DNA from: an uncultured Flavobacteriales bacterium
Lineage (GTDB): Bacteria; Bacteroidota; Bacteroidia; Flavobacteriales; Schleiferiaceae
DNA length: 64,000 nt
Assembly (NCBI GenBank): GCA_950073045.1
Contig: CATMQD010000001.1
Location: 25,400 to 89,399, forward strand
Direction of reading: 5' to 3'
Shown here: positions 1 to 64,000 of the stretch, in pieces
Numbering within the stretch: the stretch's first letter is position 1
Layout: every line of letters begins with the position of its first letter
Position numbers and translations under genes: made by a program
The notes under the pieces: model-generated
What the model was told of the DNA's origin: nothing
What the model saw: the letters and a program-made list of their open reading frames with translations, nothing else
Databases searched by the model: none

Positions 1-2
1 TT

Positions 3-173
3 AAGGTAGAGCCCGGTCAGAGCATTAAGAAAGGTCAGCCTATTTTAGTACTAGAAGCCATGAAAATGGAAAATGTGCTAAAGGCCGAAACCGATGCCAC
101 CATCAAATCTGTAAACTGCGAGAAAGGTCAAGCCGTAGAAAAGAACCAGGTTTTAATCGAGTTCGAAGTTTAA
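3..173 (+). CDS. Biotin carboxyl carrier / biotinyl-domain protein, 3' end (truncated by window start)
   Basis: Manual translation KVEPGQSIKKGQPILVLEAMKMENVLKAE...LIEFEV*; contains the EAMKM biotinylation motif; TAA at 171-173. Confidence 0.9.
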   Translation, partial: KVEPGQSIKKGQPILVLEAMKMENVLKAETDATIKSVNCEKGQAVEKNQVLIEFEV

Positions 174-1285
174 GGTCGCGCTACCGCGAATATTCCAAAG
201 ATATTATTCAACTGAAGGCTAGAGCCATCGGCACTTTTTAGCACCGCTTGCCCGGAAAAGCTAAAGCGCTGATGGTTGTAGCTGGCATTTACTTCGTGGT
301 AATCGCTTATTGATTCTATAGAAAATGTCCCTTGAGCATTGGGATAGGCAGAACTATAGGCCTTCCCATTTTCATCGTAATAAACGATTTCTACCGTTCT
401 TAAGTTATTTGGATTGCTTTCGCGATGTCCTTCCATACGGTAGTCGATATTGATATCGCAATGTGGGCTACCTGGTAACACTACTTTCTCAATCACTTCG
501 GTACATCCCGACTCAAACTCTACAATTGCTTTTACGCGATAACCCGGCTGAAAGCCAACTACCGAATATTGCAAAGCACTGCCACGGCCGGCATTCTGAC
601 CAGCAATTTGCCAGTTTACATTATTAATTCGACCTACACGCTCTTGCACCTCTACTTTTAACTCGGAGCTGGTACTTTTTAATACATGAATTTGAGCTTT
701 ACACTCGGCTCCCGTTTCAATGGTATGCTTAACGGATGGGGTGCAGGTTAATGGTCCCGTGCTGCTCATTTCGATATTAAAGCTTTGATGCTCATTAACA
801 CTTAAGCCAATTAATGAACAGCTATCGCCATAATAGCTACTTGATGGAGCAGACCACATTAAGGGAATATGTCCATTAATCGTATCCGCAAAAAAGTGAT
901 AATCGAAATGCCCCGGTAAAACCGTAGCTCCGCTTGGGTCTTTTAAAGGTAAGGGGCCAGAGTTAAATACTGTGCCCGGACCAGGCTGATCGCTAGGACC
1001 AAATAAGTCGGAACCGCGTAATTTTATGAGCAGAGCCTTTTTAAAGGATGGGCTGTCGGCCGCTAGGGTGCCCGACATAACTAAAACCGAATCCTCCATT
1101 TGATAGGAAGTATACATCTGGTAACCATCTTCTCCAGCAGATAGATTTAAGGGTAATCCATCGAGGGTAGAGTTAATATAAAAACGGGGGCTTTCGGTAA
1201 AAGTACTTTGACTAGGACCATCATCGTCCTTACAGGCGCTAATGGCCGTAAGGAGCGTAAAAAATAGAACTACCTTCTTCATCAT
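170..1285 (-). CDS. Hypothetical lipoprotein, third gene of the ECF operon
   Basis: Lipobox ISAC followed by acidic KDDD; beta-rich with Cys pairs; overlaps the upstream gene by 4 bp. Confidence 0.75.
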   Translation of the reverse strand: MMKKVVLFFTLLTAISACKDDDGPSQSTFTESPRFYINSTLDGLPLNLSAGEDGYQMYTSYQMEDSVLVMSGTLAADSPSFKKALLIKLRGSDLFGPSDQPGPGTVFNSGPLPLKDPSGATVLPGHFDYHFFADTINGHIPLMWSAPSSSYYGDSCSLIGLSVNEHQSFNIEMSSTGPLTCTPSVKHTIETGAECKAQIHVLKSTSSELKVEVQERVGRINNVNWQIAGQNAGRGSALQYSVVGFQPGYRVKAIVEFESGCTEVIEKVVLPGSPHCDINIDYRMEGHRESNPNNLRTVEIVYYDENGKAYSSAYPNAQGTFSIESISDYHEVNASYNHQRFSFSGQAVLKSADGSSLQLNNIFGIFAVARP

Positions 1286-2850
1286 TCTTCAAATAATCGA
1301 TACCTCAACTGAAGGTTGGCTTGCCCAGGTCTGTGATCTGCCTCAAAGTTTTGAGCATTATCGCGGCTGATATCATTTAAAGCAAAGGCATAGGTGAAAG
1401 CCATGCTTAAACGTGGGCTATACTGATACTGATAGCTTATAGAGGCTGAGAAATTCAGCGGCTCAAAGCTATCCATCTTCTTATTGTACGAAGTTTCCTC
1501 CACGCGAGGGTCTTGTTTAAATACGCGTGTGGTTTTAGTTTCATCCATGCTTACCGTTAGTAATACATCGGTATTTAAACCTAAGCCAAAACGATGCTTA
1601 GGAGCAATATTGTAATTGAAGGCGAGAGGAATGCGAATAGAGGAAAGGTATTTATAATGACGGTGGGTCTCTACCTCGGTACGTCCTAAGCCAAAGAAAG
1701 TACTATCGTGCAAGGTTTCCAGACCGATATCGCCGCTGCGATTATAAATAGCACCGGTGCTAATAGAAACTCGATCGTTCCAACCATATTCGTATTCTAT
1801 TCCGGCTTGCCAACCAGGACTACCCATTTTACCATTTAAAGGTGCACTTAGAGCTGGGCCAGCTACAGCGTAAATGCGAGAATAAGCTTGAGGGATATAA
1901 GGTTCCTTCTCCACTGATGGAGAGCCCAAGTTTGGATTAAGATCTACAAACATTAAATCGCTAGAAAGAGGCAGCTCCGCTGGGGCGAGATTATTAATTC
2001 CTAAGGATTGTGCGGCTACAGATTCTGCTGCTATGGCACTAAAATTAGATTGCACAGCAGGTAAAACCGGCACCGCATCTGTACTTTCGGATGCATTAGC
2101 AAAGTTTTGTACCGGTGGCTGTGCTCCAGAGTTTCCTCCATTGGCGGAGTTAGATGCAATTGCCGCTTCATCCGCTAAAGCTGGATTGCTGATGCTTCCT
2201 TCTTCTTTAGTTGGGTTTATTTCGCTAGGCTGGGTGCTTTTGATGCTTTGAGGCTCAGCTACTTCATCTGCTGCGATAGGCTGCTGAGGAGAATAGATAA
2301 TTGCGCCCTTAGGTTGCTGCCAAAGCGCGGCAACTGCTAGGCTAGCCAATAATAAAATGGCTGCTGCGCTACGCCAGAAGTAAGCTAAAGGACGACGATC
2401 ACGTTGATCGAGGATGGCCTCCATGCGGGCCCAATTATCCGGATTAAAGGCAAAACTAGAATCAGAAGCTTTCTTTTGGAAGAGGTCTTGCATTTCTGCG
2501 CCGCTCATCCCCTGTTCTGGTCCGAGCTCATCTTCCAGGGCTTCCCAATTGGCGGGATTAAATGGGAAGTGTACTTTGGCCATTTTATCGCGGAAAAGCT
2601 TTTTATACTCTTGCTCGGATAAGGGCTGCTGGGGGTCTGTCATCTGCTCGAAAGCCTCCCAATTGGCAGGGTTAAAAGCAAAGGATGCCTCAGGAAGTTT
2701 ATCCTGAAACAGTTTTTTAAACTCCTGCTCCGATAAAGGTTCCTGTGGATCTGCCATTTGCTCAAAGGCATCCCAGTTGGAAGGGTTGAACTCAAAGTTC
2801 GCCTCTCCCAGCTTGTCTTCAAACAGTTTTTTAAGGTCCTTCTCTTTCAT
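1282..2850 (-). CDS. Putative dual-membrane-spanning anti-sigma factor (N-terminal repeats, TM helix, disordered linker, C-terminal outer-membrane beta-barrel)
   Basis: No cleavable signal peptide; TM segment YFWRSAAAILLLASLAVAALW at about residues 157-177; S/A/P/E-rich linker; alternating-pattern beta strands ending ANLQLRYRLFEE; 5 bp downstream of an ECF sigma gene. Confidence 0.75.
   Translation of the reverse strand: MKEKDLKKLFEDKLGEANFEFNPSNWDAFEQMADPQEPLSEQEFKKLFQDKLPEASFAFNPANWEAFEQMTDPQQPLSEQEYKKLFRDKMAKVHFPFNPANWEALEDELGPEQGMSGAEMQDLFQKKASDSSFAFNPDNWARMEAILDQRDRRPLAYFWRSAAAILLLASLAVAALWQQPKGAIIYSPQQPIAADEVAEPQSIKSTQPSEINPTKEEGSISNPALADEAAIASNSANGGNSGAQPPVQNFANASESTDAVPVLPAVQSNFSAIAAESVAAQSLGINNLAPAELPLSSDLMFVDLNPNLGSPSVEKEPYIPQAYSRIYAVAGPALSAPLNGKMGSPGWQAGIEYEYGWNDRVSISTGAIYNRSGDIGLETLHDSTFFGLGRTEVETHRHYKYLSSIRIPLAFNYNIAPKHRFGLGLNTDVLLTVSMDETKTTRVFKQDPRVEETSYNKKMDSFEPLNFSASISYQYQYSPRLSMAFTYAFALNDISRDNAQNFEADHRPGQANLQLRYRLFEE
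2389..2844 (-). repeat. Four tandem 38-aa (114-bp) repeats, consensus ExExKKLFxDKxxxxxFxFNPxNWxxxE
   Basis: Residues 3-40, 41-78, 79-116 and 117-154 align without gaps; AAACAGTTTTTTAA recurs at 2707 and 2821. Confidence 0.95.
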
Positions 2851-2855
2851 GACCT

Positions 2856-3452
2856 TCAGGCTACATTATCCATTAACTTCCGCATCATCTCCTGCAATTT
2901 CTTGCGCGCACTACTTAAATGCCATTTGCTGGTGCCTTCACTCATGCCCAGCTTTTCGGCAATCTCCTTATGATTATACCCGTCAATTATATAGAGGTTA
3001 AATACCTTCTGACTAACAGGTGGTAATTTTTGTACTAGGGCCAATAACTCTTCTGCATCGAAGCGCTTGTCCGCATCATTATAATCCATCTCTTCCAAAG
3101 AGGCCAATTGCATAGGTTCTTCTACATAATCAACTTTGGAGCGTTGATTTTTTCGGTACTCATCAATAGCGGTATTGATGGTAATTCGACGAATCCATGC
3201 CTCAAACGGAACTGAGCTAGAATAAGAATCGAGGTTATTGAGAATTTTAAGGAAGGCCTTATTAAGTAGAAACTCCGCGTCTTCCTTATTTCTTTCGTAT
3301 CGAAAACAAACTGCCATGAGGATGCCATAGCACTGCTTGTACAGGCTATACTGCGCTTTCCGCTCACCGCGGATACATCCATCTAATAGTTGTTGGTCGA
3401 TACTCATTTTCTTCCCGGACCAATGTATTGATTTCCGATTTAAATCGGACAC
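2856..3452 (-). CDS. ECF-type RNA polymerase sigma-70 factor
   Basis: Region 2 (DAEFLLNKAFLKIL; WIRRITINTAID) and region 4 (LPPVSQKVFNLYIIDGYNHKEIAEKLGMSEGTSKWHLSSARKKL); true start may be the ATG of MSIDQQ. Confidence 0.95.
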   Translation of the reverse strand: MSDLNRKSIHWSGKKMSIDQQLLDGCIRGERKAQYSLYKQCYGILMAVCFRYERNKEDAEFLLNKAFLKILNNLDSYSSSVPFEAWIRRITINTAIDEYRKNQRSKVDYVEEPMQLASLEEMDYNDADKRFDAEELLALVQKLPPVSQKVFNLYIIDGYNHKEIAEKLGMSEGTSKWHLSSARKKLQEMMRKLMDNVA

Positions 3453-3472
3453 AATTATCTCCTTGGAATAGG

Positions 3473-3499
3473 ATGACGCTGGCTTTCCCCAAACAGTTG
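3473..3499 (-). promoter_or_regulatory. Candidate ECF-dependent (autoregulatory) promoter
   Basis: Minus strand CAAC-N17-CGTCAT upstream of the sigma gene, matching the generic ECF -35 AAC / -10 CGT pattern. Confidence 0.4.
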
Positions 3500-3503
3500 G
3501 GTA

Positions 3504-4427
3504 CTAGGACAATTTCATGTCAAATCGAGTTAAATCGATAAAACGCATTACCCTTTTATGCAGATCAGCACGGTCTAAATCCAAGAGCTTATGGGTTCCA
3601 AATTTCTCTACACAAAAGGAGGCTAAAGCTGAACCGTAGATAATGCCGCGCTTCATGCTATCGAAAGAAACCTCATCGCTAGAGCAGATGTGACCGATAA
3701 AACCTCCGGCAAAAGTATCGCCAGCTCCGGTTGGATCAAAAACCTCTTCTAATGGTAAAGCTGGTGCATAGAACAACTCATCGTCATGGAATAAAAGGGC
3801 ACCATGCTCTCCTTTTTTAATGATTAGATATTTCGGTCCCATCTCGAAAATCTTCTGGGCCGCTTTTACCAAGGAATACTCTCCGCTTAATTGGCGGGCC
3901 TCCTCATCATTAATCGTTAAGAGGTCTACTTCTTTAAGAACCTCTTTTAATTCTGGCATTGCCACATCCATCCAAAAGTTCATGGTATCCATAATTACCA
4001 ATTTCGGACGTTGCTTCATTTGTTTTAATACCTTCATTTGAACTGCAGGGGTAAGATTGCCCAACATTAGGTATTCGGCCTCGCGGGCTTTCTCTGGAAG
4101 AATGGGATCGAAGTTTTCTAAAACGTTTAATTCGGTAATTAAACTGTCGCGAGTATTCATATCATTGTGGTATTCTCCCTTCCAGAAAAAGGTTTTTCCA
4201 TCTTCAACTCGCTTAATCCCTTCGGTATTGATGCCCTTTTTTCGCATCAGCTCTAATTTTTCTTCAGGAAAATCTTCCCCGATAATCGAAACGATGGAGA
4301 TATCATTAAAAAGATTGGAGGCCGACAGTGAAGCGTAAGTCGCTGATCCACCGATAATTCTACCCGATTCTCCAAAAGGAGTAATCAATTCATCAAAGGC
4401 TACCGTTCCAACAATTGTAAGGCTCAT
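3504..4427 (-). CDS. PfkB family carbohydrate/nucleoside kinase
   Basis: GGSATYAS N-terminal motif and DPTGAGDTFAGGF PfkB signature. Confidence 0.92.
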   Translation of the reverse strand: MSLTIVGTVAFDELITPFGESGRIIGGSATYASLSASNLFNDISIVSIIGEDFPEEKLELMRKKGINTEGIKRVEDGKTFFWKGEYHNDMNTRDSLITELNVLENFDPILPEKAREAEYLMLGNLTPAVQMKVLKQMKQRPKLVIMDTMNFWMDVAMPELKEVLKEVDLLTINDEEARQLSGEYSLVKAAQKIFEMGPKYLIIKKGEHGALLFHDDELFYAPALPLEEVFDPTGAGDTFAGGFIGHICSSDEVSFDSMKRGIIYGSALASFCVEKFGTHKLLDLDRADLHKRVMRFIDLTRFDMKLS

Positions 4428-4517
4428 AAAAAAGGGCTTAAAAATTTTGCTGCAAATATTGTGTAATTTGTCTGAAGGTGCTAATATTGCAGCCCTTTTG
4501 TGAGGGAATTATACAAA

Positions 4518-4591
4518 GCTTCCTTAGCTCAGTTGGTTAGAGCATCTGACTGTTAATCAGAGGGTCCTTGGTTCGAGCCCAAGAGGGAGCG
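4518..4591 (+). tRNA. tRNA-Asn (GTT)
   Basis: Acceptor stem GCTTCCT/AGGGAGC; D arm AGCTCAGTTGGTTAGAGC; anticodon loop CTGTTAA; T loop GGTTCGAGCC; CCA not encoded. Confidence 0.97.
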
Positions 4592-4602
4592 CAAAATGAA
4601 AG

Positions 4603-4632
4603 AAACGTCGACTTCGGTCGGCGTTTTTTTTT
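4603..4632 (+). terminator. Intrinsic terminator after tRNA-Asn
   Basis: AAACGTCGAC-TTCG-GTCGGCGTTT followed by a T run. Confidence 0.85.
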
Positions 4633-4703
4633 GCCACGACCCCAGATTCAATCCCCTAGAATACTCATAAAAAATTTGAGTTGCTTCCTTTATGGAAAGC
4701 GAT

Positions 4704-5807
4704 TTAAAGGGAAAGCTCTTTAAATTCCACTTTTGCTTTAAGCCTATTAAGAATGGCGTTTTTGTAAAGGTGTTTGTTACTCCTTTGTATTTGTGAGACT
4801 AGGATACTGGGGTGTCTTTTAAACTCTTTGCTAAAATGTAGAATCATTTCAGGGCCAAGGTCCCGATTTTGATTAAGCACTTTCCGCTCCCTTTCTGTAA
4901 GAATCATTCTTCTAGCAAATGCATCTGCCTGAACTTCTTTTTCAGGATCTGGCTTTAAACTATCTAAGCCATCTATAAAAACATCCTTTTTGCCGTGATA
5001 CAGAATGTGGGCCAATTGGTGATACAAGGAAAACCAAAAGTCGTTGTAGCTCTTAGGTTTATCCGAAACTTGAATTAATGGCATACTGTTATTCTTAAGC
5101 CATCTCGTAGCGCCATGAATTGGAGCTTTTGCAATACTCGGAGTATATACTAGGGCTAATCCGCAAGAAGCGAAAAGCGACTGCAGCTGCTCTAGCCAAT
5201 TCTCTGGGGCTTCAAACGAAATACTTCTAAGCTTGGGTAGGCAGGCTCTTAATGCTGGTTTGCTGAATTTAGCCACTTTTAATTTATCTGCTTGAAGCTC
5301 GCCTAATCGTAGCCAAACGGATATTGCTTGTGGTTCGGCCGTGTTCCGTAGTTCAACATTAAAAGCTAAGGAGCTTTCCCGATAAATATCTGACCATTGT
5401 TGTGGGCTTGCTACTCTAAAAAACTTTAGCAGCCTATCTGCCAGCACTGTTTTTTTCTTGGTCATAGGTAGTATATCGAGGCGCTTTAGAACTGATAAAG
5501 GAAAAGAATCGACCCATTCCTCCCATAGCTGAAGCCTTTCTAATTGCTCAATATCTAAAAGCTCATCCTGATAAGTTCGTTCTAAATTGAGCCAAAAACT
5601 AGCCTTTACTCCAAGAACATACTCCAGCTTAATAGCCGTTTCTTTAGTAATGGGTGCCTTTCCCTTAATTAAATCATTCAATTTTGGAATAGATCTTCCT
5701 AAACGCTCAGCCAATTCCGCCTGCGACATTCCAATGTGGTCAATATGCTCTTGAATGGTATCTCCTGGACTGGAGAGCAGCGATTTTTTGAGTTCTAATT
5801 CATTCAT
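4704..5807 (-). CDS. higA: HigA-type XRE HTH antitoxin fused to an ImmA/IrrE-like peptidase domain (motif HQLAH)
   Basis: SPGDTIQE...MSQAELAERLG...ITKETAIKLEYVLG...FWLNLE HigA pattern; C-terminal FWFSLYHQLAHILYH and EVQADAFA. Confidence 0.85.
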   Translation of the reverse strand: MNELELKKSLLSSPGDTIQEHIDHIGMSQAELAERLGRSIPKLNDLIKGKAPITKETAIKLEYVLGVKASFWLNLERTYQDELLDIEQLERLQLWEEWVDSFPLSVLKRLDILPMTKKKTVLADRLLKFFRVASPQQWSDIYRESSLAFNVELRNTAEPQAISVWLRLGELQADKLKVAKFSKPALRACLPKLRSISFEAPENWLEQLQSLFASCGLALVYTPSIAKAPIHGATRWLKNNSMPLIQVSDKPKSYNDFWFSLYHQLAHILYHGKKDVFIDGLDSLKPDPEKEVQADAFARRMILTERERKVLNQNRDLGPEMILHFSKEFKRHPSILVSQIQRSNKHLYKNAILNRLKAKVEFKELSL

Positions 5808-5823
5808 CCGAAATGCTGATTTA

Positions 5824-6156
5824 TTAATGAAGATCTTCTACAGCTGCAATTCTAATTTTGGTTACTGACCCAATATCAACACCACCATCTTCCATGTAAG
5901 GCAAAGGGTCGTGATCTAACTCAAATAATATTCGCCAATTCTCTTGAACATCAATCGACCAGAGCCTCCTTTCTTTGCCTAAAAGCCGATGCAGTCTTAA
6001 TACTGGTAATCTCGAAATCACCTCCAAAGTCTCCGCGCTTTCAAGCTGATTAATTCGCAGCTTTAGCTTTTTAGCCAATACCCCATAAGTCTTAGCAAGA
6101 CCTTTATCGGTGGTTAGCGACCTTTGAAGCTTATTGGTTTTGTACGATAATTCCAC
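5824..6156 (-). CDS. higB: HigB/RelE-family toxin
   Basis: LHRLLG...WSIDV..NWRILF and a C-terminal EDLH; toxin-first order upstream of HigA; GTG start. Confidence 0.8.
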   Translation of the reverse strand: MELSYKTNKLQRSLTTDKGLAKTYGVLAKKLKLRINQLESAETLEVISRLPVLRLHRLLGKERRLWSIDVQENWRILFELDHDPLPYMEDGGVDIGSVTKIRIAAVEDLH

Positions 6157-6170
6157 CGCAAAATTATAAA

Positions 6171-6195
6171 ATTATTAACCAGTTAGGTTAATGAT
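6171..6195. promoter_or_regulatory. Inverted repeat, candidate HigA operator
   Basis: ATTAACC-N5-GGTTAAT at 6174-6192, next to a minus-strand TAATTTTG (-7 element) at 6159-6166. Confidence 0.55.
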
Positions 6196-6299
6196 AATTA
6201 AAAATCACAGGGGGTAAAGAGGCTTCTAATGTAGCATGAATTCTTAAGCCTATTTAATATCGCGAATATCAAAAAGGTGTTCTCTCAGGAAAGGGCAAT

Positions 6300-6330
6300 A
6301 AAAAAGCCGCCCCAGCTATGCCGGGACGGC
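6300..6330 (-). terminator. Intrinsic terminator of the adhesin-ompA unit
   Basis: Minus-strand GC-rich stem GCCGTCCC...GGGGCGGC followed by a T run. Confidence 0.7.
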
Positions 6331-6355
6331 CCTCGGTTGCAGTATAATGCACCAT

Positions 6356-7615
6356 CTAACGTACTTCCACTCGGCGTGCCAAGAATTGGTCCTTTAATTC
6401 CATATCCTTGCCCTTCACAATACGCAGCGAAGCAGCATCGATTTTTAATTCTTGCACGAGGAAGTCCTTAACGGCCTGAGCACGTTTTTCTCTTAACTCG
6501 GCATTATACTCCTCCGATCCCACTTGGTCTGTATAAGCGCTTATAACCAAGGGTTCGTTTAATCCTGCGAGGTTCTTCAATAGTTCCTCTTTCGCTTCAG
6601 CGCTAAGCTGGGCCGAGTCGAAAGCAAAGAAAACAACCGCTTTTGGGGCTAAAGTGCTCTTATCTGGGCCTTTCTCCAATTGCGCAATCTTCTCATTAAG
6701 CACGGCATCCGCATAGGCTAATGCCTCATCGCGTTTCTCATTCTCGGTTTTAACCGCGTCTATCTTATCTTCATTTCGGCGGGAGGAGGCTTCTAAATTG
6801 CTTACCCGACCTTCCAACTCATTAACTCGAGCTTTGGTTGTGGCCAAATCATAGTAAGGGGCCTCATAATAATTACCGGCATACATGGCGGGTACTTCAC
6901 TATTTCCAAAAGTGTAAGCAATTCCAATTCCTACATTGAGGTATGGGTCCCAGCCAGTAGCGTAATCAAAGCCGTCAAAACCATCATTGCGAACGATATT
7001 ATAAGCAGCATCTAGTTCCACTCGCCACGAAGGGGCTAACTCGTACATAATACCTCCGCTTAAGTAAAAGCCATTATAGGAATCGCTCACCGAGCCATTT
7101 TCAGAATCATCAAACTCCAAATAACGATTCGCATCAAAGTTGCCAAACATGGTTCCAACATCATTGTAGAAATTCCACTTACTGTTTACGTGATTAGGAT
7201 CGAGATTACTCCAGATTAAGCTGGCGCCAATCCGGAACTCACTAAAATCATTACTGTAATACTCGGTACTAGTGGCACCCGATAAAGAACCTAGTCGATA
7301 AGCTGCTTGCAAACCAATAAAGGGCGTAAACTGCTTTTCTACATAGGCTTCAAAACCTAAGTCAAAAGAGGTGTTATCCCCATTCAAACCACGTGGATCT
7401 TCTGAAATTGATCCATCGTAAATAGTAGATTCCAAATCGTACAACCATATTCCTCTAAATCCAATGCTCCAGCCCCGAAGCTTTGAAGAAGCTTGCAGTT
7501 CTTGCTTTTGGTGGCTTTCCGCTTCCGACCCATCTTGGGCCGAAAGGGAAAAGCTGAAAAGGAATATCGTGATGAGCGTTAGGCTAATTCTCTTGTTATT
7601 CATTTTTTCTAGCAT
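6356..7615 (-). CDS. OmpA-family outer membrane protein (beta-barrel, coiled coil, OmpA C-terminal domain)
   Basis: Signal peptide; barrel strands ending VGIGIAYTF; heptad segment; VFFAFDSAQL...YTDQVGSEEYN...RAQAV...ARRVEV. Confidence 0.88.
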   Translation of the reverse strand: MLEKMNNKRISLTLITIFLFSFSLSAQDGSEAESHQKQELQASSKLRGWSIGFRGIWLYDLESTIYDGSISEDPRGLNGDNTSFDLGFEAYVEKQFTPFIGLQAAYRLGSLSGATSTEYYSNDFSEFRIGASLIWSNLDPNHVNSKWNFYNDVGTMFGNFDANRYLEFDDSENGSVSDSYNGFYLSGGIMYELAPSWRVELDAAYNIVRNDGFDGFDYATGWDPYLNVGIGIAYTFGNSEVPAMYAGNYYEAPYYDLATTKARVNELEGRVSNLEASSRRNEDKIDAVKTENEKRDEALAYADAVLNEKIAQLEKGPDKSTLAPKAVVFFAFDSAQLSAEAKEELLKNLAGLNEPLVISAYTDQVGSEEYNAELREKRAQAVKDFLVQELKIDAASLRIVKGKDMELKDQFLARRVEVR

Positions 7616-7624
7616 TGAATTATC

Positions 7625-10600
7625 TTATTTCATGAGCATTTTACGAACCGCTACCTGATCGGCAGTGCGGATATACAAGAAGTAGTTGGCAGTAGGCAAA
7701 TGACCAACATCTACCTGCACCTTTCCATCGTGATCAGTTTGAGCCTGCTGCTCATACACCTTTCTTCCATCCAAACTATAGAGACTAATGCTTAAGTCTT
7801 CAATGCCATCTACATTTAGCTCAATATTAAATTGACCGTTGTTTGGATTAGGATAAACTTCTAATTGCTTTAGATCGAGTTCCTCTAAACCAATTCCACC
7901 TCCACTGGTGCCAACCACATAGCCCGCAGAGTAAGTAAAGCAACCTACGGTATTGCTAACCTCAACCTGATAGTTACCACTCTGAGTATAGGTGTACGAT
8001 TGAGTATTAGCACCGCTGATTGCTACACCATCGCGATACCACTGATAAGTGTTGTAAATACCCGTTTCGAGGGTAGTACTTCCCACCTTATTAATAGTTG
8101 GAGTTACCGGTTTAGGTAATACCGTTATGGCAATACTTCCTGATACATTACAGGACATAGAATCGGTAAACACATAGCTTAATAAATGACGACCCGTTCC
8201 AGCTGTAGCAGGATGGAAGGTAGTACCATTATTAATGATGCCGTTACCAGACCACACGATATTCTGACCAAGCGTAATATTCACCGCTGGATCGTTCACA
8301 CAGGCTTCAATTAAACTTGGTAACTGAGGCTGTCCTTGAGGTACTACCACAATTGTGAAGCTTGCCGTGCTGGAATTACCTGCTGGATCCGAAATCTCAA
8401 AGGTATTAGTAGTTGCTCCTGGCGGGAATACGCTACCACTTGGTAATCCACCGGTTTGGCGCACCTGTAAAAGCCCACTACAATTATCCGATCCACTTGG
8501 CATGGTGAAGGTGTATATCTGTCCACATTGGCCCACCGTATCACTAGCCGGAACCAAAGTAAACACCGGTGCTTCTTGATCTTCAACGGTAATATCAAAA
8601 CTACTAGAGCTTGTGTTTCCAGCGGCGTCGGTAGCCGTAAAGCTTACCGTTGTGGTTCCTACCGGGAAGGTAGATCCACTAGCGTGAGAAGTAGTAATTG
8701 TTGCTCCACTACAGTTATCGCTTACCGTTGGTAAAGTATAAGTTACCACGGCATCACAATTGCCTGCATCATTAGCTACGGTAATATTAGAAGGCACATT
8801 GCTAATCGTTGGCGCAATTACATCGGTCACCGTAATGTCAAAACTAGTAGTACGATTATTTCCATCGGCATCGGAAGCGGTTACCGTTACCGTTGTGGTT
8901 CCTAATGGGAAGGTAGCACCAGAGCTATGACTCGAAGTATAACTTACAGTGCTGCAATTGTCGGTCGCAGTAGGTGTCGTCCAAGTAACTGTGGCATCAC
9001 AACTTGTGGCATTAGGACTAACCGAGATATTATTAGCACCAGAGGTAAATACTGGAGCAATAGTATCTAATACCGTTACAGTAAAGCTGCTGCTACTGCT
9101 ATTGCCACTTGGGTCATTGGCGGTAAGCACTACCGTGGTGGTTCCAGTGTTAAAGAAGCTTCCGCTAGAAATGCTCGAACTAATTCCACTTACGCTACAA
9201 TTGTCGCTTCCTGTAATGCTTGGCCAACTTACCGTTGCACCACAAGATCCTGCGGTACTATAAGCCGTAATATTAGCTGGCGTATTGCTTACGCTGGGGC
9301 TGATGGTATCTACCACCGTTACAATGGCTCCACCACTAGCGCTGTTTCCACTACCATCAGTAACACTTAAGGTTACTAGGTTTTGTCCCACATTACTACA
9401 ATCAAAACTGCTAATGTTTAAGCTGTAGCTTGATATCGTACAGTTATCCGTACTACCATTATTAATATCCGTAGTGCTAATGGTAGCGTTTCCGCTAGCG
9501 TTCAAATACACGGTGTGTGCCTGAGTAATAACCGTAGGAGCTATATTATCAACCACCGTTACGGTAGAAGTAGTACTGCTCGAGTTACCATTAAGGTCGA
9601 TTACGGTTAAGGTAACCGTATTTGGACCAAGGTCGCTACAGCTAAAGCTAGATGGGCTTACACTCATACTTGCAATTCCACAAGCATCAGAACTACCCGC
9701 AGCAATATTAGAAGCTACAATGCTGGCATTGCCATTAGCATCGAGACTTACACTATAATTTTGAGCCACTGCATTTGGACTAATTGTGTCGATTACAGTT
9801 ACCGTAGCCGAAATTGAAGAGCTATTGCCGCTGCCATCAGTGGCGCTTAAGATTACATTATTAGCTCCAACATCAGCACAGGTAAAGCTAGTTTTACTTA
9901 AGCTATAACTGCTAATACCACAGTTATCTGCAGAACCATTATTTACTGCCGCGGCACTAATTGCTACCACGCCATTGGCATCTAAGTAGGCATTAATGTT
10001 TTGGCTTGCCATTAGCGGTGAAACAGTATCAACCACCGTTACTGTAGCACTTGCGCTGCTGCTGTTTCCAGAGCCATCGCTTACCGTTAAGCTAACTGTA
10101 TTTAAGCCTAAATCTGAACAGCCAAATGTACTTTGACTTAAGCTTAAGCTGCTTACACTACAATTATCGCTCGAGCCATTGTCTATCATTCCAGCGCTAA
10201 TACTAGCTGCACCATTGGCATCTAGGTACACTGTAATGTTCTGGGTATTCGCACTTGGAGCGATATTATCTACCACTGTTACGGTAGCCATGCTGCTGGC
10301 GGTATTACCATTGTTATCAGTAACACTTAAGCTTAACATATTGGTACCAAGGTCGGCACAGGTGAAACTAGTATTGCTCAGAGACATGCTGGCTATTCCA
10401 CAAGCATCGCTACTACCATCATCTATATCACTGGTGCTAATGCTGGCATTGCCGTTAGCATCTAGGGCCACAGTAATATTCTGACTTTGCACATTCGGAC
10501 TGATAGTATCCATTACCGTTACAATAGCATGTGCAGATGTACTATTGGAAGAAGCATCGGTAGCGCTTAAGCTTACCGTATTGGCACCTACATCACTACA

Positions 10601-13600
10601 GGTAAATGAACTTACATCAAGCGCTAAGCTTGACACTGAGCAATTGTCACTACTGCCATTGTCTATCATTCCAGCACTAATACTCGCTGTGCCATTGGCA
10701 TCTAGGTAAACCGTAATATTTTGTGTTGCAACCATTGGCGACACGGTATCCATCACGGTTACAGTAGCAGCTGTGTTGGCGCTATTTCCGCTGGCATCCG
10801 TTACGGTAAGAACCACGGTGTTATTACCTAGGTCTCCGCATCCAAAGCTTGTTTTACTTAAGCTATATGTGCTAATGCCACAATTGTCATTACTTCCATT
10901 ATCCACCATCATGGTGCTAAGGCTTGCGCTTCCATTAGCATCTAAATAAATAGTAGTGTTTTGAGCAATGGCCGTTGGTGCACGGTTATCTTCTACCGTT
11001 ACAGTGGCAGTAGCAGTACTGCTATTACCATTATTATCGGTAACCATTATGGTTACGGTATTCGTTCCTAAGTCGCTGCAGCTAAAGCTGGATGGACTAA
11101 CACTCATGCTGGCTATTCCACAAGCATCGCTACTACCATCGTTAATATCCGATGCGCTAATTGAGGCATTACCATTTGCATCTAAAGCAATGGTAATATT
11201 CTTAGAAATCGCAGTCGGGCTAATGGTATCCATCACGGTTAAGGTAGCCGAAGTGCTATTGCTATTTCCTGAGGCATCTTCTACCGTAAGGTTTACCGTA
11301 TTAGGGCCCACATTGCTGCATCCGAAGCTAGAAACATCAATACTACTGCTAGATACGCCACAGTTATCACTGCTTCCTCCTTCGAGGTCGGCAGCCGAAA
11401 TGCTAGCACTTCCACTTGCATCTAGATATACAGTGATATTATTAGCTACTGCTACAGGATTTATTACATCCTGCACCGTTACGATTACCGCACTAGAGTT
11501 TTGATTGCCGCTAGCATCACGAGCAAATAAGCTTACGCTATTCGATCCGATATTGGAGCAATCGAAGCTTTCTTGAGAAATCCACAAACTATCGATTCCG
11601 CAATTATCACTGCTGCCATTATTAATCATACTTGCACTTAAACTCGCCATACCATTGGCATCTAAGCTTAGGATTACTGGCTGGGTTTGTACAATCGGAG
11701 CAATATTATCCTCCACAGTAACTGTTGCAGTTTTACTAGTGCTATTTCCATGTACATCTGTAGCTGTAAGCGTTACGGTATTCACTCCTAAATCACCACA
11801 ATTAAAGCTGCTTTTGCTAGCGGTGTAGAATAACTGGTTACTACAGTTATCGGAACTAGCGCTATCCAGTTGGTTCGGAGAAATACTAGCTAAACCAGTA
11901 GCCCCTAATTGCACAGTAATATTGCGGGTTATCACGCTGGGGCTGATGGTATCCAGCACCGTAATTAAGAAATCGGTACTATCTACATTACCATCGACAT
12001 CGGTTACGATCAGGTATTCCTGATTTAAACCTTCATCGCCACAATCAAACACCGCCTGACTTAAACTTGGCGTGATGCCGCAGTTATCCGTAGAATTATT
12101 ATTCACGGTACTAGCCGCAACTGTAACACTGCCGTTGCCATCTAAATACACGGTTAAATCGCGAGACTTCGCTACTGGTGTAATGGTATCGCGAACTTCT
12201 ACCACCGCGGTATTAGTCGCCGAGTTTCCATTTACATCAACCACCGTTAAGACCACAGTATTATTACCCAAATTCGAACAATCGAAACTGCTAATATCTA
12301 AGCTGTAGCTAGCTATACCACAAGCATCGGTGCTACCATTATTAATCATTCCTGGATTAATGCTGGTTTGACCATTAGCATCGAGGTACATAATTAGCGA
12401 TTGGGTATTTACCACTGGTGAAATGGTATCCACCACCAGCACGGAAGCGGTAGCTGTATTGGAAGCCGAGCCACCAGTTGCCTGGGCGGTTACCGTTACT
12501 GTATTCATCCCCACATCCGAACAATCGAAATCGTAAATGTCTAGGAATACTGTATCAATTGAACAAGCATTGGAGGTTCCACTACTAACATCAAACACCT
12601 CAATGCTGGCATCGCCATTAGCATCTAAATAAGCGGTATGCGATTTTGTAGAAATACTCGGACTAATCGTATCTACCACCGTTACTGTAAAGTTGGCGCT
12701 GTTTTGATTTCCAGACTGATCTTGTACTGTGAAGTTCACGGTATTGGCACCTAAGTCATCACAATCGTAATCCTCTTTGCTAATGGTTGTGGATACAATG
12801 GAACAGTTATCACTGCTACCATTATCCGCATCATTAGCGGTAATACTCGCCGAACCATTTCCATCTAAGTAGATCGTTAAGTTCTGCACGCTTGCCACAG
12901 GATTGGTAGTATCCATCACGGTAACCGTAGCGCTGCAAGTACTGGAGTTCCCTGCCTGATCTGTAACTGTAAGCACCACGGTATTGGCACCAAGATCGCT
13001 ACAGCTAAAGCTCATATTATCCAAGCTCAAATTAGCTACACTGCAATTATCCGTTGACCCATTATCAATGTCATTTGGCGTAATTACTGCTGAGCCCGAA
13101 CCATCTAGATATACGGTTAAGTTCTGACAAACTGCGCTTGGAGAAACCGTATCTACCACCGTAACGGTAGCGGTGCAAGTACTCTGATTAGCTGCTTGAT
13201 CCGTAACCGTTAAAGTCACTGTATTCGCACCTTCATCGGCGCAAGTAAATGAAGCCTTGTCTACATCAATATTAGCGACGGAACAATTATCAGATGAGCC
13301 ATTATCTACATCGGCGGCGGTAATGCTAGCATTTCCAGAACCATCGAGGTAAATAGTAAGATTTTGGCAAACCGCCGTAGGAGCAGTGCTGTCTATAACT
13401 GTAACCGTAGCAGTACTGCTATTGGTATTACCCGCCTGATCGGTTACGGTAAGAGTTACGGTATTGGCACCTTCATCGGCACAGCTAAAGCTACTTGGGC
13501 TAACGCTGAGGTTGGTTACGGTACAATTGTCCGAGCTTCCACCATCAACATCGCTTCCGCTGATACTGGCGGCACCGTTACCATCGAGGTAAACATTAAT

Positions 13601-16600
13601 ATTCTGACTTACAGCCACAGGAGAAGTGGTATCTACCACTGTAATAGTAGCCGTACAGCTACTAAAGTTCCCCGTTTGATCAGTTACGGTAAGGCTTACA
13701 GTATTGGCACCTTCATCGGCACAAGTAAAGCTTGTTTGATCCAGGCTCAAGGTAGCTACGGTACAATTATCCGTAGAGCCATTATCTACATCTGCCGCAG
13801 TTATGCTTGCATTACCGGCGCCATCTAGGTAAACTGTTAAATCTTGACAAACAGCAGTAGGAGCAGTAGAATCTACCACCGTTACTGTTGCGCTGCAAGT
13901 ACTCGAATTTCCAGTTTGATCTGTAGCCGTAAGGATAACTGTATTAGCCCCTTCATCGGCACATGTAAAGCTGGTATTATCTAAGCTTAAGCTGCTTAGC
14001 GTACAATTATCGCTAGAGCCATTATCGATATCCGCAGCAACAATGCTGGCGTTTCCAGAACCATCGAGGTAAACCGTAATATCTTGGCAAACAACTATTG
14101 GAGAAGTAGTATCAGCCACGGTAACTGTAGCACTTCCTGTATTTTGATTTCCATTGATATCTGTTACCGTTAGAGTTACGGTGTTATTGCCTTCATCTGC
14201 ACAGCTAAAGCTGGCTGGCGAAACTGCTAAACTGGCTACTCCGCAATTATCCGTTGAGCCATTGTCTACAGCGGCACCAACAATGCTCGCGTTTCCGCTG
14301 GCATCTAGGTAAACGGTAATGTTTTGAGTGTTAACCGTTGGCAATACAACATCCTCAATTACTAAAGTGTAAGTGTCGGTATAAGTACAGCCATTTGCAT
14401 CTGTAATTGTAACCGTATAAGCACCGGTATCAATTGCAGCCCGGTCTTCCGTTACTGCAGGTCCATCCGACCAGCTAATATTATAAGGTAAAGTACCCCC
14501 GGTAATAGTTAAATCTATAGCGCCATCAAAATTAGCGGCACAGGTAGGGTTGGTAATATTTACGCTTAAGCTGATGGTATCCGGTTCCACTAAGGTAATG
14601 GAGTCTTGAAGACTATAACCCTGAGCATCAGTAATGGTTACATAGTATTTACCGGAAGCCAATCCATTGGCGGTATCGTTTAATTGAGATCCAGCATTGG
14701 CATCCCACTCATAGGTATAAGGCATTACCCCACCCATAGCGCTGGCCTCTGCCTCGCCATCGGAAGCGGAGTTACAAGAAATATCCTGACCATTAAAGTC
14801 GGAGATAACTACGGTGTTAGTACTTAAGCCTTCACCGATGTAGAATTCATCGAGATCTAAGAAATAGTCACCCGTTCCGCGCTCTGCCGCAAAACGAATC
14901 ATCACTACTCCACCGGCATAGCTAGACATGTCATATTCCATGCGGCGCATATCCGCAGATGCAGTATGGTTACCCGCATGGATGGTATCCATCAAGGTCC
15001 AATTCTGACCGCAATCAGTAGAGATTAAAACCTTTAATGTATCGCCATTACCTAAACTCGTGCCGTTGGTTCCGGCTGAATAATCTACATAGCGATAAGC
15101 ATAGCGGAATACATCGCCTGCCGCAATATTTTCGATGCGGGAGCTAGTGGTGGTAAAGCTCGGAGCGCTAGACCATAGGTTTTTATAGAGCACCGATGAA
15201 GGAGCATTATGACCCGTGGTTATAGAACCATCAGTAGTCCAATCTCCTGGTAAGCCTGATTCGAAGTCTCCCCGATAGTCGGTGCTGTAGCGTGCTGGGG
15301 TAGTGATGTTCGCGAAGGAACTATCGTTATCAGTATCCGCGTCCGTACCAAGGTTAGTGTAAGCTACGATGTCGTAGTTTCCTGTTGCACTAGCATCAAA
15401 CAAAGTGGTAAAAGTGTATTGAGTGCTAGCCCCAGGACTTAAGCTACCGGTCCAAGTTTCAGAAATCGTGGAACCATTAAACTCATAAATAACTGGAATG
15501 CTGGTTTGTGTAGCCGCACCAAAGTTGCTAATGTCTACGGTTAAAGCTTGGTTAGTACCACAACCATCACCATTAATGGCGATGTCGGTAACTCCTACTT
15601 CATGCATTGGTGCTTCATCAACGGTAACATCGTCAATAGCCATATCGGTGGTAAAGCCAGAGCCGGTAGTTCCTGTAAATCGGAAAATCACATTATCCTC
15701 TCCTGCTAAGGATAGGATTAAGGCTCCGGTTCCATTCCAGCTATTCCCTTGATCGCCGCTTAGGCTAACAATTGGAGTGGACCATGTAGCTCCGCTATCG
15801 GCAGAGTAGCTAAGCTCTAAGCTACCCATTGCCGCTCCATACATGTGATAATCGAAAGTGATTCGAGGAGCAGTATTGGTAGTGAAATCGAAAACGGGAC
15901 TATAAAGCTGGGCTACATTATTAAAGCAGGAAGTACCTTCAATAAAGAGGTAATTTCCTCCGCCATTATTATCGCCAGAAGGTCCGGTGTTGGATGATCC
16001 TGTTCCACTACTACGTGGGTTCCAATCTACATCGTCAGAACTTCCTTCATTAGACCAACATTCACCAAGGTCATTGGTGGTTCCACAAGAAATGGATCCA
16101 TTATTTGGTGTTAAGCCGTCAAAGTCTTGGGTATATGGGAAGCTGTTAATTACCGCACATAAGGTGGTAAAACTTAGAGGACCTACTCTGGTGCTTGTAT
16201 CACCAACACCACAGTAAGAGCGCAAGTAAACATCGTAGGTCGTGTTTTCGGTTAATCCGCTTAATGCACAAGGCATGCTACTTACAGATTGTTCCGTGCC
16301 TGTACCGGGACTAAAACCAGAAGCACCATACTCCACTAACCAAGTGGTAGCGGAACCATTTTCGGTCCAAGCTAATTTGGCCAAATCGATACCCACTGTA
16401 TCGGTATTAAAGGCGCTCGGGGCAGGACAGCTCACACAGGCGGATACACTAAGTTCATCGATAGACATATCTCCCGCATAAACACCACCACCATTAAGGG
16501 TATCATATTGCGTAAACTGAATGTAAATGGTAGAACCGATATAGGCACTGATATCTATACCGACATTAGCCCAATCATCTGCTCCGGAAGTTTGCAATTG

Positions 16601-19600
16601 CCCAGTCCAAGTAAACTCATTGGTAAATGGTCCAGCAGGATCGGTACCGATTCCCACGTTTAAAGTTCCCATACCCGCACCATAAGCGTGCATATAGAAA
16701 GAAAGCTCTGCTTCATTTACAGCGCCACTTAAATCGATTGCCGGAGATACAATGCTGCCATTATTATCGGTGGTACCCGAAGCTTCATAGTTCATGAAGT
16801 TTCCGCCACCAAAGCCAGAATTGGCTCCAGTTCCAGAAGAACTTGCACCATCTGGAATTTCCCAACTCGCATTTCCCGAATTGATACTTCCGGTCCAACC
16901 GGCCGAATTATCTTCAAAGTCTTCTGTGAAAAGTACACTCGCTACTCCTGCTACACAGTTAATGCCCTCTGCAGTATCTGGCAGGGTAATAATTTCCAAT
17001 GGACCTACCCAGGTACTGTTTCCATCCGTGCCTCCACAGGCAGCGCGCACATAAACATCATAGCCAGTAGCGCCACTTAAAGCACTTAAATTATAGGGCT
17101 TGGTAATTCCAGCATTTGTCGGAGTTCCGCTAGGACTAAAGCCTCGAGTACCATACTCGATATCCCAAGCGGTTGCGGTTCCATTTTCCGTCCAGTCTAA
17201 ATCTGCCTCGCTTTGGGTAACATTAGAAGCGCTTAGCCCACTTGGAGCTGGACAATTCGGTGTTTCAATAACCTCAACATCGTCAATGGCAATATCCTTT
17301 TGGAAACCCGTACCCACTTCTTCTCCGCGGAAGCGGATTTGAATGGTTTGACCAGCATAAGCAGAAAGGTCTAAACTTTGAAGCTCCCAGCTCGTATTCT
17401 CGATATCAAAAGTGCTATCTAAAACCCAACCGCTGCCAGCATCAATATCTACATGCATTAAAAATGTAGGGGTATTACCGTGGTCTTCCGACCAGAGGTA
17501 GAAGCGTAATAAGGGAACGGTTAAACCACTGAGATCAATTTGTGGCGACTCTAGGGACGTTGCGGTATTATGAGGTGAGCTATCATCTATCCAAGCAAAA
17601 TAACCGGAGCCACTGGTATTATCGCTTGTTGGGCCGTAAGATGCGCTAGTGCTAAATAGCCAGTTTTCAGAGTTGGTTGCCCCTTGTTCCCAACAATCGG
17701 GAATAGATCCGCTATTGTCAAAATCTTCACTCCAAGGCGCCATAAATACGGCGCAGGCCGTTTTAAAGGTATAAGGACCTTCCCAAAAAGAGGTGTCTCC
17801 TACCGTACAGAATGACCGTACATAAAAATCGTAATCAGTATTCGCTGTTAATCCCGATAAAGAATAGGGATTACTTCCGACGTTCACCGTAGTTCCGGCT
17901 CCTTGACTAAATCCTGTGGGGCCATATTCCACGAACCAGGCTGTTGCGGTACCATTTTCGGTCCAGCCTAAATCTGCTGCACTCGAGGTAATGTTAGTGG
18001 CGGTTAAACTGCTTGGCTTAATACAGGTAGGCGTTAAACGAATGGTAATATTGTCGAAGGTAATTCCATCGCTCGCCGTAGCAGAGGTCGCCGGGAAATT
18101 ATCATTTTGACCAAATCGAATTTGGAAAGTGCTGCTCACTGTTTGTCCAGCGGCACTTAAAGCCGCATCAATATCAATGGGTCCTACATTAGAGGTTGTA
18201 CCATTGCCGAGGGCCGTTGGATTTAAATCGTAAATACCCACCCAAGAATCGGATGAAGAACCTCTAATCCATACACTATCCTGAGCTTGATCTTCATCAC
18301 CATGATCTTGGTAATCGAATAAAAACTCTAAGTCGGTATTGGCGGTATAAGAGCTCATGTTTACGGTAAACTCCAAAAAGTTGGATACAAAAGTTCCACT
18401 AGGAGTCATATCAAGAGTTACAGAACCTGAACCTGAAATAGCGGTTACGGCATTGGTTCCCCAACGTGCCCTTCCCAGCCCCTGGTTATCCGTGCTGTAT
18501 TGAATGTTCACATTGGTGTTACAGGTAATTGCCACATCAGTTTGGCTCGTTCCATTAAGCGATTCAAAGTCTTCTACAAATGGTAGGCTAATTGCATTGG
18601 GGGTAACACAAGGGGTACTAAATGAGTATGGTCCGGCCCAAGTACTGGCAGAACCACCGCAATCGGCACGAACATAAAACTCATAGCTAGAATTAGCGGT
18701 TAATCCGGCTAGGTTATAAGGATTAGAGCTCACCCCACTTACCATAGTTCCAGAACCTTGGCTAAAGCCAGAAGCACCATACTCTATATCCCATTGAGTT
18801 TCGGTGCCGGTGGAGTTCCAGCCTAAATCGGCCGAGGTGGCCATCAAGTTTGTAGCGGTTAAGGTGTTAGGCGGTGTACAACTTGGTGCGGTTGAGTGAT
18901 AGGCTACAATTAACCAAGTGCCATCGTCTACCTTATTAAAGGTTGTATTACAACCACTCCCGCCATAAGTACGGCCAGCGTGCATTTGAAAGCTTACATT
19001 ACCTGTAGCGGTATTGGCAAAGCTGAGGGAGTTTCGATTATATGAAAGAGTACCACCAGTACCACCCGAGCCATTGTTAATACTCGACTCTCCCTGTGTG
19101 GTGTTGGTACAATAAATCCATGAGCGCTGCTCCGACATCCAACCGCCACCACCTGCGGTCATATCATAATAAACATCTACACTATCAACCCAATCGCCAG
19201 AAGGTATGGTAAGGGTTATCGTAGCTGGGCAGCTAGAAGTACCCGGAATGGCCGTAAAACTGCGATCAGAATCTATGTCGCCAGAGGTATAAGTGCCACA
19301 TACTGCATTAGGTGGGCATTGGAAGGCAGTAGTAAAGGTGAATGGACCGGCCCAGTTACTGGTTGTTCCACCACAATTGGCGCGCACATAATATTGATAT
19401 TCGGTAGATGAGCTTAATCCGCTTAAAGAATAAGGGTTTGAGCTAACAGCACTTAGCATTGTTCCAGACCCTTGGCTGAAGCCAGAGGCGCCATACTCTA
19501 TATCCCATTGAGTTTCAGTGCCAGTAGAAGTCCATGCTAAATCGGCCGAAGTTGCTGCAATATTGCTAGCTGTTAAAGAGTTAGGCGGTGTACAACTAGG

Positions 19601-20752
19601 AGCAGCGGAGTGATAAGCTACTACTAACCAAGTGCCATCATCAACTTTATTGTAATTCGTTCCGCAACCTGAACCACCCCAGCTGCGGCCAACGTGAATT
19701 TCAAAGTTTACAGTTCCTGTTGCCGTATTGGCAAAAGATAAACTATTACGATTATAGCTAAAAGTACCTCCCGAAGAACCACTTCCACTGGATATGGAGG
19801 ATTCTCCTTGCCCGGTAGTTGCGCAATACATCCAAGATCGTTGTTCACTCATGTAAGCACCACCAGCGGCAGTCATATCATAATAAACATCCACGCTATC
19901 AACCCAGTCCCCAGAAGGGATTGTCAAACTCATGGTACCTGGACAAGCAGAGGTCGCTCCCGGAGAGGTATAGCCATATTCGGAGTCTATATCACCAGAA
20001 TTATAAGTGCCACAAACGGCATTGGGTGGACATTGGAAGGCGGTTGTAAATGCAAATGGTCCAGCCCATGCACTTACTGTACCCCCACCACAATCTGCGC
20101 GAACATAAAATTCATAGTCGGTAGAAGAGCTTAATCCTGTTAAAGAATAAGGATTGGTTCCGGTGCCTGTTATCATAGTGCCAGAGCCTTGGCTAAAACC
20201 CGATGCTCCATACTCTATATCCCATACTGTTTCTGCTCCTCCGGCAGTCCAGCCGAGATCCGCTGCTGTGGCGGTAATATTACTGGCGCTCAGGGCAGAT
20301 GGGAATGTACAAGACGGGCATGCTGTGGATAAAGCATTAAAGGCCTCTGAGACCTCCAAATCGGTTGGCGTTGGGTTTACACCATTATCCGGTGTTGCCC
20401 CTCCATTATCGGCCACTATGGAATTATCGCATAAACGGTAAACACGATAAGTGTTACCGTTCCAGCCATCACCGTAAGTGTCGTAAGCTCGGAATGTATA
20501 AGCGGCCCCGTCGGCAAGACATACTGTGTCGGTTGTTACAGCAGTGCCCGAGTAGGTTCCTGGATTGGCCGTGTCTACTACCGTATTCGAAGCATCTACG
20601 ATAGACCAGCCGATTTCACCCGGATAATTACTCGAGCTAGTGGTTATTTCAATTACATACTGATTCTCGCCGGGGTTGCACTGAGCACTAAGCTCTGGTG
20701 ACCAAATGGCAAGCACCACAAAGGTTAAAAAGTGGGATAGTGCCTTTCTCAT
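7625..20752 (-). CDS. Giant T9SS type-A cargo adhesin, about 4375 aa: 6 FN3, MAM-like domains, CARDB-like, 2 SprB repeats, 21 HYR-like repeats, 4 HYR, CTD
   Basis: Signal peptide MRKALSHFLTFVVLAIWSPELSAQ (ATG at 20752 preferred over the 20797 ORF start); C-terminal LEVYPNPNNGQFNI...VRKMLMK. Confidence 0.92.
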   Translation of the reverse strand: MRKALSHFLTFVVLAIWSPELSAQCNPGENQYVIEITTSSSNYPGEIGWSIVDASNTVVDTANPGTYSGTAVTTDTVCLADGAAYTFRAYDTYGDGWNGNTYRVYRLCDNSIVADNGGATPDNGVNPTPTDLEVSEAFNALSTACPSCTFPSALSASNITATAADLGWTAGGAETVWDIEYGASGFSQGSGTMITGTGTNPYSLTGLSSSTDYEFYVRADCGGGTVSAWAGPFAFTTAFQCPPNAVCGTYNSGDIDSEYGYTSPGATSACPGTMSLTIPSGDWVDSVDVYYDMTAAGGAYMSEQRSWMYCATTGQGESSISSGSGSSGGTFSYNRNSLSFANTATGTVNFEIHVGRSWGGSGCGTNYNKVDDGTWLVVAYHSAAPSCTPPNSLTASNIAATSADLAWTSTGTETQWDIEYGASGFSQGSGTMLSAVSSNPYSLSGLSSSTEYQYYVRANCGGTTSNWAGPFTFTTAFQCPPNAVCGTYTSGDIDSDRSFTAIPGTSSCPATITLTIPSGDWVDSVDVYYDMTAGGGGWMSEQRSWIYCTNTTQGESSINNGSGGTGGTLSYNRNSLSFANTATGNVSFQMHAGRTYGGSGCNTTFNKVDDGTWLIVAYHSTAPSCTPPNTLTATNLMATSADLGWNSTGTETQWDIEYGASGFSQGSGTMVSGVSSNPYNLAGLTANSSYEFYVRADCGGSASTWAGPYSFSTPCVTPNAISLPFVEDFESLNGTSQTDVAITCNTNVNIQYSTDNQGLGRARWGTNAVTAISGSGSVTLDMTPSGTFVSNFLEFTVNMSSYTANTDLEFLFDYQDHGDEDQAQDSVWIRGSSSDSWVGIYDLNPTALGNGTTSNVGPIDIDAALSAAGQTVSSTFQIRFGQNDNFPATSATASDGITFDNITIRLTPTCIKPSSLTATNITSSAADLGWTENGTATAWFVEYGPTGFSQGAGTTVNVGSNPYSLSGLTANTDYDFYVRSFCTVGDTSFWEGPYTFKTACAVFMAPWSEDFDNSGSIPDCWEQGATNSENWLFSTSASYGPTSDNTSGSGYFAWIDDSSPHNTATSLESPQIDLSGLTVPLLRFYLWSEDHGNTPTFLMHVDIDAGSGWVLDSTFDIENTSWELQSLDLSAYAGQTIQIRFRGEEVGTGFQKDIAIDDVEVIETPNCPAPSGLSASNVTQSEADLDWTENGTATAWDIEYGTRGFSPSGTPTNAGITKPYNLSALSGATGYDVYVRAACGGTDGNSTWVGPLEIITLPDTAEGINCVAGVASVLFTEDFEDNSAGWTGSINSGNASWEIPDGASSSGTGANSGFGGGNFMNYEASGTTDNNGSIVSPAIDLSGAVNEAELSFYMHAYGAGMGTLNVGIGTDPAGPFTNEFTWTGQLQTSGADDWANVGIDISAYIGSTIYIQFTQYDTLNGGGVYAGDMSIDELSVSACVSCPAPSAFNTDTVGIDLAKLAWTENGSATTWLVEYGASGFSPGTGTEQSVSSMPCALSGLTENTTYDVYLRSYCGVGDTSTRVGPLSFTTLCAVINSFPYTQDFDGLTPNNGSISCGTTNDLGECWSNEGSSDDVDWNPRSSGTGSSNTGPSGDNNGGGNYLFIEGTSCFNNVAQLYSPVFDFTTNTAPRITFDYHMYGAAMGSLELSYSADSGATWSTPIVSLSGDQGNSWNGTGALILSLAGEDNVIFRFTGTTGSGFTTDMAIDDVTVDEAPMHEVGVTDIAINGDGCGTNQALTVDISNFGAATQTSIPVIYEFNGSTISETWTGSLSPGASTQYTFTTLFDASATGNYDIVAYTNLGTDADTDNDSSFANITTPARYSTDYRGDFESGLPGDWTTDGSITTGHNAPSSVLYKNLWSSAPSFTTTSSRIENIAAGDVFRYAYRYVDYSAGTNGTSLGNGDTLKVLISTDCGQNWTLMDTIHAGNHTASADMRRMEYDMSSYAGGVVMIRFAAERGTGDYFLDLDEFYIGEGLSTNTVVISDFNGQDISCNSASDGEAEASAMGGVMPYTYEWDANAGSQLNDTANGLASGKYYVTITDAQGYSLQDSITLVEPDTISLSVNITNPTCAANFDGAIDLTITGGTLPYNISWSDGPAVTEDRAAIDTGAYTVTITDANGCTYTDTYTLVIEDVVLPTVNTQNITVYLDASGNASIVGAAVDNGSTDNCGVASLAVSPASFSCADEGNNTVTLTVTDINGNQNTGSATVTVADTTSPIVVCQDITVYLDGSGNASIVAADIDNGSSDNCTLSSLSLDNTSFTCADEGANTVILTATDQTGNSSTCSATVTVVDSTAPTAVCQDLTVYLDGAGNASITAADVDNGSTDNCTVATLSLDQTSFTCADEGANTVSLTVTDQTGNFSSCTATITVVDTTSPVAVSQNINVYLDGNGAASISGSDVDGGSSDNCTVTNLSVSPSSFSCADEGANTVTLTVTDQAGNTNSSTATVTVIDSTAPTAVCQNLTIYLDGSGNASITAADVDNGSSDNCSVANIDVDKASFTCADEGANTVTLTVTDQAANQSTCTATVTVVDTVSPSAVCQNLTVYLDGSGSAVITPNDIDNGSTDNCSVANLSLDNMSFSCSDLGANTVVLTVTDQAGNSSTCSATVTVMDTTNPVASVQNLTIYLDGNGSASITANDADNGSSDNCSIVSTTISKEDYDCDDLGANTVNFTVQDQSGNQNSANFTVTVVDTISPSISTKSHTAYLDANGDASIEVFDVSSGTSNACSIDTVFLDIYDFDCSDVGMNTVTVTAQATGGSASNTATASVLVVDTISPVVNTQSLIMYLDANGQTSINPGMINNGSTDACGIASYSLDISSFDCSNLGNNTVVLTVVDVNGNSATNTAVVEVRDTITPVAKSRDLTVYLDGNGSVTVAASTVNNNSTDNCGITPSLSQAVFDCGDEGLNQEYLIVTDVDGNVDSTDFLITVLDTISPSVITRNITVQLGATGLASISPNQLDSASSDNCSNQLFYTASKSSFNCGDLGVNTVTLTATDVHGNSTSKTATVTVEDNIAPIVQTQPVILSLDANGMASLSASMINNGSSDNCGIDSLWISQESFDCSNIGSNSVSLFARDASGNQNSSAVIVTVQDVINPVAVANNITVYLDASGSASISAADLEGGSSDNCGVSSSSIDVSSFGCSNVGPNTVNLTVEDASGNSNSTSATLTVMDTISPTAISKNITIALDANGNASISASDINDGSSDACGIASMSVSPSSFSCSDLGTNTVTIMVTDNNGNSSTATATVTVEDNRAPTAIAQNTTIYLDANGSASLSTMMVDNGSNDNCGISTYSLSKTSFGCGDLGNNTVVLTVTDASGNSANTAATVTVMDTVSPMVATQNITVYLDANGTASISAGMIDNGSSDNCSVSSLALDVSSFTCSDVGANTVSLSATDASSNSTSAHAIVTVMDTISPNVQSQNITVALDANGNASISTSDIDDGSSDACGIASMSLSNTSFTCADLGTNMLSLSVTDNNGNTASSMATVTVVDNIAPSANTQNITVYLDANGAASISAGMIDNGSSDNCSVSSLSLSQSTFGCSDLGLNTVSLTVSDGSGNSSSASATVTVVDTVSPLMASQNINAYLDANGVVAISAAAVNNGSADNCGISSYSLSKTSFTCADVGANNVILSATDGSGNSSSISATVTVIDTISPNAVAQNYSVSLDANGNASIVASNIAAGSSDACGIASMSVSPSSFSCSDLGPNTVTLTVIDLNGNSSSTTSTVTVVDNIAPTVITQAHTVYLNASGNATISTTDINNGSTDNCTISSYSLNISSFDCSNVGQNLVTLSVTDGSGNSASGGAIVTVVDTISPSVSNTPANITAYSTAGSCGATVSWPSITGSDNCSVSGISSSISSGSFFNTGTTTVVLTANDPSGNSSSSSFTVTVLDTIAPVFTSGANNISVSPNATSCDATVTWTTPTATDNCSTVSYTSSHSSGATFPLGTTTVTVTASDADGNNRTTSFDITVTDVIAPTISNVPSNITVANDAGNCDAVVTYTLPTVSDNCSGATITTSHASGSTFPVGTTTVSFTATDAAGNTSSSSFDITVEDQEAPVFTLVPASDTVGQCGQIYTFTMPSGSDNCSGLLQVRQTGGLPSGSVFPPGATTNTFEISDPAGNSSTASFTIVVVPQGQPQLPSLIEACVNDPAVNITLGQNIVWSGNGIINNGTTFHPATAGTGRHLLSYVFTDSMSCNVSGSIAITVLPKPVTPTINKVGSTTLETGIYNTYQWYRDGVAISGANTQSYTYTQSGNYQVEVSNTVGCFTYSAGYVVGTSGGGIGLEELDLKQLEVYPNPNNGQFNIELNVDGIEDLSISLYSLDGRKVYEQQAQTDHDGKVQVDVGHLPTANYFLYIRTADQVAVRKMLMK
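8342..9310 (-). repeat. Four canonical HYR domains
   Basis: DxxxP...ATDNC...SGxxFPxGTTTV...DxxGN...F.ITV pattern occurs four times. Confidence 0.85.
9311..14353 (-). repeat. 21 tandem ~80-aa (240-bp) HYR-like repeats
   Basis: Consensus DTxxPxxxxQNITVYLDANGxASI...NGSSDNC...SFxCxDxGxNTVxLTVTDxxGN...ATVTV; Asp codons at 14353, 14113, 13873 and so on down to 9550. Confidence 0.95.
18881..20311 (-). repeat. Tandem duplication of a 238-239-aa unit (FN3 plus a ~148-aa uncharacterised domain)
   Basis: AFQCPPNAVCGTY...IPSGDWVDSVDVYYDMTA...SEQRSW...NRNSLSFANTATG...KVDDGTWL occurs twice. Confidence 0.93.
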
Positions 20753-20798
20753 GTTTTGTTTGGTTGGTTGATAAAAAACAATGAAAAAGCAGATCAAA

Positions 20799-20817
20799 GG
20801 CTAATGTTTATTTAGCC
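20799..20817. other. Short hairpin in the adhesin leader
   Basis: GGCTAA-N7-TTAGCC, followed on the minus strand by TTTGATCTGCTTTTT. Confidence 0.45.
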
Positions 20818-20821
20818 GCTG

Positions 20822-20905
20822 CTAGGGCACACCCATCGCTAAAACGCGCTTCTTGAGTAGGGGTAATAGAAAGTTTCTGGGGACAAGAGGTAACTCTTTC
20901 CGCAT
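20822..20905 (-). CDS. Candidate 27-aa upstream ORF MRKELPLVPRNFLLPLLKKRVLAMGVP
   Basis: Manual translation, ATG at 20905 to TAG at 20822; preceded by the same 18-nt leader as the adhesin ATG. Confidence 0.45.
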   Translation of the reverse strand: MRKELPLVPRNFLLPLLKKRVLAMGVP

Positions 20906-21020
20906 AAGATTTTTTGTTTGGTTGGTTGAAGGATGGTGAAGATAGAAAATTATTAACAACGCACAAGCCTGAAAATGAGCGCACCGCTAATTTTTTCTTG
21001 AAAAAGTCTAGAAAAAGAGT

Positions 21021-21701
21021 CTATTTTTCGGAAAGACGATCGATTAAAATCTTCTTGTTATTGCGGCTTACGGGGATTTCTTGGCCTGCTAAGAAGACGG
21101 TGTTTTCCTCCAGTTTTTGGATCTTGTCTAAATTGATGATGTGAGATTTGTGAACCCTCAAAAAGTTTTCTGGCAACTTAGCTACGAAGGCTTTCATTGT
21201 GCTGTGCACGATATATCGCTTATCTTCTGTAACCACTTTAATATAATCCCCAAGTGCCTCAACGTAAGACACATCATCGGCAGAAAGCTTTACTAAAACA
21301 CCATCGGATTTAATAAAGAGAGAATTATCTACATCCGGTTTACTAAGGTTATCCTCATAATATCGAGCTCTTTGTACCGCAGAAGAGAAGCGGTCCATAT
21401 CTACTGGCTTAGAGATGTAGTCGGTAACATCGTATTCAAAAGCTTCAAAAGCATAGTGCTTTTTAGCGGTTACCATTATAACTTGAGGGACCTCTTTAAA
21501 GCTGGCTAAGAACTCTATTCCGCTCATCTCGGGCATTTCCACATCTAAAAAGATGAGGTCCACATGCCGCTTTTGCAAGGCAATTCTTGCCTCAATAGCG
21601 TTAGGGTACATACCTACTAACTCTAAGTCGCTTACTTGATTAATGCAAGACCTGATTGCTTCCCGTTGTATGGGATCATCATCAACAACGATACATTTCA
21701 T
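21021..21701 (-). CDS. LytTR (LytR/AlgR family) response regulator
   Basis: REC domain LIFLDVEMPEMSG with intact Asp; LytTR domain YVEALGDYIKV...FLRVHKSHIINL. Confidence 0.95.
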   Translation of the reverse strand: MKCIVVDDDPIQREAIRSCINQVSDLELVGMYPNAIEARIALQKRHVDLIFLDVEMPEMSGIEFLASFKEVPQVIMVTAKKHYAFEAFEYDVTDYISKPVDMDRFSSAVQRARYYEDNLSKPDVDNSLFIKSDGVLVKLSADDVSYVEALGDYIKVVTEDKRYIVHSTMKAFVAKLPENFLRVHKSHIINLDKIQKLEENTVFLAGQEIPVSRNNKKILIDRLSEK

Positions 21702-21804
21702 GAGGGAGATTCAATTGCTAACAAAAATGGCCCTAAAAAACTTAGAATGCAAGTGAAGTGGTTTATTAGCCTTAGATTCGCCTAAATAGTTCTTTTTCAG
21801 GCTT

Positions 21805-21834
21805 ACCGTTTATCGAAGAAAACCGACCGTTCGT
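21805..21834 (+). promoter_or_regulatory. LytTR-type direct-repeat binding site
   Basis: ACCGTTTAT (21805) and ACCGTTCGT (21826), 12-bp spacer, 21-bp period; both fit [TA][AC][CA]GTTN[AG][TG]. Confidence 0.75.
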
Positions 21835-21927
21835 CTTGAAAACGATATAATCTACGGTTCATCTAAAAGTTCCTCACTATCCTTATTAAGCCCCTTACGT
21901 TTGTTGGGTAATCGAAAAATTACGGAT

Positions 21928-24900
21928 ATGAAAACGTGGGGTTTATCAATTTTAATGGCACTTTCTTTTAGTGCATTCGGTCAAATTTTAACCGTAACCA
22001 ATACCAATGATTCGGGTCCCGGATCTTTACGTCAGGTAATTACCGACGCCAATTCAAACTGGAGTATTGATCGGATTGAGTTTAACATTCCAACTTCTGA
22101 TCCCGGCTATAACGCGGCGACAGGAGTGTTTACTATTGTAGTAAGCAGCACCGAGCTTCCTGAACTTAGCAACCGAGTACTTACCGTAGATGGTAGTACC
22201 CAAACTGCCTTTACCGGTAATACCAACACTACGGTATTCGGAATTGGTGGAACTGTTGGTTGCGATGATATTGCTTTAAGCCAGGTTGACGGTCCAGAAA
22301 TCGAAATCGTTGATGGAGTTGGTAACCTTAAGTGGGGTTTACACGCTACCGAGCGCGATATCACCATTAACGACATTACCATTCACAGTTTTGGAAACGG
22401 TTGGTTCATTTGGAATGAAGCTAACCTGTTAGTACGTGGCGGTGCCCGTAACTTCGAAGCCTTTAATATGGTTTTAGGATCTGAGGCTCATGCCGATATG
22501 GCTCCTAGCGGTGATGTAAATGGCGGTCCAAACTTCCAAGCCCTTCAAGTAAACGACGGTAAGTTCCATAACAGCTATGTGGCCTACGGAAACACCATGG
22601 GTGGTTTCTTACGTACAGGTTGTACTAATTGGGAAATCTATCAAAACGACTTTGCCCACAACGGTTTGGTAGATATGATTACTGATGGTTTAGATGTTGC
22701 CGACCACACTGAAAACTGTATCGTTCGCCACAATATGTTCCGTGATAATGGTGCTAATGGTTTTGACTCTTACAATTCTTTTGGTAATCACTTAATTGAA
22801 AACAATACCTCATTCGGAAATGGTATCCTTTGTAATGAAACCAACGGTATGCGTATCTACGGTTCTTATGGTGACACTATCCGCAAGAATAAAATTTACG
22901 ATAATGTTGGAGCCGGTATCTTAGTAGGTAGTGCTGCTGAAAAGCACTGGATTACTGAGAACTGTATCTACAACAACGGTAATATCATCCCTACTGGAGC
23001 TACTGGTGGAATCTCTCACCAAATTGGAATCGACTTACTTCGTTCTACCGACAATCACCGTAAAGGTACTAGCCCTTACGTTACTTTAAACGACGATAAT
23101 GATGTGGATGCTGGTGGTAATAAAGCCCAAAACTTCCCAATTATTGATGCGGTACTCATTAACGGTGGAAACCTTACCGTAAAAGGTTTTGCTCCTGCAG
23201 GTTCATTAATCGAGTTCTTTACTGCCAATGTTTACACTGGCGCTTATATGGCTCAGGGTCAGAGTTTCTTATTCTCTAAAACAGAAGGTAGCGCCGACGA
23301 TATGGACGCGAGCACCGGATCTTACGGTCCTGGTTTAATAAACGGTGTTGCGCAGGGAACTGAAACCAATGCTAATCGTTTTGAGTTTACCGTTCCTGTT
23401 CCTGCTGGATTTACAGCTGGAGATAAAATTACCGCCACAGCTTATTTAGCCGCCAATGGTACTTCTGAGTTTTGTGCCGCCTTTACCGCTACTGGTTCAA
23501 CTGGTACTGTAAATGTTACTCCTCAGTTAAACTGTGTATATATCGATGTAAATGGCAATGTAGTAGCTCGCTTTGGATATCAAAACCAAAACGGTTCTAC
23601 AGTAAATGTGCCGGTAGGTGGAAGCAATTACTTTAGCCCTGGAGCTCAGGATCGCGGACAAGGAACTGCTTTCCAATCAGGAACCCACTGTGATGTATTT
23701 GATGTAAGCTTTCCATCAGTTAGCTCATTAAGCTGGTACTTACAAGGAACTACCATTACGGCCGATATTAACAGCGTGCGCTGTCCTGCTGACTTAGAAG
23801 TAACTCAAACTGTTACCAACAATACGCCTAACACTGGTGATCAAGTAACCTTCACCATTTATGTAGACAACCTTACCTGTGGTGTTCCTGCAACTGCAGT
23901 AGTAATTGATTACTTAATCGACGCTAACTTCACCTATGTGAGCCATAACAGCCCAAGCAGCGGTACTTATAACCCTAATACTGGTGAGTGGACCATTCCA
24001 GAAGTTACTTGTGGTAATGTTCAAACTTTAGAAGTAACAGTATTAGTAAATGGAAATGGTAGCAACACTGCTTCTGTAAACAGTCAGAACCAACCAGACC
24101 CTAATACGGCTAATAACAGCGCTACTGAAAACTGTGCAACTGGTTCTTCAGGTTCTAACAACGGTGGTATCGAAAGCGAAGGTTCTATGGCTCGTTTAAT
24201 TGCAGCCCGTAACTACGAGCGTATCATCAGCGGAAAGCACACCTTCTACGACCGAATTAATGAGCAACCAACATTAAACGACTACCAGCGAAGCGCCATG
24301 GCAAAAACTAATGCCTTAAGCGATTACCTTCCTCCTGTAGGACCTCATAATGCTCCTGCGGTAATTGCCAGTCCAAACGACTTAATTGGTATTACCAATG
24401 CCTTAAATGTATTCTCTGTAGACTATTTGAATAATGCTCAAAACCGTTTAGGAAGTATCCTAGCAATTGAGACTCAAAACGAAGTTTACAATCATACCAA
24501 AGTTATTTGCGACCGATTAAATGGTGCTTCTTTGGAGAACATCAAAGTGGTAAACATCAAAGGTCATAACTTCATCATGTCTCACCTAGATCAGGGAGAT
24601 GGAATGGTAGATATCGCAGTAACCTTTGTAGCCTATAAAAAAGCGGATGGTAGCTTTGAGATTGATGCTCGTTGGAACCAACAAGACTATAATATTCAGT
24701 CTTCTGATAAAGTATATAACTTCCAAGTATGGTCGGTTTCTGAAAGCTTAACTCGCGAATTGGTAGAAGATATCTTAGACCTTATGGCGATGGACGGAGC
24801 GGTAGAAAGTTTAACTAGCACTCACGTTGCTATTCCTACTACCTATGTGAAAACTGGTCACTACGAGGATGGAAAGATCCACTTAACCATGGTAAATACT

Positions 24901-25884
24901 GTTGGTGCTGGTGAAATCAACATCATGGCTAACCGCACCATTAATGAGCAAGCTACTCGTACTCAATTTGGAGAACTAATTAGCTTAGACCCTACTAAAA
25001 CAGAAGAAACTGTAGTTTGGAATACCGGCTATATTTTCGATACTGGTTTTGAAATCTTAAATGATATCGGTGGTGGTCGTGATGTATTATACCTAGCCGA
25101 TGGTGCCTGGGGTGTAGACTTCGAGCGCGTAGTTGGAGCAACCAACACTAGCTTTACTACCCTTACCGAAAGCGGTTATGCTTTTGATGCTAACAAGAAA
25201 CACTTAGAGCGCGATGTACAGTTTGCTGGAAACGTAAAAAATTATGTGAGCATTTACCGCATGTTACGTTCTGGACACAAAGCCGTAGACATGAGCGCTT
25301 ACAATCAATTAACCTTCGAAGCCAGCTTAAGCGGAATGAGTGAGATGATTGTAACAGTAGTAACTGCCGACATCACTAACTGGAGCGAGCAATACCGTGT
25401 TACTGTACCAGTAAACAATGCCGCAATGGGAACTTATACTGTAAACCTTGCAGATCTTCAGTCTGCAGGAAACCTTCCCTTAGACTTAAGTAAAGTTCTT
25501 AATGTTACTTTCTCTATCGTGGGAGACTATAACAACTATGTTCCGGTAACCTTCGACGTCAGCAACCTTGAGTTTAACAGCAATGGAAACTCTATCGGAA
25601 CTGATGAGTTTACCGCACAAGCTGATGCTGGAATTAATGTGTACCCTAATCCTTTTAGTGGAGCAGCTCACATTGACCTTAAGTTAGAAAATGGAAGTGA
25701 CGTTCGCGTAGAGCTTTACGACCTAAGTGGTAAAATGGTTGACATGCAATCTATGGGATACCAATTGCGCGGAACCAATACCATGGTATACCAAAGTCAA
25801 GCTGAACTTTTAGACGGTATTTACCTAATGAAGGTTATCAGCGACAGCAAGACCTACACCCAGAAAGTGGTGTACCGTAAATAG
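21928..25884 (+). CDS. T9SS type-A cargo with right-handed parallel beta-helix, Ig-like and DUF11-like domains
   Basis: Signal peptide MKTWGLSILMALSFSAFG (ATG 21928); TVTNTNDSGPGSLRQ motif; N/G-rich IxNNxxxxNG repeats; CTD INVYPNPFSG...YTQKVVYRK. Confidence 0.88.
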   Translation: MKTWGLSILMALSFSAFGQILTVTNTNDSGPGSLRQVITDANSNWSIDRIEFNIPTSDPGYNAATGVFTIVVSSTELPELSNRVLTVDGSTQTAFTGNTNTTVFGIGGTVGCDDIALSQVDGPEIEIVDGVGNLKWGLHATERDITINDITIHSFGNGWFIWNEANLLVRGGARNFEAFNMVLGSEAHADMAPSGDVNGGPNFQALQVNDGKFHNSYVAYGNTMGGFLRTGCTNWEIYQNDFAHNGLVDMITDGLDVADHTENCIVRHNMFRDNGANGFDSYNSFGNHLIENNTSFGNGILCNETNGMRIYGSYGDTIRKNKIYDNVGAGILVGSAAEKHWITENCIYNNGNIIPTGATGGISHQIGIDLLRSTDNHRKGTSPYVTLNDDNDVDAGGNKAQNFPIIDAVLINGGNLTVKGFAPAGSLIEFFTANVYTGAYMAQGQSFLFSKTEGSADDMDASTGSYGPGLINGVAQGTETNANRFEFTVPVPAGFTAGDKITATAYLAANGTSEFCAAFTATGSTGTVNVTPQLNCVYIDVNGNVVARFGYQNQNGSTVNVPVGGSNYFSPGAQDRGQGTAFQSGTHCDVFDVSFPSVSSLSWYLQGTTITADINSVRCPADLEVTQTVTNNTPNTGDQVTFTIYVDNLTCGVPATAVVIDYLIDANFTYVSHNSPSSGTYNPNTGEWTIPEVTCGNVQTLEVTVLVNGNGSNTASVNSQNQPDPNTANNSATENCATGSSGSNNGGIESEGSMARLIAARNYERIISGKHTFYDRINEQPTLNDYQRSAMAKTNALSDYLPPVGPHNAPAVIASPNDLIGITNALNVFSVDYLNNAQNRLGSILAIETQNEVYNHTKVICDRLNGASLENIKVVNIKGHNFIMSHLDQGDGMVDIAVTFVAYKKADGSFEIDARWNQQDYNIQSSDKVYNFQVWSVSESLTRELVEDILDLMAMDGAVESLTSTHVAIPTTYVKTGHYEDGKIHLTMVNTVGAGEINIMANRTINEQATRTQFGELISLDPTKTEETVVWNTGYIFDTGFEILNDIGGGRDVLYLADGAWGVDFERVVGATNTSFTTLTESGYAFDANKKHLERDVQFAGNVKNYVSIYRMLRSGHKAVDMSAYNQLTFEASLSGMSEMIVTVVTADITNWSEQYRVTVPVNNAAMGTYTVNLADLQSAGNLPLDLSKVLNVTFSIVGDYNNYVPVTFDVSNLEFNSNGNSIGTDEFTAQADAGINVYPNPFSGAAHIDLKLENGSDVRVELYDLSGKMVDMQSMGYQLRGTNTMVYQSQAELLDGIYLMKVISDSKTYTQKVVYRK

Positions 25885-26073
25885 TACATATACCCCCTCT
25901 ATATCCAAAGGAGCCCGGTAACCCACTCCGGGCTTCCTTTAAACTGATTAAAACACCCCCTCTATATCCTAAAGGTTTCTCCCCGGTACCCACTCCGGGG
26001 GGAAATTTTACCCCACTAGTACATATACCCCCTCTATATCCAAAGGATCCCGGACAGACGTTCGGGATTCTTT
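25882..26073 (+). repeat. Three tandem modules, each CCCCCTCTATATCC(T)AAAGG plus a GC-rich terminator-like hairpin
   Basis: CCCCC starts at 25893, 25956 and 26028; a 31-bp sequence is identical at 25882-25912 and 26017-26047; hairpins at 25907-25940, 25971-26009 and 26042-26073. Confidence 0.9.
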
Positions 26074-26084
26074 ACTTTTGGGCC

Positions 26085-26456
26085 ATGCGAGTAGATAAAT
26101 ACCTATGGTGCGTGCGTAAGTATAAAACCCGCAGCCAAGCTACCGACGCGATTAAAAAGTCGCGAGTACGGGTTAATGATGAGGTGATTAAAGCTTCCCG
26201 CGAGGTAAAAGTGGGAGACCGAATTACTTTCAGAAAAGAAAGCGTGGATTATGAGATTGAAGTAATTGACATTCCGAAATCACGGGTGGGCGCCAAATTA
26301 GTGCCTGATTTAATAAAGGACACAACCCCTACGGAAGAGTTGGAGAAGAAAGACTTCATTAATATGATGCACAAGTTGAATCGGCCCCGAGGCACTGGAA
26401 GACCAACTAAAAAGGAACGTCGGGATTTAAGCGACTTTATGGACTTGGATGAATAG
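26085..26456 (+). CDS. hslR: S4-domain ribosome-associated heat shock protein Hsp15
   Basis: MRVDKYLWCVR.YKTRSQAT...GTGRPTKKERR. Confidence 0.92.
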   Translation: MRVDKYLWCVRKYKTRSQATDAIKKSRVRVNDEVIKASREVKVGDRITFRKESVDYEIEVIDIPKSRVGAKLVPDLIKDTTPTEELEKKDFINMMHKLNRPRGTGRPTKKERRDLSDFMDLDE

Positions 26457-27105
26457 GGAATACCTGATTCATTAAGGCTTCTAAAGGTTCTTGGTAAATA
26501 TCGTGAGCGCCTTTGAATCTTTGTAATTCAGGTTGGATACCTTTCTCCGCTAAGAAGCTGAGATGTTCATTTAGGCGCTCTTCACTTATAAACTCATCAT
26601 TATCGCCGCAAAGCATAAATAGTTCTCGAGGCTTCAAATTATCCAGGGCTTGCTCGAAATTTAAATCAGGAGGAAAAGCACCGGCCCAGTTGATTAATGT
26701 TTGAAAGGGCATATCCGTATAATTTGCCCAACGGCAAGCCGTAGCGACCCCTTGAGAGAATCCTAAAATGGCGATTTTATCGAAGTTATGATTTGCAAGA
26801 ATTTCTTTAGCCACTTGATCTAACATGCGATTGTAATCATCAATATCGTTTAAGCGATCTTCCTTGGTCATCCAGCTAGAGCCAACTCGGCCGGCATTAC
26901 CCTTTAAATAGAACCGATGCAGGCCTTCAGGCGCTACAAAGAGGATTTCTGGCCGCTTAAGCTGCTCAAATTTCTTAATGAAATACTGTGGCATCTGGCC
27001 ATAGCCATGTAAAACAAAGCACAGCTTAGTGTGTAATGAAGACGGCTCGCTACTTAGGTAGTAACGAGCCGTTCGTTCTATTTTAAAATCTTTGCGAATG
27101 CTCAA
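26437..27105 (-). CDS. Alpha/beta hydrolase (phospholipase/carboxylesterase family)
   Basis: LHGYGQ oxyanion motif, GFSQG nucleophile elbow, GDND and GAH. Confidence 0.88.
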   Translation of the reverse strand: MSIRKDFKIERTARYYLSSEPSSLHTKLCFVLHGYGQMPQYFIKKFEQLKRPEILFVAPEGLHRFYLKGNAGRVGSSWMTKEDRLNDIDDYNRMLDQVAKEILANHNFDKIAILGFSQGVATACRWANYTDMPFQTLINWAGAFPPDLNFEQALDNLKPRELFMLCGDNDEFISEERLNEHLSFLAEKGIQPELQRFKGAHDIYQEPLEALMNQVFPIHPSP

Positions 27106-27875
27106 AACTGAGGTTTACGCTTATTTAGAAATGCGGTGGTGCCTTCGGTAAAATCTTCGGTGCCGAAGCACTTCCCGAATTCTTCAATTTCCACTTTGTA
27201 GCCGTTCATGTCGGTATGATAGCCCGCATTCACACTTTTAATAGCACTATGAATTGCGCTTGAAGAGTTAAAGGCGATTTTAAAGGCCAGCTTTTTGGCG
27301 GTATCTAGAAGTTCTGTTTGCTCTACAATATGGTTTACTAGTCCCATTTCGTAGGCACGATCGGCCCCAATCATTTGCGCACTAAGAATCATTTCCAAGG
27401 CACGTCCTTTTCCTACTAATTGAGCTAATCTTTGGGTGCCTCCGTAACCGGGAATGAGGCCTAAGGTAACTTCGGGTAGTCCTAATTTGGCATTAGAAGA
27501 GGCGATACGGATATGCGCACTCATGGCTAATTCTAGTCCACCACCAAGGGCAAAACCGTTTACTGCGGCAATAACGGGCTTAGAAAAGTTTTCGATGTAG
27601 TCGAATAAAGAAGATTGACCTTGTGCGGCAAGCTCTGTTCCTTCGGTTACCGAAAAATCTGCGAATTCTTTTATATCTGCACCAGCAACAAAGGATTTTT
27701 CACCGCTTCCGGTTAGCACAATCACTCGTACCTCATCATTGGATTTTAAGCCTTCTAAAGCCTGATGTAGTTCGGCGATGGTTTCTTTATTTAAAGCATT
27801 TAATTGCTTAGGGCGGTTAATGGTTAAGAGCGCAATTTTGTCGCTTATTTCCAGTAGCAGGTTGTTAAATTCCAT
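27102..27875 (-). CDS. Enoyl-CoA hydratase/crotonase family protein
   Basis: FVAGADIKEF, AVNGFALGGGLELAM and LPEVTLGLIPGYGGTQRL; start MEFNNLL at 27875 preferred. Confidence 0.93.
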   Translation of the reverse strand: MEFNNLLLEISDKIALLTINRPKQLNALNKETIAELHQALEGLKSNDEVRVIVLTGSGEKSFVAGADIKEFADFSVTEGTELAAQGQSSLFDYIENFSKPVIAAVNGFALGGGLELAMSAHIRIASSNAKLGLPEVTLGLIPGYGGTQRLAQLVGKGRALEMILSAQMIGADRAYEMGLVNHIVEQTELLDTAKKLAFKIAFNSSSAIHSAIKSVNAGYHTDMNGYKVEIEEFGKCFGTEDFTEGTTAFLNKRKPQF

Positions 27876-27921
27876 GATTGTTTTATTCGGTACCCTGCAA
27901 AAGAAAAGAATTCCTTCGAGT

Positions 27922-29397
27922 TTAAGAAACCTCTGGCTCCTTCTCCTGGGCGGAAAGCGGCAGTAAAACTTTAAAGCAGGTTCCTTCCCCGAGTTTTGTT
28001 TCGAACTCGATACTTCCAGAAAAGCCATCTACAATACGTTTAACCAAGGCTAAGCCTAAGCCCATGCCTCTAGACTTGGTGGTGAATCTTGGTTCAAAAA
28101 TCTTATCTCTTTGAGCCTCGGGAATACCGCTTCCATTGTCGCACACTTTGATAAGGGCTTGGTCTGCTTTTCGGCTTAAAGCCACCTTAACATTACCTTG
28201 TCGTTCTTTAGGCACGGCCTGAAGACCATTGTTGATCAAGTTATTCATCACTCGAATTAATTGATCGGGATCAGCATAAATTTGCAGGTCATCGTGCTCG
28301 GCTTCAAACTCTACATTATCTTCTGGGTAAAGCGCTGCAACTCTTTTAATTAAATCGCGAGCGGGAAAGAGTTTTAATCGAAGTTCCGGCATGCTTGCAA
28401 ATCGGGAGAAGGCCTCAGCAATATTACTGAGGGTGTCGATTTGGTCAATCATGCTTTCGGAAAACTCCTGTAGCTTTTCAGGGTTTTCGGTTTTTAAGCT
28501 GCGTTCTAAATATTGAACATTGAGGCGCATGGGGGTAAGAGGATTCTTTATCTCATGAGCTACCTGCTTTGCCATTTCACGCCAAGCACTTTCTCTTTCC
28601 GTTTGGGCTAATTTGGCTGCCGAAGCCTCCAACTCTTGCAGCATGCGATTATATTCTACCACTAAGGCTCCAATCTCATCGGTATACTGCCATTGCATCT
28701 GGTAATTACCTCCTTTTAATCTGGTGTTTTTGATATGTTCACCAATCATTTGAAGCGAGCTGGTGATATAGTTTGAAAGGAAATAAGCGATCAGTCCCGC
28801 ACCCAAAAACAGCAAAAGGTATATCTCGGCTAAACGCCAAAGAAAGTCCTGCAAATCCTCTCTGCTGAGGTTGTCGGAGTCGAAATAAGGTAGATTGATA
28901 ATCGCCACTGGCTTGGCTTGAAAATTTCGAATAAAGTCGAAGGTGCTCAGGAACTCTACACTGTCGGTTTTATAGCGTCTAAGAACCTGATCGGAGGTTT
29001 GGTAGAGGCGCTCCATTAGGTCGGGAGCGATTTTGGTAGGGATGATTCCTTTTTCGTGAAGATGTGGTGCGCTGGTTATTAATAAATTTCCGTTTAATCC
29101 GTAGATATTAATATCGAGGGCATTTACCTGGGCTAATTCGCAAACCTTATTATCAAAAAGGCGGACAATGCTATCGGTATCATTGGTTATTTCTTGGTCG
29201 TGCAGAAAGAACTTTATGGATTCTAATACCGCCGACTCCTTTCTGCGCAAGCGGTCCTCGTGGTAGGCCTCATTAACTTCTTTAAAATGATAGAAAGAAA
29301 TTGTACCCGTAAGGAGAAAGGAAATAGCTAAAATGAGCAGCATCGAAAAAAAGATGCGCCCTCTTAGGGTAATAGGTATCCAAGCATTACTAATCAC
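27922..29397 (-). CDS. Membrane sensor histidine kinase (NtrY-like, HAMP-HisKA-HATPase)
   Basis: Two TM helices; WREMAKQVAHEIKNPLTP H-box; N, G1, F and G2 boxes. Confidence 0.92.
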   Translation of the reverse strand: MISNAWIPITLRGRIFFSMLLILAISFLLTGTISFYHFKEVNEAYHEDRLRRKESAVLESIKFFLHDQEITNDTDSIVRLFDNKVCELAQVNALDINIYGLNGNLLITSAPHLHEKGIIPTKIAPDLMERLYQTSDQVLRRYKTDSVEFLSTFDFIRNFQAKPVAIINLPYFDSDNLSREDLQDFLWRLAEIYLLLFLGAGLIAYFLSNYITSSLQMIGEHIKNTRLKGGNYQMQWQYTDEIGALVVEYNRMLQELEASAAKLAQTERESAWREMAKQVAHEIKNPLTPMRLNVQYLERSLKTENPEKLQEFSESMIDQIDTLSNIAEAFSRFASMPELRLKLFPARDLIKRVAALYPEDNVEFEAEHDDLQIYADPDQLIRVMNNLINNGLQAVPKERQGNVKVALSRKADQALIKVCDNGSGIPEAQRDKIFEPRFTTKSRGMGLGLALVKRIVDGFSGSIEFETKLGEGTCFKVLLPLSAQEKEPEVS

Positions 29398-29454
29398 GAC
29401 GGGAAGGTAGCAAAATACGGGCCGAAAATTTAGGCTATGGAATGGTGGAAAAAC

Positions 29455-29482
29455 AAAAAACCCTGACGCGATGGTCAGGGTT
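29455..29482 (-). terminator. atp operon terminator
   Basis: AACCCTGAC-N6-GTCAGGGTT with a T run on the minus strand. Confidence 0.8.
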
Positions 29483-29505
29483 CTAAGAACAATTACAAGT
29501 AAAAA

Positions 29506-30369
29506 CTAGCTATCCGCCAAAGCGTTAGCACCACCAACAATCTCGAGAATTTCGTTGGTAATTGCTGCCTGACGAGCTTTGTTATATTCTAGACTTAAAG
29601 AACGTTTAAGATCTTGTGCATTATCGGTTGCTTTGTGCATGGCGGTCATACGTGCACCATGCTCCGAAGCTTGACTATCTAATAAGGCTTTAAAGAGCTG
29701 TGTTTTTAGAGACTTTGGAATAAGGTCTTCTAAAATTTCTTCTTTGCCTGGTTCGTAGATGTATTCGCCGCTGGATTGAGTTTCGCCTTCTACCTCGCGG
29801 ATAGGAAGGAATTGCTCGCACTGTACTCTCTGCGTGGCCGCATTTACAAACTGGTTGTACACCAATTCGATACGATCGTACTCGCCATCAATAAACTTGC
29901 TCATTAGCATTTCTGCTACTTCGCTTGCATTATCGTAGTTTAAGGCATTATAGATTTCATTGCGATCTCCGATTGGAGCACCAGAACCACGCTTCATAAG
30001 AATCTCACCACCTTTTTTACCGATAAAGAAAGTATCTACCTTGGCAGAGCTTTCTTTTTGATAAGCCATTACGCGCTTAACAATGTTCGCATTAAAAGCA
30101 CCGCACAGTCCACGATTGGATGAAATAGCCACTAAAAGAACCTTTTCAATATTCTCTGTTTGGCGGCTATAAACGCCTTCTGAAGAATCCAAGGTAGCGC
30201 TTACGTTTACTAGAATTTCTTCAAGCTTACTCGCATAAGGACGTAGAGCGGTAATCGCATCTTGAGCGCGCTTCAATTTAGCAGCAGAAACCATTTTCAT
30301 GGCAGAAGTGATCTGCATGGTACTACCTACCGAAGATATACGACTGCGAAGTTCTTTTAAGTTCGCCAT
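29506..30369 (-). CDS. atpG: ATP synthase F1 gamma subunit
   Basis: QITSAMKMVSAAKL; EHGARMTAM; RQAAITNEILEI. Confidence 0.98.
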   Translation of the reverse strand: MANLKELRSRISSVGSTMQITSAMKMVSAAKLKRAQDAITALRPYASKLEEILVNVSATLDSSEGVYSRQTENIEKVLLVAISSNRGLCGAFNANIVKRVMAYQKESSAKVDTFFIGKKGGEILMKRGSGAPIGDRNEIYNALNYDNASEVAEMLMSKFIDGEYDRIELVYNQFVNAATQRVQCEQFLPIREVEGETQSSGEYIYEPGKEEILEDLIPKSLKTQLFKALLDSQASEHGARMTAMHKATDNAQDLKRSLSLEYNKARQAAITNEILEIVGGANALADS

Positions 30370-30387
30370 AGTGTTTAAGCTTAATTA

Positions 30388-30406
30388 GTCCCGGCTAGGC
30401 CGGGAC
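30388..30406. other. Intercistronic stem-loop between atpA and atpG
   Basis: GTCCCGGC-TAG-GCCGGGAC. Confidence 0.6.
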
Positions 30407-30415
30407 CAAAACTTT

Positions 30416-31990
30416 TTAATATTTAGCGGCCAATTCTTTGGCTACGGTCTCAATAGTGCTCTTGATCTCGTCGGTAAGTTTACCGGCTTTTAATTGATCA
30501 AGTACATCGCGGTGTTTGTTATCCATGAAGTCTAAGAATTCTACTTCGAACTCACGGATTTTATTTACCGGCACTTTATTTAGAAGGGCTTTGGTACCTA
30601 CATAAATAATAGCGGCTTGCTTTTCTACTGGAAGTGGGCTGTTTACACCTTGCTTCAAGATCTCTACGTTACGTTGACCTTTGTTAATTACTGCCATAGT
30701 GGCTGCATCAAGGTCAGAACCAAACTTAGCAAAGGCTTCTAGTTCACGGTACTGAGCTTGGTCAAGCTTCAAGGTACCAGATACCTTTTTCATAGACTTG
30801 ATCTGTGCGGAACCACCTACACGGGATACAGAGATACCTACGTTAATCGCAGGACGTACACCCGAGTTAAAGAGGTCAGACTCTAGGAAGATCTGTCCGT
30901 CGGTAATCGAAATTACGTTGGTAGGAATATAGGCAGAAACGTCACCAGCCTGAGTTTCGATAATTGGAAGTGCAGTTAAAGAACCGCCACCTTTCACTTT
31001 ATCTTTTAAAGACTCTGGCAAGTCGTTCATGTTCTTAGCCACATTATCATCGGCGATAACCTTCGCAGCACGCTCTAATAAGCGAGAGTGAAGGTAGAAT
31101 ACATCACCAGGATAAGCCTCACGACCTGGAGGACGACGAAGAAGTAGAGATACCTCACGGTAAGCTACAGCTTGTTTAGAAAGGTCATCATATACGATCA
31201 AGGCCGGACGACCTGTATCGCGGAAATACTCACCAATTGCAGCACCAGCAAATGGAGCGTAGAACTGCATTGGAGCAGGATCAGAAGCATTTGCAGCTAC
31301 GATTACAGTATAATCTAAAGCGCCTTTTTCTTCTAATGTTTTGGCGATACCTGCTACGGTAGAACCTTTCTGACCGATAGCTACGTAAATACAGAATACA
31401 GGCTCACCTGCTTCATAGAATTCACGCTGGTTTATAATGGTATCAATAGCAACAGTAGACTTACCAGTCTGACGGTCGCCAATAATTAATTCACGTTGAC
31501 CACGGCCTACAGGAATCATCGCATCGATCGCTTTGATACCAGTTTGCAATGGCTCGTTTACTGGTTGACGGAAGATTACCCCTGGAGCCTTACGCTCTAG
31601 TGGCATTTCGAAGGTTTCGCCTTCGATTGGTCCCTTACCGTCGATTGGGTTACCCAAGGTATCTACTACACGACCAACCATACCTTCACCTACTTGTAGG
31701 GAGGCAATCTGACCAGTACGTTTTACGGTAGAACCTTCTTTAATATTACCGTCGGCACCAAGCAATACGATACCTACGTTGTCTTCTTCAAGGTTAAGAA
31801 TAATACCGCGTAAACCAGAGTCGAATTCAACCAACTCACCAGCTTGAGCATTGCTCAAACCATAGGCGCGGGCGATACCGTCACCTACCTGGAGAATAGT
31901 TCCTACTTCTTCTAGGTCTGCTTCACTTTTAAAACCAGAAAGCTGGTTTCTTAGAATTGCTGATACTTCAGCGGATTTTACTTCAGCCAT
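30416..31990 (-). CDS. atpA: ATP synthase F1 alpha subunit
   Basis: GDRQTGKS P-loop; [23 protein letters not shown]. Confidence 0.99.
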
Positions 31991-32011
31991 GTTGCTTGAG
32001 CTTAATGATCC

Positions 32012-32569
32012 TTAAAAATCTTTGATGTAGTGGTTTTCTTGAAATTGACGACGCAAAGTTTTTAACTGATGCGCCAAGCTGCCGTTGTAGCGTTTATCGC
32101 CCACACGAAGTACCATGCCGCCGATGAGGCTTTCATCAACATGCTGGTTCAATTCCACTTGTTTTCCGGTATAAGAAGCAGCTTTTTCAGCCACTGCTTT
32201 TACCTCATCTTCACTTAATGCATAAGCAGTAGTTACACTAACCCGCTCAATACCTTTAAGGTGAAGGTACATGTTTTCATAAGCCTGAGCGATCACTCTA
32301 AAAGCGCCCTCGCGGCCATGATTCACAACTACCTGAAAGAAGCGCTGAGTAATCTCATGCACTTTATCTCCAAAGATTTCCTTCAGGATAGCTTCCTTTT
32401 TATCTGCTTTTACGATCGGGCTAGACATTACATTCGCCAGCTCGCGAGACTCATTCAAAGTACCAGCTATCAATCGCATGTCTTCGCGAATAGCCTCTAC
32501 CTCATTTTTCTCCTGAGCTAAGTCTAATAAAGCCTTAGCGTAAACGCGTCCTAACTTGGTTACAACCAT
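32012..32569 (-). CDS. atpH: ATP synthase F1 delta subunit
   Basis: RVYAKAL; VDESLIGGMVLRVGD; operon position. Confidence 0.95.
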   Translation of the reverse strand: MVVTKLGRVYAKALLDLAQEKNEVEAIREDMRLIAGTLNESRELANVMSSPIVKADKKEAILKEIFGDKVHEITQRFFQVVVNHGREGAFRVIAQAYENMYLHLKGIERVSVTTAYALSEDEVKAVAEKAASYTGKQVELNQHVDESLIGGMVLRVGDKRYNGSLAHQLKTLRRQFQENHYIKDF

Positions 32570-32570
32570 G

Positions 32571-33068
32571 TTAGTTCAATTTAAATTTGTCTAACTGCTC
32601 CTTTACAAGCTCACCTTGCTTGCTCTTGTCAGAAAGTTCTTTGCCTAATACTAATTCTGCAATCTCAATAGACATTTCAGCAACCTGATTTTTAAGGTCG
32701 GTTACTGCCGCCATTTTTTCGTTTTGGATTTGCTCCTTAGCGTTAGCAATAATTTTCTCGGCTTGGCTACCTGCTTCTGATTTAGCGTCGTTGATCATTT
32801 TGTCTTTGATCTCACGAGCTTCTTTCAGAATAGTGTCACGCTCTGCACGAGCTTCAGCTAAAATACGGTTGTTATCAGCTTGTAAACGCTCCATTTCTTC
32901 GCGAGCCTTTTCGGCTGATGCGAGGGAGTCTTCGATACTCTTTTCACGTTCCTCTACCGCGCCTAAAATTGGCTTCCAAGCGTATTTACGTAATACGATT
33001 AGGAGAACGATAAAGAGTAAAAGTTGCCAGAAAAATAGGCCAACTGAAAAATCTTCTAATAATGCCAC
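32571..33068 (-). CDS. atpF: ATP synthase F0 b subunit
   Basis: N-terminal TM, AWKPILGAVEERE, coiled coil. Confidence 0.96.
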   Translation of the reverse strand: MALLEDFSVGLFFWQLLLFIVLLIVLRKYAWKPILGAVEEREKSIEDSLASAEKAREEMERLQADNNRILAEARAERDTILKEAREIKDKMINDAKSEAGSQAEKIIANAKEQIQNEKMAAVTDLKNQVAEMSIEIAELVLGKELSDKSKQGELVKEQLDKFKLN

Positions 33069-33107
33069 TTAAAAAGTCTTTAATTCGGTTCGTTCAAAAA
33101 TTAGGGA

Positions 33108-33143
33108 ACCAAGGGCGACAGCCAACCGCTGCTCACCCTTGGT
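33108..33143. other. Long intercistronic hairpin after atpE
   Basis: ACCAAGGG...CAGC-CAACC-GCTG...CCCTTGGT. Confidence 0.7.
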
Positions 33144-33154
33144 CTTTAAGTTTC

Positions 33155-33346
33155 TTACACTGCGAACAGGGCAGCGAAACCAATACCCTCGATAAGTGCA
33201 GCAGCGATAATCATCGCAGTCTGAATCTTACCAGAAGCTTCAGGTTGACGAGCGATGGCTTCCATAGCGGAACCACCAATACGACCGATACCCATACCGG
33301 CACCGATTACGATCAAACCTGCACCTACAATAGCTGGAATTTCCAT
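33155..33346 (-). CDS. atpE: ATP synthase F0 c subunit (63 aa)
   Basis: GAGMGIG glycine zipper, ARQPE loop, ALIEG carboxylate. Confidence 0.97.
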   Translation of the reverse strand: MEIPAIVGAGLIVIGAGMGIGRIGGSAMEAIARQPEASGKIQTAMIIAAALIEGIGFAALFAV

Positions 33347-33377
33347 GGTTTGTGTGATTTAAGCATTAATAAAAATC

Positions 33378-34463
33378 TTAGTGGTGTTCATCATGTTCTT
33401 CTACCGCCGAACCAAAGTACAGGGCTGATAACATAGTGAAAATATATGCCTGTAAAAAGGCCACCAACAATTCAATAATAGATAAGAAGAAGGTCAAACC
33501 GAAGAATGCTCCTTTAGCACCCCAAGCGCCAAACACGAAGATTAATCCGATGATGCTAATAATTACGGTGTGACCAGCCAAGATATTCGCATATAAACGA
33601 ATCATAAGAGAGAAAGGCTTTACAAATAAACCTAAAACCTCAATTGGCATTAATACAATACGCATTACATAAGGTACTCCTGGCATCCAGAAGATATGCG
33701 CCCAATAATCCTTTTTACCGGAGAACTGAGTAATAAAGAAGGTAATTAAAGCTAAGCCGAAGGTTACGGCGATGTTACCGGTAATGTTAATTCCTAATGG
33801 AGTTTGACCAATCATGTTGGCAATCCAAATAAAGAAGAACACTGTTAAAAGGTAAGGCATGAAACGCTTGTAATCTTTTTCTCCGATGTTCGGGCGGGCA
33901 ATATCGTCGCGTACTAAGATTACTAAAGGCTCCAAGAATTTCGATAGGCCACGAGGAACTAAATCGTTTTTATAGCGCTTAGCTACCGAACCAAACATCC
34001 AAAGCATTAATAGACCAACTAGGATGGTGCTAAAAACGGTTTTGGTGATTGAAAAGTCGATTGGCTTTTCGTTGGTCACGTGATGCTCCTCATCATAATT
34101 GATATGGCCTTCGGCATCGGTGCTGTAAATTTTGCTATGGTAAAGACGGAAATGAGAGCCTTTACTTTCTACCACGCCATTTTCTTGGTGATGGAACTCT
34201 GAGGACATGAAAAAGTGCAATTGTCCGTCCCAGAGAATAATTGGCAATGGAAACTCCACTGAGTTACCCTTGGCGTGATCTCCCCACAAATGAAAACTGT
34301 GGCTGTCTTTAAGGTGGTGTTCCTTTACTTCGTTGATCTGCTCTTTGATGCTCTTCTCACCATGGTCATCATGACTATCGTGTGAGTCGTGGCCATCGCC
34401 AGCACTAGCCGTCAGTGAGAGGGCAAAAAGGAAAGCAAAGAATCCGAATCTTTTGATCTGCAT
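33378..34463 (-). CDS. atpB: ATP synthase F0 a subunit with N-terminal extension
   Basis: KPFSLMIRLYANILAGH; ELLVAFLQAYIFTML. Confidence 0.97.
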   Translation of the reverse strand: MQIKRFGFFAFLFALSLTASAGDGHDSHDSHDDHGEKSIKEQINEVKEHHLKDSHSFHLWGDHAKGNSVEFPLPIILWDGQLHFFMSSEFHHQENGVVESKGSHFRLYHSKIYSTDAEGHINYDEEHHVTNEKPIDFSITKTVFSTILVGLLMLWMFGSVAKRYKNDLVPRGLSKFLEPLVILVRDDIARPNIGEKDYKRFMPYLLTVFFFIWIANMIGQTPLGINITGNIAVTFGLALITFFITQFSGKKDYWAHIFWMPGVPYVMRIVLMPIEVLGLFVKPFSLMIRLYANILAGHTVIISIIGLIFVFGAWGAKGAFFGLTFFLSIIELLVAFLQAYIFTMLSALYFGSAVEEHDEHH

Positions 34464-34549
34464 AACTCGGCGTTCAGTGGTCGTTTAAAAATCAGCGCAA
34501 AAGTAAACATATTTGCTTTCCGAGCTCGCAATTTTTCAGGCTTCTTTTT

Positions 34550-34936
34550 TTAGTCCTGATTTAAGCTTTTCAATAAGATGAAAGATTTGAAGCCTAATGC
34601 GGTGATATAAGGTATGAAAAAGGCCACGAATTCTGAGGTCTGCATCTCGCCATCAGCCTTATACACAGGGTAAAACACTAAAAAGAAAACCAAGAATTTT
34701 AAAAGGCTGCCACCCATAAAAATAAAGCCCAAATGGTCTTTTTGTTTTTTAGCGATGCGCAACATTATGCTTAAAATAGTTTCGGCAGCAAGGATATTAA
34801 AGAGATATGCCTGCCATAAAAGATCTTTTTCTAGGCTTTCACCGGATTGAAAAACCCAAATTGCATGTGCCCCAAAAACCAAAGTCATAATTACGAGCAG
34901 ACTTATTTGCGGAGAACGCATCAATAATTTAGTCAT
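34550..34936 (-). CDS. AtpI-like 4-TM membrane protein (DUF6168-like)
   Basis: Hydrophobic; GFIFMGGSLLKF; position upstream of atpB. Confidence 0.7.
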   Translation of the reverse strand: MTKLLMRSPQISLLVIMTLVFGAHAIWVFQSGESLEKDLLWQAYLFNILAAETILSIMLRIAKKQKDHLGFIFMGGSLLKFLVFFLVFYPVYKADGEMQTSEFVAFFIPYITALGFKSFILLKSLNQD

Positions 34937-35168
34937 CCTGATCGGATTTAATACCTCGAAGAAATAGATAAAGGCCCAAGCCCATGCCGCCTAATGTTCC
35001 TACTAAAGTAAACCAAGGCTTCTCAAAACGTTGTTGAGCATCGAGCCACTTTCCGCCGTAGGCGCCCATAAAAATTAGGGCACCCATTTGGAAACCTAAA
35101 CTCGAATATTTGGCATAGGACTTAAGAGATCTTTTCAGATCGTCTTTGTTCTTTTTGGGTGGAGTCAT
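34929..35168 (-). CDS. AtpZ/AtpI family protein
   Basis: YSSLGFQMGA...GKWLD..FTLVGTLGG pattern. Confidence 0.85.
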   Translation of the reverse strand: MTPPKKNKDDLKRSLKSYAKYSSLGFQMGALIFMGAYGGKWLDAQQRFEKPWFTLVGTLGGMGLGLYLFLRGIKSDQDD

Positions 35169-35538
35169 TGTTTTGAATTTCGCGAACTACGGCACCCATC
35201 TTACAGGAACCACTAAACTCAGCTCCTGGTTCAATAGCCAATTTAATGGTGAAAATATCGCCTTCCACACGAGCAGAGGCTTCTAAGTTTAGTAAATCAT
35301 CTACAATCATGGTGCCTTCGAGGCGACCAGAAATTCTTGCAGAACCGCATTTTACTTCTCCTTTTACGAGTCCTTTCTGACCAATAACCAACTTACCCGA
35401 AATATTAATATTGCCAGTTATTTGTCCGTCTACACGGAAGTCTCCCTCAGAGCTAACGTTACCATCAATAGTGGTTCCCTGCAAAATTCGATTACTGCTG
35501 CTGGGGCCAACGCTTACTTCCTTCGTTTTTTTAATCAT
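35122..35538 (-). CDS. Bactofilin (polymer-forming cytoskeletal protein)
   Basis: IxxGTTIDGNV...FRVDGQITGNI..LVIG..G.V.GEV..LAIEPGAEFSGSCKM beta-helix. Confidence 0.92.
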   Translation of the reverse strand: MIKKTKEVSVGPSSSNRILQGTTIDGNVSSEGDFRVDGQITGNINISGKLVIGQKGLVKGEVKCGSARISGRLEGTMIVDDLLNLEASARVEGDIFTIKLAIEPGAEFSGSCKMGAVVREIQNNDSTQKEQRRSEKIS

Positions 35539-35540
35539 AA

Positions 35541-38138
35541 CTAATTATCGTAGTGTTCCTTGTAAAATTCCTTGTATCCCACAATATCCTGTGCCTTGTA
35601 AAAGGCCGAGAAATTGGAGTTCGAAATTACGAATTGTTCGAAACTCAGCGAAAGGAGTTGTTTTTCAAGGGCCTTTTCATTGTTTAAAGTTTGGAAATAA
35701 GCCATGGCCTGTTGCTTATTAGCCAGCCCACTTACCATAATAAGCTGGTAATCTAAGCCCATTAAAATCTTCTTCACCATTAGTTTGGTGGAAGGGTAAT
35801 ACTTGTTGTTAAAGTTGGAAAGCTCAATCGATATCTGATTGGCATCGGCTCTTTTATTAGGCACTAGTAGCACATATCTGTGCATGGAGCTAAAGTCTGT
35901 CCTGTAAATAGATTCGCTACTCTTGGTTTTTACCTCACCTGCTTCGCTTACCGAACCCATAGCACTTAATACTTTTTGGGCCTCCGCTGATTCTTCCGTT
36001 TGTGGATATCGCTTTAAAACCGCTTCCAAGGCCAGCTTTAATTCATCCATTTTACGCAAACCGGCTTCACAATAAGCACGCAATAAGTAGAATCGTGCTC
36101 CGTATCGACTGTCGGCGTAATTTTCTACTCCCTTTATTGAAAGGGCCAAGGCCGAGCTATAACTCTTAGCTTCATATTTTTCGAGCGCTAAGGCATAGGC
36201 CTGTTTTGCTTCCGATTCATCTACACTTTCCTCTTCTCGACCTTCATTCAGAATAAGGTAAGCGAATTCTGATTGCGGGTAAAGACTAAGGATTTTATTC
36301 TTGTACAATTCTCGATTGGCCTCGTCTTCCATCTGGGTGTAAACCCGATAAAGAATATACCAAGCCCGAGGGCGCTGCTCCAGTTGAGGATAACGTTTTA
36401 GCAAATCCAGAATACTTTCTGCGGCAGCGTTTAAATCTTGAATTTCCTCTTTGTATAGCAAGCCGTTATCAAAAAGAGCAAATTGAATTAAGGAATGACT
36501 AGAATCCATAGCTGCAGAGTCCATTGGAATTTGAGCTAAATAGGTTTGGGGGTCGTATCGGGGATCAAGCTCCTGTTCCTCCTGCGGACCGGTTTCGGTG
36601 CCCGACTCGTTGCTCGGAGCATCGCCCAAAACCACCGATTTATCTTTGCGCCGCCAATTATCTTCAAGCTTTCTATTTCCCCATTTAGCCACAAACTTTG
36701 AAACCCCAGCAGCACGCAAGGTTGGATTATAGAAATAAAACTGCTGGTTGGCATTCCCAACACCTGCTAATCCGCCTAAGCCCGATTGACCTTGATTTCC
36801 ATTATTAAAAGCGAGGTTATCCATCTCCTGTTCCTTGGCTAATAAGGCCTCCTCATCTTCTTCTTTAAGCTTATCAATGATGGATTCTATAACCGCTAAT
36901 TGTTGCTTTTCCGACATCGAAGCCAAGTCTTGTAAGCTATCCTGTAAAGCGATGGTTTGTAGATTGGTAACTAATCTACCGAGACTCTTTTTCAAAACGC
37001 CAACCATCTCATATTTAGGGTGGTCCTTGGGTAAAAATTGATAACAGCTATCATAATAAGCCTGAGCGTCTTCGTAAACCTTTTCGTCAAAGCGGATTTC
37101 GGCCAACCACAAATAACTAATTCCCTTTTGTTTATTGTTTTGGGTGCTTACGCGAATGGATTTATTTAAGAAGTGATCGCGATCATCTTCATCGCCAAGC
37201 TTCTCGGCCACCTCGGCCATTACGTAATAGATCTGATCTCGGTTGTCGTAATTCTTTTCGTCCTTCAGCATTTTCTCCAGCTTGGTATAAGCTTCGGAGG
37301 GGTCCATTAGGTTTACATCGTAATTACGAGCCTGGTTAAGCTGAGCGTTAAAAAGCAATTCATATGGCGGACCTTTCTTAATTACCTTGTCAAATAGTTG
37401 ACTTGCTTCATAGTCGCGCCCCAATTTGGCTTGCAGCTGTCCGCAGATGTATAACCAACGAACTTCCAATTCTTTATCATCGGTTTTTTCGGCCGCTTGT
37501 ATCAATAGTTGGTAGGCGTTTTCGTAATTGCCTTGCACAAACTCTAAATGGGCGAATGATGCAAATACATCTGCATTTAAATGCCCAGAAAGAGATGGGC
37601 TGCTGTATAATTTATCGAATCGGGCTTTGGCTGGAATAAAGTTTTCCATAGCCGTTTCGGTTTTAGCGGCCCACAGTTCGGCCTCGGATCTAATTTCTGG
37701 ATCACGGAATTTCTGAATTACAAAGTTGAAGGTTTCGAGTGCTGCGGGGTAGTTCCGATTAAAGTAATGTGCCTTACCCATAATGAGGTAGGCATCATCG
37801 ATGTATTTATTCTTTTGTTTACCATCAATCATCATTGAATGATTTTGGATGGTTTTGGTGCCTTTCTCGAGTGTCTTCTCTAAATCTGGTTTTACGCTGG
37901 AGGCGGTTTGCTCGGTACCTTCGCGGTAGATGGATAAAAATTCATCATAATTATCCTCGTGTTGCGTTCGAAGAGTGGTTCTTGCTTTAATTAGGGCTTG
38001 TTCGCCGTTAAATAAGATATTGTATTTACTCACCATTCGGTGGTAAGTGCGAGCCGTGAAAATATCTTTGGTACGTGAGCAGGAGCCCAGTCCAAGGACG
38101 ATAATCAGGAAAAGGAAAATGATACGTGCCGACTTCAA
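35541..38138 (-). CDS. sprE: T9SS/gliding TPR lipoprotein SprE/PorW
   Basis: Lipobox LGSC; RTYH..VSKYNILFNG; FYFYNP...WGNRKLEDNWR; TPR repeats. Confidence 0.85.
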   Translation of the reverse strand: MKSARIIFLFLIIVLGLGSCSRTKDIFTARTYHRMVSKYNILFNGEQALIKARTTLRTQHEDNYDEFLSIYREGTEQTASSVKPDLEKTLEKGTKTIQNHSMMIDGKQKNKYIDDAYLIMGKAHYFNRNYPAALETFNFVIQKFRDPEIRSEAELWAAKTETAMENFIPAKARFDKLYSSPSLSGHLNADVFASFAHLEFVQGNYENAYQLLIQAAEKTDDKELEVRWLYICGQLQAKLGRDYEASQLFDKVIKKGPPYELLFNAQLNQARNYDVNLMDPSEAYTKLEKMLKDEKNYDNRDQIYYVMAEVAEKLGDEDDRDHFLNKSIRVSTQNNKQKGISYLWLAEIRFDEKVYEDAQAYYDSCYQFLPKDHPKYEMVGVLKKSLGRLVTNLQTIALQDSLQDLASMSEKQQLAVIESIIDKLKEEDEEALLAKEQEMDNLAFNNGNQGQSGLGGLAGVGNANQQFYFYNPTLRAAGVSKFVAKWGNRKLEDNWRRKDKSVVLGDAPSNESGTETGPQEEQELDPRYDPQTYLAQIPMDSAAMDSSHSLIQFALFDNGLLYKEEIQDLNAAAESILDLLKRYPQLEQRPRAWYILYRVYTQMEDEANRELYKNKILSLYPQSEFAYLILNEGREEESVDESEAKQAYALALEKYEAKSYSSALALSIKGVENYADSRYGARFYLLRAYCEAGLRKMDELKLALEAVLKRYPQTEESAEAQKVLSAMGSVSEAGEVKTKSSESIYRTDFSSMHRYVLLVPNKRADANQISIELSNFNNKYYPSTKLMVKKILMGLDYQLIMVSGLANKQQAMAYFQTLNNEKALEKQLLSLSFEQFVISNSNFSAFYKAQDIVGYKEFYKEHYDN

Positions 38139-38285
38139 AAGAATGCGCCTAATTCGGTTTGGGATGAATTAACAAACAAAGGGCAAAAATATTGTAATCT
38201 AAATACTAAGCTTCGAAAAGAGACGCTTTTAAGCAAAAAGCTAATTTCTGTGGAGCGCCAGCAGGGATTTTAGATATTTGCAGAA

Positions 38286-39152
38286 ATGGCCAAAGAGCGA
38301 AAAGAATCAAATAAAGTAATCACCAAGTTGCGGAACAAATACCGTTTGGTGATATTAAATGATGACACCTTTGAGGAAAAGCTCAGCTTTAAGTTGAGTA
38401 GGCTTAATGTGTTTGTAGTATCTGGTCTTAGTGGCATTTTATTAATTGCCGGCACCACTCTACTAATAGCGTTTACTCCTCTTAGAGAGTATATTCCTGG
38501 TTACTCTAGCACTAAATTAAAGAGAGATGCCATTCGCTTGGCGAGCGTAACCGACAGCATCGAAAACCAATTAGCCTATAATGCACGCTACTTGGAAAAT
38601 ATTCAAGGAGTAATAAGTGGGCGAGCACCAATTGACTTTAGCGATAGCTTGGTTGTGGATAGTTTAAATCAGGCCAGCCTAGAATTTAGTCCTAGTGAAG
38701 AGGATTCGGTTTTACGTAAATTGGTAGAAGAGGAAGAGCGTTTTAACATTCCGGTGGAGAATGAAAATCGTCTGAAGCTGCAGAGCATGAATTTCTTTTC
38801 TCCCATCAAGGGCTTGGTTACTAACACTTTTAATCCCGAAGATGATCATTTAGGTGTTGATGTAGTAGCGAAGGAAAATGAAGTGATTAAAGCTTCTCAG
38901 GATGGTCGAGTGATTTTCTCAGAATGGACAGCCGAAACAGGTTATGTGCTAATTATTCAGCACGCAGAGAAGTTTATCTCAGTGTATAAGCACAATTCTG
39001 CTTTATTAAAATCGCAAGGAGAAGAAGTTTCGGCTGGTGAACCAATAGCTTTTATTGGTAATTCGGGTGAGCTTAGTTCTGGGCCACATCTGCATTTCGA
39101 GCTTTGGTTTAATGGCTACCCTGTAGATCCGCAAGAGTATATCTTGTTTTAA
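38286..39152 (+). CDS. Membrane-anchored M23 family metallopeptidase
   Basis: N-terminal TM and coiled coil; HLGVD (HxxxD) and GPHLHFE (HxH). Confidence 0.92.
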   Translation: MAKERKESNKVITKLRNKYRLVILNDDTFEEKLSFKLSRLNVFVVSGLSGILLIAGTTLLIAFTPLREYIPGYSSTKLKRDAIRLASVTDSIENQLAYNARYLENIQGVISGRAPIDFSDSLVVDSLNQASLEFSPSEEDSVLRKLVEEEERFNIPVENENRLKLQSMNFFSPIKGLVTNTFNPEDDHLGVDVVAKENEVIKASQDGRVIFSEWTAETGYVLIIQHAEKFISVYKHNSALLKSQGEEVSAGEPIAFIGNSGELSSGPHLHFELWFNGYPVDPQEYILF

Positions 39153-39610
39153 ACCCCATTTTGCATTTCATAGCCTTCATCTGCTGGTAGTCCTGGCTGT
39201 TCACTAGCCGCCACTGCTAAACGATCGCAACGTTCATTTTGAGGATGGTCGTTATGTCCTTTTACCCAATGGAAAGTTACCTGATGTTTTTGTAAGAGGG
39301 GAATCATTCGTTTCCAGAGGTCGATGTTTTTTTTTCCTTTAAAGCCTTTTTGGATCCATGATTTTAGCCACCCTTTATTGATGGCGTCTACCACATATTT
39401 AGAATCGGATACCACTTTAACTTGTGAACCTGGTTTTTTTAAGGCTTCTAAACCCACAATAACCGCCAGTAGCTCCATGCGATTATTGGTAGTTTTCCGA
39501 AATCCAGCCGCTAATTCCTTGCGAAATTTCCCAGCTTCTAGGACAATACCGTATCCCCCCGGACCAGGGTTTCCCTTGGCCGCGCCATCTGTGTAAAGAA
39601 ATATGATCAT
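39149..39610 (-). CDS. rnhA: Ribonuclease HI
   Basis: YTDGAAKGNPGPGG; TTNNRMEL; WVKGH...NERCDRLA. Confidence 0.97.
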   Translation of the reverse strand: MIIFLYTDGAAKGNPGPGGYGIVLEAGKFRKELAAGFRKTTNNRMELLAVIVGLEALKKPGSQVKVVSDSKYVVDAINKGWLKSWIQKGFKGKKNIDLWKRMIPLLQKHQVTFHWVKGHNDHPQNERCDRLAVAASEQPGLPADEGYEMQNGV

Positions 39611-39611
39611 G

Positions 39612-40178
39612 CTATAAGTTAGGCAGCAGATACTCTATTACCGAGGGATAATGGCGATGTTCGAGTTCGCGAACCTTGTATTCCACATCCTCCCAGGTAT
39701 CTTCAAAGTCGATTTCAACTTCTTCCTGAAAAATGATTTCTCCTTCATCATAATCTTCACTTACGTAGTGAATGGTGATTCCAGAAACCTCTTCTTCATT
39801 CTCCACAACGGCTTGATGAACGTGTTTTCCAAACATCCCTTCACCACCATAATCGGGTAAAAGTGACGGATGAATGTTAATTATTCGTTGTTCAAAGGCC
39901 TTAATAAGCTCCGTTGGGATTTTTCTTAAGAAGCCAGCAAGCACTACTAAATCGCATCTTAGGTTCTCCAGTTTTTGCTGAAGAGTACCATCTTCCACCT
40001 CTTTATTACTAAGGGTAATGGCCCTAATTCCTAGCTTGCGGGCTTTGTCTAAAACCCCAGCATCAGCCCGATTGGTAATGATTGCCACCACACGGGCAAT
40101 GTCACTGTCTTCAAAATAACGCGCGATATTATCGGCGTTGGTCCCTGAACCAGAAGCAAGGACTACAATATTTTTCAT
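39612..40178 (-). CDS. purN: Phosphoribosylglycinamide formyltransferase
   Basis: VLASGSGTN; INIHPSLLP; SGITIHYV. Confidence 0.96.
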
Positions 40179-40289
40179 GGCAAAAATCTACCCCACGAAA
40201 ATACAAAAGCAAATAAACCAAGCACAAAACAAGTTTCCCATTTTGATTTATTTCCTTTCTTTGCAGCTTATAATTTTAAACAAATTATC

Positions 40290-40526
40290 ATGTCAGAAAT
40301 CGCTTCTAAAGTAAAAGCTATCATTGTAGATAAGCTAGGAGTAGACGAAAACGAAGTAACCAACGAAGCAAGTTTCACCAATGATCTTGGAGCTGACTCT
40401 TTGGACACCGTAGAGTTAATTATGGAATTCGAAAAAGAATTCGATATCCAAATTCCAGACGACCAAGCTGAGAACATCACTACTGTAGGTCAGGCTGTAG
40501 CCTATATCGAAGAGGCCAAAAAGTAG
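40290..40526 (+). CDS. acpP: Acyl carrier protein
   Basis: [12 protein letters not shown]. Confidence 0.99.
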
Positions 40527-40534
40527 TTTCCAAT

Positions 40535-41785
40535 ATGGAACTAAAAAGGGTTGTAGTAACAGGATTAGGAGCATTAACTCCTATCGGTAACGACGTGGAT
40601 ACCTACTGGCAAGCATTGCTAGCGGGTAAAAGCGGTGCGGCCCGAATTACCCGTTTTGACCCTGCAAAGTTCAAAACGCAATTCGCTTGCGAGCTGAAAG
40701 ACTTTGATGTAAAAGAGTTCATTGATCGCAAGGAAGCGCGCCGTATGGATCGATTTACCCAATATGCTTTAGTTACTGCCGACCAGGCGGTGGCAGATAG
40801 CGGCATTGGTGATCTCGATTTAAATCCAGAGCGTGTTGGCGTAATTTGGGGTTCCGGAATTGGAGGATTGGATACCTTTCAAGAAGAGTGTTTAAATTTC
40901 GCTAAAGGCGATGGCACTCCTCGTTTTAATCCATTCTTTATACCTAAAATGATTGCTGATTTGGCCCCAGGTCATATCAGTATCAAATACGGTTTCCGCG
41001 GTCCGAATTATTCCACAGTATCCGCTTGTGCTTCTTCTACAAATTCATTAATCGATGCTTTCAATTATATCCGTTTGGGTAAAATTGATGTTTGCCTTTC
41101 TGGAGGTAGCGAAGCAGCAGTTAATGAATCAGGAATGGGTGGCTTTAACGCCATGCATGCCCTCAGCACCCGCAACGAATCTCCCGAAACTGCCAGTCGA
41201 CCATTTGATAAAGATCGAGATGGCTTTGTATTAGGTGAAGGTGCAGGATGCTTAGTATTAGAAGAATACGAACATGCTAAAGCCCGAGGCGCCAAAATTT
41301 ATGCAGAATTGATTGGCTCCGGTATTTCTGCCGACGCCCATCATATTACTGCCCCTCATCCAGAAGGATTAGGTGCCATCGGTGTTATGAAGCAAGTTTT
41401 AGAAGAATCTGGCTTAAAGCCTGATGAAGTTGATTACATCAATGTACACGGAACTTCTACCCCCTTGGGGGATGTTGCTGAATTAAAGGCAATAAAATCC
41501 GTGTTTGGTGAAAATGCTTATCGTTTAAATATCAGCTCAACAAAATCGATGACTGGTCACCTTTTAGGTGCTGCTGGTGCGGTTGAGGCCATTGCCTCTG
41601 TTTTAGCGGTAAAAAATGATATCATTCCTCCAACGATTAATCACTTTACCGATGACCCGGATATTGATCCAGGTTTAAATCTTACTTTCCATCAAGCACA
41701 GAAACGTGAAGTGCGCGCTGCCATTAGCAATACCTTTGGTTTTGGAGGGCACAACGCTTCAGTATTGTTTCGCAAGCTTTCCTAA
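40535..41785 (+). CDS. fabF: 3-oxoacyl-ACP synthase II
   Basis: SACAS, HGTSTP, GHLLGAAG, NTFGFGGHN. Confidence 0.98.
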   Translation: MELKRVVVTGLGALTPIGNDVDTYWQALLAGKSGAARITRFDPAKFKTQFACELKDFDVKEFIDRKEARRMDRFTQYALVTADQAVADSGIGDLDLNPERVGVIWGSGIGGLDTFQEECLNFAKGDGTPRFNPFFIPKMIADLAPGHISIKYGFRGPNYSTVSACASSTNSLIDAFNYIRLGKIDVCLSGGSEAAVNESGMGGFNAMHALSTRNESPETASRPFDKDRDGFVLGEGAGCLVLEEYEHAKARGAKIYAELIGSGISADAHHITAPHPEGLGAIGVMKQVLEESGLKPDEVDYINVHGTSTPLGDVAELKAIKSVFGENAYRLNISSTKSMTGHLLGAAGAVEAIASVLAVKNDIIPPTINHFTDDPDIDPGLNLTFHQAQKREVRAAISNTFGFGGHNASVLFRKLS

Positions 41786-41797
41786 TTAAGCTTTAGC

Positions 41798-42547
41798 TTG
41801 ATGTTTTCTTTTTTAAAAAAATGGAGTTCCCGTCCCTCAAAAGGCGGGAACTTTTTGTTTGAAATCGAAAAAATTACCGGCTTCAAAGTTCAAAAAGAAG
41901 GCCTCTACAGACTTGCGTTCACCCATAGTTCTGCCGGTAAAGAGTTAAAATCGGGGCAAAAATTAAATAATGAGCGTCTTGAGTTTTTAGGAGATGCCAT
42001 TTTAGGAGCGGTAATTACCGATTACCTCTATCGTATTTATCCAAATCGAGAAGAAGGCGAATTAACTAGTTTGCGCAGTAAACTGGTTAGTCGAAAACAT
42101 CTAAATGAATTGGGAAACACCATGAATTTAGAGCGCTTATTAGACTTCACCCCTACTCGAGGAACGAAAGCAAAGTCGCTAAATGGCGATGCTTTTGAAG
42201 CGCTTATCGGTGCGTTATATCTGGATCACGGTTATGAAGCTTGCCAGAAATTTTTAGAGAAGCAAGTACTTCGTAAACTCGATATCGAAAAGCTTGCCCA
42301 AAGGCTTACTTCCTACAAAAGCGCTTTGTTGGAGTGGAGCCAAAAAGAAAAAAGGAACGTTGAATTTAAATTACTTCGTACCGAAGGTAAAAGTCACGAT
42401 CCTATGTATTATGTAGCCTGCATGCTTGGCCATCAAGAGGTTAGTCAAGGTTTTGGTGCTACCAAAAAGAAATCTGAGGAAGAGTCTGCGAGAGCTGCAT
42501 TCCAAACTTTAAATTTGCCGAATGGCAAAGTTCAAACTCGAGCTTGA
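41798..42547 (+). CDS. rnc: Ribonuclease III
   Basis: NERLEFLGDAIL; DAFEALIGALYLD; dsRBD. Confidence 0.97.
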   Translation: MMFSFLKKWSSRPSKGGNFLFEIEKITGFKVQKEGLYRLAFTHSSAGKELKSGQKLNNERLEFLGDAILGAVITDYLYRIYPNREEGELTSLRSKLVSRKHLNELGNTMNLERLLDFTPTRGTKAKSLNGDAFEALIGALYLDHGYEACQKFLEKQVLRKLDIEKLAQRLTSYKSALLEWSQKEKRNVEFKLLRTEGKSHDPMYYVACMLGHQEVSQGFGATKKKSEEESARAAFQTLNLPNGKVQTRA

Positions 42548-43025
42548 GGACTTCGGTAATTCTATCGACACCGCTTTTGGATTAATCAGTCGAGAAGGCG
42601 CTTTAAGGCTTTGCTACATCCTTAACCAAGAATTAGAGGGTCTGGGCTTCCATCGTTTAAAAGAAGACCTCTACAGCGACTATAAAGGTAGTCGTTATCT
42701 TTTTCGAAACTGGGGATATTATGATCAACTGGGGGAATTCGATATCAAATTAGTCGAAAATCGATCCTACCACAGTATCGGCGGGGAATCTACCTTAGGA
42801 AGTTTATTCGCCGAAGAAATGACTCGCGAAAAAAATTGGCTCTCAAATAAAGATGGCTTCAATTTTTTTCTTTGGTTTGAAGGAAATATAGAAAACGTAA
42901 AATTTACACTTAGGTGGCAAGAGCGCCTTCAATCTTGCACGGCCATTCAGGGGCTTAAAAAGCTAGAGGGCAAAAACTTAGAACGATTAAACAAATCCAT
43001 AAAATACTATCATGACAGCAAATAA
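42522..43025 (+). CDS. Hypothetical protein, probably a divergent IPExxxVDY family member
   Basis: Position between rnc and pyk; KLELEDF and RLCYILNQ N-terminus; the namesake motif is not recognisable. Confidence 0.55.
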   Translation: MAKFKLELEDFGNSIDTAFGLISREGALRLCYILNQELEGLGFHRLKEDLYSDYKGSRYLFRNWGYYDQLGEFDIKLVENRSYHSIGGESTLGSLFAEEMTREKNWLSNKDGFNFFLWFEGNIENVKFTLRWQERLQSCTAIQGLKKLEGKNLERLNKSIKYYHDSK

Positions 43026-44442
43026 AGCAAAGATTTTGGCCACTTTGGGTCCAGCCTCGGACGATTACGAAATCATGAAAAAGATGGTTCATGCCGGCGT
43101 AAATGTCTTTAGGATTAACTTTTCACATAGTAGCCATGATGCTGCGCGTGAAATTGTGGAAAAGGTGCGCAAGCTTAATGAAGAGCTTAATACTAACATT
43201 GCCGTTTTAGCCGATTTACAAGGACCAAAGCTAAGGGTAGGAACAGTGAAAGATGGGTCAAATTTAAAGGTTGGAGATATCCTAACCTTTACCAATACTG
43301 AGCAAGAAGGCGATGCCAAGGAGGTCTACATGACCTATGAGAAATTCGCTAGTGATGTGAGAACTGGTGATCGTATTTTGATTGACGATGGTAAACTAAT
43401 CCTCGAGGCTGTACAAAGCAATGGCAAGGACAAAGTGGAGGCCAAGGTAATTCAGGGTGGTCCATTAAAATCCCGAAAAGGTGTTAATCTACCAAATACA
43501 CGCATCAGCTTGCCTTGTTTAACAGAGAAGGATCTTGCGGATTTAAACGTAGCCATGGAGTGTAAGGTAGAGTGGGTTGCATTATCCTTTGTTCGAAACC
43601 CAAATGATGTGTATCAGCTACGTGATATTTTACAGCAGAATGATGCCCCTTGTCATATTATCTCTAAAATAGAGAAGCCCGAAGCGGTGGTTGAAATTGA
43701 TGAAATTATAGAGGCTTCTGACGGTATTATGGTAGCTCGAGGCGATTTGGGAGTAGAAGTTCCCATGCAAGGGGTTCCGCTTATTCAGAAGATGATTGTA
43801 AATAAGTGCCACCTAGCTGCAAAACCTGTGGTTATTGCTACCCAAATGATGGAAACCATGATCGAAAACCTTACTCCCACCAGAGCAGAGGTAAACGACG
43901 TGGCTAATTCTGTTTTAGATGGCGCCGATGCGGTAATGCTTAGCGGAGAGACTTCGGTAGGTAAGTATCCGGTAGAAGTTATCGAAGCCATGAGTAAAAT
44001 TATCGCCCATGTAGAGGAGAGCGGTCAGGTTTCGGTAAAAGAAGAAAACCCTCCTCGCTACCGCAATAAACGCTTTATAACGGATTCCATCTGCTATAAT
44101 GCCAGTAAAGTGGCTGATCAAATCGGGGCAGCGGCAATTTTAACGATGACCTTTAGCGGTTACACGGCTTTTAAAATTTCTGCACACCGACCTAAGAGTA
44201 ATATCTTCATGTTTACTTCCAATCGTAGCATCCTTAATACCATGAGCTTGTTATGGGGAGTGCGTGGTTTCTTTTACGATAAAATGGTAAGTACCGACGA
44301 AACCTTTGAGGATATTAAGCAGATTGTTATTGATAGTAATTTGGTAAGTGAGGGCGACCTTATTGTGAAGATTGCCAGCATGCCAATTCATGATCAGGGA
44401 ATGACCAATATGCTTAAAATTTCCAGTATTAATGAGGCCTAA
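43012..44442 (+). CDS. pyk: Pyruvate kinase
   Basis: KILATLGPAS; RINFSH; IISKIEK; MVARGDLGVE; MLSGETSVG. Confidence 0.98.
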   Translation: MTANKAKILATLGPASDDYEIMKKMVHAGVNVFRINFSHSSHDAAREIVEKVRKLNEELNTNIAVLADLQGPKLRVGTVKDGSNLKVGDILTFTNTEQEGDAKEVYMTYEKFASDVRTGDRILIDDGKLILEAVQSNGKDKVEAKVIQGGPLKSRKGVNLPNTRISLPCLTEKDLADLNVAMECKVEWVALSFVRNPNDVYQLRDILQQNDAPCHIISKIEKPEAVVEIDEIIEASDGIMVARGDLGVEVPMQGVPLIQKMIVNKCHLAAKPVVIATQMMETMIENLTPTRAEVNDVANSVLDGADAVMLSGETSVGKYPVEVIEAMSKIIAHVEESGQVSVKEENPPRYRNKRFITDSICYNASKVADQIGAAAILTMTFSGYTAFKISAHRPKSNIFMFTSNRSILNTMSLLWGVRGFFYDKMVSTDETFEDIKQIVIDSNLVSEGDLIVKIASMPIHDQGMTNMLKISSINEA

Positions 44443-44674
44443 AGATTGGCAAGAAAAAGATAATAGCTTGGTTCGGGAATTTGTTTTCACAGATTTCCGG
44501 ACCGCTTTTAATTTCTTGCAAGAGGTGGCTTCTTTAGCTGAAGAGCATCAGCATCATCCCGAGATACACAATGTATATAATAGGGTAAAGCTATCCCTAA
44601 GCACGCATGATGCTGGTGGTGTAATTACAGAAAAAGATTTAAGCTTAGCTGAGGCTATTAATAAGCTGCTTTAA
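44432..44674 (+). CDS. phhB: Pterin-4-alpha-carbinolamine dehydratase
   Basis: AEEHQHHPEI..VYNRV...LSTHDAG..TEKD. Confidence 0.92.
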   Translation: MRPKDWQEKDNSLVREFVFTDFRTAFNFLQEVASLAEEHQHHPEIHNVYNRVKLSLSTHDAGGVITEKDLSLAEAINKLL

Positions 44675-45677
44675 ACTGCTCTAAGAAGCGCAGGTCATTC
44701 TCAAACAACATTCGGATATCTGGAATTTGGAAGCGATGTAAAGCAATACGCTCCACGCCAATTCCAAATGCAAAACCTGAATACACTTCAGGATCTATAC
44801 CGTTGTTTTTCAAAACATTCGGATCTACCATTCCGCATCCTAATACTTCTAACCAACCGGTTCCTTTGGTCATTCTATAGTCGCGCTCATTTTCCAATCC
44901 CCAATAAACGTCCATTTCGGCACTTGGCTCAGTAAAAGGGAAGTAGGACGGTCGAAGACGAATTTTAGTATTAGGGCCAAAAAACTCTTGAGCAAAATAT
45001 AGTAGGGTTTGCTTTAAATCTGCAAAGCTTACATCCTTATCGATGTACAAACCTTCAACTTGATGGAAAAAGCAGTGTGAGCGAGCAGATATCGCTTCAT
45101 TTCTAAACACTCTTCCTGGTGATATCGTGCGAATTGGGGGCTTGCTGTTTTCCATAACACGAACCTGTACACTGGAGGTATGCGTGCGCAAGGCCCAATC
45201 TGGATCTCGTTCCACAAAAAAAGTATCTTGCATATCCCTGGCGGGGTGCTCTTCTGGAAAGTTTAGAGCCGTAAAGTTGTGCCAATCATCTTCTATTTCT
45301 GGTCCTGCAGAAACGTTAAAGCCAATACTACGAAAAATGGAAACGATTTCGTTTTTAACGAGGTTAACTGGGTGGCGAGAGCCAAGGCTTGTAAAATTTG
45401 CTGGACGGCTTAAATCTTCTCCTGAAACACTATCTGAAGACTCTTCGGCATCAGCTTTAAGCTCTGAAACCTTTTCTTGTGCAAATTTCTTTAACTCATT
45501 GAGGGGTCTTCCAAATTCTTTTTTCTGATCTCCGGCCATTTCCCGGAAATCGTTGAACAGGGAAGTGATTTTGCCTTTTTTACCAAGCATTTCCACGCGA
45601 AAAGACTCCACTTCTGCAGTTGCTTTGGTACTGAATTCTTCTACTTCACGGAGCAACAAATCAATGCGTTCTTTCAT
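44658..45677 (-). CDS. pheS: Phenylalanine--tRNA ligase alpha subunit
   Basis: HPARDMQDTF; LRTHTSSVQ; YFPFTEPS; FAFGIGVER. Confidence 0.98.
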   Translation of the reverse strand: MKERIDLLLREVEEFSTKATAEVESFRVEMLGKKGKITSLFNDFREMAGDQKKEFGRPLNELKKFAQEKVSELKADAEESSDSVSGEDLSRPANFTSLGSRHPVNLVKNEIVSIFRSIGFNVSAGPEIEDDWHNFTALNFPEEHPARDMQDTFFVERDPDWALRTHTSSVQVRVMENSKPPIRTISPGRVFRNEAISARSHCFFHQVEGLYIDKDVSFADLKQTLLYFAQEFFGPNTKIRLRPSYFPFTEPSAEMDVYWGLENERDYRMTKGTGWLEVLGCGMVDPNVLKNNGIDPEVYSGFAFGIGVERIALHRFQIPDIRMLFENDLRFLEQFKAAY

Positions 45678-45752
45678 TATATAATGCTAATAAGCCTTTC
45701 GCCTGCGTTAATTATTATATTTGAAGCGCAAAGATAATTATTTAGCATAGTC

Positions 45753-46124
45753 ATGGCCGGGTTTTATCGATCCTTACTACTTCTAAGCGCCGCTCTGTTT
45801 CTAGCTGGTTCATGCAGCCAGGATGATAGGGATTTCGCGCTTGATCTTTATGTTACCGTAGAAGACGGTACAATTGCGGCTCAAAATGCGCTCGTGCACA
45901 TTTATGCCCCAGTGGATAACACTACCGTGGATTACTTCCTCTATACCGATGAGGAAGGAAAAGTTTCAATTAGCCTAAATAATAAGGCTGTTGTTGAAGT
46001 GGTTGCCACTAAGAGACCTTATAAAAGCTGCACTTATGCCGAGCTTGAAAGGGGCGTTAAAACAGTTTATCTGGATATGACCATCTCGGGTGATCCTGAT
46101 AGTGGATGTAGAGACGATCAGTAA
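45753..46124 (+). CDS. Hypothetical small lipoprotein
   Basis: Lipobox AGSC plus SQDDRD; paralogous to the next gene. Confidence 0.75.
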   Translation: MAGFYRSLLLLSAALFLAGSCSQDDRDFALDLYVTVEDGTIAAQNALVHIYAPVDNTTVDYFLYTDEEGKVSISLNNKAVVEVVATKRPYKSCTYAELERGVKTVYLDMTISGDPDSGCRDDQ

Positions 46125-46126
46125 TT

Positions 46127-46513
46127 ATGAAGAAGTTATTTTCCGGCTTAGTGATAGCCAGTACGATTTTTCTATTCTCATGCGAGAACGAGGAACTCAA
46201 TCCAAAATATCCTTTTACCATTATTGTCAAAACCCAATCCGATTCGCTTCGGGTTCAGAATGTATTGGTAGAAGTTGCTGCCCCAGTCCCCGGGAACCAA
46301 GTCTGGTTAAAAGGGGCTACGAATACTGAGGGCGAGATCGATTTCGAATATCAACAAGCAGCAACCCTTGGCGTGAGAGCGAGCCGTGGGGAGCGACCTG
46401 ATTATACTTGGATCGGCTGCACCGAGATTCGCCTTATTCCAAATGAACACGTTACCAAAACCGTTTATATCCAACCTTACGACTCATTATTGGTTGGTTG
46501 CTCTTTCGATTAA
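46127..46513 (+). CDS. Hypothetical small lipoprotein
   Basis: Lipobox LFSC plus ENEE; paralogous to the previous gene. Confidence 0.78.
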   Translation: MKKLFSGLVIASTIFLFSCENEELNPKYPFTIIVKTQSDSLRVQNVLVEVAAPVPGNQVWLKGATNTEGEIDFEYQQAATLGVRASRGERPDYTWIGCTEIRLIPNEHVTKTVYIQPYDSLLVGCSFD

Positions 46514-46866
46514 TCCCAGATTTCATCATCGAAATATCGAATAACGGCCTCCTTCATTAATAAACTTTGCTCTCCTGCTTTTAAGTGGGGGAGTTTTTTT
46601 TGCAAACTATAATGAGGCCAACCTTCATCATCCAAACCCTCTAGTTTATAATAGCCATAAGGGCTTAAAAGTCTGCATATTGCAATGTGCATTAGCTCTA
46701 ACTTTTGATCCTTTTTAAAGGTTTTCCTTTGGGGAGGAACTCCCAATTCACGAACTCCAATCAGAAATAGAACTACGTCAATATCAGGTTCTTCTCCATC
46801 ACCAAAACGTTCCTTAACGTAATTAGTTATTCTACTCCATTTGTTTCTATTTTCTTGTTCAAGCAT
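46510..46866 (-). CDS. Conserved hypothetical protein
   Basis: LFLIGVRELG...KLELMHIAICRLLSPYGYY...GWPHY motif-like conserved pattern. Confidence 0.75.
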   Translation of the reverse strand: MLEQENRNKWSRITNYVKERFGDGEEPDIDVVLFLIGVRELGVPPQRKTFKKDQKLELMHIAICRLLSPYGYYKLEGLDDEGWPHYSLQKKLPHLKAGEQSLLMKEAVIRYFDDEIWD

Positions 46867-46908
46867 TGTTTCGCCTTTTGTTTTATATTGTCACACTAAT
46901 TATTAGCA

Positions 46909-47436
46909 TTGGACTTTTCTGCTCTTGACATTATACTATTAGCCCCGATAGTATTTGGAATCATCAAAGGTTTCATGAAGGGCTTTATCCGTGAGCTCGC
47001 GGCAATTTTAGGAATTTTTATTGGCGTTATCGCTGCCTACCTTTTGGCTGATAACGTTTTTAAATATTTTACCATTTACTTCGAATCGGTAGACTTTGAA
47101 TTAAAGATTATCAGTTACGTCGTAGTCTTCTTCGGAACTATTTTACTGGTAAACTCCTTGGCAAGCCTGCTTACTAGAACAATGAAAATAATAGCGCTTA
47201 ATGGTATCAACCGAATTCTGGGTGCCATTTTCGGAGCTATAAAATGGGCCACTTTAATGACCTTAGTTGTTTTCTCGCTAAATCGAATTCAGCAGAACAA
47301 AACCATCTTTCAAAAAAGTACTCTGAAGCAAAGTAAGGTCTATCAAAAGTTTTTAGGCTATAGCGAAAAGGCCGCCGAAACCATTGGTTTTGACGACCTC
47401 GCTGATAAACAATATCTTATTAAAGACGCTGGCTAA
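46909..47436 (+). CDS. cvpA: CvpA family membrane protein
   Basis: GIIKGFMKGFIREL; INRILGAIFG; TTG start. Confidence 0.88.
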   Translation: MDFSALDIILLAPIVFGIIKGFMKGFIRELAAILGIFIGVIAAYLLADNVFKYFTIYFESVDFELKIISYVVVFFGTILLVNSLASLLTRTMKIIALNGINRILGAIFGAIKWATLMTLVVFSLNRIQQNKTIFQKSTLKQSKVYQKFLGYSEKAAETIGFDDLADKQYLIKDAG

Positions 47437-48626
47437 TCTTCCAGAATAGCTGCTACACCTGGTAAAGTCTTTCCTTCTAAAAACTCTAACATGGCACCTC
47501 CACCGGTGCTAACGTAGCTAACCTGCTCAGCCATATTGAATTTTTTAATCGCCGCAACGGAGTCTCCACCCCCAACTAAAGTAAAAGCACCTCCTTTGGT
47601 GGCCTTGGCTATCATCTCTGCAGTCTTCACTGTTCCCTCGGAAAAGTGCTCAAATTCGAAAACTCCGAGCGGCCCGTTCCAAAGCACAGTTTTACTGGCT
47701 TCTATAATTGGCTCGAGAGCAACGATCGTCTCAGGGCCGGCATCTAATCCCATCCAGCCGTCTGGAATGCTCTTAGAATCCACTATATCGCGTTTTGCTT
47801 CATTGCTAAAATCATCGGCAATTACTGAATCAAGTGGTAAATGTATTTTAACCCCTTGTTTTTCAGCTTCTTGCATAATTTTCTGCGCTGTTTCTAGAAA
47901 ATCGTCCTCAACTAAGCTATTTCCAGTTTTTCCTCCTTGCGCTTTTAAAAATGTGAAAGCCATACCACCGCCAATTATCAGGTGATCGATTTTCGGAAGT
48001 AAATTTTCGAGTACAGAAATTTTGGAAGACACCTTCGCTCCACCCACAATTGCGGTAACCGGTTTCTTGCCTCCATGCAAAACCTTGTTCACATTATCAA
48101 TCTCAGCCTTTAGCACTAAACCAAAAGCCTTCTTGCTTTTAAAGTACTGAGCGATTACGGCAGTACTGGCATGAGCACGGTGGGCTGTACCAAATGCATC
48201 ATTGATATAAAAATCTCCATTATTCGCTAGCAACTTTGCAAAGGTTTCATCTCCTTTAGTTTCTTCTTTGTGAAAACGTAGGTTCTCCAATAATAGAATT
48301 GTTCCCTCTGGTAATTGTTTGGTCGCTAACTCCACGGCATCACCTACACAGTCATTAATAAACTGCACCTCTACTCCACTTAATTCACGCAGGTGCTCTA
48401 CCAGATGCTTAAGCGACAAGCTTTCGTCGGGGCCATCTTTTGGTCTGCCTAGATGCGACATTACGATTGGTCGTCCACCCTTTTCGATGATAGCTTTAAG
48501 GGTAGGAATATGAGCCTGCATTCGGCTGTCATCCGTAATATTTTGCTGGTCATCTAGAGGGACATTAAAATCTACGCGCACTAAAACACGTGCACCTTTT
48601 AAATCAAGATCGTTTATGCTTGGCAT
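47433..48626 (-). CDS. pgk: Phosphoglycerate kinase
   Basis: VRVDFNVP; LLENLRFH; GGGDS; STGGGAMLEFLEG; start MPSIND at 48626 preferred. Confidence 0.98.
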   Translation of the reverse strand: MPSINDLDLKGARVLVRVDFNVPLDDQQNITDDSRMQAHIPTLKAIIEKGGRPIVMSHLGRPKDGPDESLSLKHLVEHLRELSGVEVQFINDCVGDAVELATKQLPEGTILLLENLRFHKEETKGDETFAKLLANNGDFYINDAFGTAHRAHASTAVIAQYFKSKKAFGLVLKAEIDNVNKVLHGGKKPVTAIVGGAKVSSKISVLENLLPKIDHLIIGGGMAFTFLKAQGGKTGNSLVEDDFLETAQKIMQEAEKQGVKIHLPLDSVIADDFSNEAKRDIVDSKSIPDGWMGLDAGPETIVALEPIIEASKTVLWNGPLGVFEFEHFSEGTVKTAEMIAKATKGGAFTLVGGGDSVAAIKKFNMAEQVSYVSTGGGAMLEFLEGKTLPGVAAILED

Positions 48627-48682
48627 TTCTCGTAATTTTGAAGCGAAAATACGCCGCTTTGGCTTAAATAATTGCATACCGC

Positions 48683-49819
48683 ATGTTATTAAAAGATGTT
48701 CCGGGTTTAGCACCAGAAAAGAAGAAACTATTAGATTCTGTTCACCGCAATCATAATAGCCACGCACAGCTATTCCATGGACCCGCTGGAACGGCCTCCT
48801 TTGCCCTAGCCATAGCTTACGCTCAATATCTCGCTTGTAAAAACCCTGGTACTGATGACAGCTGCGGCGAATGCCAGTCCTGCAAACAATTTCATAAATA
48901 CAGTTATCCGGATCTTCACTTTAGCTTTCCTTTTGCTCGAATTGCAGGCGCACCTAAAGAACTTAATTGCGATTTCTTCGCGAAAGAATGGATCTCATTT
49001 ATTAGTGAAAGGCCTCTTTTTCATTTAAATGATTGGCTAAACAAGTTAGATGTAGCCAATAAACAAGCACAGATAAATGTTGATGAAGCCGCTAGGATCA
49101 TATCCAAATTAACGTTGAAGTCCTACAGTGGTGGACCTAAATTTGTAATCCTTTATCTGCCAGAATATCTACATCCTTCGGCCTCCAATAAACTCCTAAA
49201 AACATTGGAGGAACCTAGTGCCGATAGCATTATCATTCTTGTCTCTGAAAACCCAGAAAGACTTTTACAAACCATTACTAGCCGGTGCCAAAAAATCTAT
49301 ATTCCTCGTCCAAAAAACTCTGATATTCAAACTTATTTAGAATCCAATGGACTAAGTAGTGATGCAGCTGGTACGGCGGCAGCTGTGGCTGAAAACGACA
49401 TGGTACAAGCGCTAAATATTGCTAGAGACAGTGATCGTTATATACAATTTGGAGAACTATTTCAGAATTGGATGAGAGGATGCTACAGTGCCAAGGTTAA
49501 AGATATTTTCGCCTTTGTAGATCAATTCTCATCTTTAGATAAGGAGAGCCAAAAAGAAGCCCTTCGTTTTTTCATACAAACCTTAGAAATCTCATATGCA
49601 GCGGGCCGTAAAGGTCAAAGTATTAATCATCCAATTTACCAGAAACTCTCCTTTAAACTAGATGGGTTTGCTTCAGTGCTGCACCTTACTAATGCAAAAA
49701 TGGCCCTCGACGTTCTCGAAAAGGCCATTCATGATATTAGTCGAAATGGTAATGCCAAATTAATTCTTAGCGATGCCAGTTTTCAGTTTAGTAATCTATT
49801 GAGACTAAAAGAAGCTTAG
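48683..49819 (+). CDS. holB: DNA polymerase III delta-prime subunit
   Basis: SCGECQSC zinc motif; ASNKLLKTLEEP; TITSRCQ. Confidence 0.9.
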   Translation: MLLKDVPGLAPEKKKLLDSVHRNHNSHAQLFHGPAGTASFALAIAYAQYLACKNPGTDDSCGECQSCKQFHKYSYPDLHFSFPFARIAGAPKELNCDFFAKEWISFISERPLFHLNDWLNKLDVANKQAQINVDEAARIISKLTLKSYSGGPKFVILYLPEYLHPSASNKLLKTLEEPSADSIIILVSENPERLLQTITSRCQKIYIPRPKNSDIQTYLESNGLSSDAAGTAAAVAENDMVQALNIARDSDRYIQFGELFQNWMRGCYSAKVKDIFAFVDQFSSLDKESQKEALRFFIQTLEISYAAGRKGQSINHPIYQKLSFKLDGFASVLHLTNAKMALDVLEKAIHDISRNGNAKLILSDASFQFSNLLRLKEA

Positions 49820-50703
49820 GCCTTTTTTTCTAATACATAGATTAAGCTACTCATATTACGCTCTGAGCTTCCTCCCTTTATATTTGAACGTAAGCCTTGC
49901 CAAAAGGCTTGAACTGGTCTTTGCTTTCCATATCTGTTTTTCTCACTCAACAAAGAAACATAGAAACTATCGAATGGCATATTATAAACCTGCTTAAGGC
50001 TGAAGCCATGTTTTTCGGCTAGGTTTTGAATATCCCCCTTACAAAAATGCCATAAATGTAATGGTACATCTAGTGCTGCCCAATCTGATTTATAATATTC
50101 CGAATCTTCTGATTCATGATTCGGCAGAGCAAGTACCAAATAGCCTCCTTTAGCCAAGCGTGAATGAAAGTATTGAAGCGTTTCATTTAAATCGGGGATA
50201 TGCTCTAATACATGCCATAGAGTAAAAACCCCAACGGAACCCTTGTCTAGCTCTTCCCTGTTTTCTGGATCTCTAAGGTCTAAACCCTTCTTACTTGCAT
50301 TCTCTCTTGCAACATTTGAAGGCTCAAATCCCTTTACTTCCCAATTTTGCCCCTGTGCATATTTCAAAAACTCACCGGTACCCGCGCCATAATCAACTAA
50401 ACTCTTCAACGGAGCATTTAGATTTGAAACTAAATTGAATTTAGATTTAATCGCTCGTTTGCGAACAATACCATAAACCTGGTCCATCAATCCACCTTTA
50501 CCATCGGTATGACTAACATAATCGTCGCTCTCATAATACGCCGCCAATTCCGCACCTTCTGGTGCTGGATTAGTAAACCAAAAGCCACATTTATTGCAGC
50601 TATCAATATTAAATTCTTCGCGTTTACCACGAAAATAATACGGCTTCCGAGCCGATGTAAAGGATTGCCCACCACATACGGGGCATTCAGAATGTTGCTT
50701 CAT
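49816..50703 (-). CDS. Class I SAM-dependent methyltransferase with N-terminal Zn-ribbon
   Basis: CPVC...CNKC; LVDYGAGTGEF; WHVLEH; DVPLHLWHF. Confidence 0.88.
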   Translation of the reverse strand: MKQHSECPVCGGQSFTSARKPYYFRGKREEFNIDSCNKCGFWFTNPAPEGAELAAYYESDDYVSHTDGKGGLMDQVYGIVRKRAIKSKFNLVSNLNAPLKSLVDYGAGTGEFLKYAQGQNWEVKGFEPSNVARENASKKGLDLRDPENREELDKGSVGVFTLWHVLEHIPDLNETLQYFHSRLAKGGYLVLALPNHESEDSEYYKSDWAALDVPLHLWHFCKGDIQNLAEKHGFSLKQVYNMPFDSFYVSLLSEKNRYGKQRPVQAFWQGLRSNIKGGSSERNMSSLIYVLEKKA

Positions 50704-50718
50704 GTTTCACGTGGAACT
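50703..50718. other. parS centromere-like site
   Basis: TGTTTCACGTGGAACT (reverse complement AGTTCCACGTGAAACA) versus consensus TGTTNCACGTGAAACA. Confidence 0.85.
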
Positions 50719-52588
50719 ATCGGCCCATATAGACCAGTAATACACTAATATCCGCAGGACTAACCCCACTTATAGCTTTAGCTTGTTTAATACTTGTAGG
50801 CTTTCCCTCACTTAACTTCTCCCGTGCTTCATAACTAAGAGACTTCAACTTACGGTAATCAAAGTCTATCGGTATCTTAAGATCCTCTAAACGGTCAATC
50901 TTAGCTGCGGCCTCTTTTTCTTTTTCTAAATACCCAGAATATTTTGCCTCTATTTCTACCCTATCGATATTCTCTTGAGATATACCCTCTGAGTCGATTA
51001 GTTCAATCAATGCCGATAAATTTGCAAAATCCCTAAAACTTAACTGCGGACGGGCGATTAAACGCTCAAATTTTAGCTTTTGCTTAATTGGACTCAAATT
51101 AAGAGGCTCCAAAATAGCATTAGCCTCCTGTGGACTTATAGAATAATCTTTTACCCACTTTTTTAGTGACTCTGTTTTACTTTGTTTTAACTCAAACTCC
51201 TTAATGCGCTCATGTGATAATAATCCAATTTCGTGACCTAAAGGACTTAAACGCTCATCGGCGTTATCCTGCCTTAAAAGAATGCGATATTCTGCACGGG
51301 AAGTAAACATACGATAAGGCTCCTCGGTACCCTTTGTAATTAAATCATCGATAAGCACCCCTATATAAGCCTGATCCCTACTTAACACAAATGGCTCTTC
51401 TTCTTTAATTGCCCTAACCGCATTAATTCCAGCCATTAAACCTTGACTAGCGGCTTCTTCATATCCAGTGGTACCATTAATTTGACCCGCAAAATAAAGT
51501 CCCTTTACCAGTTTAGTTTCTAAACTATGACTTAATTGTGTAGGTGGAAAATAATCGTATTCAATGGCATATCCAGGCCTAAAGATCTTTACATTCTCAA
51601 AGCCCTTTACCTTTCGTAATGCCTTTTCTTGAATCTCTTGGGGTAAACTGGTACTAAATCCGTTTACATAAATTTCTACAGTATTCCAGCCCTCAGGCTC
51701 AACAAAAATTTGATGTCGATCCTTATCAGCAAACTTGAAAATTTTATCCTCAATTGAAGGACAATAGCGTGGCCCAGTAGATTGAATAGCGCCATTAAAC
51801 ATCGGGCTTCTATCGAAACCTTCTTTTAAAGTCTCATGTACCTCAGCACTTGTAAAAGTAATGTGGCAGCTGCGTTGCTCTTTTAAAGGAGCAGTTTTAG
51901 AACTAAAAGAAAACTTCTCGGGAACGTCGTCACCCTTCTGTTCTTCCATTACCGAATAATCCAATGAACGCCCGTCAACTCTTGGTGGCGTCCCCGTTTT
52001 CATACGGCCAGATTCAAATCCTAAATCAATTAAACGCTCTGTAATTCCAACTGCTGCCCGCTCTCCTGCACGGCCGCCTCCATACTGTTTATCTCCAATA
52101 TGTATTAATCCATTAAGAAAAGTGCCATTGGTAAGAATAACTTTCTTGGAATGAATTTCTACACCCATTCCAGTTTTTACACCAATAATCTGCTCGCCTT
52201 CTACAATAAGGTCAATAACCATATCCTGAAAGAAGTCTAACTTTGGAATAGCTTCGAGGCTCAATCTCCATTCCTCAGCAAAACGCCATCGATCACTCTG
52301 AACTCTTGGAGACCACATTGCCGGTCCCTTACTGCGATTAAGCATCCGGAATTGAATCGCTGTTTTATCAGAAATTATTCCCGATAAGCCACCTAAAGCA
52401 TCAATCTCCCGCACGATTTGACCTTTGGCAATACCACCCATTGCCGGATTACAAGACATCTGGCCAATGGTTTGAAGATTCATGGTTACTAATAAAGTGG
52501 AAGCACCAAGGTTTGCCGCAGCTGCAGCAGCCTCTGCTCCAGCATGACCTCCTCCCACTACAATTACATCATACTTCGTGTTGATCAT
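50717..52588 (-). CDS. mnmG: tRNA uridine 5-carboxymethylaminomethyl modification enzyme MnmG (GidA)
   Basis: VVGGGHAG; MSCNPAMGG; GPRYCPSIEDK; AGQINGTTGYEEAA. Confidence 0.99.
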   Translation of the reverse strand: MINTKYDVIVVGGGHAGAEAAAAAANLGASTLLVTMNLQTIGQMSCNPAMGGIAKGQIVREIDALGGLSGIISDKTAIQFRMLNRSKGPAMWSPRVQSDRWRFAEEWRLSLEAIPKLDFFQDMVIDLIVEGEQIIGVKTGMGVEIHSKKVILTNGTFLNGLIHIGDKQYGGGRAGERAAVGITERLIDLGFESGRMKTGTPPRVDGRSLDYSVMEEQKGDDVPEKFSFSSKTAPLKEQRSCHITFTSAEVHETLKEGFDRSPMFNGAIQSTGPRYCPSIEDKIFKFADKDRHQIFVEPEGWNTVEIYVNGFSTSLPQEIQEKALRKVKGFENVKIFRPGYAIEYDYFPPTQLSHSLETKLVKGLYFAGQINGTTGYEEAASQGLMAGINAVRAIKEEEPFVLSRDQAYIGVLIDDLITKGTEEPYRMFTSRAEYRILLRQDNADERLSPLGHEIGLLSHERIKEFELKQSKTESLKKWVKDYSISPQEANAILEPLNLSPIKQKLKFERLIARPQLSFRDFANLSALIELIDSEGISQENIDRVEIEAKYSGYLEKEKEAAAKIDRLEDLKIPIDFDYRKLKSLSYEAREKLSEGKPTSIKQAKAISGVSPADISVLLVYMGR

Positions 52589-52591
52589 AAG

Positions 52592-52607
52592 CGTTCCACG
52601 TGAAACA
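52592..52607. other. parS centromere-like site
   Basis: CGTTCCACGTGAAACA, 15/16 match to consensus. Confidence 0.88.
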
Positions 52608-52628
52608 TTTGAAGAATTTGATAATCAA

Positions 52629-53051
52629 TTATTTGGGCCGCGAAATTAGACATTTTTCCTCTTCCAACCGCATTTGCCGTTTATCCTCATCAGTTTGGTC
52701 ATCCCAACCCATACAGTGTAATAATCCATGAGCTAGAACACGCATGTATTCATCCATTTCAGGAATACCCCGTTCCTTCGCGTTAAACTCTATAGTATCC
52801 TGCCCCAAAAATACCTCAACCTTTAATTTAGATCCTCTACTGTGATTAAGTGTAATAATGTCTGTCGGATAATCGTGATCTAAAAGCGAGACATTTAATT
52901 CTTGAATAGCTATATCATCTAAAAACTCATAATTCACACGCTTAAGCACATGATTACGCTCTTCTACAATATTAACTAACCACTCTTCTATTTTAGTGGC
53001 ATTATTTAAAATATGTTCAGGAACCAAGCCCGCAAATTCAACTTTTGCCAT
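52629..53051 (-). CDS. ybeY: rRNA maturation RNase YbeY
   Basis: LDHDYPTDIIT; RVLAHGLLHCMG. Confidence 0.88.
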   Translation of the reverse strand: MAKVEFAGLVPEHILNNATKIEEWLVNIVEERNHVLKRVNYEFLDDIAIQELNVSLLDHDYPTDIITLNHSRGSKLKVEVFLGQDTIEFNAKERGIPEMDEYMRVLAHGLLHCMGWDDQTDEDKRQMRLEEEKCLISRPK

Positions 53052-56000
53052 TTGTAAGAATATTGTAAAACGGAATTAAATTCAATGACCTGCGATTATA
53101 AGAATCAACACTTGGCTTCTTATTAATTTCTTGTGACTCCTCCCTTCCATTACGCATACCCCGATTATCACCAGAATTGGATTTACGTTCCTCCTTCTGC
53201 TTGCGCTCTTCCTCTGCTCGTTCGTCCTCCAACAATCTAGATTCAACTCTTTTAAACCGCTCCTTATATTCTGCAATATTCCGGTCCAAAAGGAGATCTT
53301 CCATCCTATCCAATTCTTCTAATACATCCGACTTGGATTTACCATTGCCCCCTTTAGCATCCTCAGACTCCTTTTCAGCATTCTTTATCATTTGCCTTAA
53401 GGCCTCCTGTTCACTTAAAATCTTACCAATTTCCTCCGAAGACTTACCCTCTTTACCATCACCACTTTTTGAACCTTTTTGAAGCTTATCTATCATCGAA
53501 CCAATCTCTGAAGCCTTTTTACCCATTTGTCCTGGTTTAGGCTTAGCCCCTCCTGGCTTTTCGCAATTCTGATTACCGGGTTGTTGCATAGCCATCATCG
53601 ACATCATGTTCTGCAAACTATTATCCAATAGCAAAGCCAATTCGTTAGCAGCCATCATGGAGTATTGATGACCTACAGAAGCCTTACTGATTTCTTGCTC
53701 CTGCAAAGACGCTTTGGCATTATCCAACTCATCTATCATTTTAGCCAATTCTGTAAAAACCTTTTCCTGGATTTGTGGTGCCTTTTGAGCCAAGACCTCT
53801 AAACTATCACGTATTACCTCTGACGAACTAAGCAATTTCCGTTGCTCTACCAATAATTTGCGAAAATTTGGATCATCCTTACCCAAATTATTAATGCCCA
53901 ATCCTGCCGATTCTACATCTAGACTAAAACGTTTCAAGTTTTCTAGTATCGACCGTAAGCTTTCAATATTCATCTGAAGCGCCTGCGATTGCATTTGCAT
54001 CATCATTGAACTTAAAGACTCACTCATTTCCTGCATCTTCTCCGAGGCCTTTTCCTCACTCTCATTAGATTCGCCCTGCTCACCTGACTCACTTTGTTCT
54101 TGTGCCTTATTCAGCTCTTCCTCAGCCTGATCCTTGCTTTCCTGAAACTCCGATGAACTTAATTGCTCTTTAAGTTCATCCTTTTTTTCAGCAAGCTCCT
54201 CCATTTTCTCCATGGATTCTTTAAACTCCTCCTTTTTCTCCTGAATTTCCTCTGAGGAAGTCTCCTGCTTAGACATTTCTTTTAATTCCTCCGACAGGGA
54301 TTTTAAGCGATCGATTTCTTTGAGCACATCCCTCTGAAAAGCTAAATCCTCCAACAACTTATCTAACCGTTCTTCCTGCCTTTGCTGCTGCTGATTCTCC
54401 TTCTGTAATTGTTGCAGCTTTTCCTTGATATCTTTCATATCAAGTTTATCCATCAATTCCTTTAGTTCCTCTTCTAAGCGCTTTAATTCTTCTTCCTTCT
54501 CATTAATCTCCTCGAGACGGTCCTTTACCATTTCTTTGTTCAAAGAATCCGTCTTTAAATCTTTCAACTTTTCCTCTAAGGCCTTACGTTCCTCTAAACG
54601 CTTTTCCCTTTCAGCAGCTAAATCTTTAAGCTGATCATTTAATTGCTCCTTATCCTTCCACGATAAAGACTTCTGATCAATCAATGATTCTTGCAACTTA
54701 TCCAGCTTCTCATCGTACTCCTTCATCAATTGTTCCTTCTCAGATTTGGCACCAGAGTAAGACTTTAAGCTTTCATAAGCCCTATTCTCCATAGCTTCAT
54801 CATCCAAGACCTTAAGTTGTAACTTGCGACTAATTGCAGACTTGGCACCATTAATCTTATCATTATCCCAAACCCTGTAGTAGAGTTCAATTGGCTCCGA
54901 AGATTTAACTGTATCAAGGTTTACTTCATCACGGTAGCCACCACCAACAAACTTCAAGCTTTTAGCAAACTCCTTATCACCCACCTTTAGAATGCGCTCC
55001 AGTCTTGTTAAACCATAATCATCAGAAAAACTAAGATCAATTTGCCAAAGAGAGCGGTCAATGCTATCCAATCGATTAACACGAATACTAGGAGCGATAT
55101 CTCGAATAGGAATAAAGCGCGTTCCGCCATACATTTCCAAAGTATCTTCTTGATTAGATAAGAACAAATCGAACTCCTCTTCTCTTAAAAGTTTGGAACT
55201 AAACAGCCCATTACTGAAAGTTCCAGAGTCCTCCTTGCCAGAAAACCAGGCTCTTTCCACCGCCTCCACATTAAGCATTCTTAGTTTATAGGTGCTGCCT
55301 TCCGGAAAACGATGTACTCCTCGAAGTTGCTCCTTACTACTAGCTAAAGCAGTGTAGGCCGGGGGAATAATCTCTAATTCAAAAGCACCTACTTTAGGTC
55401 GATTGTATACTTCTATAAAAACCTTCTCACTTTGATAACCGTTCGCTTCAAAAACTACTGTCGCAGAATGCTCCAAAGACTCAATGATTAAAGACCAATC
55501 CTTTCGTGATTTGCGTTCTGGCAAAAATTCCAAGCCATCAATAATAGCTTGTACATCGATTGGTAAATCCTCTCCACTTAATCCCAAGCTGATTTCTAAG
55601 CTTTCCCCTTTAGCAATACGGTAATTTCTCTGTTCTAAATCAAAACTAAAGGGAGCCGGAGGGCGAAAATCTTGATTATAATTAACCAGGCGCCTTCCAC
55701 TATCCATTATTGATGTGCTATCCCAAACCATTAATGAGACTAAAATCAGAACAGGAACAAGGAACAGTGGTAACACCTTTCTTAATCCTCCCCACTTTAT
55801 AGCGGTGTTAAAACGGTAAGGCTCTAATAGACTAATCTTTTGCTCTATGGCAGCCGCTACTAAACCCGAACTTTGCAAATCCTGCTCACTAAGTGTTAGC
55901 GTATTTAAAATCTTATCCTTTAAACCTTGATCTAAAGAGTCCAAAATCTCAGCTGCATCCTGGTAAGACATGCCCCGCACAAGTTTAAGCATCCTTAACA

Positions 56001-56232
56001 AGGGTACCAACACATACAACACTAACCAAGCAAGGAAAAGAATAACAAAGGACCAAAACATAAATGCTCTTGTCCCAGTAGAAAAGCGACCCCAATTTTC
56101 CAGAACTAAATAAGTCAAGAAAGTAAGTAAGCTTAAACCTGACCAAATCAAGGCACCCTTAACCATACGAAAGAGGTAAAACTTTCGAATAAACTGGTCT
56201 AATCGCTTTCTTAAAATATCTATGCTTGCCAT
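53038..56232 (-). CDS. DUF4175-like membrane-anchored long coiled-coil protein
   Basis: Three N-terminal TM segments, Ig-like middle with DDYGL and WDND, E/K/Q-rich coiled coil. Confidence 0.75.
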   Translation of the reverse strand: MASIDILRKRLDQFIRKFYLFRMVKGALIWSGLSLLTFLTYLVLENWGRFSTGTRAFMFWSFVILFLAWLVLYVLVPLLRMLKLVRGMSYQDAAEILDSLDQGLKDKILNTLTLSEQDLQSSGLVAAAIEQKISLLEPYRFNTAIKWGGLRKVLPLFLVPVLILVSLMVWDSTSIMDSGRRLVNYNQDFRPPAPFSFDLEQRNYRIAKGESLEISLGLSGEDLPIDVQAIIDGLEFLPERKSRKDWSLIIESLEHSATVVFEANGYQSEKVFIEVYNRPKVGAFELEIIPPAYTALASSKEQLRGVHRFPEGSTYKLRMLNVEAVERAWFSGKEDSGTFSNGLFSSKLLREEEFDLFLSNQEDTLEMYGGTRFIPIRDIAPSIRVNRLDSIDRSLWQIDLSFSDDYGLTRLERILKVGDKEFAKSLKFVGGGYRDEVNLDTVKSSEPIELYYRVWDNDKINGAKSAISRKLQLKVLDDEAMENRAYESLKSYSGAKSEKEQLMKEYDEKLDKLQESLIDQKSLSWKDKEQLNDQLKDLAAEREKRLEERKALEEKLKDLKTDSLNKEMVKDRLEEINEKEEELKRLEEELKELMDKLDMKDIKEKLQQLQKENQQQQRQEERLDKLLEDLAFQRDVLKEIDRLKSLSEELKEMSKQETSSEEIQEKKEEFKESMEKMEELAEKKDELKEQLSSSEFQESKDQAEEELNKAQEQSESGEQGESNESEEKASEKMQEMSESLSSMMMQMQSQALQMNIESLRSILENLKRFSLDVESAGLGINNLGKDDPNFRKLLVEQRKLLSSSEVIRDSLEVLAQKAPQIQEKVFTELAKMIDELDNAKASLQEQEISKASVGHQYSMMAANELALLLDNSLQNMMSMMAMQQPGNQNCEKPGGAKPKPGQMGKKASEIGSMIDKLQKGSKSGDGKEGKSSEEIGKILSEQEALRQMIKNAEKESEDAKGGNGKSKSDVLEELDRMEDLLLDRNIAEYKERFKRVESRLLEDERAEEERKQKEERKSNSGDNRGMRNGREESQEINKKPSVDSYNRRSLNLIPFYNILTNGKS

Positions 56233-56295
56233 ATTCTAAATCCCATTAATAGAGCTAATAGAAACCTTATCTTTGCCGCCCTTTAAAACGCTGTT

Positions 56296-57825
56296 ATGAG
56301 TAATGCAAAAGTACGTGTAAGGTTTGCACCAAGTCCAACCGGTCCACTACATATGGGTGGGGTTAGAACTGCTCTATATAACTACCTTTTCGCAAAACAG
56401 CAAGGTGGTGATTTTATTTTAAGAATAGAAGATACTGATCAGACCAGATTTGTTGCCGGCGCGGAAGATTATATTATCGAATCCTTAAAATGGTGTGGCA
56501 TCCAACCAGATGAAGGTCAAGGTTTTGGTGGTGACCTCGGTCCTTACCGTCAAAGCGAGCGCAAACATCTTTACCGTAAATATGCTGATGACCTCATAGA
56601 GAATGGTTATGCTTACTATGCCTTTGACACTGCCGAAGATCTAGATCGTGTACGTCAAATGGCTAAAGATGCTGGTTCGCCAAACTGGCAATACAACCAT
56701 GTTACTCGTAATAGCATGAAGAACTCTTTAAACCTTTCCCAAAGTGAGGTACAAAAGAGACTAGATGCCGGCGAACCATATGTTATTCGCATTAAGCTTA
56801 ATCGCAATGAAGAGGTGAAATTCGAGGATATTGTACGCGGCTGGGTAAGTGTTAATACCAATAATATGGACGATAAGGTACTCTTTAAATCCGATGGCAT
56901 GCCTACTTATCACCTAGCCAACATTGTAGATGATCATCTAATGAAAATTACCCATGTAATTCGTGGTGAAGAGTGGTTGCCCTCTGCCCCATTGCATGTG
57001 CTACTTTATCGTTATTTGGGTTGGGAAGATAAAATGCCACAATTTGCACACCTTCCTCTATTATTAAAGCCCGATGGTAATGGTAAACTAAGCAAACGAG
57101 ATGGTGATCGTTTAGGATTCCCCGTATTTCCTTTAGAATGGAATAATCCTGAAACGGGTGATGTGTTTTCTGGCTACCGGGAAAACGGATACTTCCCAGA
57201 GGCCTTTGTAAACATGTTGGCTTTCCTAGGTTGGAATCCTGGTACAGAACAAGAAATCTTTTCTCTAGAACAGCTAACCGAGGCATTCAGCCTGCAGAAA
57301 GTAAATAAAGCTGGTGCTCGCTACGATCACGATAAAACCCGTTGGTTTAATCAGCAGTATCTGCGTTCCAAAACTGATCAAGAATTAGGTACTCTTTTTA
57401 AAGATCTGCTTAGTGATAAAGGCCTAAATGTTTCTCAAGAGAAAGCAGAAGCCATTGCGGCTTTGATGAAAGAACGTGCCTATTTCATTATGGATCTTTA
57501 TAAAGAATCTAGTTTCTTCTTCGAGCGTCCATCTACTTATGATGAAAAAACTACCCGTAAGAAATGGAATGAAGATGCTAAAAATCATGTGGTTCAATTA
57601 AAAGGCATCTTCTCACAAATAGATGAATTTAAGGCCACGAAAATTGATGAGGCCTTCAAATCTTATCTCAATGACAATGAATTAGGATTTGGAAAGGTTG
57701 GTCCAGGATTTAGACTTGCCGTTACCGGTAAAGGTATGGGTCCTTCTATGTTTGAAATTTGTGCCATTCTCGGTAAGGATGAAACTATTGCTCGCATCGA
57801 CCTTGCTCTTGAAAAACTTCCATAA
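56296..57825 (+). CDS. gltX: Glutamate--tRNA ligase
   Basis: RFAPSPTGPLHMGG; RIEDTD; KLSKR. Confidence 0.98.
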   Translation: MSNAKVRVRFAPSPTGPLHMGGVRTALYNYLFAKQQGGDFILRIEDTDQTRFVAGAEDYIIESLKWCGIQPDEGQGFGGDLGPYRQSERKHLYRKYADDLIENGYAYYAFDTAEDLDRVRQMAKDAGSPNWQYNHVTRNSMKNSLNLSQSEVQKRLDAGEPYVIRIKLNRNEEVKFEDIVRGWVSVNTNNMDDKVLFKSDGMPTYHLANIVDDHLMKITHVIRGEEWLPSAPLHVLLYRYLGWEDKMPQFAHLPLLLKPDGNGKLSKRDGDRLGFPVFPLEWNNPETGDVFSGYRENGYFPEAFVNMLAFLGWNPGTEQEIFSLEQLTEAFSLQKVNKAGARYDHDKTRWFNQQYLRSKTDQELGTLFKDLLSDKGLNVSQEKAEAIAALMKERAYFIMDLYKESSFFFERPSTYDEKTTRKKWNEDAKNHVVQLKGIFSQIDEFKATKIDEAFKSYLNDNELGFGKVGPGFRLAVTGKGMGPSMFEICAILGKDETIARIDLALEKLP

Positions 57826-58199
57826 TGGATTGTATTTCGGTTGAGGGCATCAGGCTATTTGCCTATCATGGTTGCTTAGATGAAGAAGGTAAAATCGGCA
57901 CCGAATATCAAATCGATGTAGATGTTTGGGGTGATGTAAGTGCATCCTATCAAAGCGATGATCTTCATCACACTATGGACTATGTGAATATCAATCGCAT
58001 TGTGGAACAACATGTTTTGGTGCGTGCCAAATTGATAGAAACCGTGGCCTACCGAATAATGGTTGATTTGTTTAAAGAAATGCCTCTCGTTCAAAAGGCT
58101 CAAATTAAGCTCTCTAAAATGTCACCACCCATTAATGGGGATGTTCAAAGGGTGAGCATTCAATTAATGCGAGAGCGCAAGGATATTGCCTTACAATAA
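57825..58199 (+). CDS. folB: Dihydroneopterin aldolase
   Basis: FAYHGCLDEE; DYV; LIETVA; PPING. Confidence 0.95.
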   Translation: MDCISVEGIRLFAYHGCLDEEGKIGTEYQIDVDVWGDVSASYQSDDLHHTMDYVNINRIVEQHVLVRAKLIETVAYRIMVDLFKEMPLVQKAQIKLSKMSPPINGDVQRVSIQLMRERKDIALQ

Positions 58200-58203
58200 T
58201 TCA

Positions 58204-58211
58204 TATATTTG
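58204..58211 (+). promoter_or_regulatory. Bacteroidota -7 promoter element for tRNA-Cys
   Basis: TATATTTG matches TAnnTTTG, 12 nt before the tRNA. Confidence 0.7.
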
Positions 58212-58223
58212 CCGACCCTAAAT

Positions 58224-58297
58224 GGTTCCGTGGCCGAGTGGCTAGGCAGTGGTCTGCAAAACCACGTACAGCGGTTCGAATCCGCTCGGAACCTCCA
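58224..58297 (+). tRNA. tRNA-Cys (GCA)
   Basis: Acceptor stem GGTTCCG/CGGAACC; anticodon loop CTGCAAA; GGTTCGAATCC; U discriminator; encoded CCA. Confidence 0.97.
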
Positions 58298-58299
58298 CT

Positions 58300-58326
58300 A
58301 AATCCTAGCTTCGGCTGGGATTTTTT
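58300..58326 (+). terminator. Intrinsic terminator after tRNA-Cys
   Basis: AATCCTAGC-TTCG-GCTGGGATT plus a T run. Confidence 0.85.
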
Positions 58327-58414
58327 GTTTCTATAATCTTGGTCATCATTTTCAATTCCAATTGGTCGAAAGTAAAAAGTGATAAATGTTAGCTTTTTTC
58401 TAAAAACTTCCTTC

Positions 58415-58457
58415 TACTTTTGTCATCTATTTTTAATTGGTCTAAATAAGATAGATG
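58415..58457 (+). promoter_or_regulatory. -7 element plus imperfect palindrome (candidate metal-repressor operator) upstream of the FTR1 gene
   Basis: TACTTTTG at 58415-58422; CATCTAT-TTTTAATTGGTCTAAATAAG-ATAGATG at 58424-58457. Confidence 0.5.
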
Positions 58458-60374
58458 TTCCGATTTGTAAGATTGACAATGTTGTTGGGAGTGCTATCAA
58501 TGCTCTCTAAGCCCTTGATAGCCAATGATCAAAATGCAAGGATGATGGTCCATCTCCTGGATTATATAGCAGTGGATTATTCCATGGCTGTTAATCAGGG
58601 AGAAATAATAAGTAGCGCCGAATACTCAGAGATGCAGGAATTCGCAAGTACAATCAATTCCTTAGGAGTAAATGCACCGGCCACTGTGAAGTCGGATATT
58701 GAAGTCCTCAAACAGCTCATAGCTGAAAAAGCTTCCCAAGAAAAAGTAGCCTCCGTAGCTACTTCCATTAAGCAAAAGATTATATCTAGCTACAAACTAG
58801 AGATTGCACCCAAGCGTTGGCCCGATTTAAATAATGGCAGACAATTATATGCGCTACAATGCAAAAGCTGTCATGGCGAAAATGGCTTTGGCGATGGTTT
58901 ATTAAGTGCCGGCTTAGAACCAGCTCCTACCAATTTTCATTCTCCCGATAAAGCCAATGGACTATCCCCTTTTCAGGCTTACAACACTATTCGCTTGGGT
59001 GTAGAAAATACAGCCATGCGCGCTTTTGATGAACTTAGTGATGATGAAATCTGGGACCTCGCTTTCTATGTACTTTCTTTGCCTCATACCGCATCAGATG
59101 TAAACTTAGCCGATCAAGAAATTGGGATCAAAATAGACCTCGAAAAACTAGCTTCTCGCAGTAATGAAGAGTTTAGAGAAAGTTTACAAGGATTTTCTCA
59201 AAGTGAGGAACTAATCTCCGCCTTACGCCTCTATCCCAAAGAAATTGCTGAAAAAAGTCAGGGAGACTATTTACACCAAGCCATTGCATTATTAGAGCGT
59301 GCGAATAAAGCTTATAAAACAGGTGATAATTCTAAGGCACGCACCCTAGCTCTTACCGCCTATCTCGAAGGAGTAGAACCTGTTGAAGTACAATTACGTG
59401 CTAATGATGCTAGCTTTTCCGCTAAACTCGAAGGCCAATTAGCCAAGGTTCGTTCCGCCATTGAAGGTGGACAGAGCCCAGCAACAGTGGATCAGGAAAT
59501 CAGCGCTAGCATAGAGATGATAAATACTGCTAAAGGCAAACTACGCGACAAAACCTTTACTGCTTGGTTAGCCTTTTTACTTTCCTCGTCTATCATTCTT
59601 CGTGAAGGACTAGAGGCTTTTCTGGTAGTAATTACTATGCTTAGCATTATCCGTGCTATCAAAATTCCTAAGGCCAGCACCTATGTACATGCAGGTTGGA
59701 TTGGCGCTATAGCCAGTGGTGTTTTAATGTGGTTGGCCGCAGGGTCACTATTTAAATTTAGTGGCGCCCAACGCGAATTAATGGAAGGCTTTATTGCACT
59801 TTTTGCGGTTGTTGTACTCCTCTATTTAGGTTTCTGGATGCACAGCAAATCCGAGGCAGGTAAATGGCAGGCTTATGTAAAAGGAAAGATTCAAAAATTA
59901 GCACGCACCGAAAATATGATCGGACTAGCCTTCCTTTCCTTTATTGTAGTATTCCGTGAAGCTTTTGAATCGGTACTCTTTTTATCAGCTTTAAGCTTAG
60001 AAGTAGGCGATAGTCAACAGGCAGCATTTAGTGGTGGAATTGTTTTTGCCTTTGCCGCACTTATCGTGATAAGCGTCCTCATCATGAAATACTCCAAAAA
60101 ATTACCCATCGCTAAACTGTTTAAGTACTCGGCTATTATTATTTCTGCCCTAGCGGTAATTTTAACTGGTAAAGGTTTAAATGCCATCCAAGAAGCAGGT
60201 AGTATTTCTATTAGTGTAATGCCTTTCGACTTTAGATTGGAAGCGATCGGATTCTATCCTACCTGGGAAACCACCATTGGACAAGTCCTAATTTTAGGCC
60301 TTGTGATTGTACTCTGGAATGTGGCAAACCGTCCAGTATCAAGTCAAAAATCTACCGCGGTAAGTTCTACCTAA
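58455..60374 (+). CDS. Cytochrome c / FTR1 family iron permease fusion (PbrT/FetM-like)
   Basis: CKSCH heme motif; REGLE and REAFE motifs in a multi-TM C-terminal domain. Confidence 0.92.
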   Translation: MFRFVRLTMLLGVLSMLSKPLIANDQNARMMVHLLDYIAVDYSMAVNQGEIISSAEYSEMQEFASTINSLGVNAPATVKSDIEVLKQLIAEKASQEKVASVATSIKQKIISSYKLEIAPKRWPDLNNGRQLYALQCKSCHGENGFGDGLLSAGLEPAPTNFHSPDKANGLSPFQAYNTIRLGVENTAMRAFDELSDDEIWDLAFYVLSLPHTASDVNLADQEIGIKIDLEKLASRSNEEFRESLQGFSQSEELISALRLYPKEIAEKSQGDYLHQAIALLERANKAYKTGDNSKARTLALTAYLEGVEPVEVQLRANDASFSAKLEGQLAKVRSAIEGGQSPATVDQEISASIEMINTAKGKLRDKTFTAWLAFLLSSSIILREGLEAFLVVITMLSIIRAIKIPKASTYVHAGWIGAIASGVLMWLAAGSLFKFSGAQRELMEGFIALFAVVVLLYLGFWMHSKSEAGKWQAYVKGKIQKLARTENMIGLAFLSFIVVFREAFESVLFLSALSLEVGDSQQAAFSGGIVFAFAALIVISVLIMKYSKKLPIAKLFKYSAIIISALAVILTGKGLNAIQEAGSISISVMPFDFRLEAIGFYPTWETTIGQVLILGLVIVLWNVANRPVSSQKSTAVSST

Positions 60375-60416
60375 ATAAGAAGAAGGCGCTACATTCGTTG
60401 ACTAGAAAACTATTCA

Positions 60417-62018
60417 ATGAAAAAAATGCTCCTCCTAATAGCTCTGTTTGGAACACAGATTACATCTGCCCAGAGCGAAAAAAGACTAAGTTCTAAACTT
60501 GAAAAGGTTACGGTATATGAGCAAGGTGCCCGTTTCGAACGCAGTGCTAGTACCATGCTTAAAGCTGGCAGTCAAACCATAGTTTTCTATGGCCTTCCTA
60601 TTAATCTAGACCCGGGAAGTATTCAAATTGGAAGCAATCAGAAACTGGAATTACTGAGTATCCAAGCGGGTAACAGCATTGCAGAAAACCGAAATAAAAC
60701 GGAAGCTCAAAAGAAGCTTGAAGCTGATTTAGAAAAACAGCAATTAGAACGGGATAATATCGTTGCTCAGCAAGATGCTTATCGTTTAGAAGCACAATTT
60801 TTAAGCAACAATACCAAATTAGGAGGTGATCAAGGCTATAGCCTAGAAGAGCTTAAACAGATAAGCACCTACGCCCGCGAGCAAAAGCTAAAGAACCAAT
60901 TAGAGCAACAACAACTTGGAAGGCAATTGAATGCTGTGAATCTTAGGATTAACGAAATCAATCAAGAGCTGGCCCTTTTAAATCGCCGCCGAAGTTTGAT
61001 CTCTGGAGAAATAACCGTAAAACTGAATAGTCCTCAAAATCAAAATTGCCGCTTTAATCTTGTATATAGCAGTCAATCTAATGCCAGCTGGTCTAGCGAA
61101 TACAATTTAGATTTTACGGATTTAGATAAAGATTTAGGGCTCAAACATAAAGCAGCTATCTACCAAAGTTCCGGTGAAGATTGGAATAATGTGCAGCTCA
61201 TGCTAGTTACTGGATCACCACGACTAAACACGGTCATGCCCATTATTCAACCCCAGTACGTCAACTTTCTTTATCGTAATGGAAAGCAGAAGGTACAGAG
61301 AATGGCAACTAGAGAGATTACATCAACTGCTGGGCAAGCTTCGGGTGTAATCAGCAGTGATGAGGCTACTTATCGAGCGCTGGACTCAAAAAACTTTCAA
61401 GTTAACAATCAGCAAAACCGCATCGAATATCAAGCACCGCAAGCCTATAGCATAGCACACTCAAAATCAGAAAGTATTGTGCTTAGAGAAATAAAGTTAA
61501 AAGCCGAATACGAATATCAAGCTACTCCAGCTTTAGATCCTGCGGCTTATTTAATGGCGATAGTACAAGATTGGGAACAACATCGTCTATTAGCAGGAAA
61601 TGTAAGTATCTATAATCAAGGTCTTTTTATCGGAAGCTCCTATATAAACTTTGATGCCACATCAGATTCCTTAATGCTCTCCCTTGGCCAAGACCCAGGT
61701 ATTAAAATAAACTATGAACGCATCTTTGGTAAAAAGAGTAAATCCTTTTTAGGCAGCGATCGTATTGATGAGTATGAATATGAAATTAGTCTTAATAACC
61801 TAAAGAATAACGAGGTTCCCATCCGAATCTACGATCGAGTTCCCATCTCCCAAAATGATGATATCCGCATCAAGCATGAAATTGAGAATGGTGGAAAAAT
61901 TCGGGATCCCAAGACCGGGATCATCGAATGGGAAATGAATCTAGCCCCAAAGAAAGAGCAGAAAATTAAATTCTCCTACGAACTACGTTATCCAAAAGAT
62001 CAACAGGTAAACCATTAA
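60417..62018 (+). CDS. DUF4140/DUF4139 domain protein (MuiA-like)
   Basis: Signal peptide; VTVYEQGARFER; ASWSSEYNL; QSSGEDWNNV.L.L.T; DRVPISQ; GIIEW. Confidence 0.88.
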   Translation: MKKMLLLIALFGTQITSAQSEKRLSSKLEKVTVYEQGARFERSASTMLKAGSQTIVFYGLPINLDPGSIQIGSNQKLELLSIQAGNSIAENRNKTEAQKKLEADLEKQQLERDNIVAQQDAYRLEAQFLSNNTKLGGDQGYSLEELKQISTYAREQKLKNQLEQQQLGRQLNAVNLRINEINQELALLNRRRSLISGEITVKLNSPQNQNCRFNLVYSSQSNASWSSEYNLDFTDLDKDLGLKHKAAIYQSSGEDWNNVQLMLVTGSPRLNTVMPIIQPQYVNFLYRNGKQKVQRMATREITSTAGQASGVISSDEATYRALDSKNFQVNNQQNRIEYQAPQAYSIAHSKSESIVLREIKLKAEYEYQATPALDPAAYLMAIVQDWEQHRLLAGNVSIYNQGLFIGSSYINFDATSDSLMLSLGQDPGIKINYERIFGKKSKSFLGSDRIDEYEYEISLNNLKNNEVPIRIYDRVPISQNDDIRIKHEIENGGKIRDPKTGIIEWEMNLAPKKEQKIKFSYELRYPKDQQVNH

Positions 62019-62020
62019 TC

Positions 62021-62401
62021 CTATTTAGGATATTGGTTGTCACTGGCATGCTCTTCAATAGAATTGAATTCTACAAAACAGATATCCTCTAAAGCCTCCA
62101 AACGGTGCTTTACCATTGGATGAATTCGAATTAAAATTGGCGCGCTCACCAAGCGTTCCTCAGTATAATCTCCTTCAAGGTCCGTTGTCCATTCGACACG
62201 GACCTTTCCTTTTACCAGTAAAAGTTCTTCTGGATTCTTAGATTCAGATTTTCCCTCATGCCAATGATTTCCACTCAAATTACCTTTTTCTCGATAGGCT
62301 AGAATGCGGCCAGTACTATGTCCTAAGCCTTCAAACTTGTAGGTGGCATTTCCTTCCTTTTGTCCTAAAAGATCAAGCTCAATGAAGTCAATTGTATTCA
62401 T
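62021..62401 (-). CDS. Cupin-fold protein
   Basis: GNHWH...E...V.G and IHPMVKH.LEALED cupin motifs. Confidence 0.65.
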   Translation of the reverse strand: MNTIDFIELDLLGQKEGNATYKFEGLGHSTGRILAYREKGNLSGNHWHEGKSESKNPEELLLVKGKVRVEWTTDLEGDYTEERLVSAPILIRIHPMVKHRLEALEDICFVEFNSIEEHASDNQYPK

Positions 62402-62470
62402 GGCTCAAAAATCACTTTAATCACCTTTTTTTCCCAATTGAAAAGCTAATTTCGTTGCAAAATATTTTAC

Positions 62471-64000
62471 ATGAACCTCTCAGAAATCAACAGTATTTTA
62501 GAAGGCTTAGGTGTAGCTAAAGAAAACCCTGGTAGTTCTACCGGTCGCGAATTCTTCGGCAAGGGCCAAGCCATCGTTTCCTATACTCCCATTAATGGAG
62601 AAGCCCTAGGTAGCGTAACCGAAACTACTCGCGAAGAATACGATCAAGTAGTAGCTAAAAGTCAGGAAGCCTTTAAAGTTTGGCGTTCTTTTACCGCTCC
62701 TCAACGTGGCGAGATCGTTCGCCAATACGGTAATAAATTACGTGAAAACAAATATTTACTAGGTAAGCTGGTTTCCTTGGAAATGGGCAAATCACTTCAA
62801 GAAGGTTGGGGTGAAGTTCAAGAGATGATCGACATCTGTGACTTTGCAGTTGGTCTATCGCGTCAGCTTTACGGATTAACCATGCATTCCGAGCGTCCTA
62901 ATCACCGTATGTACGAGCAGTGGCATCCACTAGGAGCAGTAGGTATTATTTCTGCCTTTAACTTCCCTGTTGCTGTTTGGTGTTGGAACTCTGCCATCTC
63001 TTGGGTATGTGGCGATGTTACCATTTGGAAACCATCCGAGAAAGCTCCCCTTTGTGGTATCGCCTGTCAAAACATTTTTAATGAAGTTTTAGCCGAAAAC
63101 AATTTACCAGAAGGTATTTCCAATATCGTTAATGGTGGTGTAGAAGTTGGTGAATGGTTAACCAACGATAAAAACCTTCCTCTAATTTCTGCCACCGGAT
63201 CTATCCGCATGGGTAAAATTGTAGGTCAAACCGTGGCCGCTCGTTTAGGTAAAACCATTTTAGAATTAGGTGGTAACAATGCCATCATTATTACCGAAAA
63301 CGCCGATATCGAGTCTACCCTAGTAGGTGCTGTATTTGGTGCAGTAGGTACTGCCGGTCAGCGTTGTACCAGTACCCGTCGATTAATCATCCACGAAAGC
63401 ATTTACGATTCGGTAATCGAATCATTACAAAAAGCTTACGGACAAATTAAAATTGGCAACCCACTAGACATGAATAATCATGTGGGGCCTCTTACCGATA
63501 AATTAGCCGTTGAAAACTACAGCAATGCCCTTAAAGCCATTGTAGACCAAGGCGGTAAAATGATTGTAGAAGGTGGCGTTTTAGAAGGTGAAGAATATGC
63601 TAGTGGTTGTTATGTTAAACCATGTATCGCCGAAGTAGAAAATCACTACGAAATTGTACAGGATGAAACCTTTGCTCCTATACTTTACGTGATGAAATAC
63701 AAGACTTTAGATGAGGCCATTGCTCTACAAAATGGCGTTCCTCAAGGTCTTTCTTCTGCAATTATGACGACCAATATGCGCGAAAGTGAGCAATTCCTTT
63801 CTGCGGCAGGTAGCGATTGTGGTATTGCCAATGTAAACATCGGTACCAGTGGTGCTGAGATTGGTGGAGCCTTTGGTGGTGAGAAAGAAACTGGTGGTGG
63901 CCGCGAAAGTGGTTCTGATGCTTGGAAAGCTTATATGCGTCGCCAAACAACAACCATCAACTACTCTAAAGAATTACCTTTAGCTCAGGGTATTAAGTTC
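62471..64000 (+). CDS. amaB: ALDH7-family aldehyde dehydrogenase (piperideine-6-carboxylate dehydrogenase-like), 3' end truncated; absent from the ORF track
   Basis: Manual reading from ATG 62471: ISAFNFP, WKPSEK, TGS, ELGGNNA, GTAGQRCT, GGEKETGGGRESGSDAWKAYMRRQT. Confidence 0.9.
   Translation, partial: MNLSEINSILEGLGVAKENPGSSTGREFFGKGQAIVSYTPINGEALGSVTETTREEYDQVVAKSQEAFKVWRSFTAPQRGEIVRQYGNKLRENKYLLGKLVSLEMGKSLQEGWGEVQEMIDICDFAVGLSRQLYGLTMHSERPNHRMYEQWHPLGAVGIISAFNFPVAVWCWNSAISWVCGDVTIWKPSEKAPLCGIACQNIFNEVLAENNLPEGISNIVNGGVEVGEWLTNDKNLPLISATGSIRMGKIVGQTVAARLGKTILELGGNNAIIITENADIESTLVGAVFGAVGTAGQRCTSTRRLIIHESIYDSVIESLQKAYGQIKIGNPLDMNNHVGPLTDKLAVENYSNALKAIVDQGGKMIVEGGVLEGEEYASGCYVKPCIAEVENHYEIVQDETFAPILYVMKYKTLDEAIALQNGVPQGLSSAIMTTNMRESEQFLSAAGSDCGIANVNIGTSGAEIGGAFGGEKETGGGRESGSDAWKAYMRRQTTTINYSKELPLAQGIKF

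What the first reader, a model, noticed from the sequence alone, without database searches (positions are those of the whole stretch)
2389..2844. Putative sigma-binding motif present four times in tandem
Seen: four gap-free 38-aa copies (KKLFxDK...FxFNPxNWE) fill the whole cytoplasmic region. Copies 1 and 2 are the closest; copy 4, next to the TM, is the most diverged. From recollection, comparable Bacteroidota proteins carry one such motif. Inference: one anti-sigma could bind up to four sigma molecules, or several different ECFs, giving a sharper threshold or signal amplification on proteolysis. I know of no described multivalent anti-sigma of this kind.
Basis: partly seen in the sequence, partly recalled or inferred. 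Interest (0 to 1): 0.78.

Follow-up and report, generated by a model that had tools for sequence, protein, structure and literature searches.

The report
Anti-sigma factor with fourfold sigma-binding motif
A Bacteroidota envelope-spanning (Dma-type) anti-sigma factor carries four conserved tandem copies of the short cytoplasmic segment that its relatives carry once, and that in Bacteroides Dma1 is enough to hold the sigma factor; it could therefore hold several sigma molecules at once, which is untested.

Summary
The 522-aa protein (window 1282-2850, minus strand) starts with four gap-free 38-aa units (aa 6-157). These fill the cytoplasmic part, and a TM helix, a disordered tether and an OmpA-like beta-barrel follow. 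The gene lies 5 nt after an ECF sigma gene. This is the published Dma architecture (Dma1/Das1, Reo/EcfO).

The unit resembles the N-terminal 40 aa of Dma1, the published Das1-binding bait. The profile-profile score exceeds all 600 controls, but plain HMM search does not connect them.

One copy is the family norm: 108 of 122 representative clusters. Multi-copy forms recur, with 2 copies in about 7% and 3-4 copies in about 4%, from at least eight separate duplications. Orthologues at the same locus carry 1, 3 or 4 units. All four units are conserved across eleven 4-copy orthologues (73-80% identity, no indels), so the array is kept by selection. Unit 4 is the ancestral one.

Binding of several sigma molecules is plausible but untested. 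Binding of different ECFs is unlikely, because the sigma paralogues have their own partners.

I rate it a new variant of a known kind. The scan has noted similar multi-copy N-termini before on other DNA (e1-954879, e1-5236115). The genome search closed mid-session.

The parts
2856..3407 (-). ECF sigma factor gene. It is 183 aa if started at ATG 3407, as in the orthologues. The longest ORF starts at GTG 3452 and gives 198 aa.
   Evidence: Pfam Sigma70_r2, Sigma70_r4_2 and Sigma70_ECF, and TIGR02937 at 92.5 bits. It is 30% identical to Das1 and Das2 (E 5e-26 and 1e-24). The orthologous sigma genes encode 183 aa. The closest PDB sequences are ECF sigmas SigE, SigH and SigW.
1282..2850 (-). [quoted passage not shown] It starts 5 nt after the sigma stop codon.
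   Evidence: ORF listing. 28 homologues, nearly all hitting only OMP_b-brl_2 where Pfam is recorded. AlphaFold2 architecture. Conserved synteny behind the sigma gene.
2722..2835 (-). Unit 1 (aa 6-43): LKKLFEDKLGEANFEFNPSNWDAFEQMADPQEPLSEQE
   Evidence: It scores 36.0 bits (i-E 4e-9) with the independent single-unit HMM. It is the duplicate partner of unit 2. Mean identity across eleven orthologues is 80%.
2608..2721 (-). Unit 2 (aa 44-81): FKKLFQDKLPEASFAFNPANWEAFEQMTDPQQPLSEQE
   Evidence: It shares 29 of 38 residues with unit 1. It scores 36.4 bits, i-E 3e-9. It is absent from the 3-copy orthologues. Mean identity across orthologues is 73%.
2494..2607 (-). Unit 3 (aa 82-119): YKKLFRDKMAKVHFPFNPANWEALEDELGPEQGMSGAE
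   Evidence: It scores 31.8 bits, i-E 9e-8. It is orthologous to unit 2 of the 3-copy proteins (83% identity to P0012 unit 2). Mean identity across orthologues is 80%.
2380..2493 (-). Unit 4 (aa 120-157): MQDLFQKKASDSSFAFNPDNWARMEAILDQRDRRPLAY. This is the membrane-proximal, ancestral unit.
   Evidence: It is the best match to the single-unit family consensus (47.0 bits, i-E 1.5e-12). Single-copy relatives align from their residue 1 to this unit (profile position 77). N139, W140, M143, E144 and L147 are invariant across 28 homologues.
2317..2379 (-). Single transmembrane helix (about aa 158-178, FWRSAAAILLLASLAVAALWQ)
   Evidence: AlphaFold2 models a helix at 154-177. The stretch is hydrophobic in the sequence. 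W159, R160, S161 and A163-I165 are conserved.
1915..2316 (-). Low-complexity, disordered periplasmic tether (about aa 179-312)
   Evidence: AlphaFold2 pLDDT is about 30 with no secondary structure across 178-312. The alignment is poorly conserved here.
1288..1884 (-). C-terminal outer-membrane beta-barrel domain (aa 323-521)
   Evidence: Pfam OMP_b-brl_2 at aa 346-495, E 1.1e-5, 26.1 bits, against a cut-off of 27. AlphaFold2 models strands with pLDDT mostly above 90. Foldseek hits the OmpA transmembrane domain, Ail, OmpX and NspA at E 5e-8 to 2e-6.
170..1285 (-). Downstream lipoprotein gene (371 aa). It overlaps the anti-sigma stop by 4 nt and is the third gene of the conserved operon.
   Evidence: ORF with a lipoprotein-type signal (MMKKVVLFFTLLTAISAC). 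No Pfam family matches it. A 370-375-aa gene follows the Dma gene in the 4-, 3- and 1-copy orthologous loci.

Best explanation
[quoted passage not shown] It has a cytoplasmic sigma-binding head, one inner-membrane helix, a disordered periplasmic tether and an outer-membrane beta-barrel, and it is co-transcribed with its ECF sigma factor.

The head is not one sigma-binding segment but four tandem copies of it. Each copy is about 28 aa forming two short helices, followed by an acidic, proline-containing linker of about 10 aa. The array grew by stepwise duplication of the ancestral membrane-proximal unit. Orthologues at the same locus have 1, 3 or 4 units, and the last step duplicated unit 1.

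Shown: the units are real, homologous to the family's single unit, similar to the Das1-binding Dma1(1-40), and all four are kept by purifying selection with fixed spacing.

Inferred: each unit can bind the cognate sigma, so one chain offers several docking sites. Sigma and anti-sigma are probably made in similar amounts, so the likeliest effect is a high-capacity, high-avidity membrane sink. A sigma that leaves one unit would be recaptured by a neighbouring unit. This would give a tighter OFF state and a higher, sharper activation threshold, rather than release of four sigmas per cleavage.
For: - Architecture and context: and synteny.
- Published model: Dma1(1:40)-GST pulls down Das1, and Reo sequesters EcfO through its N-terminus (PMC10927553). 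Dma2 has the same domain order (PMC13088901).
- Link to the published bait: I identified Dma1 and Dma2 through the authors' primers. Each has a single N-terminal segment of the same pattern. Dma1 reads L-KEKL-x11-WExLExxL where the unit consensus reads F-KEKL-x11-WEAMEALL. hhalign gives Prob 67-86% and P 5e-6 to 5e-5. Scores of 21.0 and 21.5 exceed all 400 random N-termini (maximum 18.4) and all 200 shuffles (maximum 16.5).
- Each unit is a full member of the family: an independent HMM detects every unit.
- Selection keeps all four: 73-80% identity and no indels across eleven orthologues that are only about 60% identical overall. Unit 1 is orthologous to unit 1 and unit 2 to unit 2, so the array is old.
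- The amplification recurs: at least eight separate lineages show it.
- The N-terminus looks like a bind-and-fold segment: AlphaFold2 gives two helices per unit with low pLDDT (45-59) and no confident packing between units.
Against: - No binding or stoichiometry evidence exists for this protein.
- Sequence similarity to Dma1 and Dma2 is weak. HMM search alone does not find them, and the hhalign probabilities are only 67-86%.
- Four ECF sigmas of about 21 kDa on sites 38 residues apart would be crowded, so full occupancy may be impossible.
- Single-unit relatives evidently work with one unit, so the extra copies are not needed for basic function.
- The sigma's membership of group ECF21 could not be tested here.
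Confidence: 0.45

Rival explanations
1. Only the ancestral, membrane-proximal unit 4 binds the sigma. Units 1-3 have acquired another conserved role, for example docking a protease or adaptor, docking another regulator, or acting as a competing pseudo-site that tunes release.
For: Unit 4 matches the single-unit consensus best (47 bits against 32-36) and is the unit aligned to single-copy relatives. Units 1-3 share derived features that unit 4 lacks: the KKLF start, AFEQM, and the conserved DPxxPLSEQE linker.
Against: Units 1-3 retain every position that is strongly conserved in the single-unit family (LF, K, F-x-F-N-P, N-W, E), and each scores significantly with the independent HMM. I see no evidence for another partner.
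Confidence: 0.22
2. The units bind cooperatively. Two or more units wrap one sigma molecule, for example one unit on region 2 and one on region 4. This would give a tighter complex of 1:1 or 1:2 and not 1:4.
For: Known ECF anti-sigma domains contact both sigma regions 2 and 4 (established knowledge for class I and for CnrY-type class II domains; reviews listed). Steric crowding argues against four sigmas on 152 residues. Two-unit forms are the commonest multi-copy state.
Against: One unit is the norm in the family, and 40 aa of Dma1 are sufficient for pull-down. Copy numbers of 3 also occur.
Confidence: 0.2
3. The four units bind different ECF sigma factors, which would make the protein a hub that cross-regulates several regulons.
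For: The genome encodes about 11 ECF sigmas, and units 1/2, 3 and 4 differ in sequence.
Against: The four closest sigma paralogues each sit directly upstream of their own membrane protein with a unit-like N-terminus. Three of these partners (C161, C13, C53) look Dma-like and one (C6) does not. Units 1 and 2 are near-duplicates of each other.
Confidence: 0.07
4. The array is a neutral repeat expansion with no functional consequence.
For: Copy number varies among orthologues (1, 3, 4), and tandem duplication of a 114-nt unit is mechanistically easy.
Against: The four-copy array is old and indel-free. Each unit is more conserved (73-80%) than the protein as a whole (about 60%) across eleven orthologues. 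Independent expansions recur.
Confidence: 0.04

Closest known systems
[quoted passage not shown]
   Same: The gene lies directly after an ECF sigma gene. The protein has a short cytoplasmic N-terminus, one TM helix, a long disordered tether and a C-terminal OMP_b-brl_2-type small beta-barrel. The N-terminal segment has the same pattern and spacing (KEKL-x11-WExhExxL). A lipoprotein gene lies next to the pair (NigD2 beside das1-dma1; an unrelated 371-aa lipoprotein here).
   Different: Dma1 has one N-terminal segment in a 48-aa cytoplasmic part, and this protein has four in 157 aa. Sequence similarity is remote: the full-length profile gives only 13 bits for Dma1, and the sigmas are 30% identical. 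The neighbouring lipoprotein is not NigD by Pfam.
Dma2/Das2 (BT_1558/BT_1559) of B. thetaiotaomicron (PMC13088901)
   Same: It is a three-gene operon of sigma, Dma and a protein of unknown function. Dma2 has a single N-terminal unit-like segment (DLFRTRLADAGMTVRDGFWEELSQDI; hhalign Prob 67-86%).
   Different: Dma2 has one unit and is shorter (350 aa). Its sigma and anti-sigma genes overlap by 17 nt, where this operon has a 5-nt gap.
Single-unit Dma-like family found here (4,271 representative clusters at E<=1e-3; for example P0028, the one-unit orthologue at the same locus)
   Same: These proteins have the same barrel, tether, TM helix and unit, and P0028, P0014 and P0005 share the same synteny.
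   Different: They differ only in unit copy number: 1 in about 89% of clusters, 2 in about 7%, and 3-4 in about 4%.
Class II anti-sigma domains (CnrY type)
   Same: Both are very short cytoplasmic sigma-binding segments made of two helices, without a zinc motif, on a single-pass membrane protein. This is a functional analogy based on established knowledge.
   Different: There is no detectable sequence similarity to any PDB chain. Membership was not tested structurally. CnrY has a single copy and no outer-membrane domain.

Membership tests
[quoted passage not shown] | Encoded next to, and co-transcribed with, an ECF sigma factor | tested here: met
   The sigma gene ends 5 nt upstream on the same strand. 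The pair is conserved in the orthologous loci.
[quoted passage not shown] | The partner sigma belongs to group ECF21 | not testable with these tools
   No ECF-group models are available here. The sigma is 30% identical to Das1 and Das2 (E 5e-26 and 1e-24). It falls below the cut-offs of the Bacteroidota-specific NCBIfam models.
[quoted passage not shown] | Short cytoplasmic N-terminal sigma-binding region (about 40 aa in Dma1) | tested here: inconclusive
   Similarity to Dma1(1-40) and to the Dma2 N-terminus is met: hhalign P 5e-6 to 5e-5, above all 600 controls. Plain HMM search does not detect them. Binding itself cannot be tested here.
[quoted passage not shown] | One alpha-helical TM segment followed by a long intrinsically disordered region | tested here: met
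   AlphaFold2 gives a helix at 154-177, then residues 178-312 with pLDDT about 30 and no secondary structure.
[quoted passage not shown] | C-terminal small outer-membrane beta-barrel (OMP_b-brl_2) | tested here: met
   PF13568 at E 1.1e-5, 26.1 bits, just under the cut-off of 27. The family is precomputed for most homologues. The AlphaFold2 barrel has pLDDT mostly above 90. Foldseek hits OmpA, Ail and OmpX at E about 1e-7. DSSP shows about 10 strand segments, so the strand count (8 in Dma1) is not settled.
[quoted passage not shown] | One polypeptide demonstrably spanning both membranes | not testable with these tools
   This needs fractionation or double tagging, as was done for Dma1.
Class I (zinc-binding or four-helix) anti-sigma domain | An anti-sigma domain of about 80-90 aa matching zf-HC2/RsrA-type models, often with an HxxxCxxC motif | tested here: not met
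   No Pfam or NCBIfam anti-sigma model hits the N-terminus at E<=1. The units contain no Cys or His motif.
Class II (CnrY-type) anti-sigma domain | A short two-helix peptide that clamps sigma regions 2 and 4 | not tested
   Two helices per unit are predicted, but no complex model could be made. There is no sequence match in the PDB.

The most novel reading that the evidence does not exclude
Tandem amplification of a minimal sigma-binding peptide creates a genuinely multivalent anti-sigma factor, in which one membrane protein holds two to four copies of its sigma. This stoichiometry has not been described for any anti-sigma factor. It evolved convergently at least eight times within the Dma-like family, which implies that copy number is a tunable parameter of ECF signalling (threshold, leak and shut-off kinetics).
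Probability: 0.35. Interest if true: 0.7.

Novelty: new variant of a known kind. Interest (0 to 1): 0.5.

Why it matters
Anti-sigma factors are generally treated as 1:1 inhibitors (some act as dimers). A natural series of orthologues with 1, 3 and 4 copies of the binding peptide, at one conserved locus, provides a ready-made experiment on how binding-site number shapes the threshold, leakiness and reset of an ECF switch. It also pins down the minimal sigma-binding motif of the recently described Dma family (roughly h-x-K-L-x11-W-x-x-h-E-x-x-L), which the published work located only as 'the first 40 residues'. Such short, stackable modules could be useful for synthetic ECF circuits. If only one unit binds, the finding reduces to a repeat-expanded Dma homologue of modest interest.

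Tried and rejected
1. I looked for a Pfam or NCBIfam family for the N-terminus. There is none; the only hits are spurious and weak.

2. A word-seeded homologue search restricted to aa 1-160 returned only the same small clade, so it said nothing about distant relatives.

3. HMMs of the unit and of the full-length family fail to detect Dma1 or Dma2 significantly. Only profile-profile comparison with empirical controls links them.

4. A homologue search with Dma1, intended to build a diverse Dma1 profile, listed only hits of 76% identity or more, so the Dma1 profile stayed shallow.

The planned phylum-wide census and the search of a Bacteroides genome for Dma3 could not be run. The census therefore rests on the best 150 of 4,271 representative hits, which are biased towards relatives of this protein.

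6. I considered a pseudo-multimer fold by reading sigma and anti-sigma as one chain. The genes are in different frames here and in every fetched orthologous locus. I did not try to force this, so no complex model exists.

7. I rejected a second copy of this exact motif elsewhere in the genome: no other ORF scores below E = 0.5. More diverged unit-like N-termini do exist on other anti-sigma candidates.

8. I rejected gene conversion as the reason units 1 and 2 are alike. Unit 1 is closest to unit 1, and unit 2 to unit 2, across species.

9. A PDB sequence search with the N-terminal 177 aa found nothing at E<=10.

Full report
**Observation.** The minus-strand ORF at window 1282-2850 encodes 522 aa and begins 5 nt after the stop of an ECF sigma gene. 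A lipoprotein gene overlaps its end by 4 nt. Residues 6-157 are four 38-aa units in exact phase. Identities out of 38 are 29 (u1/u2), 20 (u2/u3), 17 (u1/u3), 14 (u2/u4), 12 (u3/u4) and 11 (u1/u4). L, F, K, F, FNP, NW and E are invariant in all four units. TRF detects the 114-nt period. As a non-circular test I built an HMM from 121 single-unit relatives outside this clade. It finds four separate domains here (i-E 4e-9, 3e-9, 9e-8 and 1.5e-12 against the genome's 17,364 ORFs) and nothing else below E = 0.5. The observation and its coordinates are confirmed.

**What the protein is.** AlphaFold2, run with 28 homologues, gives two short helices per unit (pLDDT 45-59). It then gives a TM helix (154-177), a disordered stretch (178-312, pLDDT about 30) and a confident beta-barrel (323-521). 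The barrel matches Pfam OMP_b-brl_2 just under the cut-off. Foldseek matches it to the OmpA transmembrane domain, Ail, OmpX and NspA. Dma1 of B. thetaiotaomicron is an anti-sigma factor with exactly this domain order. Its first 40 residues fused to GST pull down the sigma Das1, and Reo of B. fragilis behaves likewise (PMC10927553). Dma2/Das2 share the layout in a three-gene operon (PMC13088901).

**Is the unit the sigma-binding element?** I recovered Dma2 and Dma1 by searching public contigs with the authors' own primers. The Das1, Dma1 and Dma2 starts and the Dma1 end match the primers. Dma1 (417 aa) has a 48-aa cytoplasmic part, MEEKELWMNKLKEKLGDYSEPLPASGWEQLEKELMPPVER... Dma2 begins MKKENDEITDLFRTRLADAGMTVRDGFWEELSQDI... 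Both show the unit's pattern with identical spacing: KEKL-x11-WExLExxL in Dma1, against the unit consensus KEKL-x11-WEAMEALL. Plain HMMs do not reach them. Profile-profile comparison gives Prob 67-86% and P 5e-6 to 5e-5. In an empirical control their scores (21.0 and 21.5) exceed all 400 random N-termini of this genome (maximum 18.4) and all 200 shuffles (maximum 16.5). The position, architecture and gene context are also identical. I therefore accept homology of the unit with the experimentally defined sigma-binding region, with moderate confidence. The sigmas are 30% identical.

**Is multi-copy the norm?** It is not the norm, but it is not unique either. A full scan of 1.84 billion representatives with the family profile gave 4,271 hits. 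Most of the best 150 are 400-440 aa and align from their first residue to this protein's last unit. Among 122 full-length representatives with a detected TM helix, the cytoplasmic part had these lengths:
- 60 aa or less (one unit): 108
- 61-100 aa (two units): 9
- 101-135 aa: 1
- more than 135 aa (four units): 4

In P0036, P0040, P0086, P0097, P0147, P0154 and P0164, each unit's closest relative is another unit of the same protein. Together with this clade, that makes at least eight independent amplifications. Within the orthologous locus (PfkB kinase, sigma, Dma, 370-aa protein, biotin-lipoyl protein, 555-aa protein, M50 protease), proteins carry 4 (P0005), 3 (P0014) or 1 (P0028) units. Units 3 and 4 here are orthologous to units 2 and 3 of the three-copy proteins. 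Units 1 and 2 arose by duplicating their unit 1. Unit 4 is the best match to the single-unit consensus, so it is the ancestral unit.

**Selection.** Across eleven four-copy orthologues (59-84% identical overall) the first 160 residues have no indel. Each unit is 73-80% conserved, more than the TM helix at 66%. Unit 1 is closest to unit 1, and unit 2 to unit 2, across species. The array is therefore old and maintained, and it is not homogenised by conversion.

**Genome context of the hypothesis.** The genome has about 11 ECF sigmas. The four closest paralogues are each followed by their own membrane protein with a unit-like N-terminus. The three partners on contigs C161, C13 and C53 look Dma-like, and the one on C6 does not. 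C161 has two unit-like segments and a PF13568 barrel at 29 bits. The C6 and C53 N-termini score above all controls. This argues against the idea that the four units serve different ECFs.

**Mechanism.** I commit, at about 45%, to a multi-site sink. Each unit is a bind-and-fold two-helix peptide able to hold the cognate sigma. Because the two genes are 5 nt apart in one operon, sites probably outnumber sigma molecules. Extra units would then mainly raise capture capacity and rebinding, which would tighten the OFF state and raise the threshold. The rivals are as follows:
- Only unit 4 binds (0.22).
- Two or more units bind one sigma cooperatively (0.20).
- The units bind different ECFs (0.07).
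- The expansion is neutral (0.04).

Nothing here measures binding.

**Novelty.** The Dma architecture is published. The tandem amplification of its sigma-binding segment is not mentioned in the two Dma papers ('repeat' does not occur in that sense), and my literature search did not find it. Earlier AI notes of this scan report the same feature on other DNA (e1-954879 fourfold, e1-5236115 doubled, e1-747071). That agrees with my census. My verdict is a new variant of a known kind, of moderate interest.

**Limits.**
- The Dma1 profile is shallow.
- ECF21 membership of the sigma is untested.

Noticed in passing
own genome, outside the window: contig C161 (reverse-strand coordinates 2343-3677), C13 (reverse-strand 1934-3340), C53 (reverse-strand 10736-12337), C6 20367-21101: Four further ECF sigma paralogues are each followed by a membrane protein with a unit-like N-terminus. 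C161 (445 aa) has two unit-like segments plus a PF13568 barrel. C13 and C53 look Dma-like, with a long tether and a beta-rich C-terminus. C6 (about 240 aa) has one unit (DALFEKELKEHQSSPNEAVWEKI) and no barrel. The motif therefore seems to be a general anti-sigma head in this genome.
   Followed up: partly
L096 8905-9518, L098 8840-9449, L099 4738-5276 (orthologous loci; beyond the left edge of the window): An M50 (RseP-type) site-2 protease gene with PDZ domains lies about 3.4 kb downstream of the Dma gene in the 4-, 3- and 1-copy orthologous loci. It could be the intramembrane protease that cleaves this anti-sigma factor, or it could be coincidental housekeeping synteny.
   Followed up: no
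window 3408-3452 (-): The longest sigma ORF starts at GTG 3452 (198 aa), but the orthologous sigma genes are called at 183 aa. That corresponds to ATG 3407 (MSIDQQLL...), so the true start is probably 3407.
   Followed up: partly
window 170-1285 (-): The 371-aa lipoprotein that overlaps the anti-sigma gene by 4 nt has no Pfam or NCBIfam family. It is conserved (370-375 aa) behind the Dma gene in all orthologous loci examined. It sits where Bacteroides has NigD (beside dma1) or DUF4943 (behind dma2), and it may be the regulated surface component.
   Followed up: partly
L038 5951-6670 (-), human gut metagenome contig carrying das1-dma1: A 239-aa lipoprotein lies divergently upstream of das1. By position this is NigD2 (BT_4719) of the published operon. 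It was used only to confirm the identity of the locus.
   Followed up: no

Follow-up and report, generated by a model that had tools for sequence, protein, structure and literature searches.

A G-free box and hairpin cassette, amplified in tandem, behind a T9SS cargo gene of Croceimicrobium-like flavobacteria

The window analyzed in the current study is a stretch of 64,000 nucleotides from an uncultured Flavobacteriales bacterium (GCA_950073045.1 CATMQD010000001.1:25400-89399), and all positions are counted from its first letter. By taxonomy, the source organism is a Croceimicrobium-like flavobacterium. A gene for a T9SS cargo protein lies on the plus strand at 21929-25884 (1327-aa ORF; beta-helix, DUF11 and a C-terminal Por_Secre_tail). 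The ORF finder placed its start at TTG 21901, whereas the probable start is ATG 21929; the TAG stop codon occupies 25882-25884. It is followed on the same strand by the gene for a 123-aa S4-domain (Hsp15-like) RNA-binding protein (26085-26456), whose mRNA is probably leaderless. The order of cargo gene, intergenic region and S4 gene is kept across the genus Croceimicrobium.

Positions 25882-26080 comprise three modules, each consisting of an exact copy of a C-rich box, CCCCCTCTATATCC, and a strong hairpin on the sense (plus) strand, with predicted energies of -18 to -23 kcal/mol. C-box 1 (25893-25906) starts 8 nt past the TAG stop, within a G-free stretch, and is followed by hairpin 1 (25907-25940; AAAGGAGCCCGG, loop TAACCCACT, CCGGGCTTCCTTT; -18 to -19 kcal/mol). 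C-box 2 (25956-25969) precedes hairpin 2 (25972-26009), which has 15 bp with three G-U pairs, the loop TACCCACT and an energy of -22 to -23 kcal/mol. C-box 3 (26028-26041) precedes hairpin 3 (26042-26073), with 14 bp and two G-U pairs. In this and the other cassettes the gap between box and hairpin is 0-3 nt, and the modules of the window are spaced 63 and 72 nt apart. The strength of a U-tract was scored as the number of T in the nine bases past the last G-C pair of the stem. By this count only module 3 has a full U-tract in the window (7 T of 9), and the tracts of modules 1 and 2 are weak (3 T among the 7 nt scored and 4 T of 9, respectively).

The earlier note on this DNA had described such an array of C-rich motifs and hairpins at the cargo-gene stop codon, and the three boxes were found as described, at 25893, 25956 and 26028. 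It was also right about ACCCACT, which is contained in the loops of both hairpins 1 and 2, and about a 31-bp identity between modules 1 and 3. The 31-mer TAGTACATATACCCCCTCTATATCCAAAGGA, TAG included, is identical at 25882-25912 and 26017-26047 (plus strand), and the second copy, which bears C-box 3, has the appearance of a recombination or duplication scar. A 9/11 match to the box had been reported in the leader of the same gene at 21872. This sequence, CCTCACTATCC, is present and in the same sense, but it carries no weight, because by our own arithmetic about 16 such matches are expected per 64 kb, which puts it at chance level.

The box itself is far from a chance occurrence, with 0.31 matches to CCCCCTCTATATCC expected at up to two mismatches, and three or more copies in none of 100 shuffles. 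Its core reads AUACCCC(C)UCUAUA in RNA (ATACCCC(C)TCTATA in DNA) and is composed of C, U and A only, in a C-rich tract of about 25 nt without any G; since G is absent, the box would stay unpaired. Compared with shuffled sequences, folding of the region gave z = -5.0 for the plus strand and z = -1.5 for the minus strand.

The intergenic region between the cargo and S4 genes was compared in 16 Croceimicrobium-like genomes, where it contains one, two, three, four or nine modules. G004 and G008 have a single module, as do six more species, where it takes a diverged form (CCCCCCTTTATTAT plus hairpin); hairpin 3 of the window is orthologous to the single hairpin of the one-module species. Two modules were found in G002, G010, G012 and G005, three in G000 and G001, and four in a metagenome contig (L036). 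The nine modules of G007 contain an A/B dimer repeated four times, with 93-99% identity between units, and in M036 modules m1 and m3 are 96% identical. Decayed copies were also detected, namely a box without hairpin in G005, a degenerate box in m3 of G001 and the B-type boxes of G007. The 31-nt identity that includes the TAG, the young units of G007 and M036 and these decayed copies indicate that copy number changes via unequal recombination or duplication. The identity, in turn, is best read as a product of recombination rather than of selection on the stop codon, and part of the invariance of the internal boxes may be due to recent duplication or gene conversion. At least five lineages acquired extra copies independently, and another organism did so at a second locus. 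In G013 the C-run at the S4 locus has been lost, so the box would be dispensable there. Exact-pattern scans with an 18-mer over all GTDB species and the JGI metagenomes recovered this locus only, chance matches aside, and a covariance model run on 61 genomes of the family gave strong matches nowhere beyond the orthologous locus.

Between species, the adjacent S4 gene retains 18-41% identity at four-fold sites, i.e. these are saturated. Despite this saturation the box is unchanged in ten species, save that G004 and G008 differ in its last two bases. Every species has a perfect stop-proximal box, and the S4-proximal boxes have one or two mismatches in G001, G005 and G007. Three of the four substitutions in otherwise intact boxes of the T9SS locus are C-to-T. 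A conserved single-stranded box adjoining a terminator, which is a feature of 3'UTR-derived sRNAs, is therefore present here, the box being invariant against saturated four-fold sites.

The hairpins, on the other hand, vary in sequence and length between copies while their pairing is retained. The earlier note had inferred compensatory and G-U changes from the three paralogues of the window, which are insufficient for the purpose; the relatives supplied what was needed, with 94.8% of cells paired, double-sided changes in 9 of 13 pairs and none of 500 shuffles as high, in an alignment that was fitted to the model and includes paralogues. The pairing is also strand-specific. Sense folds contain 34 G-U pairs versus none in antisense folds, and the sense strand is the more stable one in 26 of 28 distinct hairpins, which indicates that the hairpin structure is selected in the RNA of the cargo-gene strand. 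In hairpins of the stop-proximal type the loops keep CCCACU across species and the stems change.

A relaxed pattern, CCCC+TCTATA with four or five Cs, matched the 3.47-Mb draft genome seven times, and six of these sites directly precede hairpins of -19 kcal/mol or lower. These six are the three copies of the window, two sites behind tandem genes for LruC-domain lipoproteins on contig C2 (TAA-GTCCCTATCTATACCCCTCTATACAGAG, then a hairpin and a U-tract) and one behind a gene for an M1 metallopeptidase on contig C10. The genome total, by nhmmer and regular expression, is thus 6 modules at 4 loci, and the family grows beyond the T9SS locus only when one C may drop. The LruC version was also found behind LruC genes in G009, G001, G007, G005, a metagenome and L082, and the conserved block at LruC loci measures 28-35 nt. 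The M1 version was found in the cultured relative C. hydrocarbonivorans, which has two modules at its S4 locus, and in part in G005. In more distant homologues of these genes the terminator is plain (LruC at 56-58% identity, with Winogradskyella among them; M1 at 72%). In one relative, L079, there are three tandem units of 238 nt, each closing with the same 35-nt block and a terminator.

At all loci the box is in sense orientation relative to the upstream gene. Its distance to the hairpin is fixed, and the next gene starts anywhere from 57 to about 270 nt further on, taking all loci together (57-66 nt from box start to the S4 ATG, by our own count). A 7-bp direct repeat with a 10-11 bp period is visible in some copies (TCTATAC-CCCC-TCTATAT); at the T9SS locus its first half is not conserved. 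A C-run was found upstream of 8 of 390 terminator-like hairpins in this genome, equal to the number for G-runs; such hairpins are no more frequent after C-runs than after G-runs, and the box was rejected as a general feature of terminators. Taken together, these comparisons describe the cassette as a small family, a G-free box of 14-35 nt plus a hairpin, limited, as far as the searches reached, to Croceimicrobium and close relatives. Its place is the 3' region of exported-protein genes, it tends to tandem amplification, and the notion of an exported-protein regulon rests on three gene families, which is a small sample. The earlier note had proposed that both a single-stranded motif and an RNA hairpin are under selection, to a degree that a terminator would not require, and would have given way to a neutral duplication if there were neither further copies nor conservation. 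Copies at unlinked loci and conservation across species were both found, and the proposal is upheld by the invariant box, by the unlinked loci and by generic terminators that have no box.

The last hairpin differs from the others in its U-tract. In 16 last modules 6-8 T of 9 were counted, 7.0 on average, and in 19 internal modules 1-5, or 3.1 on average. Hairpin 3, as the sole module of the window with a full U-tract, is likely to be the true intrinsic terminator of the cargo mRNA, and it has the GC-rich stem-loop in the nascent sense RNA that such a terminator requires, with G-U pairs in the sense strand only. The internal modules are, by their tracts, predicted to be poor terminators, and since they are low in T the cargo transcript probably runs through them to the last hairpin. 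In the B-type modules of G007 a U-run lies 5' and an A-run 3' of the stem; as the tracts are reversed, these modules would not be terminators. The earlier suggestion of stacked terminators is disfavored by the same counts.

The U-tract of hairpin 3 runs into TACTTTTG (26073-26080, plus strand), which fits the Bacteroidota sigma-A -7 box TAHHTTTG. In Flavobacterium this box has T at -12, A at -11, T at -8, -7 and -6 and G at -5, with 4-5 nt to the start (PMC6847099, PMC9723704), and leaderless mRNAs account for about 5.5% in F. psychrophilum (PMC9723704). Here TACTTTTG ends 4 nt ahead of the ATG at 26085, and TAYTTTTG followed by exactly 4 nt and ATG was found in 9 of 10 species that bear the C-box. 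With the G of TACTTTTG at -5, the +1 position is inferred to fall on the A of the S4 ATG. By this geometry, on which the earlier note had not remarked, the S4 gene most likely has a leaderless mRNA, its promoter being made from the U-tract of the preceding terminator. The -12 to -5 geometry is the same as in other Bacteroidota sigma-A promoters with leaderless mRNAs (PMC6847099, PMC9723704); what differs is that the box is formed by the terminator U-tract of an upstream gene, with the start being a predicted one. Furthermore, positions -18 to -33 of the proposed promoter are a GC-rich hairpin, in contrast to the AT-rich sequence typical of strong Flavobacterium promoters, and a -33 element was not recognizable.

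Several known elements were considered as possible identities. A REP/MITE-like element, as suggested in the earlier note, is contradicted by the number of modules and by hairpin sequences that are unconserved. Searches with exact patterns or up to two mismatches, nhmmer and covariance models for a dispersed repeat of this kind in the genome and the 61 family genomes gave strong matches at the orthologous locus only. REP/BIME sequences of Enterobacteria are likewise intergenic hairpins between co-directional genes, with strain-variable copy number and possible effects on mRNA 3' ends, but REPs occur in hundreds of copies with a conserved palindrome in alternating orientation, in contrast to the 6 modules with a free hairpin and a non-palindromic box described here. 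A CRISPR array was rejected, as the modules recur at 63 and 72 nt, what would be "spacers" are hairpins with homology across species, and array length ranges from 1 to 9. Coding sequence reached by stop-codon read-through was also dismissed; IYPLY-like peptides are encoded at two loci, but neither spacing nor frame is constant across species, and G005, G007 and M036 have in-frame TAA codons past the cargo stop.

BoxA/nut-like antitermination does not fit, the rrn leader boxA of this genome being GTTCTTTAAAATA, unlike the C-box. The tails of the internal modules (UUCUUUAACCAA) resemble boxA but are base-paired. An anti-SD mimic on rpsU was rejected because rpsU of this genome has no SD, pairing with the leader of the cargo gene because no complement was found there, and a sigma-54- or sigma-32-like promoter in the box because a -24/-12 element is absent and sigma-32 is unexpected in the phylum. 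A replication Ter site was excluded by loci that are more than 1 Mb apart in complete genomes. Rfam searches at E values up to 10 gave nothing relevant for either the array of the window or the second array, that of L079.

The closest comparisons are with intrinsic terminators and 3'UTR sRNA loci and with tandem C-rich RNAs. With the former the cassette shares its position past a stop codon, a GC-rich stem with an A-tract/U-tract base, restriction to the sense strand and a conserved single-stranded 5' stretch. It differs in having a proper U-tract in the last module only, in a sequence-specific upstream box that is common to unlinked genes and absent from the other terminators of the genome, and in tandem amplification. 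The cuckoo/CcsR1-4 RNAs of Alphaproteobacteria and LhrC1-5 of Listeria consist of tandem short hairpin modules with C-rich unpaired motifs, and the CcsR RNAs are co-transcribed with an upstream ORF, in whose 3' region they lie. The tandem hairpin modules with C-rich unpaired motifs are common to both; however, the C-rich motif is in the loops there and outside the hairpin here, the phylum and the upstream gene differ, no promoter per unit is evident here, and the SD targets of those sRNAs are mostly lacking in Bacteroidota. Membership in the cuckoo/CcsR family itself was rejected, since there was no Rfam match, the box is outside the stems and the upstream gene encodes a T9SS cargo and not a DUF1127 ORF. 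Another C-rich motif, UCCCCUG in the 3'UTR of S. aureus icaR, acts post-transcriptionally by pairing with the SD of its own mRNA. It resembles the C-box as a C-rich motif in the 3'UTR of an mRNA with a surface-related function, but no G-rich stretch complementary to the box was found in the cargo leader or elsewhere in the genome.

The preferred reading, tentative and at a little short of an even chance, is that of a 3'-UTR cassette limited, as far as searched, to Croceimicrobium and close relatives, whose C-box is read in trans and which was amplified by unequal recombination. The ancestral one-copy cassette would end the cargo mRNA, and the U-tract of its hairpin would double as the -7 box of the next gene, giving the leaderless S4/Hsp15-like mRNA. 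Later, several lineages would have gained copies through unequal recombination between C-boxes, with the box and hairpin kept and the U-tract not. Transcription probably passes the internal modules and stops at the last hairpin, which would yield a 3'UTR with several C-boxes. The C-box would be a sequence-specific landing site for a putative trans-acting factor, more probably a protein than a base-pairing RNA, and this factor would set the fate of the 3' end (termination efficiency, processing or stability) of a few mRNAs for exported proteins; extra module copies would multiply its sites. Anatomy, conservation, strand specificity, distribution over several loci, copy-number variation and the geometry of the promoter box are direct observations at the level of sequence, from which we infer read-through of the internal modules, a leaderless start for S4, a reader and its nature, and an effect on the mRNA.

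Recognition in trans at the RNA level is favored because of the fixed geometry of box and hairpin, the constant orientation, the lack of G and a conservation beyond what composition would demand. A protein reader, in turn, is suggested by the 28-35 nt block at LruC loci and by the search for a G-rich complement of the box in the 3.47-Mb genome, in which none stood out and perfect matches were found only antisense to the modules themselves. A wider version of this reading is possible, if doubtful: in Croceimicrobium and close relatives the C-box may be the address label of a post-transcriptional regulon of exported and surface proteins (T9SS cargo, LruC lipoproteins and M1 peptidase), read by a putative RNA-binding factor beside the terminator hairpin, with the arrays as evolved multi-site sponges or batteries of 3'UTR-derived sRNAs, and so, by analogy, a Bacteroidota counterpart of the CcsR/LhrC-type C-rich RNA systems, within a phylum that mostly makes no use of SD pairing.

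That the modules themselves are 3'UTR-derived sRNAs or an RNA or protein sponge, i.e. pieces of 60-70 nt, cut from the cargo transcript between modules, that combine a C-rich unpaired seed with a hairpin and act on G-rich targets or titrate a binder, much as CcsR/cuckoo and LhrC sRNAs do, is somewhat unlikely. Such sRNAs usually show a single-stranded conserved box just 5' of their hairpin, tandem arrays occur at two different loci, and internal modules without U-tracts would be co-transcribed. In addition, the CCCACU loops of the stop-proximal type are kept while stems change, and the C-to-T changes that make up three of four box substitutions preserve pairing to G. Against this, no G-rich partner stands out in the genome, and the conserved block at LruC loci exceeds a typical seed. 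Moreover, Bacteroidota mRNAs mostly have no SD-like G-rich start regions (PMC6847099), and rpsU here is without SD. The box could instead assist termination as a place where Rho, NusA or NusG load or make contact, with arrays shielding the S4 promoter from read-through, a role judged quite unlikely. It would account for a box that is always 5' of a hairpin, usually a canonical terminator, and for a C-rich, G-free tract of about 25 nt with rut-like composition; also, with terminator and S4 promoter box overlapping, the promoter would be occluded by any read-through. However, several hundred other terminator-like hairpins in the genome have no box, sequence-specific conservation over 14-35 nt is far above what a rut composition needs, internal modules have lost the U-tract and in the B-type modules of G007 the tracts are reversed. 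A pure Rho/NusA role is therefore weakened both by the box-free hairpins elsewhere and by the persistence of the box on modules predicted to terminate no longer.

An alternative of about the same low probability is that only the ancestral single cassette is functional, and that the triplication is a tolerated, decaying by-product of slippage or unequal crossover. Copy number varies from 1 to 9 among close species, the arrays are young (93-99% identity in G007, 96% in M036), decay products exist in G005, in G001 m3 and among the G007 B-type modules, and the 31-nt identity with its TAG would be a recombination scar. Yet copies were gained independently in no fewer than five lineages, a second locus was amplified in another organism, and the diverged internal hairpins are still paired, with compensatory and sense-only G-U changes. 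Neutrality would in any case address copy number only and leave the conserved box unexplained. Very unlikely is a role of the box as a DNA site (a recombinase site, or an operator, activator site or UP-like element serving the downstream gene) whose closeness to a hairpin is incidental. The 7-bp direct repeat with its period of 10-11 bp is like the sites of winged-helix response regulators, the box lies 57-66 nt upstream of the proposed S4 start, and rearrangement at the box is recurrent. The box geometry weakens this reading, as orientation always follows the upstream gene and the distance to the hairpin is fixed, in contrast to a downstream start that lies 57 to about 270 nt away; even at the S4 ATG the variation of 57-66 nt disfavors a phased site. 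Moreover, the first half-repeat is unconserved at the T9SS locus, and the best-conserved copy is the stop-proximal and not the S4-proximal one.

The cassette is a real, conserved element with no match in Rfam, and no such motif was found in the literature searched. The same sources (Rfam and the literature searched) yielded no conserved 3'UTR sequence signal common to several mRNAs in Bacteroidota outside Bacteroides, and no Croceimicrobium transcriptome was found in that literature. To our knowledge, RNA-based regulation in Bacteroidota outside Bacteroides is almost unmapped. The element combines a short G-free box, a fixed hairpin geometry, an occurrence on three or more unlinked mRNAs that encode exported proteins, and a natural copy number of 1 to 9. 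As the cultured relative C. hydrocarbonivorans carries the box, pull-down or reporter work would be straightforward. The locus also appears to be a clean case in which the U-tract of a terminator serves a second time, as the promoter of a leaderless gene, and this is relevant to operon and promoter prediction in Flavobacteriia. If the box is merely a terminator accessory, the result is a modest one; if it does have a dedicated reader, it would represent a new post-transcriptional system.

Two further terminators in the source genome, on contigs C72 (near position 9105) and C318 (near 821), are preceded by runs of the type CCTTCCCCCC(C), which resemble that of the M1 peptidase locus (ATCCTTCCCCCTCTATA) but lack TCTATA; these terminators may be distant members of the C-box family. 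Two paralogues, unannotated in this analysis and almost the same in their C-terminal regions, lie on contigs C3 (near 35480) and C87 (near 8257), and in both genes ACCCCC and an AT-rich stretch are found immediately 5' of the terminator.

In another organism (sequence L079, 5358–6071), a 238-nt unit occurs three times in tandem in the interval that separates an LruC gene from one for a GAF histidine kinase. The two full units are 99.6% identical to each other, and each unit ends with the 35-nt LruC-type C-box block and a terminator. Neither an Rfam match nor a convincing ORF was detected in the units, which could be tandem sRNA genes, or else duplicated 3' ends of genes that have since decayed as copies. 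Long imperfect repeats, with units containing cagaacttagatcagtcgc and gctccttgttagagcttaga, were also observed 3' of an LruC C-box terminator in a metagenome contig (L082, 3600–4300).

The motif CCTGACAAT(A/T)(A/C)GGCCGAAAT is kept in several species between the LruC terminator and the gene of an FKBP-type isomerase (source genome contig C2, near 39200; sequences L076 and L077, each near 5100; and L074). This motif may have a regulatory role or form part of a leader.

Internal modules of the cassette arrays, in the window (25941–25955) and in relatives, have tails (UUCUUUAACCAA, GCUCCUUUAAACAAAA) similar to the boxA consensus and to the boxA of the source genome's own rrn leader (GTTCTTTAAAATA, contig C46). 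Because these tails are mostly base-paired, the likeness is probably coincidental. Rfam also reports IS605-orfB-II within the T9SS cargo gene (25335–25476), but this low-scoring hit (21.9 bits, where the gathering score is 88; E = 0.83) is almost certainly noise.

Boxes of the form ACCGTT(C/T)(G/A)TC, frequently direct repeats spaced by about 21 bp, were noted upstream of the cargo gene (21804–21835). Further sites in the source genome lie on contigs C2 (near 36986), C6 (near 4943), C14 (about 21796–21826), C32 and C318 (near 926). The second LruC gene is preceded by a 10-mer, ACCGTTCGTC, identical to that of the cargo gene. A LytTR response regulator gene is located at 21021–21701 (minus strand). 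The sequences shared by the cargo gene and the second LruC gene suggest that a LytTR-type regulator may be common to the C-box genes.
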